The notes beneath the pieces were generated by a model that was given only the letters and a program-made list of their open reading frames with translations, was not told the origin of the DNA and did no database searches. The translations under genes were made by a program, and so were the position numbers. This document shows positions 1-64,000 of a stretch of DNA of 64,000 nucleotides, in pieces (position 1 is the stretch's first letter; the number at the start of each line of letters is the position of its first letter). Source of the DNA: a virus (taxonomy: Duplodnaviria > Caudoviricetes); IMG/VR virus record IMGVR_UViG_3300021093_000004; one strand, 5' to 3'.

Positions 1-371
1 CCATTAATTTTACTGCGTATTAATCGATATGGGTTTCCTTTCATGCTTAGGATATTGTTCATCCTGAGTGTGAAAGCTGACGAATTAGGAACAAATTGTT
101 GGACGGACGAAACGATGTCTGCGACAGGAATACCTTTCAATCCAGCGGTCTCCAGTTTCTGGTACGCTGCATCCATCGCGGTCACGATTCCGCTGCTCTG
201 TTCTGACTTCTGCTGTGTTTTTTCGTCCTTGATGCGTTTGGCAGATTCAGCAATTGCCAAAGCACCGTCCAATGCAGTCCGGGCGTTGGTTGTGAGATCC
301 TGGGCACTCTCGGCTATGATTCCGTCGAGATTTATTCCAAGGTCTACGTCAATTACCATTACTTTTGCCAT
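1..371 (-). CDS. hypothetical protein, runs off left edge (not in ORF track)
   Basis: Manual translation from ATG at 371: MAKVMVIDVDLGINLDGIIAESAQDLTT..., open to position 1; GGAGG SD upstream. Confidence 0.75.
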   Translation of the reverse strand, partial: MAKVMVIDVDLGINLDGIIAESAQDLTTNARTALDGALAIAESAKRIKDEKTQQKSEQSSGIVTAMDAAYQKLETAGLKGIPVADIVSSVQQFVPNSSAFTLRMNNILSMKGNPYRLIRSKIN

Positions 372-392
372 CGCTAAACCTCCGAGAACGCT

Positions 393-1154
393 ATGAACCT
401 TAATCAATGTATATTCTGTGATGCGACTACAGATTTAAATACTAGCCTGACTATCACGTTAGAGGATGGTAGTAAGGTTGCTGTTCGAATCTGCGATGTT
501 CATGCCGAAGACGCAACGGTGAAATCTGCTCGTGAGGCTTACCTTGAGAAGCGAAAAAAGATCGATGAACTGCTAGCTCAAGCAAGGTCGCTTGGATTAC
601 AATTATCTGAAAGCCCATCCGGACTTGTGGTTGCGACCCAAAAACCAGAACCGAGGGTCATGCAAGTACAACCGACTGCTGAAGCTGCGGAGGCATTGGA
701 AGGTCCGAATGTTGTGTCTACTTCAAAGCTTGATGGTCGCAAATTTCAGTCTGTCGGTGGGACAGCCGATGGTGTGGCGGTTTCGTCTCATGCTCCGTTA
801 GACACGTCGTCTTTGATTGACCAATTACCAGAAGGTGCACTGGATGGTCAAGCTGAAATGACTGTTGTTGAAGGTCGTGGTGGACAGCCTTTGGCGATCC
901 CGCAACGTCGAATTGATAAAACCGGTACTACCAGAATTTCTATCAAAAAGAGCACCGATGCTGCGTTGCAAGATAGATTCAAAAAGATGGCGGCAGACAC
1001 GATGGGCGACCGCACGCCGGATTTCGCCAGATCTGGGTATCAGAATACCCAGCGGCCTTGCCCTCTATGCAAAGGTGCGTGCGTCGTGAAGCAGGGCAGG
1101 CAAGAAGTGCCGTGTCCGAAATGCAATGGAAGCGGAATTATATCGATCTATTAA
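393..1154 (+). CDS. hypothetical protein with N-terminal Cys/His knuckles and C-terminal DnaJ-like CxxCxG zinc finger
   Basis: CIFC...CDVH at N-terminus; CPLCKG and CPKCNGSG at C-terminus. Confidence 0.7.
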   Translation: MNLNQCIFCDATTDLNTSLTITLEDGSKVAVRICDVHAEDATVKSAREAYLEKRKKIDELLAQARSLGLQLSESPSGLVVATQKPEPRVMQVQPTAEAAEALEGPNVVSTSKLDGRKFQSVGGTADGVAVSSHAPLDTSSLIDQLPEGALDGQAEMTVVEGRGGQPLAIPQRRIDKTGTTRISIKKSTDAALQDRFKKMAADTMGDRTPDFARSGYQNTQRPCPLCKGACVVKQGRQEVPCPKCNGSGIISIY

Positions 1155-1387
1155 AGGCGAATTGTGCCCGGTCGGTGTGTCAATCCAAGAAATTTTCGAT
1201 GTCTTGGGCTTTTGGGGACGGTTGACAATGCTGAATATCCGGCAGTTCTACTGCCTGAATCATAGCCAGAACTGGCTTCATATGGACGATCGCTGTGAAG
1301 TATGGGCCGATTGAAGTATCCGGATGATTGCAATTGATCTCGGAGCTTGTGCAATATAAAGCTTTCACTTAATTGTCGTAGTTTCAT
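1151..1387 (-). CDS. small hypothetical protein
   Basis: 78-aa ORF with 4-nt overlaps at both ends, fills gap; starts MKLRQLSE. Confidence 0.6.
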   Translation of the reverse strand: MKLRQLSESFILHKLRDQLQSSGYFNRPILHSDRPYEASSGYDSGSRTAGYSALSTVPKSPRHRKFLGLTHRPGTIRL

Positions 1388-1935
1388 GACAATCGATTCG
1401 CAGAACCGTCTGGTGTTCGGCTTGGGCTAGCCTCTCCGAGCCGCGACATCACGTTTTTATTGTTGTATCCCTCTCGATCATGAATCGTGAAATCGAGCGG
1501 TTGTTCTGGCTTGCTCATTTCCTTGATCTCATCGAGCTTTGGGTTGAATCCGGAGTCTTTCTCCGCCCATTCTCTCTGGTCTTCTTTGAGTTCTTCGATG
1601 ATCTTAGGTATGAAGCCAAGAGCTTTATTGCGTTCTTCTGCTGGGATTGCTTGTGCGACCATCTCTTTTTCCATGGCGGTAGAAAAAGTCGGGTCATCGA
1701 GGTATTTGTACGAGTGAACCTTTCCGAATGCTTGGCATACGCCTTCAGCATGCACCAGTTCGGCGGCTTTCACGAGAAACATCTCGTTGATATGTCCATG
1801 CAAATATTCGAGGCCACGCCAGTCTTGGCCTGCATATGGATCGTTAGCGTGGATAGATAATCCAAGCTGGGCGTCTTGGCTGAGCATTGATTTGACTGCT
1901 TCGACCAGCAGTCTTTCATTGTCATTCAGAGGCAT
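1384..1935 (-). CDS. hypothetical protein
   Basis: ORF open to 2040; ATG at 1935 preceded by GGGAGGGG SD. Confidence 0.7.
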   Translation of the reverse strand: MPLNDNERLLVEAVKSMLSQDAQLGLSIHANDPYAGQDWRGLEYLHGHINEMFLVKAAELVHAEGVCQAFGKVHSYKYLDDPTFSTAMEKEMVAQAIPAEERNKALGFIPKIIEELKEDQREWAEKDSGFNPKLDEIKEMSKPEQPLDFTIHDREGYNNKNVMSRLGEASPSRTPDGSANRLS

Positions 1936-1971
1936 GTTCCCCTCCCGATAGTCTAATAGTAGATTTGAGCG

Positions 1972-2304
1972 ATGGATACTCAAAGCACGAAATTCAGTAG
2001 GTTTGATCAAGTCAAAATAGTTACTGTTCGTAACGTCCATTATCTATCTGCACCACCGGGTTCTGTCGTCTCACCAAAAGGCGTTTGGCAAGTATCTGCG
2101 GCCATTGGTGATGAATTGTTGCTTGTTAAGGGGAATGCAACTATTAAGATCCCGGTGACAGACGTTTTGAAGGTGGTTGACTATAACGTAAATGCCGTCA
2201 CGGCTAAATTTGGGAGACTGAGTGAATATGGCCAAGAGCGAAAAGTCGGAGAAGAAGACGACCCCGATCCCCAAAAATCTGGAAGAACTTCAGAAGGGAA
2301 TTGA
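1972..2304 (+). CDS. hypothetical protein
   Basis: 110-aa ORF filling gap before recA. Confidence 0.6.
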   Translation: MDTQSTKFSRFDQVKIVTVRNVHYLSAPPGSVVSPKGVWQVSAAIGDELLLVKGNATIKIPVTDVLKVVDYNVNAVTAKFGRLSEYGQERKVGEEDDPDPQKSGRTSEGN

Positions 2305-3361
2305 AAAGGAATTTGGCTCTGGGGCCGTTATGCGTGGTCGTGGCTCAGTAGTAAAGGTCGATGTCTTCCCAACCGATGTGGCGTCTATTGATATCGCCTT
2401 GGGATGTGGTGGATTACCACAAGGCAGGATTATTGAAGTCTACGGTGCTGAAAGCAGCGGTAAGACTACCACATGTCTACAATTCATTGCCGCGTGCCAG
2501 CAGCACGAATTTGCCGCGAAATCTCGGAAGGGTGTTGCTGCGTTTGTTGATGCCGAGCATGCACTTGATCCGACATGGGCAGGAAAGGTCGGGGTCAATA
2601 TGTCCGATCTTTTAGTATCTCAACCAGATAGCGGCGAAGAAGCGTTGATGATTGTTGAACGGATAGTCGATTCTGGGCTGATCGACCTGATCGTCGTGGA
2701 TTCGGTTGCCGCTCTCACACCAAAAGCTGTTCTCGATGGAGAAGTGGGAGATTCGACAATGGCGGCTTTGGCACAATTGATGTCCAAAGCTATGAATCGC
2801 CTCAAGGGGAAATGTAACCGTACCAAAACAACGGTTATTTTTATCAATCAAGTTCGCGAGAAGGTAGGGATTGTGTTTGGAAATCCAGAACTTACCCCAG
2901 GTGGCCGAGCACTGAAATTCTATGCTTCTGTACGAGCGGAAGTGAAGAAAGGAAGTCCTATCAAGCATGGCGATGTCATCGTTGGTTTCCGCCCGTCGAT
3001 AAAGATTGTGAAGAACAAAGTTGCTCCGCCATTTATGATTGGCGAATTCGACATTTGTGTGGGGATGAAAGAACGACCGGTATTTGGCATCGATACCGTT
3101 GCATCCTTGCTGGAAGTTGCGTCGACTCAGAAAATTGTATCAAGAAACGGGTCGTTTTATGTTTATGGCGACCAACGTCTTGGAAATGGGTTGGCAAACG
3201 CATTGAGTACTCTTAGGAGCAACCCTAAGATTGTGGACGAACTCAAAACGAAAATATATGATGGGATTTGTTCTCATAATGTCGTCGAAGACGAGTGTGA
3301 TGAGAATGATTCCTTTGATGTAACGGACGACATTTCGGATACCACAGAGGCAGAATTATGA
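2228..3361 (+). CDS. recA: RecA recombinase
   Basis: GAESSGKTT Walker A, DAEHALDP, SQPDSGEEAL, DSVAAL, FINQVREKVG, GGRALKFYAS, KNKVAPPF. Confidence 0.97.
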   Translation: MAKSEKSEKKTTPIPKNLEELQKGIEKEFGSGAVMRGRGSVVKVDVFPTDVASIDIALGCGGLPQGRIIEVYGAESSGKTTTCLQFIAACQQHEFAAKSRKGVAAFVDAEHALDPTWAGKVGVNMSDLLVSQPDSGEEALMIVERIVDSGLIDLIVVDSVAALTPKAVLDGEVGDSTMAALAQLMSKAMNRLKGKCNRTKTTVIFINQVREKVGIVFGNPELTPGGRALKFYASVRAEVKKGSPIKHGDVIVGFRPSIKIVKNKVAPPFMIGEFDICVGMKERPVFGIDTVASLLEVASTQKIVSRNGSFYVYGDQRLGNGLANALSTLRSNPKIVDELKTKIYDGICSHNVVEDECDENDSFDVTDDISDTTEAEL

Positions 3362-3693
3362 CACCTCCAAAATTTGATATCAATGATACCGTGTATCTGC
3401 GAGAATCGGCAGCTTTGGGGTTTCTCGAAGCTGTGAGGATTACGGGGGTACACAAGTATAAGGATGGTTGGGTTTATACTATCGGATCACGGGTCGCAAA
3501 CCCCCGCCATCCTGCGACTTTTGGAGATCGGATTTCTCATGTACATGGTCAAACGTTGTATTTCAGTGAGGACGAGTTCGTAACACACTGCGACGCATTG
3601 TTTTTGGCAGAAGCAAACGCGACGAATATGTTGCAACGAATTCAATCTCAACGAATGGCTATCTGTCCTACTGAATTTACTGGTGCTCCTTAA
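3358..3693 (+). CDS. hypothetical protein
   Basis: 111-aa ORF translationally coupled to both neighbours. Confidence 0.7.
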   Translation: MTPPKFDINDTVYLRESAALGFLEAVRITGVHKYKDGWVYTIGSRVANPRHPATFGDRISHVHGQTLYFSEDEFVTHCDALFLAEANATNMLQRIQSQRMAICPTEFTGAP

Positions 3694-5141
3694 TGTCGGC
3701 TACATTATCCAAATTGAAAGAAGCCGATGAGAAGTCGCGATCTAATACAAATGGTGAAAAAACTACAGTAAAGCCATTTAAGCATTTTCAAGAAGAAGCG
3801 ATAATCTCTCTTTCTCTTGATCACCCAGACTTCTTTGGCGTAGTTGCACAATTCCTCAAGCCAGAGATGTTTTCCAGGCTTGAGACCCGTTGGGTCATCG
3901 CAGAGATTTTGAATTTATATGAGAAGTATGATACTGTCCCGACCCGCACAATTCTAAGAGAATATCTTGAAGGCACTCTTACCGAAGATGACCCGCACGA
4001 AGAAGTGCTGAAATTAGTAGATCGGAAATCGGACTATCGCGAAGTCCCGATCATCAAAGAACTCTTATTAACATGGGCTAGGAAAAAAGCGTTCGGAATG
4101 TTGTATAAGCCTGAAGCGATCGCCGCATATCGCGAGGGCAATTATGAATATTTGGAAACATTGTTTACGGAAGCTAACCGTATTGTTGATATCGGTGATA
4201 ATACCGGTTTTTGGTTTTTCGAAAATCTAGAGTTACTATTCCAACCTAATGTAATTGAACATCGCACAACCGGGTTCGCACGGCTTGATCGTTTATTGAA
4301 TAATGGTGGTCCGTCACCTAAAGAAGTGGTCTGCTGGATGGCGGCGACGAACGTCGGTAAATCGATTCTCCTGTGTAATAATGCAATCACTTCTCTTAAG
4401 GGTCCCGGCCTAGGAGGACAACTGGGCCAAGATGTACTGTTGGTGACTTTCGAATTGGATGCTATCAAAACGGCGATGCGGTGTTTAGCGACAGCTACCC
4501 ACTTACCTATTGACCAGTTGGACCAACATCAAGAGTTGGCTCGACGCACGATCAGATCGCTTGAAACGACATATCAGAAGAAATTCTATATTTATGAATT
4601 ATCACCAGATGAATGCAGTGTTAATCATATCTATGCATTATTGGCTAATTTGAAACGTCTGAAAGGCTGGAAGCCAGATGTTATTATTATTGACTATATG
4701 GATTTGATGGTTAGCAGGCACAAGGCGTACAACCAAAAAGAGTACGATAGACAGAAACATGTTGCTACCGAGATTCGCGGTTTGGCAAAAAATGAGAATG
4801 TCCTTGTTTACACCGCCACGCAGACTAACCGTGGTGGCATGGACGGTGGCCTTGTCGATTTAAATAAGGTGGCAGAAAGTTTCGGAAAGCAGTTTCCGCT
4901 TGACTATATCATTAGCCTTAATCAAGGCATTGATGAACGTAAATCGACTCCCGCTCAGTTACGATTTTTCATAGCTAAAAATCGTAATGGTCCGAAGCAC
5001 GAAACTATCACCTGCGAAATCGATTATAAGACAATGGTTGTCAACGAGGCTAAGATTCAGCCCACATTGTCAGTGCCATGTAAAGATGAAGATGATGACG
5101 ATGACGACAAACCAAAGAAACGCACGAAACGCAAAGGATGA
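3693..5141 (+). CDS. dnaB: DnaB/gp41-like replicative helicase
   Basis: AATNVGKS Walker A, IIIDYMDLM Walker B, ATQTNR, IAKNRNGP. Confidence 0.9.
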   Translation: MSATLSKLKEADEKSRSNTNGEKTTVKPFKHFQEEAIISLSLDHPDFFGVVAQFLKPEMFSRLETRWVIAEILNLYEKYDTVPTRTILREYLEGTLTEDDPHEEVLKLVDRKSDYREVPIIKELLLTWARKKAFGMLYKPEAIAAYREGNYEYLETLFTEANRIVDIGDNTGFWFFENLELLFQPNVIEHRTTGFARLDRLLNNGGPSPKEVVCWMAATNVGKSILLCNNAITSLKGPGLGGQLGQDVLLVTFELDAIKTAMRCLATATHLPIDQLDQHQELARRTIRSLETTYQKKFYIYELSPDECSVNHIYALLANLKRLKGWKPDVIIIDYMDLMVSRHKAYNQKEYDRQKHVATEIRGLAKNENVLVYTATQTNRGGMDGGLVDLNKVAESFGKQFPLDYIISLNQGIDERKSTPAQLRFFIAKNRNGPKHETITCEIDYKTMVVNEAKIQPTLSVPCKDEDDDDDDKPKKRTKRKG

Positions 5142-5452
5142 CCATGAAATTTCGCGTATACGTTGAGGTTGATGTATCTAGAACGATCGCGGAGACTATT
5201 CAACGGAACGGATTCCAGGTGTGCCCTGACGGGTCTGCCATGCAAATCAAAGTTCCCCATGCTCCAACTATTCCACAGCGTAAAACCAAAGTTGTATTTG
5301 TTGAGAATCCAACAGACACTCTTGATGACGCCATTCACCATTGTGCTGCGCTTGAGTTGTTACGCCGTTTGGCACAGTGGAATATGCTCGATACTGCTGC
5401 TGATGGGCAATATTGGAAGGATGAGATCAAGAAAGTTACCGGTTCTGATTGA
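5138..5452 (+). CDS. hypothetical protein
   Basis: 104-aa ORF, ATGA overlap. Confidence 0.6.
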   Translation: MTMKFRVYVEVDVSRTIAETIQRNGFQVCPDGSAMQIKVPHAPTIPQRKTKVVFVENPTDTLDDAIHHCAALELLRRLAQWNMLDTAADGQYWKDEIKKVTGSD

Positions 5453-5511
5453 CGGTCAATGTGTAGATACTGCACTTCTCGATATTACGCATTGGAGATA
5501 ACGGAGACGAT

Positions 5512-5955
5512 ATGGCGACCCCAAAGAGTGCGAAATTGTTGCGTGAAGAAGCTACCGACAGCGACAGAGGCGAGGACATATACATCCCCAGTTCATTCAT
5601 GGTTGAAACCCCGGAAGATCCAAGCGGTCCAATCGAGATCCGTGAAATTCCGTGCTTGAATGAATTTGTCGCGATATTGCTCTTCCGCATCAAGAGCGAT
5701 ATCGTGATGCCGGATAAGCAACAATACCGCAATGAAGGTATTGTGGTCGGGATTGGCCCAGGTCTTCCTGATGGGGTCGGTGGTCGCGTTATCACCCAAT
5801 TACAATTGGGTGACGTGGTTCTGTTCCAAGACAGAAACATCGTTTTAGACATTACTTCGGATAAGCCACCGTACAAAGGTCAAAAGGTGGTAATCATCTC
5901 CGAACGAAGCTTAATTTGTAAGCTTCCTCCCGTTGAATTCAAAATGGGGCAGTAG
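5512..5955 (+). CDS. groES: GroES-like co-chaperonin with N-terminal extension
   Basis: IVMPDKQQYRNEGIVVGIGPG...LQLGDVVLF matches Cpn10 pattern. Confidence 0.8.
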   Translation: MATPKSAKLLREEATDSDRGEDIYIPSSFMVETPEDPSGPIEIREIPCLNEFVAILLFRIKSDIVMPDKQQYRNEGIVVGIGPGLPDGVGGRVITQLQLGDVVLFQDRNIVLDITSDKPPYKGQKVVIISERSLICKLPPVEFKMGQ

Positions 5956-5956
5956 C

Positions 5957-6433
5957 ATGCCGTTATATGATTACGCTTGTGCCGATTGCGAGAAAGCCGC
6001 ATTAGATCGGCTCAAGCGAGATCTCACATCTGAAGAATATGATGAGTTGGTATTATTTGAAACATCTCATTCAATAAATCCGACCCAAGAAGAATTACTA
6101 GAGGCTATGACCTGTCCTCGATGTAATGGTATTAATTGTGAACGGTCGATGAAAAATTCGAACGTTATCGGTTATGTCCGTGGGAACGGTTATCTTGACA
6201 AAGACGGTGCACGCCGAGATATGAACATATTTCATCTCACGCAAGACGATCCGTACGCTGAATACCGACAGCCCGGAGAAGTTGATGAGATGAAAGCTAA
6301 ATTGCAGCGTGGCGGACGGCACGATCCTAAGCGGAAACATTTCCAAGTATCATCGTCTGAAATGCAACAGGCGGTCCGTGAATCGGTGTCTAATCAGCCG
6401 ACCGAATCTAATCATCCGCCCGAATCGAATTAG
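5957..6433 (+). CDS. FmdB-like zinc-ribbon protein
   Basis: MPLYDYACADC...TCPRC. Confidence 0.75.
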   Translation: MPLYDYACADCEKAALDRLKRDLTSEEYDELVLFETSHSINPTQEELLEAMTCPRCNGINCERSMKNSNVIGYVRGNGYLDKDGARRDMNIFHLTQDDPYAEYRQPGEVDEMKAKLQRGGRHDPKRKHFQVSSSEMQQAVRESVSNQPTESNHPPESN

Positions 6434-6456
6434 ATTGTTTAATTAATGCAGAGGCG

Positions 6457-7764
6457 GTGTGTTTTGAGGATGTGAGCACTATCTATTTTTACACATTGTT
6501 TGATCCCACGTCCGGTAAGCCGCGATGTGCGGGCATACGTATTGGCGACAAGATTACTGTTTATGATCTATTCCGCCCCGGTGCTGGTAAGAAAATTCGC
6601 ACTATCAATGAGACTATAGCCAAAATCCGCGAGTTTCTTATAACATCGAATGATCGTGGCCACACGATCATAGCTTCTAACTTCAAAAAGCTCCTGCATA
6701 CGTATGGTCTGCCATTAGATTCTCGACAGTATAATGTGTATGATGTTCACATCGATAATCCGGCTAATCCGATTCGTCCGACCAACAGTCAATCAAAAGA
6801 CAATTTGCTGTTGCGAAAGATTCTAGAACGAATGGCATCGGGCCATCACTATGAATACCAGAAATTAATATCTAATGCTGCCGTAGTTTACCAAGATTTG
6901 GAAAATCGTGGCCTTTTTATTAATGACGAATTATTTAGACCAGAATGGTCTATGATTACATTCTCTGGTCGTAGCAAGACTACTGGATTCAATATTCAAG
7001 GATTTCATGAAGACCACTATGTCCGAACAGTTGATGCATCAATGAATAGTGTGCTGCTGCATTTTGACTGGATTTCGGCTGATATTCGTGCTGCGTCATT
7101 ATTATCTGGGGACCCATTATTAACTAAAAGTTTCGAATCCTCTGACCCGTACACTGAAATGGTCGGGTTCTTCCAGAAGCACAGAGCCGGGGAGATAGAC
7201 AGAGAGGAATGTAAAAAGTATCTGCTGCGTTCTATAAACTCGATGGACATTGAAAGCGATGCATTTGTCATTTATCAGCAATTGGGTGAATGGATACTGA
7301 AATGTTATAATATCACTCGTAAATCTGATGGATTCCTTGAAACATTATTACATCGTAGGTTTAAGGTTTCTCGTGCGAAAAATGCATTGGCAGTGTTGAA
7401 TGGAGCTATGCAAGGATCAGTCGCCCATGCAATGCACGCTGCTATTAGAAGGATTTGGGAGCGTCTTGGGTCATATATTTTGGTCGAGATTCATGACTCT
7501 ATTATTATGTCGGTTCCAAATGATTCGGCTGTGATACGGGCTACGATAGATACTGTAGCACCGATAATGATGCATCCGTTTTCGGGATTATTAGCAGATG
7601 ACCCATTGTTTCCAGTCAGAGTGAGTATTGGAAAGCGTTGGAAGAAATGGCAATTATTAGAGACTCATCGAGCGTCTGGAATTGAACGTGTCCAAAAAAC
7701 GCGACAAGCAACTCCAACGACAGCGATCGAAGGCCAAGAAACGGGAAAACCGGCTGAAGCGTGA
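6457..7764 (+). CDS. minimal family A DNA polymerase-like protein
   Basis: TFSGRS; motif A FDWISADIR; motif B REECKK; NGAMQGSVAH; motif C EIHDS. Confidence 0.8.
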   Translation: MCFEDVSTIYFYTLFDPTSGKPRCAGIRIGDKITVYDLFRPGAGKKIRTINETIAKIREFLITSNDRGHTIIASNFKKLLHTYGLPLDSRQYNVYDVHIDNPANPIRPTNSQSKDNLLLRKILERMASGHHYEYQKLISNAAVVYQDLENRGLFINDELFRPEWSMITFSGRSKTTGFNIQGFHEDHYVRTVDASMNSVLLHFDWISADIRAASLLSGDPLLTKSFESSDPYTEMVGFFQKHRAGEIDREECKKYLLRSINSMDIESDAFVIYQQLGEWILKCYNITRKSDGFLETLLHRRFKVSRAKNALAVLNGAMQGSVAHAMHAAIRRIWERLGSYILVEIHDSIIMSVPNDSAVIRATIDTVAPIMMHPFSGLLADDPLFPVRVSIGKRWKKWQLLETHRASGIERVQKTRQATPTTAIEGQETGKPAEA

Positions 7765-8080
7765 AAAGCGTCAATTAGCGAAACAGGCGAAACGAAAACA
7801 ACGTCCTCCTAAACCACGTTCGACGCAAACATTAAACGTCCAGACAACCTTTTCCCGATCTGCGTGGCTACCTTTGGGCAATGCCCATCAAGCCGAATTA
7901 GCAGGTCGTGTATTAGGAAGGACAGCGACACCGAAAACGGGCTTCGATAAGGAAGCCTGGCAACCAGACCCAGATACGGTAGATCGACCATCGGTCATTA
8001 CGCCAGATATGGCAACTAGACCACCGGTCACAATGCCAAACGGGTTTAATGCAGAATCATGGAAACCACATGACAGATAA
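7688..8080 (+). CDS. basic hypothetical protein
   Basis: Very K/R-rich N-terminus; fills gap. Confidence 0.55.
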   Translation: MSKKRDKQLQRQRSKAKKRENRLKREKRQLAKQAKRKQRPPKPRSTQTLNVQTTFSRSAWLPLGNAHQAELAGRVLGRTATPKTGFDKEAWQPDPDTVDRPSVITPDMATRPPVTMPNGFNAESWKPHDR

Positions 8081-8612
8081 GAAATTACCTTCATGGATAG
8101 AAGAAAATTTAATGACTGTAGCCCCAGAATTGCGGGGGACTACACTATTCAAATTCAAGGTCAAATTACAAGTCACTGAAGGTAAAGATCCTTCCACCGG
8201 CAAATACCGGCAAAAAGAGCTTGAAGTCGATCTTCTACCAGACCTTGATCTCGATTACGAAATTCTCGAACAACAGATGCTAGATTTCCCGGCCCAATAT
8301 GCTTTTTGGGCATCGGTATACTCTGAAGTCAGGATGGGTGTTGCTGTCGCAGAACGCAGACTCAAGATGCGTTATGGGACAGCGATGGAGCGTGTGCAGC
8401 AGGAATTCGCAGACCGTAACCTTAAACCAACAGTGGAGGTGATAAAGAAAATAGTCGAGAAAGACGCAGATTTAGCCAAAGCAGATTTAGAGTACCAGAA
8501 ATTGCAAATGCAAGCTGGCAAACTATATCACATGCTTGAGGCACTCAAGGCCAAGATTGACGTTGCCCGGTCTGTCGTGGGCTTCAAACGACAGGAATAC
8601 GAAAAGGGCTAA
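8070..8612 (+). CDS. UvsY-like recombination mediator
   Basis: Helical protein (LDLDYEILEQQMLDFPAQYAFWASVY...LEALKAK) directly before SSB. Confidence 0.55.
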   Translation: MTDKKLPSWIEENLMTVAPELRGTTLFKFKVKLQVTEGKDPSTGKYRQKELEVDLLPDLDLDYEILEQQMLDFPAQYAFWASVYSEVRMGVAVAERRLKMRYGTAMERVQQEFADRNLKPTVEVIKKIVEKDADLAKADLEYQKLQMQAGKLYHMLEALKAKIDVARSVVGFKRQEYEKG

Positions 8613-8698
8613 TACCTAGCTCTTCCTAACTTCACAAACAGTGTTTGGCACTACGACCATAGGTCACTACGCCAGATCACACAAGGAGAAAGAAACTC

Positions 8699-9847
8699 AT
8701 GCCGTACGATATTGACGCAATCCGTAAGAACATCAAGAAGGCTGTCAGTGGCAAGTTCACTGACCCTGACGAATTCAAGCCTGAAAAGGCCAAGGAAGGA
8801 ACCGAGATCAAATACAGGTTCTTCGTCCTTCCTCCGATTAAGCAAGGTGATGTCCTCAAATCTGGTACTGCCACCAGATCGATGGACAACTTCTTCCTGA
8901 CCCATGGCAATCACTGGATCAACGATCGTCCACATGCCTGCCCACGAATCTGGGACGGTTCTGATTGCGAAATCTGCCAATATGGATTTGACTTGTACAA
9001 AGAGTGCAAGGAAAAGAAGCTTGGCGAGGAACGCAAGAAGGAGATCGGTAAGCAATGGATGCCCAATACCAACTACATGGTGAATATCTTCTTCACCCAG
9101 TGGAAGGGCAATCCGGAAGACCTTCGTGGAAAGGTCAAGTTCTACAACGCTCCCAAGACCTGTCTGGACAAATGGATGGCCACCCTGATGAAGGATGACA
9201 AGGGTGACGCGGAAGATCCAGAAGCTTACGGTGTCTTTTTCGACGAGAACTCTGCTTTCTGCTTCGAGTTGGTTGTCACGAAGGACGGTCGTACCAACGG
9301 TTATAAGACCTCTGGCTTCATAAAGAACAACGGCACTCCTGTGCCGATGATCATGAACGAAGATCGGACGCCTAACAAGAAGAAGATCGAGCAGTTGTTG
9401 CAACTTAGAATCGACCTTTTCACCAAGGTGGAGACGCCAGATCCGGGTAAGATTGCTCGTCTCGCTAATACCATGATCAGCGGCGACGATGATGACGCTG
9501 AAGTTGGCGGCGGATTCGATGCTGATGAAACCGAACCTGAAGCACCGGCTGCGACCACTCAGGCCGCACCAGCAAAAAAGGTTGAGAAGCCCGCTGGGAA
9601 GCCTGCGGCGGCTGCGACGCAGAAGTCGTCCAAACCCGTTCAATCCCGAACGGAAACGAAGAAAACCACAGAGCAGCCCGCTCCGTCGCCGGGCGATGAT
9701 GACGATGATATCGCATCGCAGATGGGCGATGCTTTCGGCGATGAGGCTCAGCTCGATAGTTCTTCAGAAGATTCTACTCCTGCCAATAATGATGATGACA
9801 TCGGCGGAGAAGATATCGACGCACTTCTGAACCAGTTAGACGACTAA
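8699..9847 (+). CDS. gp32-like single-stranded DNA-binding protein
   Basis: YRFFVLPP, HW..CP...CEIC zinc ligands, long acidic tail ending DIDALLNQLDD; AAGGAG SD. Confidence 0.85.
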   Translation: MPYDIDAIRKNIKKAVSGKFTDPDEFKPEKAKEGTEIKYRFFVLPPIKQGDVLKSGTATRSMDNFFLTHGNHWINDRPHACPRIWDGSDCEICQYGFDLYKECKEKKLGEERKKEIGKQWMPNTNYMVNIFFTQWKGNPEDLRGKVKFYNAPKTCLDKWMATLMKDDKGDAEDPEAYGVFFDENSAFCFELVVTKDGRTNGYKTSGFIKNNGTPVPMIMNEDRTPNKKKIEQLLQLRIDLFTKVETPDPGKIARLANTMISGDDDDAEVGGGFDADETEPEAPAATTQAAPAKKVEKPAGKPAAAATQKSSKPVQSRTETKKTTEQPAPSPGDDDDDIASQMGDAFGDEAQLDSSSEDSTPANNDDDIGGEDIDALLNQLDD

Positions 9848-9866
9848 TGTCGATTGGTGTTGGTGA

Positions 9867-9897
9867 GGTCGGGGGAGACATTACGTCTCCCCCGACC
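9867..9897. other. perfect 13-bp GC-rich inverted repeat (processing or terminator-like hairpin)
   Basis: GGTCGGGGGAGAC-ATTAC-GTCTCCCCCGACC; no U-tract. Confidence 0.7.
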
Positions 9898-9912
9898 GTA
9901 TATAGAGTAATT

Positions 9913-10752
9913 ATGGATAGACTCGCATTATTGGTTGACGCTCGAAATGTGCTCTATCGAGCAATTTATGCAGTTCGTGCTGATCGTCAGCACGAAGTGA
10001 AATACCATTATATAGTGATATTATTGCGTCAGTTCACGAATTGGATGCGAACTCATAATCCATCATCTGTCCACGTCTTTTGGGATGCTCCCAGAGATAC
10101 AGTATGGCGACGAGCTGCGTTGAAGACTTACAAAGATCGATCGGTAAGCCAATATGTCGAAGATATTTCTCAAGATCTTGCGACCACCACGATGGCCGCG
10201 ATGGAATTATTCTCGGTTTTGAATGTCCGACAGTATTCTCGAAAGCAGATGGAGGCGGACGACCTGATTTATGCAGCAACGACTATATTGCATCCATGTA
10301 AATCAGTGATCATATCGACAGACAGTGATTTACTGCAAATCCCTTTTCTCTATAGCAGTGCTTCCGTCTTCGATCCTAAGAAGATGGAATTTGCGGAGAT
10401 TCCAGCACATCATCCTGCTTTGATGAAGTCAATTGTAGGGGATAAAGCGGACTCGATTGAAGGGTATCATGGGATTGGCCCTAAGAAGGGCACCATGCTG
10501 CTTGAAAATCCACTACATCTACAAGAATTCCTGGATTTAAAGGGTAGAGATCGTTACCACCGAAATTTGTTATTGACAGATCTTTCTTTGTGTCCGCGTC
10601 TGCTCGCGAACAAATTATATATACAGAGAGTCATGGCGGAGCCTGTGACGTTTGATAAATCCAAGATCTCAGAATTGGTTAGGAAACATAAATTGCTGGG
10701 GTTGGATTCCGAATATGCTAATCTCATCCCACCTTTCTCCAGATTATCATGA
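9913..10752 (+). CDS. 5'-3' exonuclease / T4 RNase H-like flap endonuclease
   Basis: LLVDARN, VFWDAP, YKDR, MEADD, STDSDLLQ, GDKADSIEGYHGIGPK (H3TH). Confidence 0.92.
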   Translation: MDRLALLVDARNVLYRAIYAVRADRQHEVKYHYIVILLRQFTNWMRTHNPSSVHVFWDAPRDTVWRRAALKTYKDRSVSQYVEDISQDLATTTMAAMELFSVLNVRQYSRKQMEADDLIYAATTILHPCKSVIISTDSDLLQIPFLYSSASVFDPKKMEFAEIPAHHPALMKSIVGDKADSIEGYHGIGPKKGTMLLENPLHLQEFLDLKGRDRYHRNLLLTDLSLCPRLLANKLYIQRVMAEPVTFDKSKISELVRKHKLLGLDSEYANLIPPFSRLS

Positions 10753-11530
10753 GCCTGATCAGGTTCCCATACCGTTCGTAATTCTCTCGCAACCTCGAAC
10801 GGGATCTACCCTGGTGTGTTCGTTGCTGTCGAGCCATCCAAGTATACGTGCTCTCGTCGAACCAATAAATCCGCTTGGTCATTCGCACCACATGAAGCCG
10901 ATCAAGGGTTCAAAATGTCTATTACCAGAAGCGATGGTGCAAACGAATTTGCCGCGTGCCTTACGCCTCTTGTTCGATAGAAAGCCTCCTCCAGAAAAAT
11001 GGGTGTTGAGTCGGAAAGAGGCACCCAAAGCCGCTGGTTTCAAGATTATGGCACATCAATTGATGGCCTTGAAGAGTGAACCAGTTTTTTGGCAATATTT
11101 GGTCGATCACAAAATTAAAGTCATTCTTGTATTCAGATACAATACTGTAATGCAATATATCTCTGATCTTATCGTCCAAAAGACTTACCAACCGACTTGT
11201 TGGGATGGTGATATTAAAACTGCTCAGGTCAAGGTTCCAATCGAATCGTTAGAGAAAAATCTTCGAAGAATTATGATGGAGAAACGATACTTAGTCAAGA
11301 AAGTCACAGAACTTGGTCTTGAGAAACGTAGATTGAAATATGAAGATTTTAAGGACGATATTACTCCGGTAAGTCGTTTGATCCCATGGTTGATCGGTGA
11401 ACGTGCCCCATTGACTACTAAGTTATCAAAGCAAAATCCCGACAGTATGAGGGCACGGGTGAAAAATTACAATGAGTTGGTGCGTGAACTTCAACGACTG
11501 AATTTGGACCATCTGATCGTAGATAATTAG
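10715..11530 (+). CDS. sulfotransferase (Stf0-like)
   Basis: FVILSQPRTGSTLVCSLLSSHP 5'-PSB loop; GFKIM; start uncertain. Confidence 0.85.
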   Translation: MLISSHLSPDYHEPDQVPIPFVILSQPRTGSTLVCSLLSSHPSIRALVEPINPLGHSHHMKPIKGSKCLLPEAMVQTNLPRALRLLFDRKPPPEKWVLSRKEAPKAAGFKIMAHQLMALKSEPVFWQYLVDHKIKVILVFRYNTVMQYISDLIVQKTYQPTCWDGDIKTAQVKVPIESLEKNLRRIMMEKRYLVKKVTELGLEKRRLKYEDFKDDITPVSRLIPWLIGERAPLTTKLSKQNPDSMRARVKNYNELVRELQRLNLDHLIVDN

Positions 11531-11543
11531 TGGAGAACCTACT

Positions 11544-11819
11544 ATGGCAATAGCAGTACACGTAGCTCGCGTCGGTGTTTTCACAGTTGATCAAAACGGC
11601 CAACGTATCGACAAAGGTAGTCCGAATACTACCATCAATCAACTGAAAAACACTGGCCAAGACATATTGGTTATTCCAGACGCCGCGATTCCGGCGTCTG
11701 CGAGCTATCCAACGGTGAAGGCGTATTTAGAAGCTGAAGCAGCTTCGGATTTCGTTTTGCATCACATGGATCAGACCTGCATCGTCACGTATAACCAATC
11801 TCAGGTAAATTCTGCATAA
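11544..11819 (+). CDS. small hypothetical protein
   Basis: 91-aa ORF with GGAG SD. Confidence 0.7.
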   Translation: MAIAVHVARVGVFTVDQNGQRIDKGSPNTTINQLKNTGQDILVIPDAAIPASASYPTVKAYLEAEAASDFVLHHMDQTCIVTYNQSQVNSA

Positions 11820-12511
11820 TGGGCCATCGTATACGATTGCATTTGGCACCAAACTACGATAAATCGCTGGCTCCAATGCCAGCGAAAAAACTTCGTGATT
11901 GGTGGGAGGACAACAACAGAACTAAAGACCACGCCAAGCATTGCCTTCCGCTTTCTATGGCAAACAGTCTTGGCTTCTATATTCGTTCTCCAGGCACATT
12001 TCTTGTCAGATGGAATGGTGATATTCAAGCTCCGGCCAAAGTCGAAGCCGTAGAGAAATCATCACATTATGAAGTTGACGCACATGCCGCTTTCGGGTCG
12101 TTCACTATTCAGGCCAAATTTGTGCCAGTGACCGATGATCCGGGAGATTTTGTTTATATCAAGGGCATTCCGAATGAGCGATCGATGCCCTATTCATGTA
12201 TGGAGGCTTGCATTGAAGCATGGTGGAATGTCGGTAATTTCGGCTTGGTGTATCTCCTGAATCAACCAGGGGAATTTATGATTCATATGGGGCAGCCCAT
12301 CGCACACATGTTTCTGTATCACGGGGCTGCTGGGTCGGCGGACTTGGAGCTTGCTGATAATTATCCAGAGCAACATGTGGGGTGGCATTATAAACGCACA
12401 CGTCCAGATTATCAAAAAGATCTCGATTATATGCGAGGTCTTACTTTTGATGGTCAGAAGATTGAATCGCATATAACCAATTGGCGAGATGCTGCAAAAT
12501 TTAGGAAATAG
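11819..12511 (+). CDS. DUF6065-like protein
   Basis: HCLPLSMANSLGFYIRSP; FGSFTIQ. Confidence 0.7.
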   Translation: MGHRIRLHLAPNYDKSLAPMPAKKLRDWWEDNNRTKDHAKHCLPLSMANSLGFYIRSPGTFLVRWNGDIQAPAKVEAVEKSSHYEVDAHAAFGSFTIQAKFVPVTDDPGDFVYIKGIPNERSMPYSCMEACIEAWWNVGNFGLVYLLNQPGEFMIHMGQPIAHMFLYHGAAGSADLELADNYPEQHVGWHYKRTRPDYQKDLDYMRGLTFDGQKIESHITNWRDAAKFRK

Positions 12512-12514
12512 ACC

Positions 12515-13285
12515 ATGAGTGTGCTTGATGACTGGATTAATCCGTATTATCTAACCGACGATGCCGTCGAAGACATCCACGAATCAATACTCGCTAAACC
12601 ATCTATTAGATATGCCGTTCTTGATGATTTCTTCAAGACCGACAAATTAGACCAACTAATTGCACACCATCACACATTGCAATTTAGTGAAGAGATGGAT
12701 CGTCGTTCTCCTAAAAATGGCGAACTTTTGCCATACGATGGGTCCGTGTGCTTTGCCCAGCCCGGCGTTCACTTTGGATCTGAACTGTTTTTCGACGATG
12801 AATGGCATCGATATTGTTGCTATCTTACTGGTGCGAAGTTGAATTTTCCTGCCGGGACTGAAATAAAACTTCGTTATCACAGACCAAAAGCAGATGGGTT
12901 CTGGATTCATACTGATAGCACAATCAGGGCGGTGGTCGCAATCGCATATTTCAATAAGAATTGGAGACTATCAGACGGTGGAGTGTTACAGCTATGGAGG
13001 GTTGATGAGGCCACCGACCCAGACGCTTTTACAATTGAAAGTCCAAAAGGACGTATGGATTTTCTAACTCGTCATACCAGAATTCGAACTCGAACTCCGG
13101 GTGGTGGTTTTCCTGACAAACAACCGCATGATCTGGTACTGATTGATCAGGTAGTGCCTGCGTATAATCGATTGTTTTTATGCAATTTTCAACATTCGCC
13201 AGCGTACCATAGTGTAACTCCAAGTGGTGAAAAAGCACGACTTGGATTTGTACAATGGCTTTTTGAACGTAATTCGAGATTATAA
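12515..13285 (+). CDS. 2OG-Fe(II) oxygenase, prolyl-hydroxylase-like
   Basis: WIHTD (HxD), YFNKNW..DGGVLQLW, PAYNRL, YHSV, distal R. Confidence 0.88.
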   Translation: MSVLDDWINPYYLTDDAVEDIHESILAKPSIRYAVLDDFFKTDKLDQLIAHHHTLQFSEEMDRRSPKNGELLPYDGSVCFAQPGVHFGSELFFDDEWHRYCCYLTGAKLNFPAGTEIKLRYHRPKADGFWIHTDSTIRAVVAIAYFNKNWRLSDGGVLQLWRVDEATDPDAFTIESPKGRMDFLTRHTRIRTRTPGGGFPDKQPHDLVLIDQVVPAYNRLFLCNFQHSPAYHSVTPSGEKARLGFVQWLFERNSRL

Positions 13286-13947
13286 TGCCAAAACCAACTT
13301 CTGAAGAAATGTCCCGGATCGGACGTTCGAATGTCCGCCGTAGCAAGAGCCACGAACGTCGTGTTGCTCACCTGTTGACCGATTGGGCCGGGGTCGAATT
13401 TCGCCGCCGCCGCGTTGAAGGCCGAGATTCAACGGTTATTGAACGGGAATCGACAGCAGATGTTATCCCTGTCAAAGGAGACATTCTATTCTCTATTGAA
13501 GCCAAGTGCGGAGAATGCACAAGCCTGGACGGGTTATTGTCAAATCCGATGTCGAATAAATTCACCGGATGGTGGCATCAGTGTGTCTATGATGCCGAAT
13601 TGTTGTCGGCCACATTCAAACGGAAATTTTATCCTCTGTTGTTTTTCAAACCACATCCGAACTTCGATTGGATAGCCGTCGATCAAGAGGTTTTCGTATC
13701 TAAGATCTTGACCCCAACCGAAGCGGCGAAACCTTCACATGTCTTGGCATCCGATCACAATATGCCCATTTGGATGCCGAATATAGCCTATGATGGTTAT
13801 AATCTCGTTGGACCAGTCACCCACGATGTATCGCACTCGAAGAAACATCCGGTGATGAAAACATTGACACTGCCATCTCTCTATATGATCCGTTGGAAAG
13901 ACTTTGCACATACAGTTAATCCAACATCGGTGTTTGTCCAAACCTAA
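13285..13947 (+). CDS. PD-(D/E)xK nuclease, Holliday junction resolvase-like
   Basis: SKSHERRVAHLL...ADVI...SIEAK. Confidence 0.7.
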   Translation: MPKPTSEEMSRIGRSNVRRSKSHERRVAHLLTDWAGVEFRRRRVEGRDSTVIERESTADVIPVKGDILFSIEAKCGECTSLDGLLSNPMSNKFTGWWHQCVYDAELLSATFKRKFYPLLFFKPHPNFDWIAVDQEVFVSKILTPTEAAKPSHVLASDHNMPIWMPNIAYDGYNLVGPVTHDVSHSKKHPVMKTLTLPSLYMIRWKDFAHTVNPTSVFVQT

Positions 13948-13969
13948 AAATAGCTTGGAGACACAATAT

Positions 13970-14140
13970 ATGTCTTGCTGTGGAAAATCTGCAACTATTC
14001 GTGTTGAGCGAACTCATGTTGCAGCAAGTAACCGTCCGAAAATCGTGCGAACAACGAAGCACAATTTGAGTGCTAAGGTTGCAGTACCATCATCTACAGC
14101 GGTAAAACCAGCAAATGACCGTGAAAAATACAGGGTATAA
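13970..14140 (+). CDS. small basic protein starting MSCCG
   Basis: GGAG SD; 56 aa. Confidence 0.6.
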   Translation: MSCCGKSATIRVERTHVAASNRPKIVRTTKHNLSAKVAVPSSTAVKPANDREKYRV

Positions 14141-14142
14141 TT

Positions 14143-14412
14143 ATGGCATGCTGTGGCGGTGGAAGTAGTAAACGCTCTGTACGTTCGGCTTCTGTGGTGT
14201 CTGCTCATGCAGCCCCCAAACCGCCCAAGACGCCCGCTATACGGAAAATCACACGTCAGCGGAACGCGGCGACACCGGCCTCAATTCAGAGGCAATATGT
14301 AATCCCGCGACACGTATGTCCAAAGTGCGGACATCCGACTATGTTAGTACATATTGCTAACCGTGAAAGGCAGCAGTGTACGAACATAGATTGTAGATTT
14401 GTAATCCAATGA
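14143..14412 (+). CDS. small basic protein starting MACCG with C-terminal zinc ribbon
   Basis: CPKCG...CTNIDC. Confidence 0.7.
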   Translation: MACCGGGSSKRSVRSASVVSAHAAPKPPKTPAIRKITRQRNAATPASIQRQYVIPRHVCPKCGHPTMLVHIANRERQQCTNIDCRFVIQ

Positions 14413-14846
14413 CATCAATTTTTATATGGATCATGCTGATCATCGCCACTGAGCGGGCGACTGAACTTATCGTGGAGTCGAAGATATTCGAGCCACTTCG
14501 ACTAAGAGTAAAACGATTGGTTTATCCCGGTGATGCTCCCCCGCCAGACACGTTTTTCCAACATGTGAAAGTCATGTTCGATTACTTGTTACATTGCGGG
14601 TATTGTGTAAGCGTATGGATGGGCGGGTTCTTTGCATTGTTTGCAGAGAGGTATTTTGAACCAATATTTCTAAATTGGTTCTTGTCTGCATTATTCCTTC
14701 ACGGGATGTCCAATCTTCACCATGTTGGATACGAATTGGCACGCAGAGGAAGAATCAAAACGTACGATGTTATGTTCAAGGTGGCAATAGACGAATCAAT
14801 TTCAATTCCTGCCGATGAGGAGTCCGAGGGGTCCGATGCCGTTTGA
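14409..14846 (+). CDS. DUF1360-like membrane protein
   Basis: ATERATELIVESKIFEPLR; LLHCGYCVSVW; hydrophobic helices. Confidence 0.7.
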   Translation: MTSIFIWIMLIIATERATELIVESKIFEPLRLRVKRLVYPGDAPPPDTFFQHVKVMFDYLLHCGYCVSVWMGGFFALFAERYFEPIFLNWFLSALFLHGMSNLHHVGYELARRGRIKTYDVMFKVAIDESISIPADEESEGSDAV

Positions 14847-15354
14847 AGATCTTGAAAAAGCGATGGCACGGCAGAGTCAAAAGCTGAACCCATCTGTGGT
14901 TCTTCAGCCGGTAGCGGTATATCAGGTAGATGATATCAAACGAGTATTGTCGGAAATCGATCCCAAGAATACTCGTCCAGCACCTGAGATTCAACTCGCT
15001 GCTCTATTGAGTGCTATGGAAGATGGGAAGAATAATACGTATCGTGTAACGGCTGTCACCAAATCCAGAAGCAAAAGGGAAATGTTGCTTGAAGGCATGG
15101 ACCTTATCAAGCGGCAAATCGAAGCCACAGATCAAATCGCTGAAAAATTAGAACCCACTGAAGTCAATGGCGTTCTGATGCAACCACCGAAATTTGGAAA
15201 AGCCGGTAAAGGCCAAACCTGGATAGATCCGCTAATTCGCCACTGGCTTGGTGGCTATCGTGACGGATTGACGATTTGTTGGGATCTGGATGGATACCAG
15301 TACCGTTATGACATCTATGAGCATAAGCTTGGTCGAGTAAAACATGAAGCCTGA
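14836..15354 (+). CDS. hypothetical protein
   Basis: ORF, GAGGGG SD. Confidence 0.65.
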   Translation: MPFEDLEKAMARQSQKLNPSVVLQPVAVYQVDDIKRVLSEIDPKNTRPAPEIQLAALLSAMEDGKNNTYRVTAVTKSRSKREMLLEGMDLIKRQIEATDQIAEKLEPTEVNGVLMQPPKFGKAGKGQTWIDPLIRHWLGGYRDGLTICWDLDGYQYRYDIYEHKLGRVKHEA

Positions 15355-15661
15355 TCAAGATTTACCACACTTGGCTCAATATCGGCAACTGGCCGACTAT
15401 TCACCAGCATATGGCGATTTTGTCGTATGGTCTGGGTGGTTTATCACTTGGCACGGCGTCGTATCAAATTATGACCTGAAGACAGAGGAGTTGTACATAA
15501 TTTTCGCTGGAGTTCCGTTCCTATTGTTCACGATGGACGAAGAGGAACAGAAGCGGGAAACCAAGAAAATCAAACTATCGAAGATTAAAAATGCGTCGCA
15601 AGGGAACTGGGCAATCCAACAGCACGACCACGCCAGAAACGCGGTCATCTGGTATATCTAA
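15344..15661 (+). CDS. hypothetical protein
   Basis: 105-aa coupled ORF. Confidence 0.65.
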   Translation: MKPDQDLPHLAQYRQLADYSPAYGDFVVWSGWFITWHGVVSNYDLKTEELYIIFAGVPFLLFTMDEEEQKRETKKIKLSKIKNASQGNWAIQQHDHARNAVIWYI

Positions 15662-16244
15662 ACTACCGCAACTTCCACAAGTTTTAACTTATCCTTCATA
15701 TCTGCCATTTGCTAAATTAGAAAAGACTGTCCATAGCTTATTCTGTTATGTGATTCGGCACTACGGGAACGATGGGCTTTCTGTTCTTGTATATCGTCAA
15801 CCGACTAAGGATCAAGTAGTCGTCATCTGCGGTGATTGGAAGGGCAATAATTTAGATATAACTTACGATTCGCCGCTATCCAATATTGCGAACAAATTTC
15901 TCCAAGAGTCCGTCGCAACGTTTATTGGCACAATGCGACTGATTAAATTGGATCAAGCACAATTCTTCTTTGGTGTCATTGACGACGAATTGGTACTTGT
16001 TGATATTCAAGTATCGCGTAATAAATTGACCGGACCCGGCATGGTTCGTGATATTTTTGGCAAAATATTCAAGACCCAGGAGATTCTAAAAGTCGAAGTT
16101 CTTGATGATCGAGCTATAGAAGGTATCCGTGATGGTGCTGGTACCTATGCTGGAGATCTGATTATTAAGCCATCTCGATTTCGTATGTATCACGACGAGA
16201 AAATTAATTCATTCGCTCCGATGTATGTTGAGGTGGTACGCTAA
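15591..16244 (+). CDS. hypothetical protein (possible degenerate RNA-ligase-like fold)
   Basis: 217-aa ORF; see findings. Confidence 0.6.
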   Translation: MRRKGTGQSNSTTTPETRSSGISKLPQLPQVLTYPSYLPFAKLEKTVHSLFCYVIRHYGNDGLSVLVYRQPTKDQVVVICGDWKGNNLDITYDSPLSNIANKFLQESVATFIGTMRLIKLDQAQFFFGVIDDELVLVDIQVSRNKLTGPGMVRDIFGKIFKTQEILKVEVLDDRAIEGIRDGAGTYAGDLIIKPSRFRMYHDEKINSFAPMYVEVVR

Positions 16245-18211
16245 TGCCCGAATATGTCAATCCGAATGCGTTTACCGTGCACTTGGCCGGACCCGATGGG
16301 AAGATTATCAAGGTAAAGAGCCGCCAGAAAGTGGTTTTGTCTGAATTCTACGAGAGGTATCGGACCAGGGGGTTTATTAAGCTAGTATCTGAGGTTCAAT
16401 CGCCGCCTGTTTCGGCTCAAATTGCTCCGACTAGGAAAATTCAGGCTAAAATCAATCTAACCACCCCAGTCAAGAGACGGCAACAACAATCGGCTACGCG
16501 ACCACCAGTCGCTCAGCCACAACCCCAGCCTCAGATTCCAAGCCAAGGACAGATAATTCAAAATCGCAAACAACGTCGAGAAGAAATCGCAAGAGCACGG
16601 AAGATTTCAAAAACTAAACCAGCAAAAACGGTAGTGAAGAGACCTCAAATAATTGGTCGGACGATTAATACGAATCCGACAGAACTGCTAAAATCGAATT
16701 TGGCGAGAGGCAACTATCCCATCAGCAATGGTGTCGGGGTTGGTATACTATCATTTAATCGGAAAGATGCTCTTCAACGCCTCGTCAATTCGATCATTGC
16801 CACAACCGATCTTCGTCGTACGACCATCTTTGTCAGTGATGACGGCAGTACAAATGAGGATATCAAAGCGTATCTCGACGAATTAGCACAAAATGATAAT
16901 TTTGTGATAATCAGAAACGAGAACAGGATTGGTATCGCCGGAAATACTAATCGATTGCTTCGCTGCTTGTCCAGATTCGCATATGGCATAATTTTAAATG
17001 ATGATATCGAAATTATGGGACAGGGGTGGGATACGTTCTATGTGGAGGCGATGGCGAAATCCGCAATGCACCATTTCATTTATCGTCAAGAAGGCGTATA
17101 TGGGGCGACACTTGGCAGTTCGAGAAAGATAAACGATGTCGACATAAGTATGGTGTCTGAAAGGCCGCACGGAGCGGTGCTGGCATTTACGAATCATATG
17201 CTTGAGAAATGTGGTTATTTTGATGAGGGATATGGCTTATACGGAATGGAGCATGTGGATTGGTCTAGAAAAGCATGGGAATTTGGATTGCAGCCAGAAG
17301 GCTTTTTCGACGTAGCCGGATCAGACCAGTTTTTCTATCTGCATTCTGATGTCTCTGCTGTTGAGAATCGGCAAACGTTGCTGAAAGATGCGAAGAAGAG
17401 ATTCGAGGAACGAATCATCCAACGCTGTGCTCCAACTGATGCATCACAGGTGCCGGAAATTAGTTATATTATTCCATTCAGAAATATTGGTCGCACTGAC
17501 GCAATAAGAAGTGTCGTCAACAATATTAGAAGCCAGCGGTTCCCTGTTATTAATATCTTGCTTGTAGAACAAGATGTCGAATCACGTATCACAGCTTCAG
17601 ACTTTAGTCCAGTTAATTACTATCTTGCTAGTGAGGTTAACAACCCGCTTTTTAACAAATCAATGGCGTTCAATTTTGCTGCATCGAAAGTCGCAACCCA
17701 ACGAGTGATACTTCACGACGCCGATACCATTGTTCAAGGGCATTATACTGCATCTGTGTACAAGACGCTTGATACTCATACGGCTTGTCACGTTGGTAAT
17801 GCTGTGATTTATGCAGACACTGCTTCCAGCGACATCATAAACGCGACGGGTCTTGTCACTAACGAAACTCGTTGTGAACGTGTAGTCGGATATTTTGAAG
17901 GTGGGTCACTTGCTTGTCATATGAAAACCTACTGGCAATGCGGAGCCTTTAATGAAGATTTTTGGGGATATGGCTGCGAGGATTGTGATTTTTATGCTCG
18001 ATTATCAGCAAATAGTGTGTGGTCGGAAGACCGCGTATTTGACTTCTTGCACTTGTGGCACGGACGAGTAGCGGGATGGAACATGCACCACGAGACTAAT
18101 CGGCGTATTGAAGCAGCACTGACTAGCCGTCAGATGTATGAACGAGTTCAGCTTCAATATTCGCAACTCCATCGGTTAGGATATGGGCATTTCATCTCCA
18201 AATCTGAATGA
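16244..18211 (+). CDS. two-domain GT-A (GT2-like) glycosyltransferase with N-terminal extension
   Basis: FVSDDGST, NRIGIAGNTN, LNDD, YGMEHVDW; second domain YIIPFR, FNKSMAFN, HDAD, WGYGCEDCDF. Confidence 0.9.
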   Translation: MPEYVNPNAFTVHLAGPDGKIIKVKSRQKVVLSEFYERYRTRGFIKLVSEVQSPPVSAQIAPTRKIQAKINLTTPVKRRQQQSATRPPVAQPQPQPQIPSQGQIIQNRKQRREEIARARKISKTKPAKTVVKRPQIIGRTINTNPTELLKSNLARGNYPISNGVGVGILSFNRKDALQRLVNSIIATTDLRRTTIFVSDDGSTNEDIKAYLDELAQNDNFVIIRNENRIGIAGNTNRLLRCLSRFAYGIILNDDIEIMGQGWDTFYVEAMAKSAMHHFIYRQEGVYGATLGSSRKINDVDISMVSERPHGAVLAFTNHMLEKCGYFDEGYGLYGMEHVDWSRKAWEFGLQPEGFFDVAGSDQFFYLHSDVSAVENRQTLLKDAKKRFEERIIQRCAPTDASQVPEISYIIPFRNIGRTDAIRSVVNNIRSQRFPVINILLVEQDVESRITASDFSPVNYYLASEVNNPLFNKSMAFNFAASKVATQRVILHDADTIVQGHYTASVYKTLDTHTACHVGNAVIYADTASSDIINATGLVTNETRCERVVGYFEGGSLACHMKTYWQCGAFNEDFWGYGCEDCDFYARLSANSVWSEDRVFDFLHLWHGRVAGWNMHHETNRRIEAALTSRQMYERVQLQYSQLHRLGYGHFISKSE

Positions 18212-18410
18212 TATTATCAAATTCGTGGTGGTTACTTCTGAAGCCGCTGAGTTCTGCATGCGCCGTGGGATAACAGGAAAAGTTGTCGGACAACATGGCC
18301 CCATGCTGGAAATAGACGTTGGGTTTGGGTATAATATTTATACCCATTTACCTGAAGTTGAAGTCGTTGCAGTGCGATCAGAGATTCCGATTCCGGAGGA
18401 TGTAACATGA
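18183..18410 (+). CDS. small hypothetical protein
   Basis: 75-aa ORF overlapping both neighbours. Confidence 0.5.
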   Translation: MGISSPNLNDIIKFVVVTSEAAEFCMRRGITGKVVGQHGPMLEIDVGFGYNIYTHLPEVEVVAVRSEIPIPEDVT

Positions 18411-19354
18411 AAGTATTAGTCTGCCATCGTCCCGGTGGTGCGTTCGGATATATTAGTGACAGTTGGATTAATGCCCTACGAGATAAAGGGCATACGGTTC
18501 AACGCTGGGATGGGCATGACCACTCATGGCATGATTTTTCGCCGAATTTGTATATCGGGTGCTCTGGGCATAAACAGCCGATTCCACATCAACGGTCTGC
18601 GAAAATCGCTATCCATGTGAATCCCTATGGTCCGACAAAAATTCAGGGCATTGCTGAGTCCGATGAGAATATTCGTTGGACATTAAATCAAAAGCCCGAT
18701 GTGGTGTTCGGGTATGGTCACGAAGACGACCGAATTTTGTGGTCTTATTGGACTCAAAAACATGATATTCCGTGGGTTCCGATGCCGACCGCTGGAGATA
18801 AGACGCTGTTTCATCAATCTTCAGAAAATGATAAACAATATGATATTGTGTATCTTGGGGGTCGATGGCAGTACAAGGGTCTAATCATTGATGCTTATCT
18901 TATTCCATTCCTACAACAATCGAATAATTATAAACTTCACGGGTGGGGAGATTGGCCATCTAATATCTGTTCTGGGATTCTTGCAGAAGACCAAGTGAAC
19001 CGATTTCTTGGGAGTGGGCGTGTTGGTCCATGCATCTCGGAACGCCATACTCACGAATATGGCATCGATATTCCGGAGCGAGCATTCAAAGTTGCTCTAT
19101 GTGGTACGTTGGTGGTCCATGATGCAGTGGTTGCTATTCGCAGAATGATTCCATCCGCAATCATTGCAACCAATCCGGATCAATTTCGCAACTATTGTCT
19201 TCATTTCGCTAAACCGGAAAACGCTGCGGAAAGAATTGAAGTTACAAATCGCCAACGGAACGAAGTTTTGGAGGCACATACATACCATCATAGGATGGCG
19301 ACATTATTTGCCGCATTAGGGTTTCATACTGAAGCACAGCAAATGCTTTCATGA
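18407..19354 (+). CDS. CgeB-like (GT-B) glycosyltransferase
   Basis: YDIVYLGG, LHGWGDW, IPERAFKVALCG, HTYHHRM. Confidence 0.8.
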   Translation: MKVLVCHRPGGAFGYISDSWINALRDKGHTVQRWDGHDHSWHDFSPNLYIGCSGHKQPIPHQRSAKIAIHVNPYGPTKIQGIAESDENIRWTLNQKPDVVFGYGHEDDRILWSYWTQKHDIPWVPMPTAGDKTLFHQSSENDKQYDIVYLGGRWQYKGLIIDAYLIPFLQQSNNYKLHGWGDWPSNICSGILAEDQVNRFLGSGRVGPCISERHTHEYGIDIPERAFKVALCGTLVVHDAVVAIRRMIPSAIIATNPDQFRNYCLHFAKPENAAERIEVTNRQRNEVLEAHTYHHRMATLFAALGFHTEAQQMLS

Positions 19355-19369
19355 TGTCTGGGAGACACA

Positions 19370-20017
19370 ATGGCTCTGGCGACCGATAAGTGTATTTTCC
19401 TGCACATTCCGAAAACCGGTGGAATTTGGATTCGCCATGTTTTCAAAGTGTGTGGAATCCCTCATTATGAAATCGGTGAGCAACACTCTCATTTTCCTTT
19501 TCTATTCAATCTTCAGCCGCCAGAATTTTATAAAAATCACTATATCTTCACATTTGTTCGGCATCCGTTGACTTGGTATCAATCGAGATGGGCATTTCGA
19601 GTTAAGTATGGATGGCGAGCACAGCATCCTCTTGATTTTAATGCCGCATCAAACGATTTCCATGTTTTCATAGAGAATGTACTCAACTACAAGCCGAACG
19701 GTTGGGTTACATGGGAATATCTGAATTATATTGATGAAGTTCCGAACAAGATCGATTTTGTTGGCAGGATGGAAAACCTTGTGGAAGACACCATCTTCGC
19801 TTTGCGTGCTGCGGGTGAACGCTTTAGTGAGAATGCGGTTCGTTCGATTCCCCGTATTAATGATTCCGATATGGACGGCCACTCTTCGAAATATTGGGCA
19901 ACTTATACACCGGCATTAGTGGACAGAGTTTTGGCTGTTGACGGTGAGATCATTCGCAGATATTATCACGGATTTAATCTTGATCCCAGTATCCTTTGCA
20001 AACCCCGTCCGTATTGA
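19370..20017 (+). CDS. sulfotransferase (Sulfotransfer_2-like)
   Basis: FLHIPKTGG, FTFVRHP, DFVGRMENL. Confidence 0.88.
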   Translation: MALATDKCIFLHIPKTGGIWIRHVFKVCGIPHYEIGEQHSHFPFLFNLQPPEFYKNHYIFTFVRHPLTWYQSRWAFRVKYGWRAQHPLDFNAASNDFHVFIENVLNYKPNGWVTWEYLNYIDEVPNKIDFVGRMENLVEDTIFALRAAGERFSENAVRSIPRINDSDMDGHSSKYWATYTPALVDRVLAVDGEIIRRYYHGFNLDPSILCKPRPY

Positions 20018-20699
20018 CATGCTTTAATTTCCACTCTTGATATCCAGGCCCATCGTCTTGACGAAGATGCAGGACGTGAACGTTGGCAGCAATCCCTATG
20101 AAACGGTCCTGATTCGCCGCCGCTTTGCATAATTTTCCGTCATCGCTCCCATATAACTGATTTTGAGAATACCCACCAACACTCTCGAAGAATTCTCGAT
20201 CAATCAAGAATAACGGCCCCGCTGTGTGCCGATTGTAATATATCTCATCGACTATGTGATAGAATATTTTCTGGTTATGCATCACCAGATCACTCTTCTG
20301 TGTAATGAACCATTCGCCATACTTGTTCATGATAACAGGAGCGAGAATTCCGAATGGAACTGCTATTTTCTTTCTGGCCGCATAGAGTCTGGGCAGCCAA
20401 TTCGGGTATACCTCAATATCGGCGTCAATCGAAATAAAGTAATCAGATGATGTGGACTGCATGATTTGTGGATACCATCTCATTACACCGATACCTTTCC
20501 CCACGTTTGTTTCATTTCGATAAATAGTGACTTTTGGGTGGGACTCGTATTTGTCGAGAAATGCGTCAAGTCCTCCATGCGAATTATCGATAATAGATAG
20601 ATGGAAAGGTACAGCGGTGTTGTTGAGGACGGATTGTACTGATCGCTCGAAATCGTTCGGACGGAAGTACGATATCATAATTATTTGCACAGCATCCAT
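19974..20699 (-). CDS. GT2 glycosyltransferase
   Basis: IIDNS, NVGKG, SIDAD (DxD), GGYSQNQLYGSDD. Confidence 0.85.
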   Translation of the reverse strand: MDAVQIIMISYFRPNDFERSVQSVLNNTAVPFHLSIIDNSHGGLDAFLDKYESHPKVTIYRNETNVGKGIGVMRWYPQIMQSTSSDYFISIDADIEVYPNWLPRLYAARKKIAVPFGILAPVIMNKYGEWFITQKSDLVMHNQKIFYHIVDEIYYNRHTAGPLFLIDREFFESVGGYSQNQLYGSDDGKLCKAAANQDRFIGIAANVHVLHLRQDDGPGYQEWKLKHVNTDGVCKGYWDQD

Positions 20700-20714
20700 A
20701 CATTATGGTACGTC

Positions 20715-21194
20715 ATGATTGAGCAAAAAGGCGATATTTGGGAGTTTTACTACGAAGTTCGATGGCTCGTAATAACGACGAACATTGGATGGAAGAAAGA
20801 CGGAACTAACCCAATGGGCGCAGGGATTGCGAAACAAGCTGCCGATATGTTCCCAGACATGCCTGAATGGTATGGGGCAAGATGTAAAAAATTCGGAGCG
20901 AATACCGCTGTTGCTCCCTATGATCCGGCACGATTTTTTCTGTTTCCAACCAAGCCTCTCGATGAGGATAAACCGTGGATGTCTTGGCAGAACATGTCCA
21001 CGGTTGCATTAATAACTCGGTCGGCTAAACAATTATCTGCTTTGGTTGATATATTATCGAAGAGGAAAAATCACTTCTTCACTAAAATCGGCTTACCTAT
21101 GGTCGGATGTGAGAACGGGGGCTTACGCCCCCGTGATGTGTTGCCGATTTTACACGAGCTTCTTGATGATAGGTTCGTGCTATTTCAGAAATGA
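20715..21194 (+). CDS. macro domain (ADP-ribose processing) protein
   Basis: VITTN, MGAGIAKQ, FPTK, LPMVGCENGGL. Confidence 0.88.
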   Translation: MIEQKGDIWEFYYEVRWLVITTNIGWKKDGTNPMGAGIAKQAADMFPDMPEWYGARCKKFGANTAVAPYDPARFFLFPTKPLDEDKPWMSWQNMSTVALITRSAKQLSALVDILSKRKNHFFTKIGLPMVGCENGGLRPRDVLPILHELLDDRFVLFQK

Positions 21195-21425
21195 CTATCT
21201 GACGACGTAGGTAAGTAGACCGAGATGACGCAACTGCTCAAGCTGCCCTTGGTCCAGGCGACGGCTCTCGATGGAGAATTCGGCTCCTGGAGCAATCGGC
21301 ATCTGGGATGCTGTCGCAGATGGGATATCAGACCCACTGGCAGCATTGGCAGTTGGGATGCTGTTAACGAGAATGGGGACAACTTGCTTCGAAACATTCG
21401 TAATTGTCGTCAGGCTGGTTGCCAT
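21195..21425 (-). CDS. small protein, paralog of 36778..37026
   Basis: AGGAGA SD; similarity to pre-sheath protein by eye. Confidence 0.7.
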   Translation of the reverse strand: MATSLTTITNVSKQVVPILVNSIPTANAASGSDIPSATASQMPIAPGAEFSIESRRLDQGQLEQLRHLGLLTYVVR

Positions 21426-21462
21426 CGTATTTCTCCTGAGTATTTATTGTAATTGGGCCGCT

Positions 21463-22317
21463 ATGCCAGAAATCTCGATCATAACCTGCATTTCTCGACC
21501 AGACGTTTATAATAAATGTTTGCTTGATTCTATCAACAAAAATCGAAAAAACCACGACATTGAAATAATTCCAATTATCAACAATGATAATAAGTATTCT
21601 GCTAGCAACGCATTAAATATTGGAATCGATGTGGCGAGGTCGAATATTCTCGTTTTTGCCCATCAAGATGTTCGACTTCTCCATGGCTGGTTTGACAGAC
21701 TCGTAGACGCCTTGTCTAAGTTAGATGATAATTGGGGTGTTATCGGGTCTGCTGGAATCGCGTTGCAGTATGGAAGAAATGACATCGGGCGGTGGGGCGG
21801 GTCCGTAGATGTCCAAACAGTTGCTGTGGGATCGGTGTGGGATACCGATGAAAACCTGACACAACCACCATATTGGGATGGAATCAAAGAAATCACTCCG
21901 GTTCACTGTATCGACGAATGCGTCTTTGTACTAAATCGTCGAACCGGTCTCCGCTTCGATTCAATGTTTACCGGGTTCCATTTCTATGGCGTGGATATGT
22001 GTTTGCAAGCACGTGCCGCCGCATATTCGGTTTATGGCACACACTTACCAATGATCCATTATGGACAATATTCCGCCAGCTTCACTGGCGATAGGAAATA
22101 TTGGGTATATTTTCGATTCCTGCATCATAAATGGTCTAGGCGGTTCCCGGAACTGCTCGGTACGCACATGCATTGGGCACCGGGAGAGTTGACGAGTTAC
22201 ATATCGATAGGTCTCGAAGACGATGAATCTGGAACGACGGTCCAACTGAAAGCCATGGGAATAGATAAATCCAGATTCCGCAATGATAAAGACAGAGGGT
22301 TTATAGATGAGGTGTAA
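21463..22317 (+). CDS. GT2-like glycosyltransferase
   Basis: SASNALNIGI, VFAHQD, VHCIDEC, FHFYGVDMCLQA. Confidence 0.85.
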   Translation: MPEISIITCISRPDVYNKCLLDSINKNRKNHDIEIIPIINNDNKYSASNALNIGIDVARSNILVFAHQDVRLLHGWFDRLVDALSKLDDNWGVIGSAGIALQYGRNDIGRWGGSVDVQTVAVGSVWDTDENLTQPPYWDGIKEITPVHCIDECVFVLNRRTGLRFDSMFTGFHFYGVDMCLQARAAAYSVYGTHLPMIHYGQYSASFTGDRKYWVYFRFLHHKWSRRFPELLGTHMHWAPGELTSYISIGLEDDESGTTVQLKAMGIDKSRFRNDKDRGFIDEV

Positions 22318-22319
22318 TC

Positions 22320-23207
22320 TTGATTAAAGCTATAATCCTGTGCCATCCACAATCTAAAGACCTACTGTCCAAAAAGGCTTTCCACAGTTCTCTTGTGACG
22401 CCCATTCGTATTGCGTGCGGGACTACCAAACCAAAGGGTGTTGATTACTATGAATCAAATGACTTCTTTCCAACATATGCGTCATGGAATTCCGCGCTGT
22501 TCGAAACTTCGGTTATCTTAACAACGTGGGAACATGCGGATCAATTAATCGGCGACGATCACGTTGCGATCATGCATACTGATGTCACTCTTCACTTTAG
22601 AGCGGGAGAGACTTGGAAGAGATTGCACAAATCTTTAGAATCAGAACCAGACAGACCGATAGGGTTAACTGTTGCTTCTGCGTACCAAAACATGTGGGAT
22701 GAATGGATGGTGCCAGACAATGCACCATTTACTCCAAAATTCGATCCACAGAAAATACACGCATTTGATAATGAGATTTTTGTCTGGGATTTTATCAAGA
22801 AATATGATCAAGATATTCACGATTGGGCGATGGATACTAACCCCAAGTTAATCTATTCACATCAATTTGCGTGCACTAGGCCGATGTTCGATCAATTGGG
22901 CAACCGGCTTTATGCGGTTGCCCATCGGTTACGTCTGTCCGATATTGGCTTTTGGACGCCACACATGTTCGAGAGATTGATTGCTCTTTATTTGGCTAAA
23001 CTTGGTAAGCCGATTTTGACAACGGCTTTTTGGCATTATTCATCATCAGGTACGTTCGGACCCGGTGAATTTAGTCTTTATGGTCCACGAGCATTTCGAT
23101 ATTATCGGGTATACACGCGATGGAATGAGCAGAAACTGCTAGGTTCTACGGCAGACAGCCTTGAATTAGTGCCAGAAATGCCGCCTCAACCGATTCAAAG
23201 AATGTAG
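22320..23207 (+). CDS. putative glycosyltransferase-like protein (DUF4422-like)
   Basis: LFETSVILTTWEH...DHVAIMHTD and HMFERL resemble the ELTA..W/DYVG..H/ERL pattern. Confidence 0.45.
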   Translation: MIKAIILCHPQSKDLLSKKAFHSSLVTPIRIACGTTKPKGVDYYESNDFFPTYASWNSALFETSVILTTWEHADQLIGDDHVAIMHTDVTLHFRAGETWKRLHKSLESEPDRPIGLTVASAYQNMWDEWMVPDNAPFTPKFDPQKIHAFDNEIFVWDFIKKYDQDIHDWAMDTNPKLIYSHQFACTRPMFDQLGNRLYAVAHRLRLSDIGFWTPHMFERLIALYLAKLGKPILTTAFWHYSSSGTFGPGEFSLYGPRAFRYYRVYTRWNEQKLLGSTADSLELVPEMPPQPIQRM

Positions 23208-23469
23208 GGTCAAGATCGTCGATTGATTCGATGCCAACATTGATATTTAATGGAATATTGATGCTGATGGTTTTCGAGACCCAATCCAGTTCGCATGGAT
23301 CTAATCTAACGTCTGTCCCCCATTTGACCCCAGGAAGGTCCTTTCCGGGTTTCCGTTTGACTATTGCATAGATATACGCATCAAAGTGGTCCACGACCGG
23401 TGGTAGTGCTTGTAAAAAGGGTGTTGTGACTCTTCTTACGATTCTGATTTCTTTGGTATTACGATCCAT
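23146..23469 (-). CDS. hypothetical protein
   Basis: ORF open to 23499; ATG at 23469. Confidence 0.55.
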   Translation of the reverse strand: MDRNTKEIRIVRRVTTPFLQALPPVVDHFDAYIYAIVKRKPGKDLPGVKWGTDVRLDPCELDWVSKTISINIPLNINVGIESIDDLDPTFFESVEAAFLALIQGCLP

Positions 23470-23492
23470 ATGGTTATGTACTGGGAGATCCA

Positions 23493-23831
23493 ATGACACA
23501 ACTTGATCCGCAATTGGTAGCAGCAGAAGCTCTTGAACTCCAAAAAGCCATTAATGGCCTTTTGGCTGATTTGGAAGAGAAAAAGACTCAATTACGAACT
23601 ATCGCAGACGGTAATCCGCTCAAAATAGTTGTGCCGGGATCTGGAGAAGTGAGCGTGTCTCGCCCTCGAAAGGGTGGAGAGAAAACAGGTACGAGAATCA
23701 AGCTGGTCGTGGATCGTCTTAATCTTGTGCCGGAACTTAAGAATCGTCTTCTTGAAAAAGGCGTTCTTGTTGAGGAAGATACGATCTCTACACCCGCTGC
23801 TGCATCGGTCGCGATTAAACCGAACGTCTAA
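23493..23831 (+). CDS. hypothetical protein
   Basis: GGGAG SD; 112 aa. Confidence 0.7.
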   Translation: MTQLDPQLVAAEALELQKAINGLLADLEEKKTQLRTIADGNPLKIVVPGSGEVSVSRPRKGGEKTGTRIKLVVDRLNLVPELKNRLLEKGVLVEEDTISTPAAASVAIKPNV

Positions 23832-23937
23832 GATATTCTTCGAAGGTAGTATTGATGGTTGGATTCGTGAACGATGTCCGCATGTCGAAATTGTTCATGT
23901 GCGTCTAACTCCGTCAAGTTAATAGATAACTGATTGG

Positions 23938-23953
23938 AAGTGTGCGAACACTT
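23938..23953 (+). terminator. short GNRA-capped hairpin upstream of the tRNA-like RNA (terminator or processing signal)
   Basis: AAGTGT-GCGA-ACACTT followed by TATT. Confidence 0.35.
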
Positions 23954-23965
23954 TATTGTGTCGTA

Positions 23966-24084
23966 CCCGGTGTAGCTCAGCCCGAAAGGGGGCTAACTGT
24001 TTGTGGTAAACCGCTTACAGTGGTAGCCCAGAGCGGACCTCTAACGGAGGTAAGGTCGCGGGTGCAAATCCTAGCCATCGGCCA
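23966..24084 (+). ncRNA. tRNA-like RNA with ~50-nt structured D-loop insertion
   Basis: CCGGTG/CATCGG acceptor, TA-GCTC-AG...GAGC D-stem, ACCT-CTAACGG-AGGT anticodon arm, AGGTC variable loop, GGG-TGCAAAT-CCT T arm, 3' CCA. Confidence 0.75.
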
Positions 24085-24085
24085 G

Positions 24086-24141
24086 GCTTGAGAGCCGTAA
24101 GGTGAGAATGGTAAACCATTCGATCCCCAAGGCTCTCAAGC
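24086..24141 (+). ncRNA. long structured hairpin immediately 3' of the tRNA-like RNA
   Basis: GCTTGAGAGCC/GGCTCTCAAGC 11-bp stem; inner GAATGG-TAAA-CCATTC. Confidence 0.65.
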
Positions 24142-24167
24142 GTATTTTGATTCTTCAAGGCAGAGAT

Positions 24168-24422
24168 ATGACCCGTGATCAAGTCGAAACCAAAATTGCT
24201 GAAATATTAGATCACGCACTTGGGATTGATCGCGACGAAATAGCTTCTAATGCTTTAATCCAACGTGACCTTGGTGCCGATTCACTCGATATGTTGGAAA
24301 TCAAATTCAGGCTTGGAGAGGTATTTGATCTTAATATTCGTGAAATCGAGTTCGACAATATATCCAATATGCTTACTGTGTCTGGGTTGGTCGATTTTAT
24401 AAACACGAAATTAACGAAATAA
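24168..24422 (+). CDS. acpP: acyl carrier protein
   Basis: DLGADSLDMLEI phosphopantetheine site; acidic 84 aa. Confidence 0.9.
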   Translation: MTRDQVETKIAEILDHALGIDRDEIASNALIQRDLGADSLDMLEIKFRLGEVFDLNIREIEFDNISNMLTVSGLVDFINTKLTK

Positions 24423-24478
24423 GAATTCGTTGACACAGTGATATAGAATGTATTTTGATCCACCAGATGAGATCCTTC

Positions 24479-26572
24479 ATGAAAACGATTCAGAAAATGC
24501 GTGATCGTGGCTTTGCTGAAGCCGCTAACAATTTGACACTTGCTCAACTGTCCGATCTGCTTGACAAAGCAGATATTCGATATTACCGTCCCGGCCTACA
24601 GCCAATCATGGCTGATTCTGAGTACGATCTTCTCAAGCAGAAATTGCAAGAGATTGATCCGGAAAATGAACGTCTGACTCGCGTCGGGTCTCCATACTCA
24701 ATTGACGATCTCCGGACGAAAGTGACCCACAATATCCCCATGGGGTCGCTGGACAATACCGACGAAGGCATCCTTGGATTACAGGACTGGATCGACACGC
24801 TTCAAAAGAAATTGAATCATATTCCCGCGATTTTCGCATCGTTGAAAATCGATGGTGGTAGTATCTGTGCGACGTACCAAAATGGCGAGCTGGTGCGTGT
24901 GGCTACACGAGGGAATGGCGAAGTCGGGGATGACATTACTGCCAATGGTGTGAACTTTATAGATCTGCCGACGCAGCTTCCAGAACCTCTTAATCTCGAT
25001 GTTCGTGGAGAGGCTATTCTGTACAAAGCCGATTTTGACGAAATTTGCGACCGCGATCAGATCCCGGTCGCAGATCGCAGTAACCCACGGAACGTTGGTA
25101 ACGGAATTTTAGGCCGCGACGACGGTCAAGACAGTGACCGATTGCGTTTTATCGCTTTCAATATGGAGGGCGAGTCGGTTCCAACCGAAATGGCGAAAAT
25201 GGAGAGATTGAAGGCTCTCGGATTTCAGCCGGTTCCACACAAGCTCTGCCAAGGTCTCGACACATTCACGGCGTTCTACGATGGAGTTATTGGTAAGCGT
25301 GACCAACTGCCGTTTGAAATCGATGGTATCGTTGTTGTGGTCAACGAGATTGCTCAACAGCAACCATTTATCACCAAGGATATCAAGACCCGCCTGCGAC
25401 CGAAATATGCTCGTGCGGTCAAATTCCCGCATAAATCAAACACGACCGAACTGATCGATGTGCTGTTGACTGTCGGACACACCAGAGCCATCATCCCAAC
25501 TGCCGTGCTAAAGGAAGTCCGCATTGGCGGTGTCAATGTCTCACACGCATTGCTCAACAATTGGGACGAAATTGCTCGCCTCAACATTGCTATTGGTGAC
25601 GAAGTTGAAGTCGTCTTGGCTGGTGATATCATTCCGAAGGTCATCAGAAGGGTAAAGGTCGGGACGAATCGAAAACCAATTGCAGAACCACATCGTTGCC
25701 CGGCGTGCGGGGACGTGGCAAGCCGTGAATATCGTGGGAAGAAAGGTGCGAACACATACTGTGCTAACCCCACCTGCCATGCGGCTGCTCTGGCGAAGGT
25801 CAGTCATTGGATTGGAACATCCAAAAAAGGTGTTGGTATCCTTGGGATCGGCGATACGATTTTAAAAGTATTGTGGGATATGAACCTGATCCAAAATCCG
25901 TCTGATTTGTATACTCTAACTGTAGAGCAAATTCAGGATATGAAATTGGATGGTGATGTGCGAATTGGCAAATCGCGAGCGACCCAAATCATTGCCAATA
26001 TCAACGGGAAAAAGAGACTCCCGTTGCATACGTTCCTTGGCTCGCTTGGGATTGACCTATTAGGCAGGCGGCGAGTGAAGATTCTTGCTGATGCATCTGG
26101 TGGTAGGTTGACCAAACTGAAACATTGGCTTGATCGTGAACTCTTGACCACGATCGAATTGCCGGGGTTCGGTGATACAATTCGTGACGCAATCGTCGAT
26201 GGTATTGACGAGAATCGTGCACTGATTGAAAAGCTGCTATCGGTCGGGGTTGAGATTGAAGGTGAAGGAAGTAACACTGAAGCCGCCCCCGTTGAAAATG
26301 GGAACGAGCCGAGTGCTGATAGGCTTTTTGTTGGTTATTCATTTTGTTTGACCGGTACTCGTGCTTATCAGGACGATATCGTGCGTCTCGGTGGGGAGTT
26401 GAAAAGCGGTGTATCTAAGGGTCTGACGTTTTTGGTTCAAGCAGATCCGCTCAGCACTTCGAACAAGACGAAAAAAGCTGAGGAATACGGAACAGCGATA
26501 ATTTCTCTTGAGTATTTAAAGCAAGCCATTGATGGGCTTGTTGTGCTTGAACCTATGAACGCACCCGTATGA
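24479..26572 (+). CDS. ligA: NAD+-dependent DNA ligase
   Basis: KIDG, TRGNG, VRGE, NPRN, EIDG, CPAC zinc finger, HhH, BRCT. Confidence 0.97.
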   Translation: MKTIQKMRDRGFAEAANNLTLAQLSDLLDKADIRYYRPGLQPIMADSEYDLLKQKLQEIDPENERLTRVGSPYSIDDLRTKVTHNIPMGSLDNTDEGILGLQDWIDTLQKKLNHIPAIFASLKIDGGSICATYQNGELVRVATRGNGEVGDDITANGVNFIDLPTQLPEPLNLDVRGEAILYKADFDEICDRDQIPVADRSNPRNVGNGILGRDDGQDSDRLRFIAFNMEGESVPTEMAKMERLKALGFQPVPHKLCQGLDTFTAFYDGVIGKRDQLPFEIDGIVVVVNEIAQQQPFITKDIKTRLRPKYARAVKFPHKSNTTELIDVLLTVGHTRAIIPTAVLKEVRIGGVNVSHALLNNWDEIARLNIAIGDEVEVVLAGDIIPKVIRRVKVGTNRKPIAEPHRCPACGDVASREYRGKKGANTYCANPTCHAAALAKVSHWIGTSKKGVGILGIGDTILKVLWDMNLIQNPSDLYTLTVEQIQDMKLDGDVRIGKSRATQIIANINGKKRLPLHTFLGSLGIDLLGRRRVKILADASGGRLTKLKHWLDRELLTTIELPGFGDTIRDAIVDGIDENRALIEKLLSVGVEIEGEGSNTEAAPVENGNEPSADRLFVGYSFCLTGTRAYQDDIVRLGGELKSGVSKGLTFLVQADPLSTSNKTKKAEEYGTAIISLEYLKQAIDGLVVLEPMNAPV

Positions 26573-27417
26573 ACGATTGGTTTCAGCCACGAAGGGTTAT
26601 TGAAAAAGCAATAAATGGGGCATTGAAATCGTCAATCAATGCCCATGGCCCTATAAATCTCGATAATATATCTAGTGCCTCGAAGCGGGTATATTCAACG
26701 CTTCGGGGTATTCGTAAATCTTCAAGCCAACCAGTTGAGCGAGCGGTTCGGATTGAACTTCAATTATCGCGTGGAGCGGTATGTTCATTTACTGTTCAGC
26801 TTAAATTCTTGTATGCTCCACAGACACACGATTTTCTTGTGTTTGAATCTAACGCACAAATTACTACAAAAATCTCACATATCTGCCATTATTTCAAGCA
26901 ATCTGGGAATCTTATTCTAACAGAACCAATAATATGTGAATCGTATGACGGGTTACTGTTAGCTCTTGATTGGTTTAAAGCGAATTTTATGCTGACTGAT
27001 ATTAAGTCAGACGACAATCCACAATCCTATTACATATTCTATAGATCTCTTTTACAGTTATTGAAGCGATCTAAGGAGGTTGATCCGCGTATTAATTTAG
27101 ATCCTACAGCGATAAAGATATTCGCTGAATCATGTCGAGCTATTCTCTTAGCTGAAATTGGTGGTGGTAGTGACGACATTACTAATTTTAATCCTGCCAT
27201 TGAGGATTTACATAGATTAATATTATTTAAAAAGTTAGAGGAACCCGATGGGGTTAGAATGCTTCTGGTTGTTAAGGAATGGGAACAGCGATTCAATCAG
27301 ACTGGCAAATTACAATGGACCGCATCGCTCCAACAATGTCAGCAAGCCGCACGGTTGGTGTTCGGGAAGATAAGATCAATTCCGACTCATGAGTTACCAG
27401 ATTTCGGAGATGGGTAA
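26569..27417 (+). CDS. hypothetical protein
   Basis: 282-aa coupled ORF. Confidence 0.7.
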   Translation: MNDWFQPRRVIEKAINGALKSSINAHGPINLDNISSASKRVYSTLRGIRKSSSQPVERAVRIELQLSRGAVCSFTVQLKFLYAPQTHDFLVFESNAQITTKISHICHYFKQSGNLILTEPIICESYDGLLLALDWFKANFMLTDIKSDDNPQSYYIFYRSLLQLLKRSKEVDPRINLDPTAIKIFAESCRAILLAEIGGGSDDITNFNPAIEDLHRLILFKKLEEPDGVRMLLVVKEWEQRFNQTGKLQWTASLQQCQQAARLVFGKIRSIPTHELPDFGDG

Positions 27418-28658
27418 TGACTGTGATATATGGCACAATTGTAGATGATGCTGTTTATAAAGGAGTCATTGAATTTGGTACAAAAATCACCAAAACATAT
27501 CCATGTGAATCTTCGCCTCCACATGCTCGTGTCTATTCCGATGATTATCTGATTTTCCCAGGATTTATTGACATCAATACCCATTGTCGAGAGGATACTA
27601 GCGGAGTCGAGACCCACAAAGAATGTTATCAGACCGCTGGCATGGCGGCATTAAATGGCGGCGTGACTTATATTGCCGATATGCCAGATAATCACATCCC
27701 TACAGTTGATGCTGAAACATATGCGGCAAAACAGGAATTAGCGAAAAAATGCCCAATCGATGTGTTATTATATGCCGGAATTGGACCAAAAACTTCGCCA
27801 TTTTCCAAACATGTGCCATATAATGTGTACATGGGGCCAAATGTCGGTAATTTGTTTTTCAGAGATCAACATGAATTAGATGTGGCTCTCGAACGTTATC
27901 GTAATATGTCTGTCAGTTTCCATTGTGAATGTCCGGTCATGTTGAATCGTTGCAAGAACGAATCGAAGCATGAAGCACGCCGCCCACAGATTTGTGAAAC
28001 GGACGCGATCAATTTTGCGATTGGTTTAATAAGCAAATACCGGTTGCAAGGGAAGATTTGTCAAGTTTCCACTGTTGCTAGTTTGAATTCGATTGATAGC
28101 ATTCGCAGGTCCGGTGTTCACGTATATGCTGAGATTACTCCGCATCACCTGTTTTTCAATCTTGATATGATTAAGCCAGAGAATCGGCCATTTCTTCAGA
28201 CAAACCCGCCCTTGAGAACAAAAGCGGACGCCGAAGCCCTTTTACAAGCATTGAGGCGTGGTGAGTTTGAATTCTTGGCTTCTGGTCATGCTCCGCATAC
28301 CGTCGCAGAGAAGATGACAAATGTTTCCGGAATTCCACATTTAGACACATATGGTGGCTTTGTGTCTTGGCTGATTTCTGCAGGAAATGTCGATCCAATC
28401 AGGATATTCAGAATGTGTTGCATGCTGCCCGGTCAATGGATCAATCAATTTACGGGCAGGAAAGTCGGTCGGATTTTGCCGGATTACGAGGCTTCAATTA
28501 CAATATTGAATATGACAAAATCAGTCGCAGATAGTCGTGGATTGTATACTAGATGTAATTGGAGTCCGTTTGATTTGCGGAAACTTCCCGGTTCTGTGGA
28601 GACGGTTTATTTGAAGGGGGAGAAGGTTGTCGATGGTGCTTATATGAAAAATTTCTAG
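27417..28658 (+). CDS. dihydroorotase-like amidohydrolase with substituted metal ligands (PyrC'-like)
   Basis: PGFID, GGVT..ADMP, HCE, EITPHHL, NPPLR retained; NTH, CQVST, SGHAPH replace ligands. Confidence 0.85.
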   Translation: MTVIYGTIVDDAVYKGVIEFGTKITKTYPCESSPPHARVYSDDYLIFPGFIDINTHCREDTSGVETHKECYQTAGMAALNGGVTYIADMPDNHIPTVDAETYAAKQELAKKCPIDVLLYAGIGPKTSPFSKHVPYNVYMGPNVGNLFFRDQHELDVALERYRNMSVSFHCECPVMLNRCKNESKHEARRPQICETDAINFAIGLISKYRLQGKICQVSTVASLNSIDSIRRSGVHVYAEITPHHLFFNLDMIKPENRPFLQTNPPLRTKADAEALLQALRRGEFEFLASGHAPHTVAEKMTNVSGIPHLDTYGGFVSWLISAGNVDPIRIFRMCCMLPGQWINQFTGRKVGRILPDYEASITILNMTKSVADSRGLYTRCNWSPFDLRKLPGSVETVYLKGEKVVDGAYMKNF

Positions 28659-29194
28659 AATTTCTTTGTCGGATCGACATTTGGGAGATCTTCTTCTGCG
28701 GCTTTGATTAAGCCTTTCCCGTTTTTTGCTGTGCCTTTAAGTAAATGTTTAGCTTGGCTATTATTTACCTCTCCTCCAAGGTTTGAGAGGGAGCTAATAT
28801 ATCCTTCTGGTCCTAGCGACACTTTCAATTTGTCTCTTAGCGGTTTGCTCAGAGCAGTCTTTTGGAGAGGCGTTCCTTTGGCTTTTCTTGGGTCAACATC
28901 GTACAAGGACGCTGATACCGTTGGCGATGTGAGAGACTTTAAGAAGGCCCAATCCTTGGCTCTGGATGCCGTTTCTGGTGCAGCCCCAGCCTGTTTAATG
29001 GCACTATCGACAACCCACTTCGTTTGTTCCCATCCTCTGGCGGTTGGTTTTTGAAGGAATGCTTGCATCGCTTGTGCCTCTGCACTTTTGGGGTCGAAGC
29101 TGGTGTTGATATATTGTATGAGATCCCCGATCGCGTTGGCGGAATCGCGGATTGGTTCGTCTGATTTTGCTTCTGCGATAGTTCTGAGTTTCAT
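28655..29194 (-). CDS. hypothetical protein
   Basis: 179-aa ORF starting MKLRTIAE. Confidence 0.7.
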   Translation of the reverse strand: MKLRTIAEAKSDEPIRDSANAIGDLIQYINTSFDPKSAEAQAMQAFLQKPTARGWEQTKWVVDSAIKQAGAAPETASRAKDWAFLKSLTSPTVSASLYDVDPRKAKGTPLQKTALSKPLRDKLKVSLGPEGYISSLSNLGGEVNNSQAKHLLKGTAKNGKGLIKAAEEDLPNVDPTKKF

Positions 29195-29266
29195 ACAATA
29201 GCTTTGTCGAATAAATATGCTTGTTATGTGTTAGCTACGTAGATACAATCATTGGAGAATGAACGA

Positions 29267-30238
29267 ATGTCATGTCAGAAACGAGCATTGATTAGCGGTA
29301 TTACCGGGCAGGATGGGTCGTATCTGGCTGAATTGTTACTGTCGAAGGGATATGAAGTCCACGGTTTAGTTCGGAGGATCAGTTCACCGAATTTTGAGCG
29401 AATTCAGCCATTTATCAATTTGGTCACATTACATCAAGCTGATATTCTTGATCAATCATCGCTCATCCGGCTCGTCTCCGAAGTTCAACCAGATGAAATT
29501 TATAATCTGGCATCTCAATCATTTGTGCCGGAAAGCTGGAAGAGTCCTCTTGCCACTTCGGAGATGACTGGTTTAGGGGTTACTCGATTTCTAGAAGCAG
29601 TGCGGTATTCTGGAAAACCGATTAAATTTTATCAGGCAAGTTCGAGTGAAATGTTCGGTAAAGTTCAGGCGATGCCACAAACTGAACAAACGCCGTACTA
29701 TCCAAGAAGCCCGTACGGTGTCTCCAAATTATATGGCCATTGGATGACTGTTAATTATCGAGAAAGTTTCGATATTTTCGCTGCATCTGGAATATTATTC
29801 AATCATGAAAGCCCACGACGTGGCTTAGAATTTGTCACCAGAAAGATCACGAATGCTGTTGCCAGAATCAAGCTGAAGAAACAAGAAAAATTAATGCTTG
29901 GTAATCTGGAAGCGAAGCGTGATTGGGGATTTGCGGGTGACTATGTTCGGGCTATGTGGATGATGCTCCAACAAGGTGTGCCTGATGATTACGTGATCGC
30001 TACTGGAATTGCTCATAGTGTTCGAGACTTTGTTGCAGCCGCGTTCGCTAGGGTTGATCTCGATTGGAATAAATATGTCGAGATCGATCCTAAGTTGTTT
30101 CGCCCGGCTGAAGTCCACGTATTGTGTGGAGATGCGACGAAAGCTAAGACCCAACTCGGATGGGAACCTGAAACGAGTTTAGAGCAATTAGTCGCGATGA
30201 TGGTAGATCACGATTTGGTATTGGAATCCAAGTCGTAA
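29267..30238 (+). CDS. gmd: GDP-mannose 4,6-dehydratase
   Basis: [28 protein letters not shown] (YxxxK), [12 protein letters not shown]. Confidence 0.97.
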
Positions 30239-30312
30239 ACCGTGTGCGGGTTGGCCATCCGCATGAGCACACTTGGTAAGTCGGCCCCTTACTTTGTTCG
30301 AGGAAAAATTTC

Positions 30313-30768
30313 ATGAAGTGCGGTCTGTTTGCTTTGGCGTTGGTCGCTACGATGCTCGTGAGCGATTCAGCAGAAGCCTGTGGTCTTGGTGGCTTGTTCG
30401 GCGGTCGATTTTCCTGCCGCGAGCGAGTGGTCGTCCGTAACGGTTGTGGGATGTTAAATCGTGGCTGTAATCAGAGCCAATCTTGCTGTCAGCCGTTTTG
30501 TGAAGCACGAGCAGTCATTCGTAAGCGAGTAGTCGTCCGTGACGGCTTTGGGATTTTAGGCCTTTGGATTCTGAATTGCAACGGCGGTCAATGCGTTCTT
30601 CCAGCCGCACCAACAGTAGTCGCACCAGCCACAACCGTGCCTGCACCTACACAGGTTCCTGCTCCGGTTGAGAAGAGTGTTCCGACTCCAGAACCAACGC
30701 CAGCCCCGGTTGGGCTGATTTATCAGAGTTTCGGCCCTGTGATCGGGTTCAATATCACTTCGAAGTGA
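30313..30768 (+). CDS. secreted Cys/Gly-rich protein with Pro/Thr/Ala-rich tail
   Basis: Signal-peptide-like N-terminus with AEA site; GAGGA SD. Confidence 0.75.
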   Translation: MKCGLFALALVATMLVSDSAEACGLGGLFGGRFSCRERVVVRNGCGMLNRGCNQSQSCCQPFCEARAVIRKRVVVRDGFGILGLWILNCNGGQCVLPAAPTVVAPATTVPAPTQVPAPVEKSVPTPEPTPAPVGLIYQSFGPVIGFNITSK

Positions 30769-30929
30769 ATACGGAAGTTGCACGGCAACTACCTTTACCG
30801 CTCAGCGAGGCTAGGGTATTCGCAGAGCGTTTAACACTTAATTGCACTAGACCAACTTCACGCAAAAATAGATTGTGATAACCGAAACCTCGGTAATCAG
30901 GTAATTGGTCCCATAAGGAGGATAGTGCA

Positions 30930-31328
30930 ATGGCTGCTCAACCAGCTAACACCGAGATCAAGGTGTTCCGGACAGTTCGATCCTTCCGGCAAATGCACAG
31001 ACATGAATCTGTGGCCGCTTTGATCAAGCGACTCCGGCCATTGGTCATGAGTGTGCCTGCCGAAGAGATCCTCGTCGAGGTCAAATCTCGCGACACGAAT
31101 ACGATGGACATGTCGCCATACATGGGCGAAGCTCGTCACAACGCCAGTCGTGGTTTTCCAATCGTCATCGGACTCAAGAGTCAGGTGTCGTTTGCGAATG
31201 CTCAGACCAATATGGCGAGTGTGGACTTCGCATTCCAGGTTGGTCACGACAAGTTCATCACCCACACCGAAGCCGGCCTCACTGGTGATCTTCACCAGGA
31301 TGCTCGCGATCTGACGGCTGACCTGTAA
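30930..31328 (+). CDS. hypothetical protein, possibly virion
   Basis: AAGGAGG SD; strong hairpin downstream. Confidence 0.7.
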   Translation: MAAQPANTEIKVFRTVRSFRQMHRHESVAALIKRLRPLVMSVPAEEILVEVKSRDTNTMDMSPYMGEARHNASRGFPIVIGLKSQVSFANAQTNMASVDFAFQVGHDKFITHTEAGLTGDLHQDARDLTADL

Positions 31329-31356
31329 TCAGTCGTTTAACACCCTCGGATGTTCT

Positions 31357-31390
31357 ACACTGGCCCGGTGATACCTCACCGGGCCAGTGT
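31357..31390. terminator. perfect 15-bp hairpin after 30930..31328
   Basis: ACACTGGCCCGGTGA-TACC-TCACCGGGCCAGTGT; no U-tract. Confidence 0.55.
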
Positions 31391-31439
31391 CGTATACAAA
31401 GATAATATGTCTATTTTAGGCAATATTGGAGATAAATAA

Positions 31440-31988
31440 ATGCCCGCAACAGTTGTAATATACCGGTGGACGGGATCTTCGGGATCTCCAACTAAGACGG
31501 CTATTCAGAGCGCGAACACTGTTGCAAACGCGACTGACACTCACCAAGCAACAGCCGCTGGTAGCTCGAACCCAATCAGAATTCCCGCTGCTGGTACTAA
31601 ATACAGCTTCTGGGTAGTCACTCGATTGAATGCCACGGTTACACCTTCCGGCACAATCGACAATATTGGCTGGCACACCGATGGTACCAACAACTTTGGT
31701 ACCGGCGTTACATGCTCTGGTAATTCGGCCACATCATATGTGCAGGCAACCGGAACAGCCGGTGACACGGGGAACCAATTAACCACTGGTAACTATGCAA
31801 CAGTGACAACGCCTGTTAGCGTCTTCACCTTTACATCCGGTTCTCCGAAAGCTGTTACCGGCTCGCTCACGAATCCGTCAACCGGCGACTTCGGTGACTT
31901 TTTCGTCTATCAGATCGAAGTTGGAACATCAGCATCGCCCGGCGTGACTGCACAAGAAACATTTACTTGGCTCTTTGACGAAACCTAA
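31440..31988 (+). CDS. putative virion structural protein (T/S/G-rich, beta)
   Basis: Composition and position before neck genes. Confidence 0.6.
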   Translation: MPATVVIYRWTGSSGSPTKTAIQSANTVANATDTHQATAAGSSNPIRIPAAGTKYSFWVVTRLNATVTPSGTIDNIGWHTDGTNNFGTGVTCSGNSATSYVQATGTAGDTGNQLTTGNYATVTTPVSVFTFTSGSPKAVTGSLTNPSTGDFGDFFVYQIEVGTSASPGVTAQETFTWLFDET

Positions 31989-31997
31989 GAGGATGTC

Positions 31998-32294
31998 ATG
32001 ACACAAGCAGATTCAATCAATAAAGGTGATAAATTCTGGTGCATCCACCGGCGTCTGCCAAAGGCGATGCTCGGTACTGTCATCGTCATGACTGATGAAC
32101 CCGGAAAGCTCGTTGGAATGGAATTCGAAGACTGCTTCGGAGGACATTCATGCGATGGTCGCGGGAAAGATGGTCATTGCTTATGGGTAGGCCCAGAGTA
32201 TATGTTGACCGAAGATGAATATGCCAGCGAACAAGCTGCGAAGCAAGAAGTATCAGCTTACTCGGAATTACCAAAGGTCGTGCTGAAGTCCTAA
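31998..32294 (+). CDS. hypothetical protein (SH3-like)
   Basis: GTVIV...VGMEFED..GGHSCDG. Confidence 0.6.
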   Translation: MTQADSINKGDKFWCIHRRLPKAMLGTVIVMTDEPGKLVGMEFEDCFGGHSCDGRGKDGHCLWVGPEYMLTEDEYASEQAAKQEVSAYSELPKVVLKS

Positions 32295-32319
32295 CGGTAT
32301 ATAAGACCGGGGGATTTCA

Positions 32320-32808
32320 ATGTCTACTGCACCAAATGCACCGCGATGGCTCGATGATCCATCGGCACCAGCCACACCGCCAGCGGCTACGACCGAAGGC
32401 TACGATTATAAGCTCACATGGGCGGTCAAGTATCGAGATGGGGTCACGTTTGCTCAACGTACCAGTGAGCTAGACAATTCATCTGAATTGATCGATCACA
32501 AACGTCTCTGGATACTGCAGCTTCGGGATAAATCCGGTAAAGTCGTAATAGCACAAGAATATCGCAAAGGCCAGATGCCGTTCTATCGCCGCCGCACAGC
32601 ATTGCGTATAGGCGAAAACATCATCGAAGTGATTCACATTTTTGGATGGCGTTCCTTATCTGGTGACACCCACGTCGTTTTTGTGTATGAAAGCGATCTC
32701 CGCATTGAGATGGGTGATTTCCGGAAAGAGGGCGAGGTGACGACTCGCAACGAGGAATGGCAATATCCAATCAATTTCCGTGATATTGATGGAGTTATAG
32801 TAGAGTGA
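32320..32808 (+). CDS. hypothetical protein
   Basis: 162-aa ORF. Confidence 0.7.
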   Translation: MSTAPNAPRWLDDPSAPATPPAATTEGYDYKLTWAVKYRDGVTFAQRTSELDNSSELIDHKRLWILQLRDKSGKVVIAQEYRKGQMPFYRRRTALRIGENIIEVIHIFGWRSLSGDTHVVFVYESDLRIEMGDFRKEGEVTTRNEEWQYPINFRDIDGVIVE

Positions 32809-32844
32809 TCCATCTAGCAAAAATATGCTAGGAGGACAACCGCC

Positions 32845-33378
32845 ATGAAATGGGTTCCATTCACCGTCCATATTAAGATCATTCCTGCAAATCCGAACAA
32901 GCGATTTGCTCACGTGCGAGATATGCAGAAAATCGCACATCTCGCCTACGAGGGCTTGGAAACGCTCGTACCCGACACTATTAATATTGCTCAGCCCGGT
33001 GGTGGACAGCACCGTTCTTTCGGAGGCACCGATCGCGGAGGGAACAGCGGGCTGGTCCATGGTTGTGCTGTGAAGCCACAATTTGGTGAAACCCCAGCAC
33101 AATTACAGATCACTGGGTTTTATAATTCTAGTGCCCAAAATATTCAACCATATCCAGAACTCGAAAGAATTCACGCTGGTGAAGTTCTAAATGGTCCGAG
33201 TGCACATTCTTGGGATTCAGTCCCAGTGACGACTGTTGTGAACGAGGTCAAGGCCCTTAAGACCGCATTGGAGGGAGCCATCACAACTACTCTGCCGGGC
33301 GGCGTCACATTCAACATTTTCCGCCTCGAATATTCTGGTGTGATGTATGGGGATCGTGGTTATCATTTCCCGATATAA
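32845..33378 (+). CDS. hypothetical protein
   Basis: GGAGG SD; 177 aa. Confidence 0.7.
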   Translation: MKWVPFTVHIKIIPANPNKRFAHVRDMQKIAHLAYEGLETLVPDTINIAQPGGGQHRSFGGTDRGGNSGLVHGCAVKPQFGETPAQLQITGFYNSSAQNIQPYPELERIHAGEVLNGPSAHSWDSVPVTTVVNEVKALKTALEGAITTTLPGGVTFNIFRLEYSGVMYGDRGYHFPI

Positions 33379-33387
33379 GAGGTCAAT

Positions 33388-33606
33388 ATGCGAATGGCAC
33401 GAGAAGACGTATTACATATTCGTCAAATCGCTGCCTCTCACGGTCGTGAATTGACCCCCGATGAAGTAATAAATCTCATCAGGCTTATAAGACCAAACAT
33501 AGAAATAGATAACGACCCTGGTTTGATTACATTATTGAGGCAATCGAGGCATAACGATGGCGATATTGGCCCCAGCGGATCTTCCGGCAGTTCTCAAGGT
33601 TCGTAG
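33388..33606 (+). CDS. small hypothetical protein
   Basis: GAGG SD; 72 aa. Confidence 0.55.
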   Translation: MRMAREDVLHIRQIAASHGRELTPDEVINLIRLIRPNIEIDNDPGLITLLRQSRHNDGDIGPSGSSGSSQGS

Positions 33607-34339
33607 CGAACCTATGAAGAAATTCGTCTTGTCGAAGATGGGCCATCCAATAACCGAAGTTGAAATCGCCGAAGATCAATGGGAAACAATTTTCAAGGTA
33701 TCGGGCGATTTTATCGCCGGATATTTCCCAAGAGAGCAAAAGCTCGGCGTATTTTATACTACTCCACTTAGATCGACATATCCTCTACCGCAAGACGCAT
33801 ATTGGGTTCAATCTGTAAATTGGGACCCAGTAACGACCCGCATTGATGATGTCTTTGGTGCGGGAAGTTTCTTATTCAATATTGGCAACATTTCTGGTGC
33901 CCAAAATGTTCTGTCTGACTATCATTTACTACAGTCATATCGCAAATTTAGCCAGAAGATTTTGGGGACTGAAGGGCATTGGGAAGTAATCGGAGAAGGC
34001 ACAAGCAACGTCACAGACGATCAATTGTCGGCAAAAGATCAATTGATCCGATTATACCCAACTCCAAAAGGTGCATTCCCGGTTGTTGTGTTGTACATTC
34101 CGGTCGTGAATCATTTTCGCAGTCCACAGGCCAGAGCTATCTGTTATGATATGATGCTGGCAGAAGCTAAGATTGCTGTTGGTAGTGCAAGAAGAAAAGT
34201 AGCCGGTATGCCGACACCAGATGGTGGCTCGATTAATTATGATGGATCGGATCTGGTTCAAGAAGGCGAAAAAATGAAAGAAGAAATCGTCAAACGAGCC
34301 ATCGAATTAGGTGAACCATTAGGTCCACATATGTGGTGA
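33557..34339 (+). CDS. neck protein, T4 gp13-like
   Basis: KFVLSKMGHPITEVEIAEDQ; PDGGSINYDGSDLVQEG. Confidence 0.75.
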   Translation: MAILAPADLPAVLKVRSEPMKKFVLSKMGHPITEVEIAEDQWETIFKVSGDFIAGYFPREQKLGVFYTTPLRSTYPLPQDAYWVQSVNWDPVTTRIDDVFGAGSFLFNIGNISGAQNVLSDYHLLQSYRKFSQKILGTEGHWEVIGEGTSNVTDDQLSAKDQLIRLYPTPKGAFPVVVLYIPVVNHFRSPQARAICYDMMLAEAKIAVGSARRKVAGMPTPDGGSINYDGSDLVQEGEKMKEEIVKRAIELGEPLGPHMW

Positions 34340-34343
34340 TCAC

Positions 34344-34835
34344 ATGGGTGCGGGTACACACCAATATCAATTAGAAATTCGCGGAAGCAACAAAGTTTTG
34401 GTTCCGGGATGCGAACCTTCATCCGCGTTGTCGTCGCGAACGTTATCCGCATACATGGCATCTAGACAAGGCTGCAAAAACGCATTAGTCGATTTAGATG
34501 ATGCGTTGGCTGCTATTCCCGGTTCATCTGTTAAGATCGGATTCAATTTCAACAAAGGCGTGCGGCAGAAGTGGTTCGTGCTGCCTCCAATAGACCCAAC
34601 ATGCCCATGTGTACCGTATCCTGATTATTATAATATATTGCGTAATATTCCTGGATCTGAATTGCCTGTGGAATCAGAATTCGATAGATGCGATTTAATA
34701 GGCATGGGCTACTGCCCATCTCCAGATTTCATGGACGTTGAACCACCACCGCAAGACCCATATCAAGAAGAAGGGTCATTTCCTGCTGCTGGCGGTGTAT
34801 TACCACCGGTACCACCATGGGCTGAGAAGACATGA
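34344..34835 (+). CDS. hypothetical protein
   Basis: 163-aa ORF in neck region. Confidence 0.65.
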   Translation: MGAGTHQYQLEIRGSNKVLVPGCEPSSALSSRTLSAYMASRQGCKNALVDLDDALAAIPGSSVKIGFNFNKGVRQKWFVLPPIDPTCPCVPYPDYYNILRNIPGSELPVESEFDRCDLIGMGYCPSPDFMDVEPPPQDPYQEEGSFPAAGGVLPPVPPWAEKT

Positions 34836-34968
34836 ATCCAGAAGAAATCGCTAGATTAATAACTGAAGACCCTGATTTGAATGTGGATATACGCGATAAC
34901 AATTGGTGGGTAATAACAGTATAATCGGTTGGCTTGCCTTATCACAAACATATCGTAGAGGACACGGT

Positions 34969-35589
34969 ATGATTCATAGATTTGGAATTTCACAAGGCGT
35001 TGGCGACGAGGCTTTCGACTCAGTACACGAAAGCTTTCGCTCTGATGTTGACCAACGACATACTCCTATAGCATTACATGATCCCGAATCTGCTGACATC
35101 AAATTGGCTCGGCGATTAGCCGACGAAATGATAAATGTTAGTGGGGCGGAGGTTAAGGTATATGTTCGTACTGAGAACAGTGATTATGATACGGTTTGGG
35201 ATGAAGATGCGGACCCGACCTATTGGGCACCGATGCTGACTAAGGGATTCTTTAAGCCCAAACCGATCGAGATGGAATTGAAGCGTTGGGGTGTCGATAC
35301 TACCAACAAAACGGAAATTGTCTTCAGTCACCGACAGATTTATAACTTGCTTGGTGAGCGTATGCTTAGAGCCGGTGATGTTATTCAATTGCCGTTCAAT
35401 GCTGTGCCAATAAGCCCAAAAAATTACCGCATCTTGAATGCGACACCCAGTGGTAATTTTAGATATATCTGGTTATATTTCACATGCCAGATAGAATTGC
35501 TCACTGCCGATGTCACCGTTCGTCCCGAGGCTGATATGCCGGATGAAGAACAGATTCAATCTGGTGGTCAATATAGGGAATCGTTATGA
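34969..35589 (+). CDS. head-closure/neck protein, T4 gp14-like
   Basis: ADEMINVSGAEVKVY...DTVWDED...KRWGV...RAGDVI; synteny. Confidence 0.7.
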   Translation: MIHRFGISQGVGDEAFDSVHESFRSDVDQRHTPIALHDPESADIKLARRLADEMINVSGAEVKVYVRTENSDYDTVWDEDADPTYWAPMLTKGFFKPKPIEMELKRWGVDTTNKTEIVFSHRQIYNLLGERMLRAGDVIQLPFNAVPISPKNYRILNATPSGNFRYIWLYFTCQIELLTADVTVRPEADMPDEEQIQSGGQYRESL

Positions 35590-35879
35590 ACAAGACTAAA
35601 TCACAATTGCAGATGGCTGACGAAGGATTTCGAGTATCAAACCATCGCTTTATGAATATGATTGCATCAGGGATCTCTGCATTGATCGCAGAAACTGTTC
35701 CTGGTCTTAAGCTGCAATATACCGGAAAATCTATTCGAGGTGACTCGATATCGGCTGTGCTTATTGGAAAAATTCAGCTTGCTGATAAGGAGGAGCTTGA
35801 TAGCACATCCGACAAAGTGCGAATAACGATGCAAGGGTTAAAAAACCCATCAAACTTGCTCGCAACCATGAGAGAATAA
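35586..35879 (+). CDS. hypothetical protein
   Basis: 97-aa coupled ORF. Confidence 0.6.
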   Translation: MNKTKSQLQMADEGFRVSNHRFMNMIASGISALIAETVPGLKLQYTGKSIRGDSISAVLIGKIQLADKEELDSTSDKVRITMQGLKNPSNLLATMRE

Positions 35880-35880
35880 G

Positions 35881-36756
35881 ATGCCGGTTTACAATTTTGA
35901 TAACGATTTCTCTGTTAAAGGCTCGGCGACGCAATCGTTGCCGTTTGGCTTAAAAGAGATACCGGCTGTACGGCAACTAAGTCATGCTGAAAGCGGACGA
36001 ACCCCGCTAGACGGATCTGACCTACAGACATATCCAAATCATCTCGAAGAATTTCTACAGCCAGGATTTTGGTCTCTTGATTCTGCTATGAAGCAATATT
36101 GGTGTGGGATTCGGGTCCCGACCAAAGACTCATACCGCTTTATGCGTGTAAAGGTTGCCGGTGGTGATAAGAGCCTGCTGATCTGGGCTGATGATCTGAA
36201 GGAGGGGCGTGCCCGATTGCCTTTGGCGGCGATCAGCCGTGAAGGTCACGAATTCAATCCAGAGAAATTTAGCCCTGCATATCATGCTATGACTGCTCGC
36301 TATCTGAGTCGTCGCGGCAATATGGCTGCTAAAATTTTTCGGCCTGTCCCGTTCTTGGTTGAGTATAAATTGATCATTTGGACGGAACGGAAGCGAGACG
36401 CTGAATATATCCTATATCAGATATTGACTCGTTTCAACCCTCTCGCTGAATTCAGGATGTTCGACGGGAAAATCGAGGGCAACGTGCAACTACGATATGG
36501 TGGATGTACGGATGCGAGTGATAAGGAAACAGGATTTGACCAGCATGCAAATGTACGTTATGAAATATCAACTACGGCAGAAGCTTGGTTGCCATTGCCG
36601 GAGAAGATTGTTCCGACCGTGCTTGGTAGAGTAGCCTTACTCAAGGAAAAATTAGGTGAGGTGCTACTTGCAGGGCTTGGGAGTTCAACAAGCAGTAATC
36701 AGTGGTTTGAACCGATTCAAGATCCGAACAAAGCACGTGAGATCGTAGCCCCATAA
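35881..36756 (+). CDS. tail terminator / sheath stabilizer, T4 gp15-like
   Basis: RPVPFLVEYKLIIWTERKRDAEYILYQILTRFNP. Confidence 0.75.
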   Translation: MPVYNFDNDFSVKGSATQSLPFGLKEIPAVRQLSHAESGRTPLDGSDLQTYPNHLEEFLQPGFWSLDSAMKQYWCGIRVPTKDSYRFMRVKVAGGDKSLLIWADDLKEGRARLPLAAISREGHEFNPEKFSPAYHAMTARYLSRRGNMAAKIFRPVPFLVEYKLIIWTERKRDAEYILYQILTRFNPLAEFRMFDGKIEGNVQLRYGGCTDASDKETGFDQHANVRYEISTTAEAWLPLPEKIVPTVLGRVALLKEKLGEVLLAGLGSSTSSNQWFEPIQDPNKAREIVAP

Positions 36757-36777
36757 GACATACACGGAGACAACCTA

Positions 36778-37026
36778 ATGGCACCTAAGAAAAAATCACA
36801 TGTTGTGCGAATTTACAACAATTCGCGGCAAATGATACCGCTTCAGGCTCGTGCACCCGGTGCTGACTTTTTCACAAGTGAACAACAAGTGCGACTCGAT
36901 CCTGGTAAAGATGTGCTTCTCCCAAAGAGCCATCTGCGGCGGGATCAAATTGAAAACCTACAGAAGCGTGGGATGATCAAAGTCGTCTATGACAGCGAAG
37001 TTGCTGAAGAATTAGTAGCTTCCTGA
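36778..37026 (+). CDS. small protein preceding tail sheath
   Basis: GGAG SD; 82 aa. Confidence 0.7.
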   Translation: MAPKKKSHVVRIYNNSRQMIPLQARAPGADFFTSEQQVRLDPGKDVLLPKSHLRRDQIENLQKRGMIKVVYDSEVAEELVAS

Positions 37027-37080
37027 ACGCTCCGAGAAAAAATACGTCAAAGTCGATAAACGACAGATGGAGTATGACAG

Positions 37081-39939
37081 ATGCCAGTATACTTAAGTCC
37101 GGGCGTTTTCCCGCGAGAAATCGATCTGAGCGTGTTGCCAACGGCAGTGGGTCCACTTCGGCCAGCATTCATTGGTACTGCCAAGAAAGGGGCAATGAAT
37201 CAGCCGTTGTTTATATCCAATTCTCAACAAGCCCTCGAAACATTCGGCGAACCGTTCCCCGAAAGTTATTTGATGTACGCAGTGCTTGCCTTCTTGGAAG
37301 AAGGTAATCAGTGCTACGTTATGCGGGTCGGTGTTGAATGTGAAGACGGGCAACCAGATGAACTATCTGACATCTGTATCGACACCTCTGGCGGTCGTGG
37401 GAAAGGCTGGGGACGAATTCCTCTTTTCACTGGCATTGATTACGGTCGTATCAATCTTCGCCAAATTTCTGCGGATAGCCCCGTAACGTTCCATAACGCT
37501 GACGTAGCTAATATCGAATACAACGATGTTGATGTGTCCGGCACACACGGTCCAACTAACGCCACTCTCAACACCCTTGGGACCTATACCGGCGAGATCG
37601 ATGACTCTTACGTCATGATTATCGCGTCGGCACCCGACGCTTCGGCATTTGCATCAGTTCAAGGTGCCGCATTCCAAGTTATTCGAAATAGTGACGGTGA
37701 GGTTGTTGCCGAAGGCACGCTCGAAGACGGCAACGATGATGGAATCTCTGAATGGATTCCGATTGGTGATGGTTTGTCGGTTCGAGTGAACGTCACATCT
37801 GGCGTTTTGGACGAAAACGACACCTTCACTTTCACGGTGCAGCCAAATAACCGTTCGTTCTCGGTGTCCGTTGAAGGTGGTTCGGCGACTGTCTACCAGA
37901 TGCCGATTGCATCGTACACCACAGTTGACGACTTTGTTGCCGCGTTCAATGCGGTGATTGTTGCTGGTGGTGAAGATTACTTGATGGTCGAATACACGCT
38001 GGAAGACGGCGATACCGTTATCCCGCAATTGCGAACGACCACCGCTGGCGAACGCATTCAAATTATAACTACCAGTGCGTGGGCGCAGGAAGTCGGAAGT
38101 CAACAATATGCATGGGATATTCCCCGCTCGTACTTGCTTGGTCTCGATGCTGGCCTATATGCGATCACCACGCAAAATAACCGCGTCAAGATCAATGCTA
38201 TTGGCCAATCCGCAACAAAGACCATCGAATTCAATGTGCCTGTTGGTCTGGGCCAGACTGCTGCTGCCATTGCGAATGTCATTGATCTGGCTGGTATCGT
38301 CGCAGGCGACGTTATTTGGGATTCGTTTGAATTGACCGTTCCGGGCGGCAACACCCACGTAGTGATTGTCACATCACCGGGGCATCAGTTTGATACACTC
38401 CATATGCAGGCCAGCTTCTCTAACCTCAAAACATTGCGGTTTGCGGAAGAATTGAACATTCCATATCCGTACAAGCGGGCCTACCGTGGCTTCAACGACA
38501 ATCGGTTGACCTTACCAAATTCTGGCGAAGTTACCGCCGCAACGCCATTGTCCTGCGAAACTGATCCATTTGGTGCTGATTGTGCGGCTGATACAGCCTA
38601 CTTCCAGAATATCGTAGGATGGCTGGTCGCTCCTAGCCCCGGAACATGGGTCGAGGGTGCCTCTGCCACCTTGGAACTGTTCACCGAAGGATTGGGTGAC
38701 TCCGCTGGTCGGTACAAGCTGACCATCAAAGACGCGAACAAGCAAGTTGTTGATATTGTTGAAGACCTGTCATTCGATAAACGAATCGATCGGTACATCG
38801 CCAACGTCATCAATGCAGGAACTGAATATGGCGGAACCAACGGTAACGCCTACATGAACTGGGAAGAACGTCCGGCGTTCTTGAACAACAACGTCAATGA
38901 TCTCTCAACATTTGAAGTGCGGCAGCCGTCGCAACTCAATGAGAAAGAATACCAAGGTCAGGAAAACGGTATTCCGACCGATCCAGCATTTTCTAGCGAA
39001 TTGGATGCTGCGGTGATTGGTAATCCCGCCATCAGTTCTGGAATCTACGCATTTCAGAATCCTGAAACGCTGGATATCAACCTGTTGCTCACACCCGGAT
39101 TCTCAACTGGGGCTGTCATCGGAACGGCATTGCAAATGTGCGAAAGCCGTGGTGACGTGCTTTACATCGTTGACCCACCGTTCGGCCTCCGACCGCAACA
39201 AGTTGTCGATTGGCACAACGGTATGCTCCTTTCTGATCTCCAAGCAGCGATCAACAGCAGCTACGGTGCATTGTACTGGGGCTGGATTCGGGTGTTCGAT
39301 CAGTTCACTGCCGATGAACTTTGGATTCCGCCGTCTGGACACATTTCGGCGGTCTTCTCGCGAACCGCTCGCGAAGCAGAGCAATGGTTCGCTCCTGCCG
39401 GTCTTCGCCGTGGTCGATTGCTCACCGCACTCGATGTCGAATACTCACCGACACAGGGCGAACGCGACTTGCTATACGGTTCTGGCAATTCGGTTAACCC
39501 GATTGTAAAGTTCCCGCAAGACGGAATCACGGTCTGGGGTCAGAGAACTCTCCAAAGATCTCAGTCGGCTCTAAATCGTGTAAACGTCAGAATGCTCTTG
39601 ATCTATGTGAAGAAGAATTTGGTTCGCTTGCTCAGAAACTTCATCTTTGAGCCAAACGACAGAATTCTTTGGAGACAGGTCAAGGCGACGGTTGACCCAT
39701 TCCTTTCTGACATCCAAGCTCGTCGTGGTCTGACGGCTTTCAATGTCGTCGTGGACGAAACGAACAACACGCCGGAAAGAATTGACCGGAACGAGTTGTG
39801 GGTTTCGGTCTTCCTGAAGCCAACGCGAGCCGTTGAATTTATCGTGCTGAACCTTGTGGTTCTCCGAACAGGAGCGAGCTTCTCTGCTGAAGAGGTCTTG
39901 GCTGCTGGCGGCATTGTGACTTCGGCAACAGCCGTATAA
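37081..39939 (+). CDS. contractile tail sheath protein (gp18-like)
   Basis: MPVYLSPGVFPREIDLS; WFAPAGLRRG; VWGQRTL; NVRML; KPTRAVEFI. Confidence 0.97.
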   Translation: MPVYLSPGVFPREIDLSVLPTAVGPLRPAFIGTAKKGAMNQPLFISNSQQALETFGEPFPESYLMYAVLAFLEEGNQCYVMRVGVECEDGQPDELSDICIDTSGGRGKGWGRIPLFTGIDYGRINLRQISADSPVTFHNADVANIEYNDVDVSGTHGPTNATLNTLGTYTGEIDDSYVMIIASAPDASAFASVQGAAFQVIRNSDGEVVAEGTLEDGNDDGISEWIPIGDGLSVRVNVTSGVLDENDTFTFTVQPNNRSFSVSVEGGSATVYQMPIASYTTVDDFVAAFNAVIVAGGEDYLMVEYTLEDGDTVIPQLRTTTAGERIQIITTSAWAQEVGSQQYAWDIPRSYLLGLDAGLYAITTQNNRVKINAIGQSATKTIEFNVPVGLGQTAAAIANVIDLAGIVAGDVIWDSFELTVPGGNTHVVIVTSPGHQFDTLHMQASFSNLKTLRFAEELNIPYPYKRAYRGFNDNRLTLPNSGEVTAATPLSCETDPFGADCAADTAYFQNIVGWLVAPSPGTWVEGASATLELFTEGLGDSAGRYKLTIKDANKQVVDIVEDLSFDKRIDRYIANVINAGTEYGGTNGNAYMNWEERPAFLNNNVNDLSTFEVRQPSQLNEKEYQGQENGIPTDPAFSSELDAAVIGNPAISSGIYAFQNPETLDINLLLTPGFSTGAVIGTALQMCESRGDVLYIVDPPFGLRPQQVVDWHNGMLLSDLQAAINSSYGALYWGWIRVFDQFTADELWIPPSGHISAVFSRTAREAEQWFAPAGLRRGRLLTALDVEYSPTQGERDLLYGSGNSVNPIVKFPQDGITVWGQRTLQRSQSALNRVNVRMLLIYVKKNLVRLLRNFIFEPNDRILWRQVKATVDPFLSDIQARRGLTAFNVVVDETNNTPERIDRNELWVSVFLKPTRAVEFIVLNLVVLRTGASFSAEEVLAAGGIVTSATAV

Positions 39940-39983
39940 TTTAACGGTCGATTGAAAGACTAAATCGAACGTAGGAGTAAAAG

Positions 39984-40571
39984 ATGCCAGGATTTAACGT
40001 TCAACCATTCGGCGGTGGTTATTCTGCCGAAGGACCGTCGAATACGGTTGAAGTGCGGCGTAAGCACCGTTGGGTTTTCGAAACCCTCGGTCGCGGTACG
40101 AGCACCTTCTCCCAAGCTGAACTGTTGGTGCTACAATCGGCGTCCCGGCCAAGCTTCAAGTTTGAAGAAACGGACATGCACCATAACCAAGAACAGGTAT
40201 GGTTTGCTGGTAAGCAGAACTGGGACCCAGTTACCATGGTGTGGTACGACGTTGAACAGTCACCCGATATTTCGCGTGGTATTTACCACTGGTTAGAAAC
40301 CGTGGTGAACATGCAAAGCATCGCGGTAGCACACCCGCGATTCTACAAGAGAACCGCTTCGCTTATTCTGCTCGACGGTACTGGACAAACCACGGAACAA
40401 TGGCAAATGTTTGGTACGTGGCCAGTAACGATCAACTGGCAGGAACTCGATTACACTTCGACGGACCTGATGACCTGCGAAACCACAATGCGATATGATC
40501 GTGCGGTCCGGACGTGCCTTCAGGCTCCAGGCCCGCAACCGATTTCGCCGAACTGCCCACAAGGGAGCTAA
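39984..40571 (+). CDS. tail tube protein (gp19-like)
   Basis: RKHRWVF, RPSF, WFAGKQNWDPVT, WQMFGTWP, LDYTS...MRYD. Confidence 0.9.
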   Translation: MPGFNVQPFGGGYSAEGPSNTVEVRRKHRWVFETLGRGTSTFSQAELLVLQSASRPSFKFEETDMHHNQEQVWFAGKQNWDPVTMVWYDVEQSPDISRGIYHWLETVVNMQSIAVAHPRFYKRTASLILLDGTGQTTEQWQMFGTWPVTINWQELDYTSTDLMTCETTMRYDRAVRTCLQAPGPQPISPNCPQGS

Positions 40572-40599
40572 GCTTCCTAATAACACGTTACGATTCTCA

Positions 40600-40635
40600 A
40601 TGGGACCTGCGATTGCATCAATGGTCCCGTTTTTG
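40600..40635 (+). terminator. intrinsic terminator after tail tube gene
   Basis: GGGACC...GGTCCC stem followed by GTTTTT. Confidence 0.6.
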
Positions 40636-40645
40636 TAGGTATGTT

Positions 40646-41239
40646 ATGCCGGGCTTTTTAATTCCGAATACGCAGCCATGTAATGAAGGATTTAAGGGTC
40701 AATCTGTATATGAAGGTCCTGATCCTAACATGGAATATGCTCGTCGGAACCGATGGATATTAGAGTTTCTCGAGCCATTTGGGGACATAAAAAACGGTAT
40801 ATTGCTCTATGCTCATAAATGCACGAGACCGACACCAGAAATCGAAGAAATTGAAATTCATCATGGACAAGATGTAATATATCGGCCAGGGAAGAATCGC
40901 TGGTATCCAATAGATTTCACGTTTTATGAAAAGGCTCCCGGAACTGGTGATGGCCCACCGACTGAAGACGAAACAGCCAGACGAATTTACGACTGGTGGG
41001 CTAGATCAATGATAAACCTCACTGAATCAAGACATGGAGAACTGGATGACTATCTGAAATATGGCAACCTACAAATGCTCGATGGAAGCGGTATAGGCAT
41101 TTGGGAATATCAATTATACGAATGTTGGCCGCTGAAAGTTTCTCCTTCTGATTTAGACTATGCAGATAGTAATATAGCAGAAATCACAGTAACTCTACGT
41201 TACAATAAAGCTAAAGAGTTCAATGCGCCGAAGCTATAA
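40646..41239 (+). CDS. tail tube paralog 2
   Basis: RRNRWILEF, RPTP, RPGKNRW, WQ-type YECWP, LDYAD...LRYN. Confidence 0.85.
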   Translation: MPGFLIPNTQPCNEGFKGQSVYEGPDPNMEYARRNRWILEFLEPFGDIKNGILLYAHKCTRPTPEIEEIEIHHGQDVIYRPGKNRWYPIDFTFYEKAPGTGDGPPTEDETARRIYDWWARSMINLTESRHGELDDYLKYGNLQMLDGSGIGIWEYQLYECWPLKVSPSDLDYADSNIAEITVTLRYNKAKEFNAPKL

Positions 41240-41256
41240 AGCTAGAGAGCAGTAAT

Positions 41257-41835
41257 ATGCCAGGATTTCAAGTCCAAACATTAGGCAAGCCAGTTCCATC
41301 AACAATTCAATATTATTACACATATACGTGGTCTCTGCCAACAATTTTCGGCATCGGTGCACAAAGTCCGCCATTAGTGCTATTAAAGGAAGCGACAACC
41401 CCGACATTCACCGCGAACAAAGAGAATTACGTTGGATCAAGTCTTGAATACAAGTATGCGAAGAGCATTACTTGGGAAGATATCAAGTTAACATGGTATG
41501 ATAGTGTTGGCTTGATAGATATTATCAGAGGCTGGCGGGAATCTGTTTGGACGCCGAAGGACGGATTAAAGCCAGCCACAGAATATAAACAAACCACTGA
41601 ATTGGAATGCTTCTTGCCTACTGGTAAGAGAACATATGGATGGAAATTGAATGGTAGCTGGCCATCGCAAATTAGATGTGGTGATCTAACCTATACTAAC
41701 AGTGATGTGAAACTCGTCGAAGTCACTGTTTCATATGATTGGGCGGAAGATATCTTCTTCCAGCCAGCAGCATCTCAACAGCCACCTCCGTACGTGAGCC
41801 CGGCATTGGACGGAGGCGGCGTGCCTCTTGGTTGA
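41257..41835 (+). CDS. tail tube paralog 3
   Basis: KEATTPTF, YAKSITWEDI, WKLNGSWP, LTYTN...VSYD. Confidence 0.8.
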   Translation: MPGFQVQTLGKPVPSTIQYYYTYTWSLPTIFGIGAQSPPLVLLKEATTPTFTANKENYVGSSLEYKYAKSITWEDIKLTWYDSVGLIDIIRGWRESVWTPKDGLKPATEYKQTTELECFLPTGKRTYGWKLNGSWPSQIRCGDLTYTNSDVKLVEVTVSYDWAEDIFFQPAASQQPPPYVSPALDGGGVPLG

Positions 41836-41962
41836 CTGGCGAAAAGGTTGGACAGCCAGACCGTCCTGATCTTGTTTAACACGCAATTTCATTTCTTCGC
41901 GATTTCGATGTATATAGAGTCGCTGGTACTTCTATTCTATTCCGCATGGGAAGACGAACAAA

Positions 41963-42991
41963 ATGGCCAACGAAGAAGAAATTAATCTCGATCCGATTGC
42001 CCCATCGCCCAAGCCTTCTTCTGGGGACTCTACCACTCAGGAAGAAATCAACCAGATTTACACTGCTGTTGGTGATTTATCTGGTCTAGTTGGGCCGGGT
42101 GCCACCAATGAGGAATTGCTCACACGTATTCTTCAGGCCCCTGAAGAAAAGCTCATTCCGTGGGAAGAATGCCATCTGCCGAGTCGTGGTATTTATTATG
42201 GCTGGCCAGACGGTACGATCATGGTGAAAGCCATGGGTCAGACCGCCGAAAAGGTGTTGGCGACACAGCGGCTTGCTCAATCGGGACAATCGATTGATTA
42301 TTTGTTCAGAGAATGTTGCAAATTTCCAGACGGATTTGATGCAGCCGACCTGTTGCTTGGCGATCGTGTATTCTTGCTATACTATATTCGTGGTATCACG
42401 CACGGCAACATGTACGAATTTGCGATCACATGTCCGAACCCAGATTGCGGGGCCGTTTCTACTCACACTTATGATCTGAACGAACTGGCTCGCACGGTGG
42501 TGTGGGCCAATCCTGCACTTGGTACTGAACCATTCAAGGTGAAGTTACCCTATCTCAGCAAAGCCACGAATCGCGATTTCTACGTCGGGGTCCGCTTCCT
42601 GAGAGGTGCGGATGCCAATGACATTTTGGCGAAGCGGAAAGCTCGCAAGAAGATGTTCGCTCGCCCCGGTGGTGTTCGGACAAAGGGGACACGCGGTGGA
42701 ATGCCGGTTGATCCTCGACGCCAACAACAGCAAACACAACAGATCGATGACTCAGTGTCCGAAAACATGGGCAAGATCATCGTCAGTGTAATGGGAGTTA
42801 CGGATCACTTCCAGATTCGGCAATTCATTGAAAGGATGCATGCGCAGGATACCGCAGCCGTCCGTGAGTGGCTACGAGATAACACCCCAGGTATTGATAA
42901 TACCGTAACCGTTGAATGCCCAGAGTGTTCACAAGAATTCACGATGGAGCTTCCGATTACGGAATCCTTTTTTCGACCGTCAAAAGCCTGA
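41963..42991 (+). CDS. baseplate hub / tail assembly chaperone, T4 gp26-like
   Basis: LPSRG, LLLGDRVFLLYYIR, CPNPDC, CPEC, ends ESFFRP. Confidence 0.85.
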   Translation: MANEEEINLDPIAPSPKPSSGDSTTQEEINQIYTAVGDLSGLVGPGATNEELLTRILQAPEEKLIPWEECHLPSRGIYYGWPDGTIMVKAMGQTAEKVLATQRLAQSGQSIDYLFRECCKFPDGFDAADLLLGDRVFLLYYIRGITHGNMYEFAITCPNPDCGAVSTHTYDLNELARTVVWANPALGTEPFKVKLPYLSKATNRDFYVGVRFLRGADANDILAKRKARKKMFARPGGVRTKGTRGGMPVDPRRQQQQTQQIDDSVSENMGKIIVSVMGVTDHFQIRQFIERMHAQDTAAVREWLRDNTPGIDNTVTVECPECSQEFTMELPITESFFRPSKA

Positions 42992-43019
42992 GGAATACGA
43001 TAGAGCATACTATAACTTA

Positions 43020-43232
43020 ATGGAACAACAGTTCCAATTGAAGCACCATGGAAACCTGAGTCTATTCGAACAGGCGGCTATGGTCGCTGAAGATCGTGGA
43101 TGGTGGATAAAGCGTCTTGAACGCGAATTTAAAGAGAAGGCTGAACGCGAACACAAGCAAGTTGGTTCTGCACCACGGCCTCGCATGCCTTCTAAACCTA
43201 CCGTTTCTCGCCCATCAATTCCGCGTCGGTAG
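43020..43232 (+). CDS. gp51-like chaperone segment (possibly expressed by frameshift from gp26)
   Basis: MEQQFQLKHHGNLSLFEQAAMVAEDRGWWIKRL resembles the T4-like gp51 pattern. Confidence 0.65.
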   Translation: MEQQFQLKHHGNLSLFEQAAMVAEDRGWWIKRLEREFKEKAEREHKQVGSAPRPRMPSKPTVSRPSIPRR

Positions 43233-43300
43233 CGTTTAAATATACATTATAGTCGATTGGGTGTACCAGTACAAAAATAGGTATAACGGAGAGACCATAT

Positions 43301-44167
43301 ATGAGTTCGACACAACTTGCGAATGCGTTTCCGCGAATATCAGCACGTCGCGGACAGGTTGTGGATTTAAATGTGGACTTCCTACATGCCGGAGTGCTTG
43401 CTGATCCGTTCGCGGTCCGGCATATTGAGATCTATAAGACGCAAGTCGTCCCGCACAATCTGGTCGCCACGATTCCGTTGATGTTGCCGACCGATCCGTT
43501 GTACCCTGCTCCGGTGATTCGAGAGTATGAGGATGCTGAAACTGGCGAGTGTTGCACAGAACCAACAGCAGACACAATTCCCATTGCTGGCAAATACCAC
43601 TTACCATATCTGATTCCTACAGACTTCGGTGTGCCGGATGTTTACTTTGACGTCTGGTATTACTTTGCGGATAATCCGTGCGGTGAGTTAGGAACGTCCG
43701 GAACCGAATGTGATATCGATGATCCTCAATATGACGAATTCTTGTTGAAATGCTGCCACCGATTCTGGATTTATCCAGACGAGTGGATGTGCGACGATAA
43801 ATTACAGACCATACGATTTGGTTTTGAGCCGCTGGATCAGAAATTCCATCAGCCCGAATATCGTCCGTTAGAAATCGGGTTAATGCCGCTTCCGCTATAT
43901 GACTATAATTTCAATTTAGTCAACCCGATGATTCCGTTCTTGCAACCGACGATCACGATTGAAACACAACACAACGAGTTACTAGTTGATAATGACGTTT
44001 GCCGCATTGGTGTGCGACAGGGATCATATCGTTCTAATCCTTGGGTAATTCAGTACGATCTCGATACTACCAGATTTTTGAAGGGAACGTATCGATACTA
44101 CATTACCTTGAGATTACCTAACGGTGGCACTCGTGTCAGCCGTAAGTTCATCTTTACGGTTGCTTAG
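43301..44167 (+). CDS. hypothetical protein, probably structural
   Basis: 288-aa beta-rich ORF in tail module; GGAG SD. Confidence 0.65.
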   Translation: MSSTQLANAFPRISARRGQVVDLNVDFLHAGVLADPFAVRHIEIYKTQVVPHNLVATIPLMLPTDPLYPAPVIREYEDAETGECCTEPTADTIPIAGKYHLPYLIPTDFGVPDVYFDVWYYFADNPCGELGTSGTECDIDDPQYDEFLLKCCHRFWIYPDEWMCDDKLQTIRFGFEPLDQKFHQPEYRPLEIGLMPLPLYDYNFNLVNPMIPFLQPTITIETQHNELLVDNDVCRIGVRQGSYRSNPWVIQYDLDTTRFLKGTYRYYITLRLPNGGTRVSRKFIFTVA

Positions 44168-44178
44168 GGAGTAGATCA

Positions 44179-44700
44179 ATGTCAGATTCAGCGAGATCTC
44201 AGTCGCTTCAGATGGTTATTGGCGGGATACAAGAAGGACGTGCTAACCTCAGGAAAATCAAAAAACTCACGGAACGTTTGGATACTGAATGCGAGATCGG
44301 CGAAGTAGGTTTAATTAATTTCTGGAATTTATCTCCGGATATGTTCGTTGTGGCATCAACGGACGGAAGATTCCTAGAGATCAATGATTCATGGACGAGT
44401 GTACTGGGGTGGACAAAGGATGAATTATTATCAACCTCGTGGTTTGATTTTATCCATCCAAACGACGTACGTCCGACACGAGAAGTTATCGGACATATGA
44501 CGACCAACACGTTACTCCGCTTTCACAACCGGTACAGAAAGAAGTCAGGCGGATATGTCTCTTTGGAATGGAGTGCGACTCAGTGGCGTGATGGGAAATG
44601 TTACGCTGTCGCACGGCCTGTTCCATCCTTATGCCTAACCTGTCCCGAAGCGGCATCACGGTTCGGCTTTGAGGTGGAACCACATGGCGAGCACAGATAA
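44179..44700 (+). CDS. stand-alone PAS domain protein
   Basis: NLSPDMFVVASTDGRFLEINDSWTSVLGWTKDELL...FIHPND...RYRKKSGGYVSLEW. Confidence 0.92.
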   Translation: MSDSARSQSLQMVIGGIQEGRANLRKIKKLTERLDTECEIGEVGLINFWNLSPDMFVVASTDGRFLEINDSWTSVLGWTKDELLSTSWFDFIHPNDVRPTREVIGHMTTNTLLRFHNRYRKKSGGYVSLEWSATQWRDGKCYAVARPVPSLCLTCPEAASRFGFEVEPHGEHR

Positions 44701-45106
44701 ACCCGGTGATACGTGGGCAGAGTATCGTCGTCTGGTTCTCGCTGAATTAGAACGGCTTGATGTCGCTGTATGCAAACTCGCTGAAACCAATCTCGAACAT
44801 GAAAGAGAACTGGTTGAGACTCTATCCGCATGCAAGACCGAACTGATTGAGAGATTACAGACTCTCAAAGAAATGATCGAAGATCGGCATAGACGAATAG
44901 TCGAAGATGTCAAAGCTGAATTAGAGACGAAAGAAAAGCATGATATTGACGAATTGAAGACTCTGATCAAAGCAGTGGAGGATTCTTACCACAAAGCATC
45001 AGCCGAAATTAAGGTAATTAAGGCAAAAGCCGCACTCTTTGGCTTCTTGGCCGGACTTGCCATTGCGATAGCCTCACTTGTGGCGAAATTTGTGTGGGGC
45101 AAATAG
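44684..45106 (+). CDS. coiled-coil protein with C-terminal TM helix (holin-like)
   Basis: GAGGTGG SD; ends AALFGFLAGLAIAIASLVAKFVWGK. Confidence 0.6.
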   Translation: MASTDKPGDTWAEYRRLVLAELERLDVAVCKLAETNLEHERELVETLSACKTELIERLQTLKEMIEDRHRRIVEDVKAELETKEKHDIDELKTLIKAVEDSYHKASAEIKVIKAKAALFGFLAGLAIAIASLVAKFVWGK

Positions 45107-45121
45107 CTGTATTAAAGATGT

Positions 45122-46243
45122 ATGCGATATGACCTCAGTCAATTTCGTTCCAATGCTGTTGGTGGTGTGTCTATTCCACCCGCGAAGATTATTGCATGGA
45201 TTACGAAACACTTCCAGTTCAAGACCCGAAAGGGTGGAGCAGAATATTGTATAAATAATCCGTTCGATGACGATACTGGGTATAATTTCAATATTAATCC
45301 GGAAAAAGCACGATGCCATGATTGGCGTGGCGATGAGTGGGCTGGCCCTATAAATCCGGAAACCAATCGTCGCAATTGCTCATTTATAAAATTTGTTAGA
45401 TTATACAAGAAATGCCGATATGCAGAAGCTGTCTCGGACGTTCTCGGTACCGCCGTTGACATTCGCTTCTATCTCAGGCCCGAAAACCGGCTTACCGATC
45501 AGACGGCCAAGAAAAAGATCGCCGTAGCCCTTCCTGCTGGCGTTGAACAATTAGCTTCATCGACGGACCGTCAAGCGAAGCTTTTGATCCACTGGTTAGG
45601 TACAAGAGGGTATACCAAAGACGACATCACCAAGAATGATATACACCATCTTGGAATGGATGTTTATTGGCCATACTATGAGTTCGACACACTCGTGTAC
45701 TGGCAAAGCCGGTCTCGGCTTAATAAGCGGTTCAATTTTCCATCTTTGGATGTGTACAACGAATCCGGCAAAGTCGTCGGACAGGTCGATGGGACCAAAG
45801 GAGACTTTTTGTATGGGTTTGATGATGTCGAACCGGCTAGCTATGTTATTATAACTGAAGCGATTTTTGATAAGCATACGCTTGGGGACCAAACGATAGC
45901 ATCGGGTGGTGCAATTCTTACCCCGAAACAAATCGGGAAACTGAAGATTTTGGGGCCGCGTAATGGCATTATTCTGGCTCCAGACAATGATGTCGCTGGA
46001 CTGAAAAGTGTTATTTCAAATTATCAGTTGCTATCATCACACGGATTCAATACCTATTATAGCATTCCACCATCCTTAGAATACGAGCGTGATGGCGAGA
46101 AACGATATACGAAAGATTGGAATGAAATAGGACAATTTGTTACCAGCTTCGATAAGGTACGTAAACTGCATGACGATGGAATTCGGAAGATTACCGAAGA
46201 AGCCTTAGTCGAATTAGATGAACGGATCGCATGTTTAAAATAA
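45122..46243 (+). CDS. DnaG-like primase (TOPRIM)
   Basis: YWQSR, ITEAIFD, APDNDVAG. Confidence 0.8.
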   Translation: MRYDLSQFRSNAVGGVSIPPAKIIAWITKHFQFKTRKGGAEYCINNPFDDDTGYNFNINPEKARCHDWRGDEWAGPINPETNRRNCSFIKFVRLYKKCRYAEAVSDVLGTAVDIRFYLRPENRLTDQTAKKKIAVALPAGVEQLASSTDRQAKLLIHWLGTRGYTKDDITKNDIHHLGMDVYWPYYEFDTLVYWQSRSRLNKRFNFPSLDVYNESGKVVGQVDGTKGDFLYGFDDVEPASYVIITEAIFDKHTLGDQTIASGGAILTPKQIGKLKILGPRNGIILAPDNDVAGLKSVISNYQLLSSHGFNTYYSIPPSLEYERDGEKRYTKDWNEIGQFVTSFDKVRKLHDDGIRKITEEALVELDERIACLK

Positions 46244-46470
46244 TTTCTGTTACTGAACATGAAGATAATCAAACGCGATCGATAATATCTGTATGTGAAA
46301 TTCCTAACCTTGGGTGCATTGTTCGCACCCAGTCACAGGCTGAGGGAAGTATCAGCGAGGCACTGGTGTTTGTCCCAAATGTTAAGCTTGGGGACAAAAC
46401 ATTAATATCGGTTCCGCTGATACCGGACGGGCCGATAGAAGTGGAACCGAATGCCGCATACGGGGAATGA
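46231..46470 (+). CDS. small hypothetical protein
   Basis: 79-aa coupled ORF. Confidence 0.6.
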   Translation: MFKIISVTEHEDNQTRSIISVCEIPNLGCIVRTQSQAEGSISEALVFVPNVKLGDKTLISVPLIPDGPIEVEPNAAYGE

Positions 46471-46664
46471 TGCGGCTGTTACGCAATCGATGGCTTTGAA
46501 TTTTTCTCGGAATGGTGGCATCGTGCGAGTTCCGAAGTGAAGAAAAGCTGTGCTGATTGTTGGTCCTTTGGTTTTGTTAGTCCAATCTGCGGATGACAGC
46601 GATAGTGATTTAATTGCTACCTGCCATACCTGATCTAATCACTGATTTCAATATCAGAGCCGAA

Positions 46665-47255
46665 TTAATCGCCCGACATTGAACGTCCGACAGCTTCCTC
46701 CACTTTTTCGGTGAGTTCGTATAACGGATCTGTCTTTCTGATGGTAGAAAGATTCTGTGGGGTACGAACTTCGTAGGCTTGCTCGAGAGCGAAAAGAACG
46801 GTGAACTTGGTTCGTCCACCATATTCTTTACGTGTTTCGATTTCAACGACCAATCCTGGATTGCAGGATGGGTCCATCAACCGGTCTTCGCTGATGGTAC
46901 TGAATCCGTGAAGACCGATTCCGTGGGCGTCTTGGTGCAGTTCGACCCACTTGAAGTTGTGGCACTTGTTCTGCGTACCCACAATAGCAGCCTCGATAGC
47001 CATTCTATCGAGTGTGGCTCGATCAATGGGTTTGTATCCGTCCCGCCGCTGCCCGGAGATTTTGGTTTCGACGAATCGAGCGGCTGAATAGTCGGCGGCA
47101 AATGGTTCAGTTTTCGCTTGACCCTTCGTTCCGATCCGGCCCCATCGTCGTGTGACGGTTTTGGTTGCTAAGTCGTATACAATCGTCCAAAATTTGTTGT
47201 GGCCGGTACCTTGATGGACGAACAATTGTTCGTCTTTGTACTTGTCTCCCCACAT
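46665..47255 (-). CDS. WGR-domain protein
   Basis: HNKFW...VTRRWGRIGTKGQ...GY; GGAGGA SD. Confidence 0.88.
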   Translation of the reverse strand: MWGDKYKDEQLFVHQGTGHNKFWTIVYDLATKTVTRRWGRIGTKGQAKTEPFAADYSAARFVETKISGQRRDGYKPIDRATLDRMAIEAAIVGTQNKCHNFKWVELHQDAHGIGLHGFSTISEDRLMDPSCNPGLVVEIETRKEYGGRTKFTVLFALEQAYEVRTPQNLSTIRKTDPLYELTEKVEEAVGRSMSGD

Positions 47256-47404
47256 AGTAAATCCTCCTGGTAACATAGGATGGTAACGTCGATGTTATGT
47301 GACGATGACTTCTATATTGGTTAAATACAGTGATATGACATACTTAATTATTTTCGGAATCCATATTATTTTAGCAAGCATCCGGATCTCGAATTGATCA
47401 AGAG

Positions 47405-47686
47405 TTATATCGAGTGACGTTCGACGACAGTCAGATTTGAATTGAAAATTTCTCGGTAGCCGTTTCGGTATGCTGTTGGACAATTATCCTTGATCCATAT
47501 AAGTTGTCTGTCGAGCGGCAAACTAGATAATCTATCCTTGTTGTCGATGATCTTTTGCTTTTCTGGGTCTCCTACGGTATCTGTTACGATTCCACAGATT
47601 TTACCTTCGCGTTGGCCCAAATATAGCAATAGTAAGTACCGTGGGGTCTTACCTTTTGCGTGATAGTTAATTCGGAGTATTTCCAT
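47405..47686 (-). CDS. hypothetical protein
   Basis: 93-aa ORF from ATG at 47686. Confidence 0.55.
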   Translation of the reverse strand: MEILRINYHAKGKTPRYLLLLYLGQREGKICGIVTDTVGDPEKQKIIDNKDRLSSLPLDRQLIWIKDNCPTAYRNGYREIFNSNLTVVERHSI

Positions 47687-48983
47687 GGGTGGTATCCCAA
47701 AAGCTGAAGCCAAACCGCAAATCCGCATTAAATTTCACATGGCGGGTGGGGAGCTTGATCTTGGTAGTTACTTTTCATCGTTTGAATTCAAGGCCATGAT
47801 CAATGGTGGGTATATTATTAGGGCAGAATTGTTTGATGCACACTTCAACGTTCATGGTAAGTTGATAAAAGCTGGATACTTCAAAGAGACCAGACAAGAA
47901 CCGGTAGTAGTCGAATTCCAGATTAAATGGGGTCCAGAGGCAACAGCACCTGAACGTGCTACTAAAGTCCAATATGCTATAATGCTTTCTTTGAAAGCAA
48001 GGGGTGATAGTGGTGACACTGCGAATCTTGAGTTCATTGCAATGGACCCACCATCTTGGTTTCTGAATAGGGGAGATGCGGCAGGTACGGTATGGAAAGG
48101 CCGTGTTGATCAAGTTATCAGAGATGTTGTTAAGAAATATGCTCCTGCGGTGACTGTTGAAGTATCAAAAACCACTGATTCTGACCAAAATAAGTGGTGG
48201 ATGATGCGTCAAGATCCGAAGACGTTCTTGTCATCGTTCGTGGATTGGTCATCATCGATTACTCAAAAGAAGACGCAGTGGTTAGTTGCATCAGACGGAT
48301 ATAATCTGGCTATTAAAGAGCAAGCTCAATGGGTATCTCGTCAGAGAGCCTATTATCGATCACGATCCGATGAAGCTCGTTCGAATATTGATCAATGGGA
48401 TTACTTGTCAGATAATGCATTATCAGTTGTGCAGACTAAATTACTTGCTCAAGGAGCGGCTGCATTATCGGGACACTACCTGGATAGAATCACAGACAAG
48501 CAAGAGGAAACTGTGTTCGTCAAAGACCAACGAACATCGACAAAACAAATTGCAAGAGTTACAGACCAGCAATCGTTTACAAAACCTCCTGATGCGGGAC
48601 CACCATTGGTTGGATGGTCGTCTGTTGCCAGTATTCCGGAAATTTACACTGCTGGGGATCTTGGACTTCGATATGATGAATATATTGATGGTCGCCCGCG
48701 TGGGATGTGGTTAAATCTCACCCATGGATTATTACGGACCAAAATTGAAGTGCTTGGTCACGGTGAATGGTCTGATTGTTATGGATTAGGTGTTGACACG
48801 ATATTCATACGATGGACACAAGGCCCAGGCGGACTCGATAATGATCCTCACTGGTGGATGACGGGAAATTGGATAGTATACGGATTCCATCATCACGTCA
48901 CTCGAAAAGATTGGACCACCGATTTGTACTGTGCTCGATTTGACTGGAACGCCGATGCTACAAAGGTCGGAGGAGGAAATTAA
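47685..48983 (+). CDS. baseplate hub / tail protein (gp27 or GpD-like)
   Basis: WKGRVDQVIRDVV...WWMMRQDPKTFL...GNWIVYGFHH; precedes tape measure; GGAG SD. Confidence 0.65.
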   Translation: MGGIPKAEAKPQIRIKFHMAGGELDLGSYFSSFEFKAMINGGYIIRAELFDAHFNVHGKLIKAGYFKETRQEPVVVEFQIKWGPEATAPERATKVQYAIMLSLKARGDSGDTANLEFIAMDPPSWFLNRGDAAGTVWKGRVDQVIRDVVKKYAPAVTVEVSKTTDSDQNKWWMMRQDPKTFLSSFVDWSSSITQKKTQWLVASDGYNLAIKEQAQWVSRQRAYYRSRSDEARSNIDQWDYLSDNALSVVQTKLLAQGAAALSGHYLDRITDKQEETVFVKDQRTSTKQIARVTDQQSFTKPPDAGPPLVGWSSVASIPEIYTAGDLGLRYDEYIDGRPRGMWLNLTHGLLRTKIEVLGHGEWSDCYGLGVDTIFIRWTQGPGGLDNDPHWWMTGNWIVYGFHHHVTRKDWTTDLYCARFDWNADATKVGGGN

Positions 48984-49006
48984 CCAATATATTGTAAGTT
49001 GAGACA

Positions 49007-49405
49007 ATGTGGTGGAGGAGTATAACGATGGTATTCAGACCTTATTTTAGCCCTGAAATCAACGACAACATCACTTCAGCCGAAGTAGATCAATGGTTTC
49101 GTGCGATTTTGTCGTCGAATTCACCTCAGTTGAATTACCACATCACTGATTTCAATACACGATTGGAGTTGGTACCAGGTTTCAATGTATCGCATGACAG
49201 TGTGGTGATTCGAAAAGCTATTCTATACCAGCAACGCGAATTGCAAAGGATAGCGTTGGAAGCCTCACAGACTGTTAACCCTCTCCGAGAGATCTTAGGG
49301 ATAGCCGGATCTATCGCTTTGGGCGCATTCATTGGTGAAAAACTTGCCAGCGGCATGCGTGTTGGGGTTGATCTGGACGAAGTCCACCGATTGCTCGGCA
49401 AGTAA
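49007..49405 (+). CDS. hypothetical protein
   Basis: 132-aa ORF; start uncertain. Confidence 0.55.
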   Translation: MWWRSITMVFRPYFSPEINDNITSAEVDQWFRAILSSNSPQLNYHITDFNTRLELVPGFNVSHDSVVIRKAILYQQRELQRIALEASQTVNPLREILGIAGSIALGAFIGEKLASGMRVGVDLDEVHRLLGK

Positions 49406-49568
49406 GCGATCAAGGATGTCCTGAAACTCAATTGTGGCAATGACAGCCAGATAACATGTTATATTAAAGAACGAACGCTGAATTAATTACTTTCCTCAGA
49501 TATTGTAGATATGTTATTATGTGCTGAGCACAGGAAAACATATCCTATAAAACCTTCTGAGGATTTGA

Positions 49569-52500
49569 ATGCCAGCAGTTGACCCGAACGTATACGCACT
49601 GAGTATTCAGTTACAATTAGACTCTCAAGAGGCTTTCTCCACTCTTGATCGGTTTGGGGAGTCTATTACCGCTGTCGAAGAGCAGATGGCAAAGGCCGCT
49701 GATAAAGCTCTTCATAACATCAACAATATCGTTCAGCAGATCGAAACGTCTTTGACGCATGTGACCGATTTAATTGGTCAGATGGATATGAGTGCGGTCA
49801 AAGTAGCGTCTAGTCTAGATTCTATCAATCGATCGACAACGGATAGCCAAAAAACAACTGAAGAAGATCTTGATAATTTATTGAAACAACGGGATCTTTG
49901 GGAAGAAGTCGTAGACTTTTACGCTGAAGTCACAGAATCGCTTGAACAACATTTGAAGTTGCATACTCGTGATGTTAAATTGCTGGATGATATTCATCAA
50001 GCGATTCTTACCAAGAATATAGGCCACAATGATCAAAATAAGTTTATCGATGCTGGAAACAAAGGATTACAACACGGTAATAAGTTAGCTCGTGGTCAGC
50101 GAGATGCAGTCAAGGCAATAGCGGATATGTGGCATAGTGTGTCGGCTGCCCTTGCTGGTACTGTTGCATATTACGCGAAGGTTGATCAAGGCACTGAAGC
50201 GTTCGTCCAAACAAATTATCGAGCGTATGGGTCACAGCAATTATTATTGCAGTCAACCCGACAACTTTCCACTGAGCTTGGTGTTTCCGCTGAAACTGCA
50301 ATTGCGACCTATAAAGCCCTTGCGGATGTTCGTACACCGCGAGAGGAAATTGAGAAGTATGCACAAGTAGTGGCGATGGCTAATCGCACTACGGGTGCGA
50401 ATATCCAGACATTGGCGATTTATACGGCCAGAATGCGGGCACTTGGCTTGACTGCTGGACCATTGCAGCAGCATATCGCCAGATTGACGGAACAAATGAG
50501 AAAATTCGGCTTGACAGCCGATGATGTCAACCGACTGATGAATAATACTTCTAGTAGTGCCGCAGACTTAAGAGACCTATTTGGTGGCAATACAGAAGAA
50601 GTTAAGAAATTCGAAGCGACATTTGCCGCTTTATCCGGCATGGCTAAACAATATGGGTGGGAGGTATCACAAATTGCCCAATTCCAAAAAAATGCGACTA
50701 ACCCAGAGCAGTGGATATCATTAGGTAATCAGACTGATATGGCGATTCAGGGTGCGGAGGATTACCAAGCTGCATTGCTGAAAATTGGTAGTCAATTAAG
50801 CACTATGCAGGCTGAGATGGATGCTGCTGGTGGTGCTGCGACAAATCAAGGCATGCAAATAAAAAACGAAATGGTAGGCTTGTTAGATGCTATTGGTGCT
50901 AATGAAGATTCGGGAAAAGCTTTAATTGATATGTATAGACAAGCCAGCAAGGAAGCTGGTGGAGCGGCATCTTCGGCTGCCGACTTCCAGCGTGTCATGG
51001 ATACTATGTCCAATAGTATGGACAATCAATATGCAGAATCAATGGCTGCATTATATGCCGAATTTGAACGTCTAAAGAATACTTTTGGTGCTCTGTCAAG
51101 TAGTGTATTACAATTTGTTGCTGATGGATTGATGTATCTCATATCGGCATTAAATAAAATTCTATATCCCATAAGTGTAGTTATTACCAAAGTTTTACAA
51201 TTCATCAATTTACTTGAAAAAATCCCGATACTCGGACGATATATTACCTATTTAAAAATCATCGTAGCAGTATTGGTCGTCGCCGGTGCTGTCTTCTTGG
51301 CTGCTGCTGGTGGAATATCGATATTTGCACTTGCGGTGGGATCGGCTAGTGGAATAGTCACTGGTGCGATTAATATAGTGACATCGATGGCTCAAGCGAT
51401 GGTGTCTGTCGCTCGTGCAGTCGGTGAATCAATTGTTATTATACTACAAAGCCTCGGTCAAGGATTGGCCGCCCTTGGGAGATCTGTCCAGCCGGTTATG
51501 CTGCCATTATTGGCACTTGGATTAGCATTAATGATGGTTGGTGCTGCGGCGTGGATGTTCGCACAAGCTGTCAAGACAATCGCTGAAGTGGGTGAGGCAG
51601 CTATTAAGGTTACCTTGGGTATGCTTGTCGCCATTGGTCTTCTAGGGCTTATGTTAGTTGGCTTGGGATACCTTGCAGGTCCTGTTGCGGGCGGTGTTTT
51701 GGCAATTGCTGGTGCAATTCTGTTGGTCGGCCTTGCTGCTATGCTGATGGGCCTTGGGATTATGTGGGCTGCACAGGGCCTGCAAATCATGGCCCAAGTT
51801 ATCAGCGTCGGACTAGTGACGCAGTTGCCGACGCTGGCTCTTGGTCTGATAGCTCTCGGTTTGGCTGCATTGGTTGCCGCTCCTGGTTTGGTGCTTCTCG
51901 GCGTTGCGTTGTTGTTCGTTGGTCTTGGGCTAACGTTAATTGCATCAGCACTGGTATTACTTTCTACTGCTTTGGAGAATCTTTCAGGGGTTAAGCTTGT
52001 TCAAGTCGCTACGGGATTCTTACAAGCATCATTAATATTTATAGCCGCTGCTGGTATTGCGATCGTTGCTGGAGTATTATTGCTTGCAGCATCAATAATA
52101 CTTGTCCCAGCAGCGTTAGCACTATTGGTCGCGTCGTTAATTTTATCGCTCGCTGGTGTTATATTCTTTATAGCAGCGAGCATGATTGCTATTGGTGCTG
52201 CATTACTGGCGGTCGGTGTGTCATTGCTGTTACCGGTAGCTGCAATGGTATTCACTGCCGGGGTCATGATCGGCGTCGGTGGCTTGATGATGTTGGCTGG
52301 TATGATCGCAATGTTAGCGGCAGTTGCTCTGATGACCGGTCTATCTTTCATATTGCTGCTCGCGTCGATTGCGTTGGGCACCGCTATTGCATTGCTAGTT
52401 CCGATCGCTGGAATGGTGATGGGCGTCGGGGTACTGATGTATGTAGGCGGTTTAATGATGGTTATGGCTGGGACACTGATGGTGATGGCTGGTATGCTGT

Positions 52501-53414
52501 TCACCACGGGCGGATTGATGCTAATGGCGTCGGCGGCATACTTGTACATGGCCGGTACAATGATGATGATTGCCGGTAGTGTTCTTGTTGACGGATCGAT
52601 GGTGTTAATTATAGCTTCGACATGGCTATTTGTAGCATCGCTTGAAATGTTGAAGGCTGGTATGGCCATCCTGCCTGGATCATATATGATATATCTCGGT
52701 CTGTCATTGCTACAGATGGCTGTGTCAAGATTTGCTAACACCATTGAACAAATTAAGATCGTTGGTGAGGGCATACTCAAATTAGCAACAGCCTTCAAGA
52801 TGATTCAAGACATTCCTGCCAGCAAATTGAAAGATGTTGCCGCTGATGCATTGAATGCGTTGCCGGATATTGATGCACTCGCGACTGGTTTGGATCAGGT
52901 GTCTGGAAAGCTTGCTGAATCTACCAGAAGATTCGCTGGCCCAGCGAATGAATTGGCTGAAGTCTTAGAACGACTTGGTACTGCTATCTCTCAATTTGGA
53001 GAGGGATTATCTCTCGCTGAAGATGTAGGCCAATTGGCGAACATGTTGGATCAATACGCATCTCTCTTAGAGGGAGCGGCTGATCGTATGGAAACTGCTG
53101 TTCAAACACGAGCGATTCCTGCAATGCGTGCCGCTGAGCAGGCCGGATTACAAGAAGCAGTTCGTTCCGAAGCGATTACTACAGTACAGGTAATGACTGA
53201 TTCCGAAGGTGGAGAGGACGACTCTACTGATTTAGCTGCTATTGGTACGGCTCAGTTGGTCGCGTTATTAGCACTGCAAGAGACAGTTGCAGGATTGCAA
53301 CCAAGTCGATCTGGTCCAATCCAAGATATTGTGAGCTTATTGCAGGCATACCTGCCAGCAATGGCTAGAAAAGACACGGGCCTTTCTACAGAATTTAACG
53401 CTTGGGCGAAGTAG
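49569..53414 (+). CDS. tape measure protein
   Basis: 1281 aa, Ala/Gly/Leu-rich helical, long hydrophobic core, precedes baseplate genes. Confidence 0.85.
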   Translation: MPAVDPNVYALSIQLQLDSQEAFSTLDRFGESITAVEEQMAKAADKALHNINNIVQQIETSLTHVTDLIGQMDMSAVKVASSLDSINRSTTDSQKTTEEDLDNLLKQRDLWEEVVDFYAEVTESLEQHLKLHTRDVKLLDDIHQAILTKNIGHNDQNKFIDAGNKGLQHGNKLARGQRDAVKAIADMWHSVSAALAGTVAYYAKVDQGTEAFVQTNYRAYGSQQLLLQSTRQLSTELGVSAETAIATYKALADVRTPREEIEKYAQVVAMANRTTGANIQTLAIYTARMRALGLTAGPLQQHIARLTEQMRKFGLTADDVNRLMNNTSSSAADLRDLFGGNTEEVKKFEATFAALSGMAKQYGWEVSQIAQFQKNATNPEQWISLGNQTDMAIQGAEDYQAALLKIGSQLSTMQAEMDAAGGAATNQGMQIKNEMVGLLDAIGANEDSGKALIDMYRQASKEAGGAASSAADFQRVMDTMSNSMDNQYAESMAALYAEFERLKNTFGALSSSVLQFVADGLMYLISALNKILYPISVVITKVLQFINLLEKIPILGRYITYLKIIVAVLVVAGAVFLAAAGGISIFALAVGSASGIVTGAINIVTSMAQAMVSVARAVGESIVIILQSLGQGLAALGRSVQPVMLPLLALGLALMMVGAAAWMFAQAVKTIAEVGEAAIKVTLGMLVAIGLLGLMLVGLGYLAGPVAGGVLAIAGAILLVGLAAMLMGLGIMWAAQGLQIMAQVISVGLVTQLPTLALGLIALGLAALVAAPGLVLLGVALLFVGLGLTLIASALVLLSTALENLSGVKLVQVATGFLQASLIFIAAAGIAIVAGVLLLAASIILVPAALALLVASLILSLAGVIFFIAASMIAIGAALLAVGVSLLLPVAAMVFTAGVMIGVGGLMMLAGMIAMLAAVALMTGLSFILLLASIALGTAIALLVPIAGMVMGVGVLMYVGGLMMVMAGTLMVMAGMLFTTGGLMLMASAAYLYMAGTMMMIAGSVLVDGSMVLIIASTWLFVASLEMLKAGMAILPGSYMIYLGLSLLQMAVSRFANTIEQIKIVGEGILKLATAFKMIQDIPASKLKDVAADALNALPDIDALATGLDQVSGKLAESTRRFAGPANELAEVLERLGTAISQFGEGLSLAEDVGQLANMLDQYASLLEGAADRMETAVQTRAIPAMRAAEQAGLQEAVRSEAITTVQVMTDSEGGEDDSTDLAAIGTAQLVALLALQETVAGLQPSRSGPIQDIVSLLQAYLPAMARKDTGLSTEFNAWAK

Positions 53415-53415
53415 C

Positions 53416-53967
53416 ATGCCAGCACTCCTCATCCCTGCGGACTCTAAACTAGCTTCGGCAGTCGTATTTGAATTCCCACAAAACTCAAAAGTGGAATTTC
53501 AGTTTCCACCCAAAATCACAGGTGATAATCGAAGAGCTACGTGGAAAGAAAATACGTATGCTGGTCAAGTCGAACCAATTATGGTTTATGCATCGTCCGG
53601 GCCTCGTGAAGTAACGATGCAAATAACTTATATATATGATGGAAATTGGGATTCTAATAAGATCAAAACACAAGTTAGATTATTGCGTGGATATTTTCAA
53701 CGAGTTAAAGATCTGAAGCAGCAAAGAAATTTGGCTATCCTATTGAAATTGTGGTCTATCGGAGGAGAATCTTCGATGTCTTTTCGAATGAAATCTTGCG
53801 ATGTTAAATATAGCGAGACAATGATTTTTAAAGGAAAAGCGGAAAACGCTTATCCATTACGCACTGATATCACGTGTGATCTGGCGTCGTGGACAAGGGG
53901 AACCGCGCAAAAAGCTGATCAACCGCTTGAAGGCTTGCGAGAGACATTGATTCCAGAGTGGTATTAA
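53416..53967 (+). CDS. tube initiator / baseplate-tube junction protein (gp48/gp54-like)
   Basis: FQFPPKITGDNRRATW...EPIMVYASSGPREVT. Confidence 0.65.
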   Translation: MPALLIPADSKLASAVVFEFPQNSKVEFQFPPKITGDNRRATWKENTYAGQVEPIMVYASSGPREVTMQITYIYDGNWDSNKIKTQVRLLRGYFQRVKDLKQQRNLAILLKLWSIGGESSMSFRMKSCDVKYSETMIFKGKAENAYPLRTDITCDLASWTRGTAQKADQPLEGLRETLIPEWY

Positions 53968-53968
53968 T

Positions 53969-54307
53969 ATGGCCGGAATATTAGACGATTTTTCGAGATT
54001 CTCGCGGACTGAAATGATCATCACTGATGGTCATGAAACATTCGGTAGGTGGAAGTCATATTCATTTTTGAAAGAACGTCCGGCAGATGAAAATATTGGA
54101 GTCTTTCGAGTCACATCTGCTGTAGAAGGTCGTCCAGACCTCATTTCTCAACAAGTATATGGTACGCCTCTCTTAGATTGGGTATTAATCGCTTTCAATA
54201 ATACAATAGACAATCAATCTGCTCGAAATGCGTTGAATTGGCCAAGAGCGGGTGACTTGGTAGAATACCCGGTTGAATCGATAGTGGTACCGGAGGTTCT
54301 TCAATAA
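53969..54307 (+). CDS. baseplate wedge protein, gp53-like
   Basis: EGRPDLISQQVYGTPLLDWVLIAFN. Confidence 0.85.
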   Translation: MAGILDDFSRFSRTEMIITDGHETFGRWKSYSFLKERPADENIGVFRVTSAVEGRPDLISQQVYGTPLLDWVLIAFNNTIDNQSARNALNWPRAGDLVEYPVESIVVPEVLQ

Positions 54308-56482
54308 ATGGACAATATCCATGTCGTATGGTCGAAATTTTTCTCGCACCGTACCCGTGTACTGTGGGAACGGTTTCCTGGATATTATCGGGCGTTGGTT
54401 GTAGAAACCAACGATCCACTTAACATATATCGAGTGAGATTTAAATGTCCTGATATACATGATTTCGACTTAAAGCCAGAAGATTGTCCATATGCGGTTC
54501 CAGCCCATGATCTTGGTGGATATAGAGCAGGTCGTTTCACACATCCGTGCATTGGTGATTGGATCTGGATTACGTTTGAGCGTCAACATCCATACGCTCC
54601 TGTGTGGGTCGGCTTCGCTAGTCCTACAAGACGGAAATTATACACATACCCACAAGTATTTCAGGTCACACCACTGAGTGTGAATGAAGAGGGAAGACCG
54701 GCTGACAAGCCATCAGACTACGATGAGGAGTATCTGCCCAAAGACGGGCGTCCGATGATGCATGGATGGCAAGACCGCTATGGCAGTCTTGATATTCACT
54801 CTGCTGTTGGCTTCTTTCCGAACGAACATGATCGTCAGCCACCTCCCCCAGATCACGATGCAGTTCAAAAGGCTGACTTTGATCAGCAGCGTCGCAAGCC
54901 GGAGATTAATAATCCTGATAAGAAGTATATGGCCAGGGTTACGAAGTATGGCCACATGCTATTACTTGGTGATCAGGGATATTATTGGAAGAAAGACGAA
55001 TATGGGGAATTAGGAGAATTCGAAGGTAAATTCAAAGAGGACGAAAAATTTGAGATAAAGCGATGGCTATACCTTCAGCGTCTGATGAACGAGGATAAGC
55101 CGCGATCCGATAGGCCATTCGGTGATCAACGCCGAATGACTATGTTGACGCGGTATGGGCATAGAATTGAATGCCGTGATGTCGGTTGGGCACAACAAGG
55201 ACCAATCCAATCGAAATCTCGTCAAGGAGAATATGGACCACGGAAGATTTTATCCAAAGAAGAAAAGAATGATTTCAGATGGATTAAGATTCGTACAAAA
55301 GGTGGAATGTTATTTCAGGCTTATGATAAGGGATTCCACCCCGACGAAGATATATTCATTAAACGCAATTTGATCGAAGAACAAGGGCATCTGAGCGAAG
55401 AAGAGCACAAATACTGGAAAAATAAAGATGCTCGATGGATTCGGATTGTCACCCGGCATGGGTTGAAGCTAGTCCTTGATGATCGGGGCACCGACGATAA
55501 GCGTTCACATAAGAGAGAACTTCCACGTCCTAATGGGATTCTTTTTAAGGGACGCCGCACACCAGCCGCTAAAATGCGAGAAGCTCGCGGAAAGCCGCGT
55601 GGTTTCGTTTGGGAGTTCAATGAAAATGATGCGGCTAACCACACTATGTGGGCATCGCCGCTTGGACAATCGGTAGAATTGAATGACCGCTATCAATATA
55701 TGATGATGGCGGTGTCAATGGGCAAAGGCTGGGTTCGCAAATGGCAGAATCTGAAAGAGAATGAATTTAGCCGTAAACCAATGATGATCCGCAAGCCAGA
55801 GCGGACATCATATCATTTGAAATTAGACCATGATAACGAATACTTGCGACTGAAAACGCGAGCGAACAAGGGTCCAAAGCCAGAGCGTCCAGCTAATCCA
55901 TCTGGGGTCGGTAAATCTGAGATTAACCAAGGGCTTGAAGCCCGTGACGGTAAAAAGGGCGATGGACCTTGGGTCGAAATTGTGGACTGTCAACATCGCG
56001 GGATGTGGTGGTCCAAACGCTATAAACTTGGTATTTGGAGAGCCAGAAAAAAGCGTAAGATGTATATGTGGATGGATGAGAAGAAGCGTGAAATTGTGAT
56101 CTTTAATCGCAATGGAAAAATTATAATATATTCGAGCACGGATGTTCAAGTGGTCTCAGACCGCAATATTCATATGCAGGCCGCTGGGCATATTTTCATG
56201 AAGGCTGGGCGTTCTATCCGGATGCAGGCCGGTGGTACTAAACTAACCGTCGGTAGAAATATTCTTACTAACACGACCATAAACGCTGCTCGTGTCCAAG
56301 CTTTTATCTGTGGTGTCTTTCCGGGTCCTGGTGCTGGATGTGCGAATCCATCGGGCGCACAAGTGGAACCCGTTATACCACCAGAAATTCCAGATATAAT
56401 TGAACCAACGGATCGGGCTAAAACTTACAATGAACCATTTGAAGAATGTCCGAAGGATGAAGTGGAGCATCCTGTCGAATGA
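54308..56482 (+). CDS. baseplate spike, gp5-like with N-terminal OB fold
   Basis: YRALVVETNDPLNIYRVRF...PCIGDWIWITFE...PVWVG; C-terminal beta repeats. Confidence 0.85.
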   Translation: MDNIHVVWSKFFSHRTRVLWERFPGYYRALVVETNDPLNIYRVRFKCPDIHDFDLKPEDCPYAVPAHDLGGYRAGRFTHPCIGDWIWITFERQHPYAPVWVGFASPTRRKLYTYPQVFQVTPLSVNEEGRPADKPSDYDEEYLPKDGRPMMHGWQDRYGSLDIHSAVGFFPNEHDRQPPPPDHDAVQKADFDQQRRKPEINNPDKKYMARVTKYGHMLLLGDQGYYWKKDEYGELGEFEGKFKEDEKFEIKRWLYLQRLMNEDKPRSDRPFGDQRRMTMLTRYGHRIECRDVGWAQQGPIQSKSRQGEYGPRKILSKEEKNDFRWIKIRTKGGMLFQAYDKGFHPDEDIFIKRNLIEEQGHLSEEEHKYWKNKDARWIRIVTRHGLKLVLDDRGTDDKRSHKRELPRPNGILFKGRRTPAAKMREARGKPRGFVWEFNENDAANHTMWASPLGQSVELNDRYQYMMMAVSMGKGWVRKWQNLKENEFSRKPMMIRKPERTSYHLKLDHDNEYLRLKTRANKGPKPERPANPSGVGKSEINQGLEARDGKKGDGPWVEIVDCQHRGMWWSKRYKLGIWRARKKRKMYMWMDEKKREIVIFNRNGKIIIYSSTDVQVVSDRNIHMQAAGHIFMKAGRSIRMQAGGTKLTVGRNILTNTTINAARVQAFICGVFPGPGAGCANPSGAQVEPVIPPEIPDIIEPTDRAKTYNEPFEECPKDEVEHPVE

Positions 56483-57231
56483 TTATAAAGTTTCCAACTG
56501 GATTATATAGTACAGCTCTTCCGTCGAAGCCGGAAGATGCTGGTAATGTTACATTCCTTATAAGTAACACTACTCCTCCACGCAGCAACCTATTGTTTCC
56601 TAAGGTACCGACTGGGATCGTTGAAAAGCGGAAACCGCCCAAAGAAGTAGTGTTGGTGAATCGTCGTAGTACATTTGGAAATTTAGTATTTTCTATATCT
56701 AAATCTACTCGTAAGGAAGAGGGAAACAACGCTCGGCAATTTGAAATCGGTCAAGTATTAGACTTCAATGATACTTCCGGGCAAGTTGTTGATTTGATGT
56801 TGGTTGGGACCGTAACCGAAATTCGTCATGATACGAATGTTCTCGATTATGAGCAAATGGGACTTACACCGGAGGAAGAGCAAGCAATTGCTGAGTTGTC
56901 GTTGTTGACTCAGGATCAACTTGCAAATCGTTTGAATGATTTGAAACAATTGCGTGGAGATGCCGAACAGGTCATTAACGTTCAACAGAAGTTGATTAAT
57001 GATACGACCAAGACGATCACCTCTCTGACCGTTACTCTGGAAGAGGGACCGACAACTGGCACTGCATCAACTGAGGCTTCGGTTGTCGAACAGTTGCTTG
57101 TTAAATTGAAGGCCAAACGAGATTCTGCGTTTGTGATCCGAAATCAAGCTGTTGCGGATGCTAATCGGTATGCAGAAGAGGCGACCAAAGTTCTTGACCA
57201 ATTACGCACTGTTGGGACTTTGGTGAAATAA
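56479..57231 (+). CDS. hypothetical protein with C-terminal coiled coil
   Basis: 250-aa coupled ORF. Confidence 0.65.
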   Translation: MIIKFPTGLYSTALPSKPEDAGNVTFLISNTTPPRSNLLFPKVPTGIVEKRKPPKEVVLVNRRSTFGNLVFSISKSTRKEEGNNARQFEIGQVLDFNDTSGQVVDLMLVGTVTEIRHDTNVLDYEQMGLTPEEEQAIAELSLLTQDQLANRLNDLKQLRGDAEQVINVQQKLINDTTKTITSLTVTLEEGPTTGTASTEASVVEQLLVKLKAKRDSAFVIRNQAVADANRYAEEATKVLDQLRTVGTLVK

Positions 57232-57635
57232 TGGCAAAATTCAGACCACGAGCAACGTTTTTCGGATTCAATCCACCATTTATTGGTGGAGCACAGAACG
57301 TTATGTCTCGGCAGGAAGACGATCGGCTCATTAAGAATGACATCTTGCAATTGTTATTGACCATTCCAGGTGAAAGGGTCATGCGGCCCACATATGGGGT
57401 AAACCTACGCAATTTCGTGTTTGAAAATTTGGTTAGTTCCGACTTGTCAATATTACAATCGAATATCGAAGAGCAATTGAGAATATATGAGCCACGAGTA
57501 GATTTAGAATTTATTGATCTTCTTCCCGATCCAGATAAAAATGGGCTACAAATAAAGATAGTTGTAACGCTCAAGAAAGATCCAAAGAAACAACTGTCTA
57601 TCGAACAGTTCATACAAGGGATTCAAACGACATAA
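57231..57635 (+). CDS. baseplate wedge gp25-like (sheath initiator)
   Basis: LLLTIPGERVMRPTYG...YEPRV. Confidence 0.93.
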   Translation: MAKFRPRATFFGFNPPFIGGAQNVMSRQEDDRLIKNDILQLLLTIPGERVMRPTYGVNLRNFVFENLVSSDLSILQSNIEEQLRIYEPRVDLEFIDLLPDPDKNGLQIKIVVTLKKDPKKQLSIEQFIQGIQTT

Positions 57636-59257
57636 TGGCAAACGACATTCGCGAAACATTGTTCGAACTTCCACTCGTCCCAGACGAGTTTGGGGTCGTA
57701 TTATCACCGCCTAATCTTCGTCGCATCGACTTTAGCGGTTTGGATTATCCTACGGCCCGCAGAGCTATTATTGAATATATTCGAACATATTTCCCAGACG
57801 ATTTTAATGATTTTATCGCCAGTAACGGTATTATCATGTTGATCGAGATTTTGTCCAGCGTGGTGGCGAAATTGTCACTGCGTTCGGATATCTTGGCCAA
57901 TGAAGGAACACTGCCAACATCGACCACCGAAGAAGCTGTAGTGAATCATTTGGCTCTGATCAATCAGAGAATGAAGCGTCAGACGCCAGCCGTCACCGAC
58001 ATCGAAGTCACCGTTGACCAACCAATATTCACTGATATCGAAGTTGATCCTGGTACACTATTCTCAACCAGCGGCACCGATGGGCAATCGGTGTTTTACG
58101 AAGTCTTCCGTGCCCCCGGCGATTGGACCGGTAAGATCGTTATTCCAGCAGGCAAGCGTGGCGTTATAGCTTACGGATTGGAAGGGCAGTTTGGCAATCC
58201 GACGACTGTCACAAGCAGCGGTGGTCCGAACCAGCGGTTTACGCTCGAAGAACCGACGATGCTGGAGTCACCGATTTTTGTTTTCGTGACGGTGGGCAAT
58301 ACCAAAGAAGAATGGAAAGTTGTAATAGATCCGTTGGAGCGGTATGGACCTACTGATAAAGTGGTGGAAGTAAACTTTATTGATAACCAAACAATATTCA
58401 GGTTTGGTGATGATGTTACTGGTCAGGCCCCATTATCTGGATCACTTATAGAATTTAGGTTTAGAAGTGGTGGTGGACGGCGTGGGCGTATTGGCGTCGG
58501 CCTAATCGATTCGGCTCGTCAAGTAACACCGCTTCCTCCGGCCAACGCTGCCGTTCCCGTGCGTTTCAGAAACATCACGCCGTCCATAGGCGGTACTGAC
58601 AAAGAGACCGTCGAGCAGGCCAAGAGACGTGCTCCTCGTGACTTCTCGTTACAACGTAGTATCGTGACCGCTGATGATTACGCCCAGGCTGCTATTGCGT
58701 TTGCTCATCCGGTCTTCGGCTCGATTAGCAAAGCCATTGCTACACTGCGGACAGGGTTGAACGCTAACAGAGTTGAATTGTATGTCCTGGCTGAAGGTCC
58801 GGACAAATTGCCGACAGCCCCCAATGCTGGTTTGAAAGCCGGGTTGGTTACATACTTCTCTGATCTTAATGTCTTAACTGACCATATAGTAGTGCTGGAT
58901 GGTCAGATTAAGCCTGTCGATATCGAACTCAATGTGATTATCAATCGCAACGCAGATGCATCGGTGGTGCGTGAACGGGTGGAATCGGTAATCACTGAAT
59001 TTTTCGATCTGACACGTTGGGACATGGGTGAAGCCTTCTATGTCTCGAATTTCATTGAAACCATTGAAGCAATTGATGGTGTGGCTTATATTGACTTACT
59101 ATTCCCATATGATAATATTATTCCAACCGGTGTGCCTAAGGACCCGAATTCTGCTGGAATCGGATTCAACGAGGTAATTATAGAAGGAAAGCGAAAAACG
59201 AATTACTACTACGAAAAAGCTCCACCTCCTGGAGGCATTCGTACGGGGCGGCTATAA
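57635..59257 (+). CDS. baseplate wedge gp6 / baseplate J-like
   Basis: LDY..FNDF; FRFGDDVTG; GGTDKET; RSIVTADDY. Confidence 0.9.
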   Translation: MANDIRETLFELPLVPDEFGVVLSPPNLRRIDFSGLDYPTARRAIIEYIRTYFPDDFNDFIASNGIIMLIEILSSVVAKLSLRSDILANEGTLPTSTTEEAVVNHLALINQRMKRQTPAVTDIEVTVDQPIFTDIEVDPGTLFSTSGTDGQSVFYEVFRAPGDWTGKIVIPAGKRGVIAYGLEGQFGNPTTVTSSGGPNQRFTLEEPTMLESPIFVFVTVGNTKEEWKVVIDPLERYGPTDKVVEVNFIDNQTIFRFGDDVTGQAPLSGSLIEFRFRSGGGRRGRIGVGLIDSARQVTPLPPANAAVPVRFRNITPSIGGTDKETVEQAKRRAPRDFSLQRSIVTADDYAQAAIAFAHPVFGSISKAIATLRTGLNANRVELYVLAEGPDKLPTAPNAGLKAGLVTYFSDLNVLTDHIVVLDGQIKPVDIELNVIINRNADASVVRERVESVITEFFDLTRWDMGEAFYVSNFIETIEAIDGVAYIDLLFPYDNIIPTGVPKDPNSAGIGFNEVIIEGKRKTNYYYEKAPPPGGIRTGRL

Positions 59258-59665
59258 ATGATCCAGTGGACTAACAAAGTCTGGGGCAAAACTCGTGAAT
59301 TAATTGATACTCCATTCTATTCCAAACACGAACTGCAATTAATAGCGAAAACATATTGTTCCCTTCATTATCACCAACACCGTGCTAATAAATTTTTAGT
59401 AGTCAGCGGACAAGTTGAGATAATCGAGATGTATGGGCCGCATGTCGTTAGGACACTGCTCGGTCCAGATAATACACATGACGTGCCATCCTTAGTCACG
59501 CACATGTTCGTTGTCCACAAAGCCGGATCGATGATTGAAGAATATTATGGAGATCGCGGCGGACAAGTGCTATGCGATGATATCATTCGCATTGTTGAGG
59601 GTGGTAAGATGGATGTCTCGGACTTAAGTAAGCTTCCGTGGAATATAATTAAGAACATGATCTGA
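59258..59665 (+). CDS. cupin protein (mannose-6-phosphate isomerase C-terminal-like)
   Basis: KVWG, SLHYH, LVVSG, H in second cupin motif. Confidence 0.75.
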   Translation: MIQWTNKVWGKTRELIDTPFYSKHELQLIAKTYCSLHYHQHRANKFLVVSGQVEIIEMYGPHVVRTLLGPDNTHDVPSLVTHMFVVHKAGSMIEEYYGDRGGQVLCDDIIRIVEGGKMDVSDLSKLPWNIIKNMI

Positions 59666-59674
59666 GGGTATATC

Positions 59675-60034
59675 GTGTTTAAGCATCACTCGATAACGAT
59701 CTGGATGGTTGTCTATGACGCTGATCCGGATCGAATCTATAGTTTTAACAAATTCGAAAATGCAGTAGCATCTATCGACGGATCAATTCGTAGTTATGTC
59801 CTTGATGAGACCCCACAGATTGAATATGTGATATCGCATTGTGTGCAGCAAATCAGCGAATTAGAAGATGCTTCATGTATCCCGATTCAATTTGGTAATT
59901 TAAAGATTGTTGTTTATAAATGGTCTCTGGATCGTACTAGTCCTATCCATGCAATTCTTAGTGAATGTTATGATAAAATCGAAGATCTAGATCTACGCAA
60001 GCGAATTCGCCAATTATTCACTAAGAATTTTTAG
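59675..60034 (+). CDS. hypothetical protein
   Basis: 119-aa ORF, GTG start. Confidence 0.55.
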   Translation: MFKHHSITIWMVVYDADPDRIYSFNKFENAVASIDGSIRSYVLDETPQIEYVISHCVQQISELEDASCIPIQFGNLKIVVYKWSLDRTSPIHAILSECYDKIEDLDLRKRIRQLFTKNF

Positions 60035-60342
60035 CGGTCTTCTGGATAATCGATCTCTGGCTCGGCATTCAGTCCAGACATCAATTCTTGCTTCAATCCA
60101 CGCAATATACTTGCTAGTAGTGATGCGACATCGTATTGATGTCCACGAGCGAAAACGATCGGATGGCTTTCCTCTGGGTGAATTGCAATTGCGATTGCAA
60201 CTGGTACTTTGTGCTCTTCACATGCTTTCCCAAATCCATTCGTAAGAGATTCGAATCGCTCGTCAAATATGGCTTGTCTTTGCTCTTCGGGTGATAGCTC
60301 TCGGTTGTGTTCAGTAGCAGAGGATGCAAGTTTGTCGGCCAT
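60031..60342 (-). CDS. hypothetical protein
   Basis: AAGGAG SD before ATG at 60342. Confidence 0.7.
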   Translation of the reverse strand: MADKLASSATEHNRELSPEEQRQAIFDERFESLTNGFGKACEEHKVPVAIAIAIHPEESHPIVFARGHQYDVASLLASILRGLKQELMSGLNAEPEIDYPEDR

Positions 60343-60367
60343 TTCATCTCCTTGTATTGACGGTCTT

Positions 60368-61018
60368 ATGAACACTGAAACTGTTGTCGCTGACCGTGTT
60401 ATGACTGTATGGGGATGGTGTTCCGATGCCTATTTACAGCAAGGGATGCGAATTTCATTTCCTGCCAATACAGACCCGCATCGAACATATCAATGGCGAT
60501 TTGCCTCATCGATCTCCAGGAAATTCAATGAGTGGGGATTTGATGACAATACTGCTAAGCGGTTTATAACAATAGCAGTGGGGCAAGCGAAACAGCGTGG
60601 AGTATTGAGGAAGGGATTGGCGGCACTCCATCAGTCGAACATGCTAGATATTTGTTATCAAATTCTAACTTCGCAACAAAAAGATAATGTCGATCAGATC
60701 GCATCTTTATCATCGATGAAACGTTGGTTTGATGCTCAAATCGGAAACGAAGATTCGCTCAAAACTTTGTTATGTCGACGCGAACGAAACACATTGCCCA
60801 ATATTATTCTATGGTATCAAGCATCGAAATTGTCGGATTTATTTCTCGCATTATCGAGAGCATGTGGCCGAGCGATGTCTCATTTGCACAACGAAGTCGA
60901 GTGTCGTCTACTTCCCTCAACTACTTCACTGTATTTGCTACGTTCTGAGTTTTTATCAGAACAACATAACGTGAAGACAACTAGAACCCTGTTTGGGACT
61001 GACTGGAGAAAACCGTGA
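60368..61018 (+). CDS. hypothetical protein
   Basis: ORF coupled to RNR; ATG at 60368. Confidence 0.65.
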   Translation: MNTETVVADRVMTVWGWCSDAYLQQGMRISFPANTDPHRTYQWRFASSISRKFNEWGFDDNTAKRFITIAVGQAKQRGVLRKGLAALHQSNMLDICYQILTSQQKDNVDQIASLSSMKRWFDAQIGNEDSLKTLLCRRERNTLPNIILWYQASKLSDLFLALSRACGRAMSHLHNEVECRLLPSTTSLYLLRSEFLSEQHNVKTTRTLFGTDWRKP

Positions 61019-63270
61019 GTTTGGCAATAATTAAAGATTCAGGTTCAAGCAAGCACGGACGTGACGCTGATACTCACGACCTTCTCGATGTGCCGAACAT
61101 TTCGGCACAATACTTCGCTGGGATCAAAAACGAAGATCCTAGTGACGCATTCAAATTGGATGATGAATTTATTTCGAATTACGAAGGTCGCCAACCGAAC
61201 TTCGGATTCAACGGTCTTGGCGAGTTGGTCTTCTACCGGACATACTCGCGTCTCAAAGATGACAACCTCAAGGAAACTTTCTGCGACATGGTGCGTCGGG
61301 TCGTCGAAGGTTGCTACGAAATCCAGAGACGGCACTGCAAACGCTTGCATATTCCGTGGGATTATACCAAGGCGTTGATGTCAGCCCATGAAATGTTCCA
61401 GCGGATTTGGGATTTCAAATTCACGCCTCCGGGTCGTGGTCTTTGGATGATGGGCACACCGTTCATGTGGGAACGTGGTAGTGCCGCGTTGAACAACTGT
61501 GGATTCGTTAGCACGCACGATCTGATCGAATCAGACCCAGCGGAACCATTCTGCTTCTTGATGGATATGTCCATGCTTGGTGTAGGGGTCGGTTTCGACA
61601 CCAAGGGAGCGGGTAAGATTCTGATTCATCTGCCCGCCGATATGCGACGTGTGTATGTCGTCCCAGACTCTCGCGAGGGCTGGGTTGATTCAGTTCGACA
61701 TTTGATTCGCTCTTATACCACCACCGCTGATGAGGGGTCAATTGAATTTGATTATTCACAAATCAGACGAGCGGGGTCCACTATTAAGGGATTTGGTGGA
61801 AAAGCGTCTGGCCCCGGCATTTTGATGGAGCTGCACAAGATCATTCGTGCTCACCTGCACAAAAAGATCGGCAAGACACTATCGAGCGTTGATATCACTG
61901 ATCTGATGAATTATATCGGTCGCTGCGTTGTGGCCGGAAATGTTCGTAGAACGGCAGAAATCGCGTTTGGAGACGCCAATGATGCCGAATATCAATCGAT
62001 GAAGAATTACAAATCAACGCTTTTGCCAGAGGACATCTCGAAATTCGAGGCTGTCACTGGCCGTCTGTGGGCAGATGCTCTCAAAGTCTCAAAAGACAAT
62101 GCCTGCCCACAAGGGTTGTTGCATGATTTTGACGAAACCGGTATCCCGCATGACCGTCTTGCACCGGCGATTGAGACGTGGAATGCGATGAATCATCATC
62201 GTTGGGCATCGAACAATTCGATATTCGCTCATGTTGGTATGGATTATACCAACGTTGCTGAACAAATCGCGGTCAATGGTGAGCCGGGTCTTATCTGGCT
62301 GGATAACGTTCGAGATTTCAGTCGATTGATTGATGGGCGACAGCCGGGAATCGATGGGCGAGTTCTTGGAGCAAATCCGTGCATGGAACAAAGCTTGGAG
62401 AGCTATGAACTCTGCAATCTTGTCGAGACGTTCCCTGCGAATCATGAAAATGCTGAAGATTACATGCGAACTCTGAAATTCGCATATCTTTACGCAAAGA
62501 CCGTCACACTTCTTCCGACTCACAATCCGAGAACCAACCAAGTCACTCTGAGAAATCGTCGTATTGGCTTATCTCAAAGTGGGATCGTCCAAGCGTTTGC
62601 GAAATTTGGACGCCGGGCGGTTCTCAGAGACTTCTGCGATACCGGATACAACGAGATCCGCCGTTGGGATTCAATTTACGCTGAATGGTTGTGTGTCCAA
62701 CGTTCGATCAAGGTCACGTCCGTTAAGCCGAGTGGAACCGTGTCGCTGGTGGTAGGTGCCACTCCTGGCATTCATCATCCGGAAGCCATGACTTATTGGA
62801 GACGGGTTCGCATTGCTCGCGATAGTGTCTTGGTGAAGATTCTCCGGGACGCCGGATATCATATCGAACCGACGATTAGCGATCCGGAACGCACGGTCGT
62901 CGTGAAATTCGCTGTTGATGATCGGCGTGTTCGTCCCGTGCAAGAAGTTTCTATCTGGGAACAGATGGCAAACACTGTTGATTATCAGCGATATTGGGCT
63001 GACAATCAGGTTTCTTGTACTATCAAATTCAAAGCCAGTGAGAAACCTGACATTGCCCGCGTCCTTGAAGCTTACGAAGATCAGTTGAAGGGAATCAGCT
63101 TCCTGCCGATGGAAGACCACGGATACGCTCAAGCTCCGTATGAACCGTGTACGCCCGAAGAAGTTGAAGCGTACAACGCATCTATCAAAGAGGCAGACTA
63201 CGGTGCATACATTCAGGAGGCGGCTGGAAGCTACTTCTGTGATTCTGAAAAATGCGAAATACAGAAGTAA
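61015..63270 (+). CDS. nrdJ: class II (adenosylcobalamin) ribonucleoside-triphosphate reductase
   Basis: PPGRGL, NNCGF, GNVRRTAEI, NPCMEQ, LCNL, KPSGTVS, C-terminal CDSEKC. Confidence 0.95.
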   Translation: MSLAIIKDSGSSKHGRDADTHDLLDVPNISAQYFAGIKNEDPSDAFKLDDEFISNYEGRQPNFGFNGLGELVFYRTYSRLKDDNLKETFCDMVRRVVEGCYEIQRRHCKRLHIPWDYTKALMSAHEMFQRIWDFKFTPPGRGLWMMGTPFMWERGSAALNNCGFVSTHDLIESDPAEPFCFLMDMSMLGVGVGFDTKGAGKILIHLPADMRRVYVVPDSREGWVDSVRHLIRSYTTTADEGSIEFDYSQIRRAGSTIKGFGGKASGPGILMELHKIIRAHLHKKIGKTLSSVDITDLMNYIGRCVVAGNVRRTAEIAFGDANDAEYQSMKNYKSTLLPEDISKFEAVTGRLWADALKVSKDNACPQGLLHDFDETGIPHDRLAPAIETWNAMNHHRWASNNSIFAHVGMDYTNVAEQIAVNGEPGLIWLDNVRDFSRLIDGRQPGIDGRVLGANPCMEQSLESYELCNLVETFPANHENAEDYMRTLKFAYLYAKTVTLLPTHNPRTNQVTLRNRRIGLSQSGIVQAFAKFGRRAVLRDFCDTGYNEIRRWDSIYAEWLCVQRSIKVTSVKPSGTVSLVVGATPGIHHPEAMTYWRRVRIARDSVLVKILRDAGYHIEPTISDPERTVVVKFAVDDRRVRPVQEVSIWEQMANTVDYQRYWADNQVSCTIKFKASEKPDIARVLEAYEDQLKGISFLPMEDHGYAQAPYEPCTPEEVEAYNASIKEADYGAYIQEAAGSYFCDSEKCEIQK

Positions 63271-63289
63271 TGAAGTGTTAACACCGCGA

Positions 63290-63958
63290 TTAATTATGAA
63301 TTTTTTGCAGTGAACGGTTGAGGCGGCGTAAGAAGCTTTCCGCCACACGGCCACCGTCGTCAGCCCATCGCATCATTTCATTGTCATGTTTAAGTTTTTC
63401 TCGTTCTCGCTGTTGTTCTCGCTCTAGTTGCTCTCGATGCTTTTGTTCATATTCTGCAAATCTTTTCTCGTGTCTAGATGTATCTAAATTGTGATTTTTG
63501 ATTACTTCTTTGGCGGCTTCATCGATTTCAACATCAATATGAACACCATAATTATCCCACCATGTTTTGATCGGATCGTCACCGACCGGGCGGAGCTGGC
63601 CGGTATTGAAGTGGTGGGTTTTTGGGGCGGAACCATATTTAGGTATATTTATCCAGCCCTGCAGTTCGCCTTCTCGTGGGTGAAGTGAGAATGAATCTTC
63701 GTCATCTACTATATCATATAATTTTCCGGCGATTTTTATATCTTCACCGGCATTTGCTTTTCTTTCGATTTCAGAATATATATCAGGCAGAAGGTTGTTT
63801 ACGAAAATCGCATCACCATCCCACTTATCAACTCCAAATTTTATGTCACCATATCCAATTTGTTTGGCAATGTTAGCCGCACTAGCGACAGATTTAAATT
63901 GATCTATTAAGGCTGGTTCATACCGGGTAGCATCAGTGCCAGTAAAAATTGTAAACAC
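63290..63958 (-). CDS. hypothetical protein
   Basis: 222-aa ORF convergent with RNR; charged C-terminus. Confidence 0.6.
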   Translation of the reverse strand: MFTIFTGTDATRYEPALIDQFKSVASAANIAKQIGYGDIKFGVDKWDGDAIFVNNLLPDIYSEIERKANAGEDIKIAGKLYDIVDDEDSFSLHPREGELQGWINIPKYGSAPKTHHFNTGQLRPVGDDPIKTWWDNYGVHIDVEIDEAAKEVIKNHNLDTSRHEKRFAEYEQKHREQLEREQQREREKLKHDNEMMRWADDGGRVAESFLRRLNRSLQKIHN

Positions 63959-64000
63959 GCCCCAGGGAAAGCCACGGAATCGTTCCCACTGTGGAATTAA

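Follow-up and report, generated by a model that had tools for sequence, protein, structure and literature searches.

A conserved, non-decoding tRNA-like RNA of large phages with its acceptor end closed in a three-way junction

The usual explanation for phage tRNAs is either codon supply or the evasion of anticodon nucleases. A cloverleaf at positions 23966–24084 of a viral DNA sequence of 64,000 nt (the window, meaning this whole stretch; IMG/VR record IMGVR_UViG_3300021093_000004) raises the question of whether such a fold is a real RNA, whether that RNA is a tRNA, and what it might do for the phage. The window belongs to a 157-kb IMG/VR viral record with a CheckV completeness of ~43%, the DNA of which occurs in lake-water metagenomes according to a sequencing-run search. 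It is recognizable as a large contractile-tailed phage by its PHROG matches, which include tail sheath, baseplate hub and wedge, DnaB-like helicase, primase, and ribonucleotide reductase. The cloverleaf sits in a 337-nt spacer between a small gene, here termed gene X (Table 1), and an acyl carrier protein (ACP) gene (24168–24422). Further upstream, positions 10715–23207 hold a glycosyltransferase/sulfotransferase gene cluster (GT2, GT-B-like, Sulfotransfer_2), and the gene pair immediately 5′ of gene X (GT2 and a ~295-aa protein) has the same order in relatives. A sigma-70 promoter scan of the + strand upstream of the RNA returned zero sites.

In the preliminary description, made from the sequence alone, the locus was read as an undescribed tRNA-shaped noncoding RNA or a tRNA with an unusual intron. 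The features on which this was based were confirmed on inspection: the acceptor stem CCGGUG/CAUCGG (23967–72/24076–81), U8 and A9, the D stem GCUC/GAGC, the AGGUC variable loop, the UGCAAAU T loop on a bulged T stem, and a D-loop containing CCC-GAAA-GGG followed by a second, long hairpin. Standard detectors were blank. ARAGORN, run with and without introns and with the tmRNA search (-m), returned zero genes for both the window and the 157-kb record, and no ordinary tRNA was found in the latter either. Searches of Rfam with positions 23800–24250, at the gathering score and at E up to 10, gave no match, self-cleaving ribozymes, YrlA, and group I introns included; the last two had already been set aside in the preliminary description. 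Folding of the window sequence alone was modestly better than that of shuffled sequences (z = −1.8). Because of this value and the blank detectors, the window by itself could not decide whether the fold is real.

Relatives of the RNA were therefore the deciding material. First homologues were reached from the neighbouring ligase gene to related viral contigs and from these by DNA search, which gave weak matches to both halves of the cloverleaf; with pattern scans of contigs, both viral and metagenomic, the close set grew to nine distinct sequences. Loci L157, L158, L163, and L165/L166 were added by searching contigs with distant gene X homologues, using a covariance model built from the family. 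In all, 12 distinct relatives from such contigs were thereby added to the window RNA, making up a family of uncultured large phages, whereas blastn against GenBank phages and an exact 19-mer scan gave no match. Covariance-model scores were 120–160 bits in the close clade and 36–92 bits for distant members; at the same loci, ordinary tRNAs and intron-bearing archaeal tRNAs score up to 53 bits, overlapping the distant members. The low-scoring L163, L165, and L166 were counted as family because of their GGAAGU leader, their leader hairpin P2, and their position near gene X. The RNA occurs once per phage record; one weak covariance-model match was seen at 56208–56248 (E-value 0.05).

Several other tRNA-like loci were noted among the contigs and are recorded as separate observations. 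On a 239-kb viral contig (L019:3500–3990, − strand), three tRNA-like elements lie in ~500 nt, elements 1 and 2 being in tandem. All three carry two hairpins inserted in the D-loop (CCC-UUCG-GGG and a GCAA-capped hairpin) and close the "anticodon" stem with a tetraloop or another short loop; the acceptor of element 1 has 7 bp, followed by U and CCA. They may be examples of a broader class, in huge phages, of tRNA-like RNAs without an anticodon. The viral contigs L026, L030, and L021 carry tRNA genes with the loop CUCUAAA, the anticodon CUA (amber suppressor), and a long variable arm, which suggests that these phages recode stop codons. In metagenome contigs L036, L049, L108, L119, L128, L135, L142, L143, and L145, a tRNA-Ile(GAU)-like gene recurs in which a short hairpin is inserted into the D-loop directly 3′ of GCUCAG, and many other metagenome-contig matches resemble archaeal-type tRNAs with D-loop introns.

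Comparison of the 13 sequences established that the cloverleaf at 23966–24084 is a real, conserved RNA and not a chance fold. In the alignment of all 13, built by fitting to the model, pairing reaches 95.3% of cells and compensatory changes occur at 42 of 48 pairs (4/4 in the D stem), as against 33–48% pairing in slid controls. A model-free MAFFT alignment of the nine close members, scored with a specified structure, had 94.6% of cells paired and compensatory changes at 32 of 49 pairs; these values were reached by 0 of 500 shuffles, and slid controls gave 35–50%. RNAalifold independently finds P1, P2, the acceptor stem, H2, and the anticodon-like stem (named as in Table 1). Decay into a pseudo-tRNA, which had been considered beforehand, does not agree with covariation across all helices.

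Table 1. Gene X, parts of the tRNA-like element, and the hairpin that follows it, in window coordinates
Feature	Position	Strand	Remarks
Gene X	23493–23831	+	112 aa, ends ...IKPNV; conserved; 5′ of the RNA in most loci
P1, 5′ strand UUGG	23934–23937	+	pairs with CCAG 24082–85; two inner G-C pairs invariant (13/13)
Junction strand AAGU	23938–23941	+	lone unpaired stretch of the three-way junction; invariant except U/A at last base
P2, leader hairpin, ~10 bp	23942–23966	+	23942–51 with 23958–66; A23948 bulged; loop UUUAUU
Acceptor, 5′ strand CCGGUG	23967–23972	+	6/6 pairs compensatory; 100% of cells paired
U8, A9, D-stem 5′ strand GCUC, A14, G15	23973–23980	+	invariant in close clade; D stem covaries in distant members
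D-loop insert, hairpin H1, CCC-GAAA-GGG	23981–23990	+	C-G to U-A in L023, L116
D-loop insert, second arm	23992–24024	+	basal helix GCU/GGU (23992–94/24022–24) around H2 (23996–24021, loop UAAA)
A18-G19 equivalents (24025–26), CCC, A21, D-stem 3′ strand GAGC	24025–24034	+	
G26 and "anticodon" arm	24035–24052	+	6-bp stem 24036–41/24047–52; first pair G.A in window; loop UAACG
Variable loop AGGUC and T arm	24053–24075	+	stem 24058–62/24070–75; A24073 bulged; loop UGCAAAU, G at position 55
Acceptor 3′ strand CAUCGG, then P1 3′ strand CCAG	24076–24085	+	acceptor 3′ half is 24076–81
Probable intrinsic terminator, long hairpin then U-rich tract	24086–24149	+	outside the conserved family

The relatives also show that the element is larger than the cloverleaf first described, running from ~23934 to 24085; the leader hairpin (P2) and the helix joining leader and trailer (P1) had been overlooked. 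P1, P2, and the 6-bp acceptor stem meet in a three-way junction, of which the GG/AAGU/CC nucleotides are invariant in 13/13 sequences (bar U or A at the last base of AAGU). Position −4/+4 of P1 is GC, AU, CG, or UG among relatives, and the whole helix is GGG/CCC in L158. Within P2, 7 of 10 pairs are compensatory, the closing pair (alignment columns 12–37) being GC in 6 sequences, AU in 2, and GU in 1; its last pair, G23942-C23966, takes tRNA "position 1" and abuts the acceptor stem. A CCA had been reported directly after the acceptor stem and is indeed present (24082–84; CCC in L158), but in the transcript it is paired, since UGG (23935–37) pairs there in P1.

The D-loop insert of 45–50 nt, with its two hairpins, occupies D-loop positions 16/17, at the outer corner beside the elbow. 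H1 is capped by GAAA, CUCG, UUCG, or GAAU among relatives, and the helices of the second arm (basal and H2) covary while ranging in length from ~10 to 26 nt. The GGCUA/UAGCC pairing originally drawn at the base of this arm finds no support in relatives, which favour the 3-bp basal helix listed in Table 1. The two-hairpin insert is missing in L158, L165, and L166; it is a lineage-specific expansion and not an intron. The motif TGGTAAACC occurs at 24004–24012, where it caps H2, and at 24109–24117, where it caps the downstream terminator-like hairpin. These are its only two copies in the 157-kb record (~1.3 expected); it is kept in none of the relatives, nor in a 92%-identical contig (X25, below), and was treated as local.

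For the "anticodon" arm, a seven-nucleotide loop CT-AAC-GG above a mismatched first pair had been proposed. The G.A first pair holds, but the better arrangement is a 6-bp stem with a 5-nt UAACG loop, and the loop is not conserved. All six stem pairs are compensatory (6/6); the loop is UAACG in four close members, L165 and L166 have this sequence inside a 6-nt loop, and other relatives have GAAA, GAGA, CAUCG, CCUAAA, or CUACAA. In the T arm, the outer stem pairs G-C/C-G are replaced by A-U/G-C in L004, a compensatory change.

Outside the variable loops, the nucleotides that hold a tRNA together are retained. The close clade keeps U8, A9, A14, G15:C48, A21, G26, A44, and U54:A58. At the elbow, 18:55 is A:G in the window, L004, L018, L020, L023, L070, L116, L122, L157, and L158, and G:U (U55 with G18) in L012 and L163; 19:56 is G:C in 11 of these 12 and C:G in L158. 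The elbow co-changes at 18:55 and 19:56 (L012, L163, L158) are single instances, read from the sequences directly. In L165 and L166, G is absent at 18/19, and for this reason their elbow contact may differ or be lost. L165, which is insert-free, scores 35.3 bits on the Rfam tRNA model (RF00005) and so passes its gathering score of 29. We conclude that the RNA folds into a tRNA-like L, cannot decode, and is closed at its acceptor end in the primary transcript; it is most probably derived from a tRNA. The initial reading of an undescribed tRNA-shaped noncoding RNA thus agrees with the blank Rfam and ARAGORN searches of the window, the strong covariation, and the retained tRNA core and elbow.

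Set against a canonical tRNA (RF00005), the RNA shares U8, A9, the D stem, G15:C48, G26/A44, AGGUC, U54:A58, and the 19:56 pair. It differs in its 6-bp acceptor closed by P1/P2, with position 1 in P2 and the following CC in P1 where a tRNA has a 7-bp acceptor, a discriminator, and a free 3′ end; in G55 for U55 and the bulged T stem; in the variable loops on a 6-bp stem that stand in place of a conserved 7-nt loop with U33; and, in the lineage of the window, in the D-loop insert. The tRNA-like domain of tmRNA is likewise an acceptor and T-arm mimic without an anticodon; however, the phage RNA lacks G3:U70, a tag reading frame, and pseudoknots and has a true D stem, and the sole Rfam tmRNA match in the family (L163) reaches 12.9 bits against a gathering score of 47. 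Bacterial Y RNAs (YrlA; Deinococcus Yrn1) are also non-decoding, have a tRNA-like domain without a free CCA end, and can be phage-borne; YrlA, however, is permuted (T arm, closed acceptor, D arm), and both YrlA and Yrn1 adjoin Ro60 and carry a Ro-binding motif, neither of which was seen for the phage RNA. Phage T4 species 1 and 2 (rnaC, rnaD) resemble it as small stable phage RNAs of 119–139 nt, rnaC ending in a T-arm-like hairpin; they differ in lying in a tRNA cluster, and comparison by eye found no D stem, P1, P2, or evident sequence similarity. In mitochondrial transcripts and in MALAT1 (tRNA punctuation and mascRNA), a tRNA-shaped module is cut from a longer transcript by tRNA-processing enzymes, which sets mRNA ends and frees a small tRNA-like RNA. 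Those systems, however, are eukaryotic or organellar, and for the phage RNA such processing is proposed by inference. The family is without an Rfam model. tRNA-like phage RNAs (T4 species 1/2, YrlA, tmRNA) are a known kind; newness is judged here against Rfam, outside the catalogue of ~10,000 candidate viral structured RNAs (PMC10690425); what appears to be new is the combination of a closed acceptor junction, a missing anticodon, and an expanded elbow.

The position of the RNA in the phage genomes was then considered. Gene X belongs to a family of 144 clusters (profile search) with no match in Pfam or PHROG; its AlphaFold model (pLDDT 75) gave weak, uninformative fold matches (HU-like and Gam-like proteins). 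It is a widespread small phage gene with a DNA ligase repeatedly downstream, the ligase being NAD-dependent in the clade of the window and ATP-dependent in L161 (2501–3874), where an rIIB-like gene lies upstream. The ligase gene is found within one to three genes 3′ of the RNA in the window, L004, L012, L070, L116, and L122, and further downstream in L163. By comparison, the link to the ACP gene proved accidental: this gene is missing from related contigs, and a search for loci with it returned zero relatives. The genes directly downstream of the RNA in eight loci differ by locus, with no Pfam match and no shared partner. Another structured-looking spacer lies 3′ of a gene X homologue at L162:2842–3088; it has a T-arm-like hairpin (GUGGG-AUUUCGA-UCCCAC) and no match to the covariance model.

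In most loci, the RNA starts 0–35 nt past a stop codon, which is that of gene X in seven loci (L012, L018, L020, L023, L070, L122, and L157) and of another gene in L004 and L163. The gap between gene X and the RNA is ~100 nt in the window and ~540 nt in L116. In L158, a UGA stop codon forms part of P1 and the next gene begins 14–20 nt past the element; here, as in L163, the element lies between two genes and occupies the whole intercistronic gap. Terminator-like hairpins lie 3′ of the element in the window, L004, L012, and L070, the latter three unrelated to that of the window (24086–24149), which was missed by a simple terminator scan because its loop exceeds the size allowed there. From the stop-codon spacing, neighbours, and terminators, it follows that the transcript context is the end or interior of an operon and not a tRNA cluster.

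A hint of expression came from one sequencing run. The locus was found in no confirmed RNA run, the runs that contain its DNA being lake-water metagenomes. In a wastewater run (X25), which is labelled metagenomic RNA-seq and may be DNA, a 127-nt contig with a depth of 443 corresponds to 23976–24082 at ~92% identity, spanning the cloverleaf from the D stem through the first base that follows the acceptor; 3′ of 24082 there is one A and then library adapter. No sequence matching P1, P2, the terminator, or gene X was found in X25, nor any matching L070. The contig fits an abundant small RNA without leader that ends one nucleotide past the acceptor, as a single, indirect observation from contigs, which cannot prove ends.

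What the RNA does can be framed by its constraints. A tRNA shape is under strong selection without an anticodon or a free acceptor end, and therefore the shape itself must matter. The reading we favour, tentatively and with somewhat less than even confidence, is that host tRNA-processing nucleases excise the module at the junction, punctuating the mRNA and freeing a stable mimic of ~117 nt that acts through its elbow and core. The module would be recognized as tRNA-like, the candidates being RNase P for the 5′ cut and an endonuclease or 3′ trimming for the opposite end. Cuts at the junction would release the stable ~117-nt RNA and, by the same events, separate gene X from the following gene on the polycistronic mRNA; once freed, the non-decoding RNA could then serve as a mimic of, or competitor for, tRNA towards a factor that binds tRNA by shape. 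There is precedent for excision in that RNase P cleaves phage RNAs (M3, C4), mRNAs, and viral tRNA-like structures (PMC11143913). Against it, the evidence for processing comes from a single contig of a relative with 92% identity, and the run that contains it is possibly DNA. Position −1 is paired in P2 and CCA is paired in P1, both of which are unfavourable for bacterial RNase P. In addition, the invariance of AAGU and the covariation of P1 and P2 place the uncut form under selection, which suits a function of the intact junction equally well. No partner protein for the RNA was found.

Such a function is the content of the first-ranked rival, which we consider possible though rather unlikely: the whole P1/P2/tRNA-like fold would remain uncut, as an mRNA element at which the transcription unit of gene X ends. 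Its possible roles would be shielding the 3′ end against exonucleases, insulating or coupling the translation of neighbouring genes, or binding a regulator at the junction. The invariant GG/AAGU/CC junction and covarying P1 and P2 would be expected of such an element, as would an upstream stop codon within or beside P1 (L158, L020, and L163), a next start codon 9–20 nt past P1 (L158 and L163), and the terminator-like hairpins that follow in four loci. A near-perfect tRNA core and elbow, however, would be needless for a simple stabilizer, the downstream gene varies by locus, and the X25 contig is without P1 and P2.

Ranked second, and judged unlikely, is action in trans as a decoy or sponge, directed at a host defence or enzyme that reads the tRNA elbow or acceptor, with the D-loop hairpins tuning binding. 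The strongly constrained core and elbow, the lineage-specific expansion adjoining the elbow, the single copy per phage record, and the lack of an ordinary tRNA in 157 kb are in line with this, whereas it has no known target and the primary transcript has a closed acceptor end. Anticodon nucleases in particular are unlikely targets of a decoy, because the "anticodon" loop is unconserved. The decoy also overlaps with the favoured excision model, as it concerns how the product would act after excision.

A tether resembling Y RNA of the Deinococcus Yrn1 type, whose 5′ and 3′ ends pair and bind a Ro60-like protein, with an effector recruited through the tRNA-like domain (PMC4201824), ranks third and is very improbable here. 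The order of modules is the same (end-pairing helix, D arm, stem-loop, and T arm; PMC4201824), but no TROVE/Ro60 or RtcB gene was found in the 157-kb record, itself ~43% complete, the Ro-binding motif GNCGAA is absent, and Rfam searches up to an E-value of 10 matched neither Y RNA nor YrlA.

The weakest account, a tRNA gene with a D-loop intron or a decaying pseudo-tRNA, is disfavoured to the point of near-dismissal: archaeal tRNAs with D-loop introns are common in metagenomes, and of 280 manual trial deletions of the insert, 5 gave a weak tRNA-Val(AAC) call when ARAGORN ran in low-threshold mode, but at the normal threshold it is silent, the 6-bp acceptor joins CCA without a discriminator nucleotide in between, the insert is conserved and covarying as a structure (and missing in distant members), its removal leaves no anticodon and yields no decoding tRNA because no relative keeps a 7-nt anticodon loop (GAAA or GAGA in some), and covariation in all helices excludes decay.

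Taken together with the favoured excision model, the family may amount to a new class of phage noncoding RNA, a broader proposal that we regard as speculative and rather doubtful in its entirety: a tRNA scaffold stripped of decoding and charging, with a closed three-way junction and lineage-specific elbow hairpins, which would be matured from mRNA and would occupy or divert a host factor recognizing tRNA by its shape, such as a processing enzyme, a defence nuclease, or the ribosome. Elements of this type escape standard tRNA and Rfam scans. The family can show whether bacterial viruses use tRNA-like punctuation of mRNA, and it provides a well-defined, covariation-supported RNA for identifying the host or phage factors that recognize the tRNA elbow in the course of infection.
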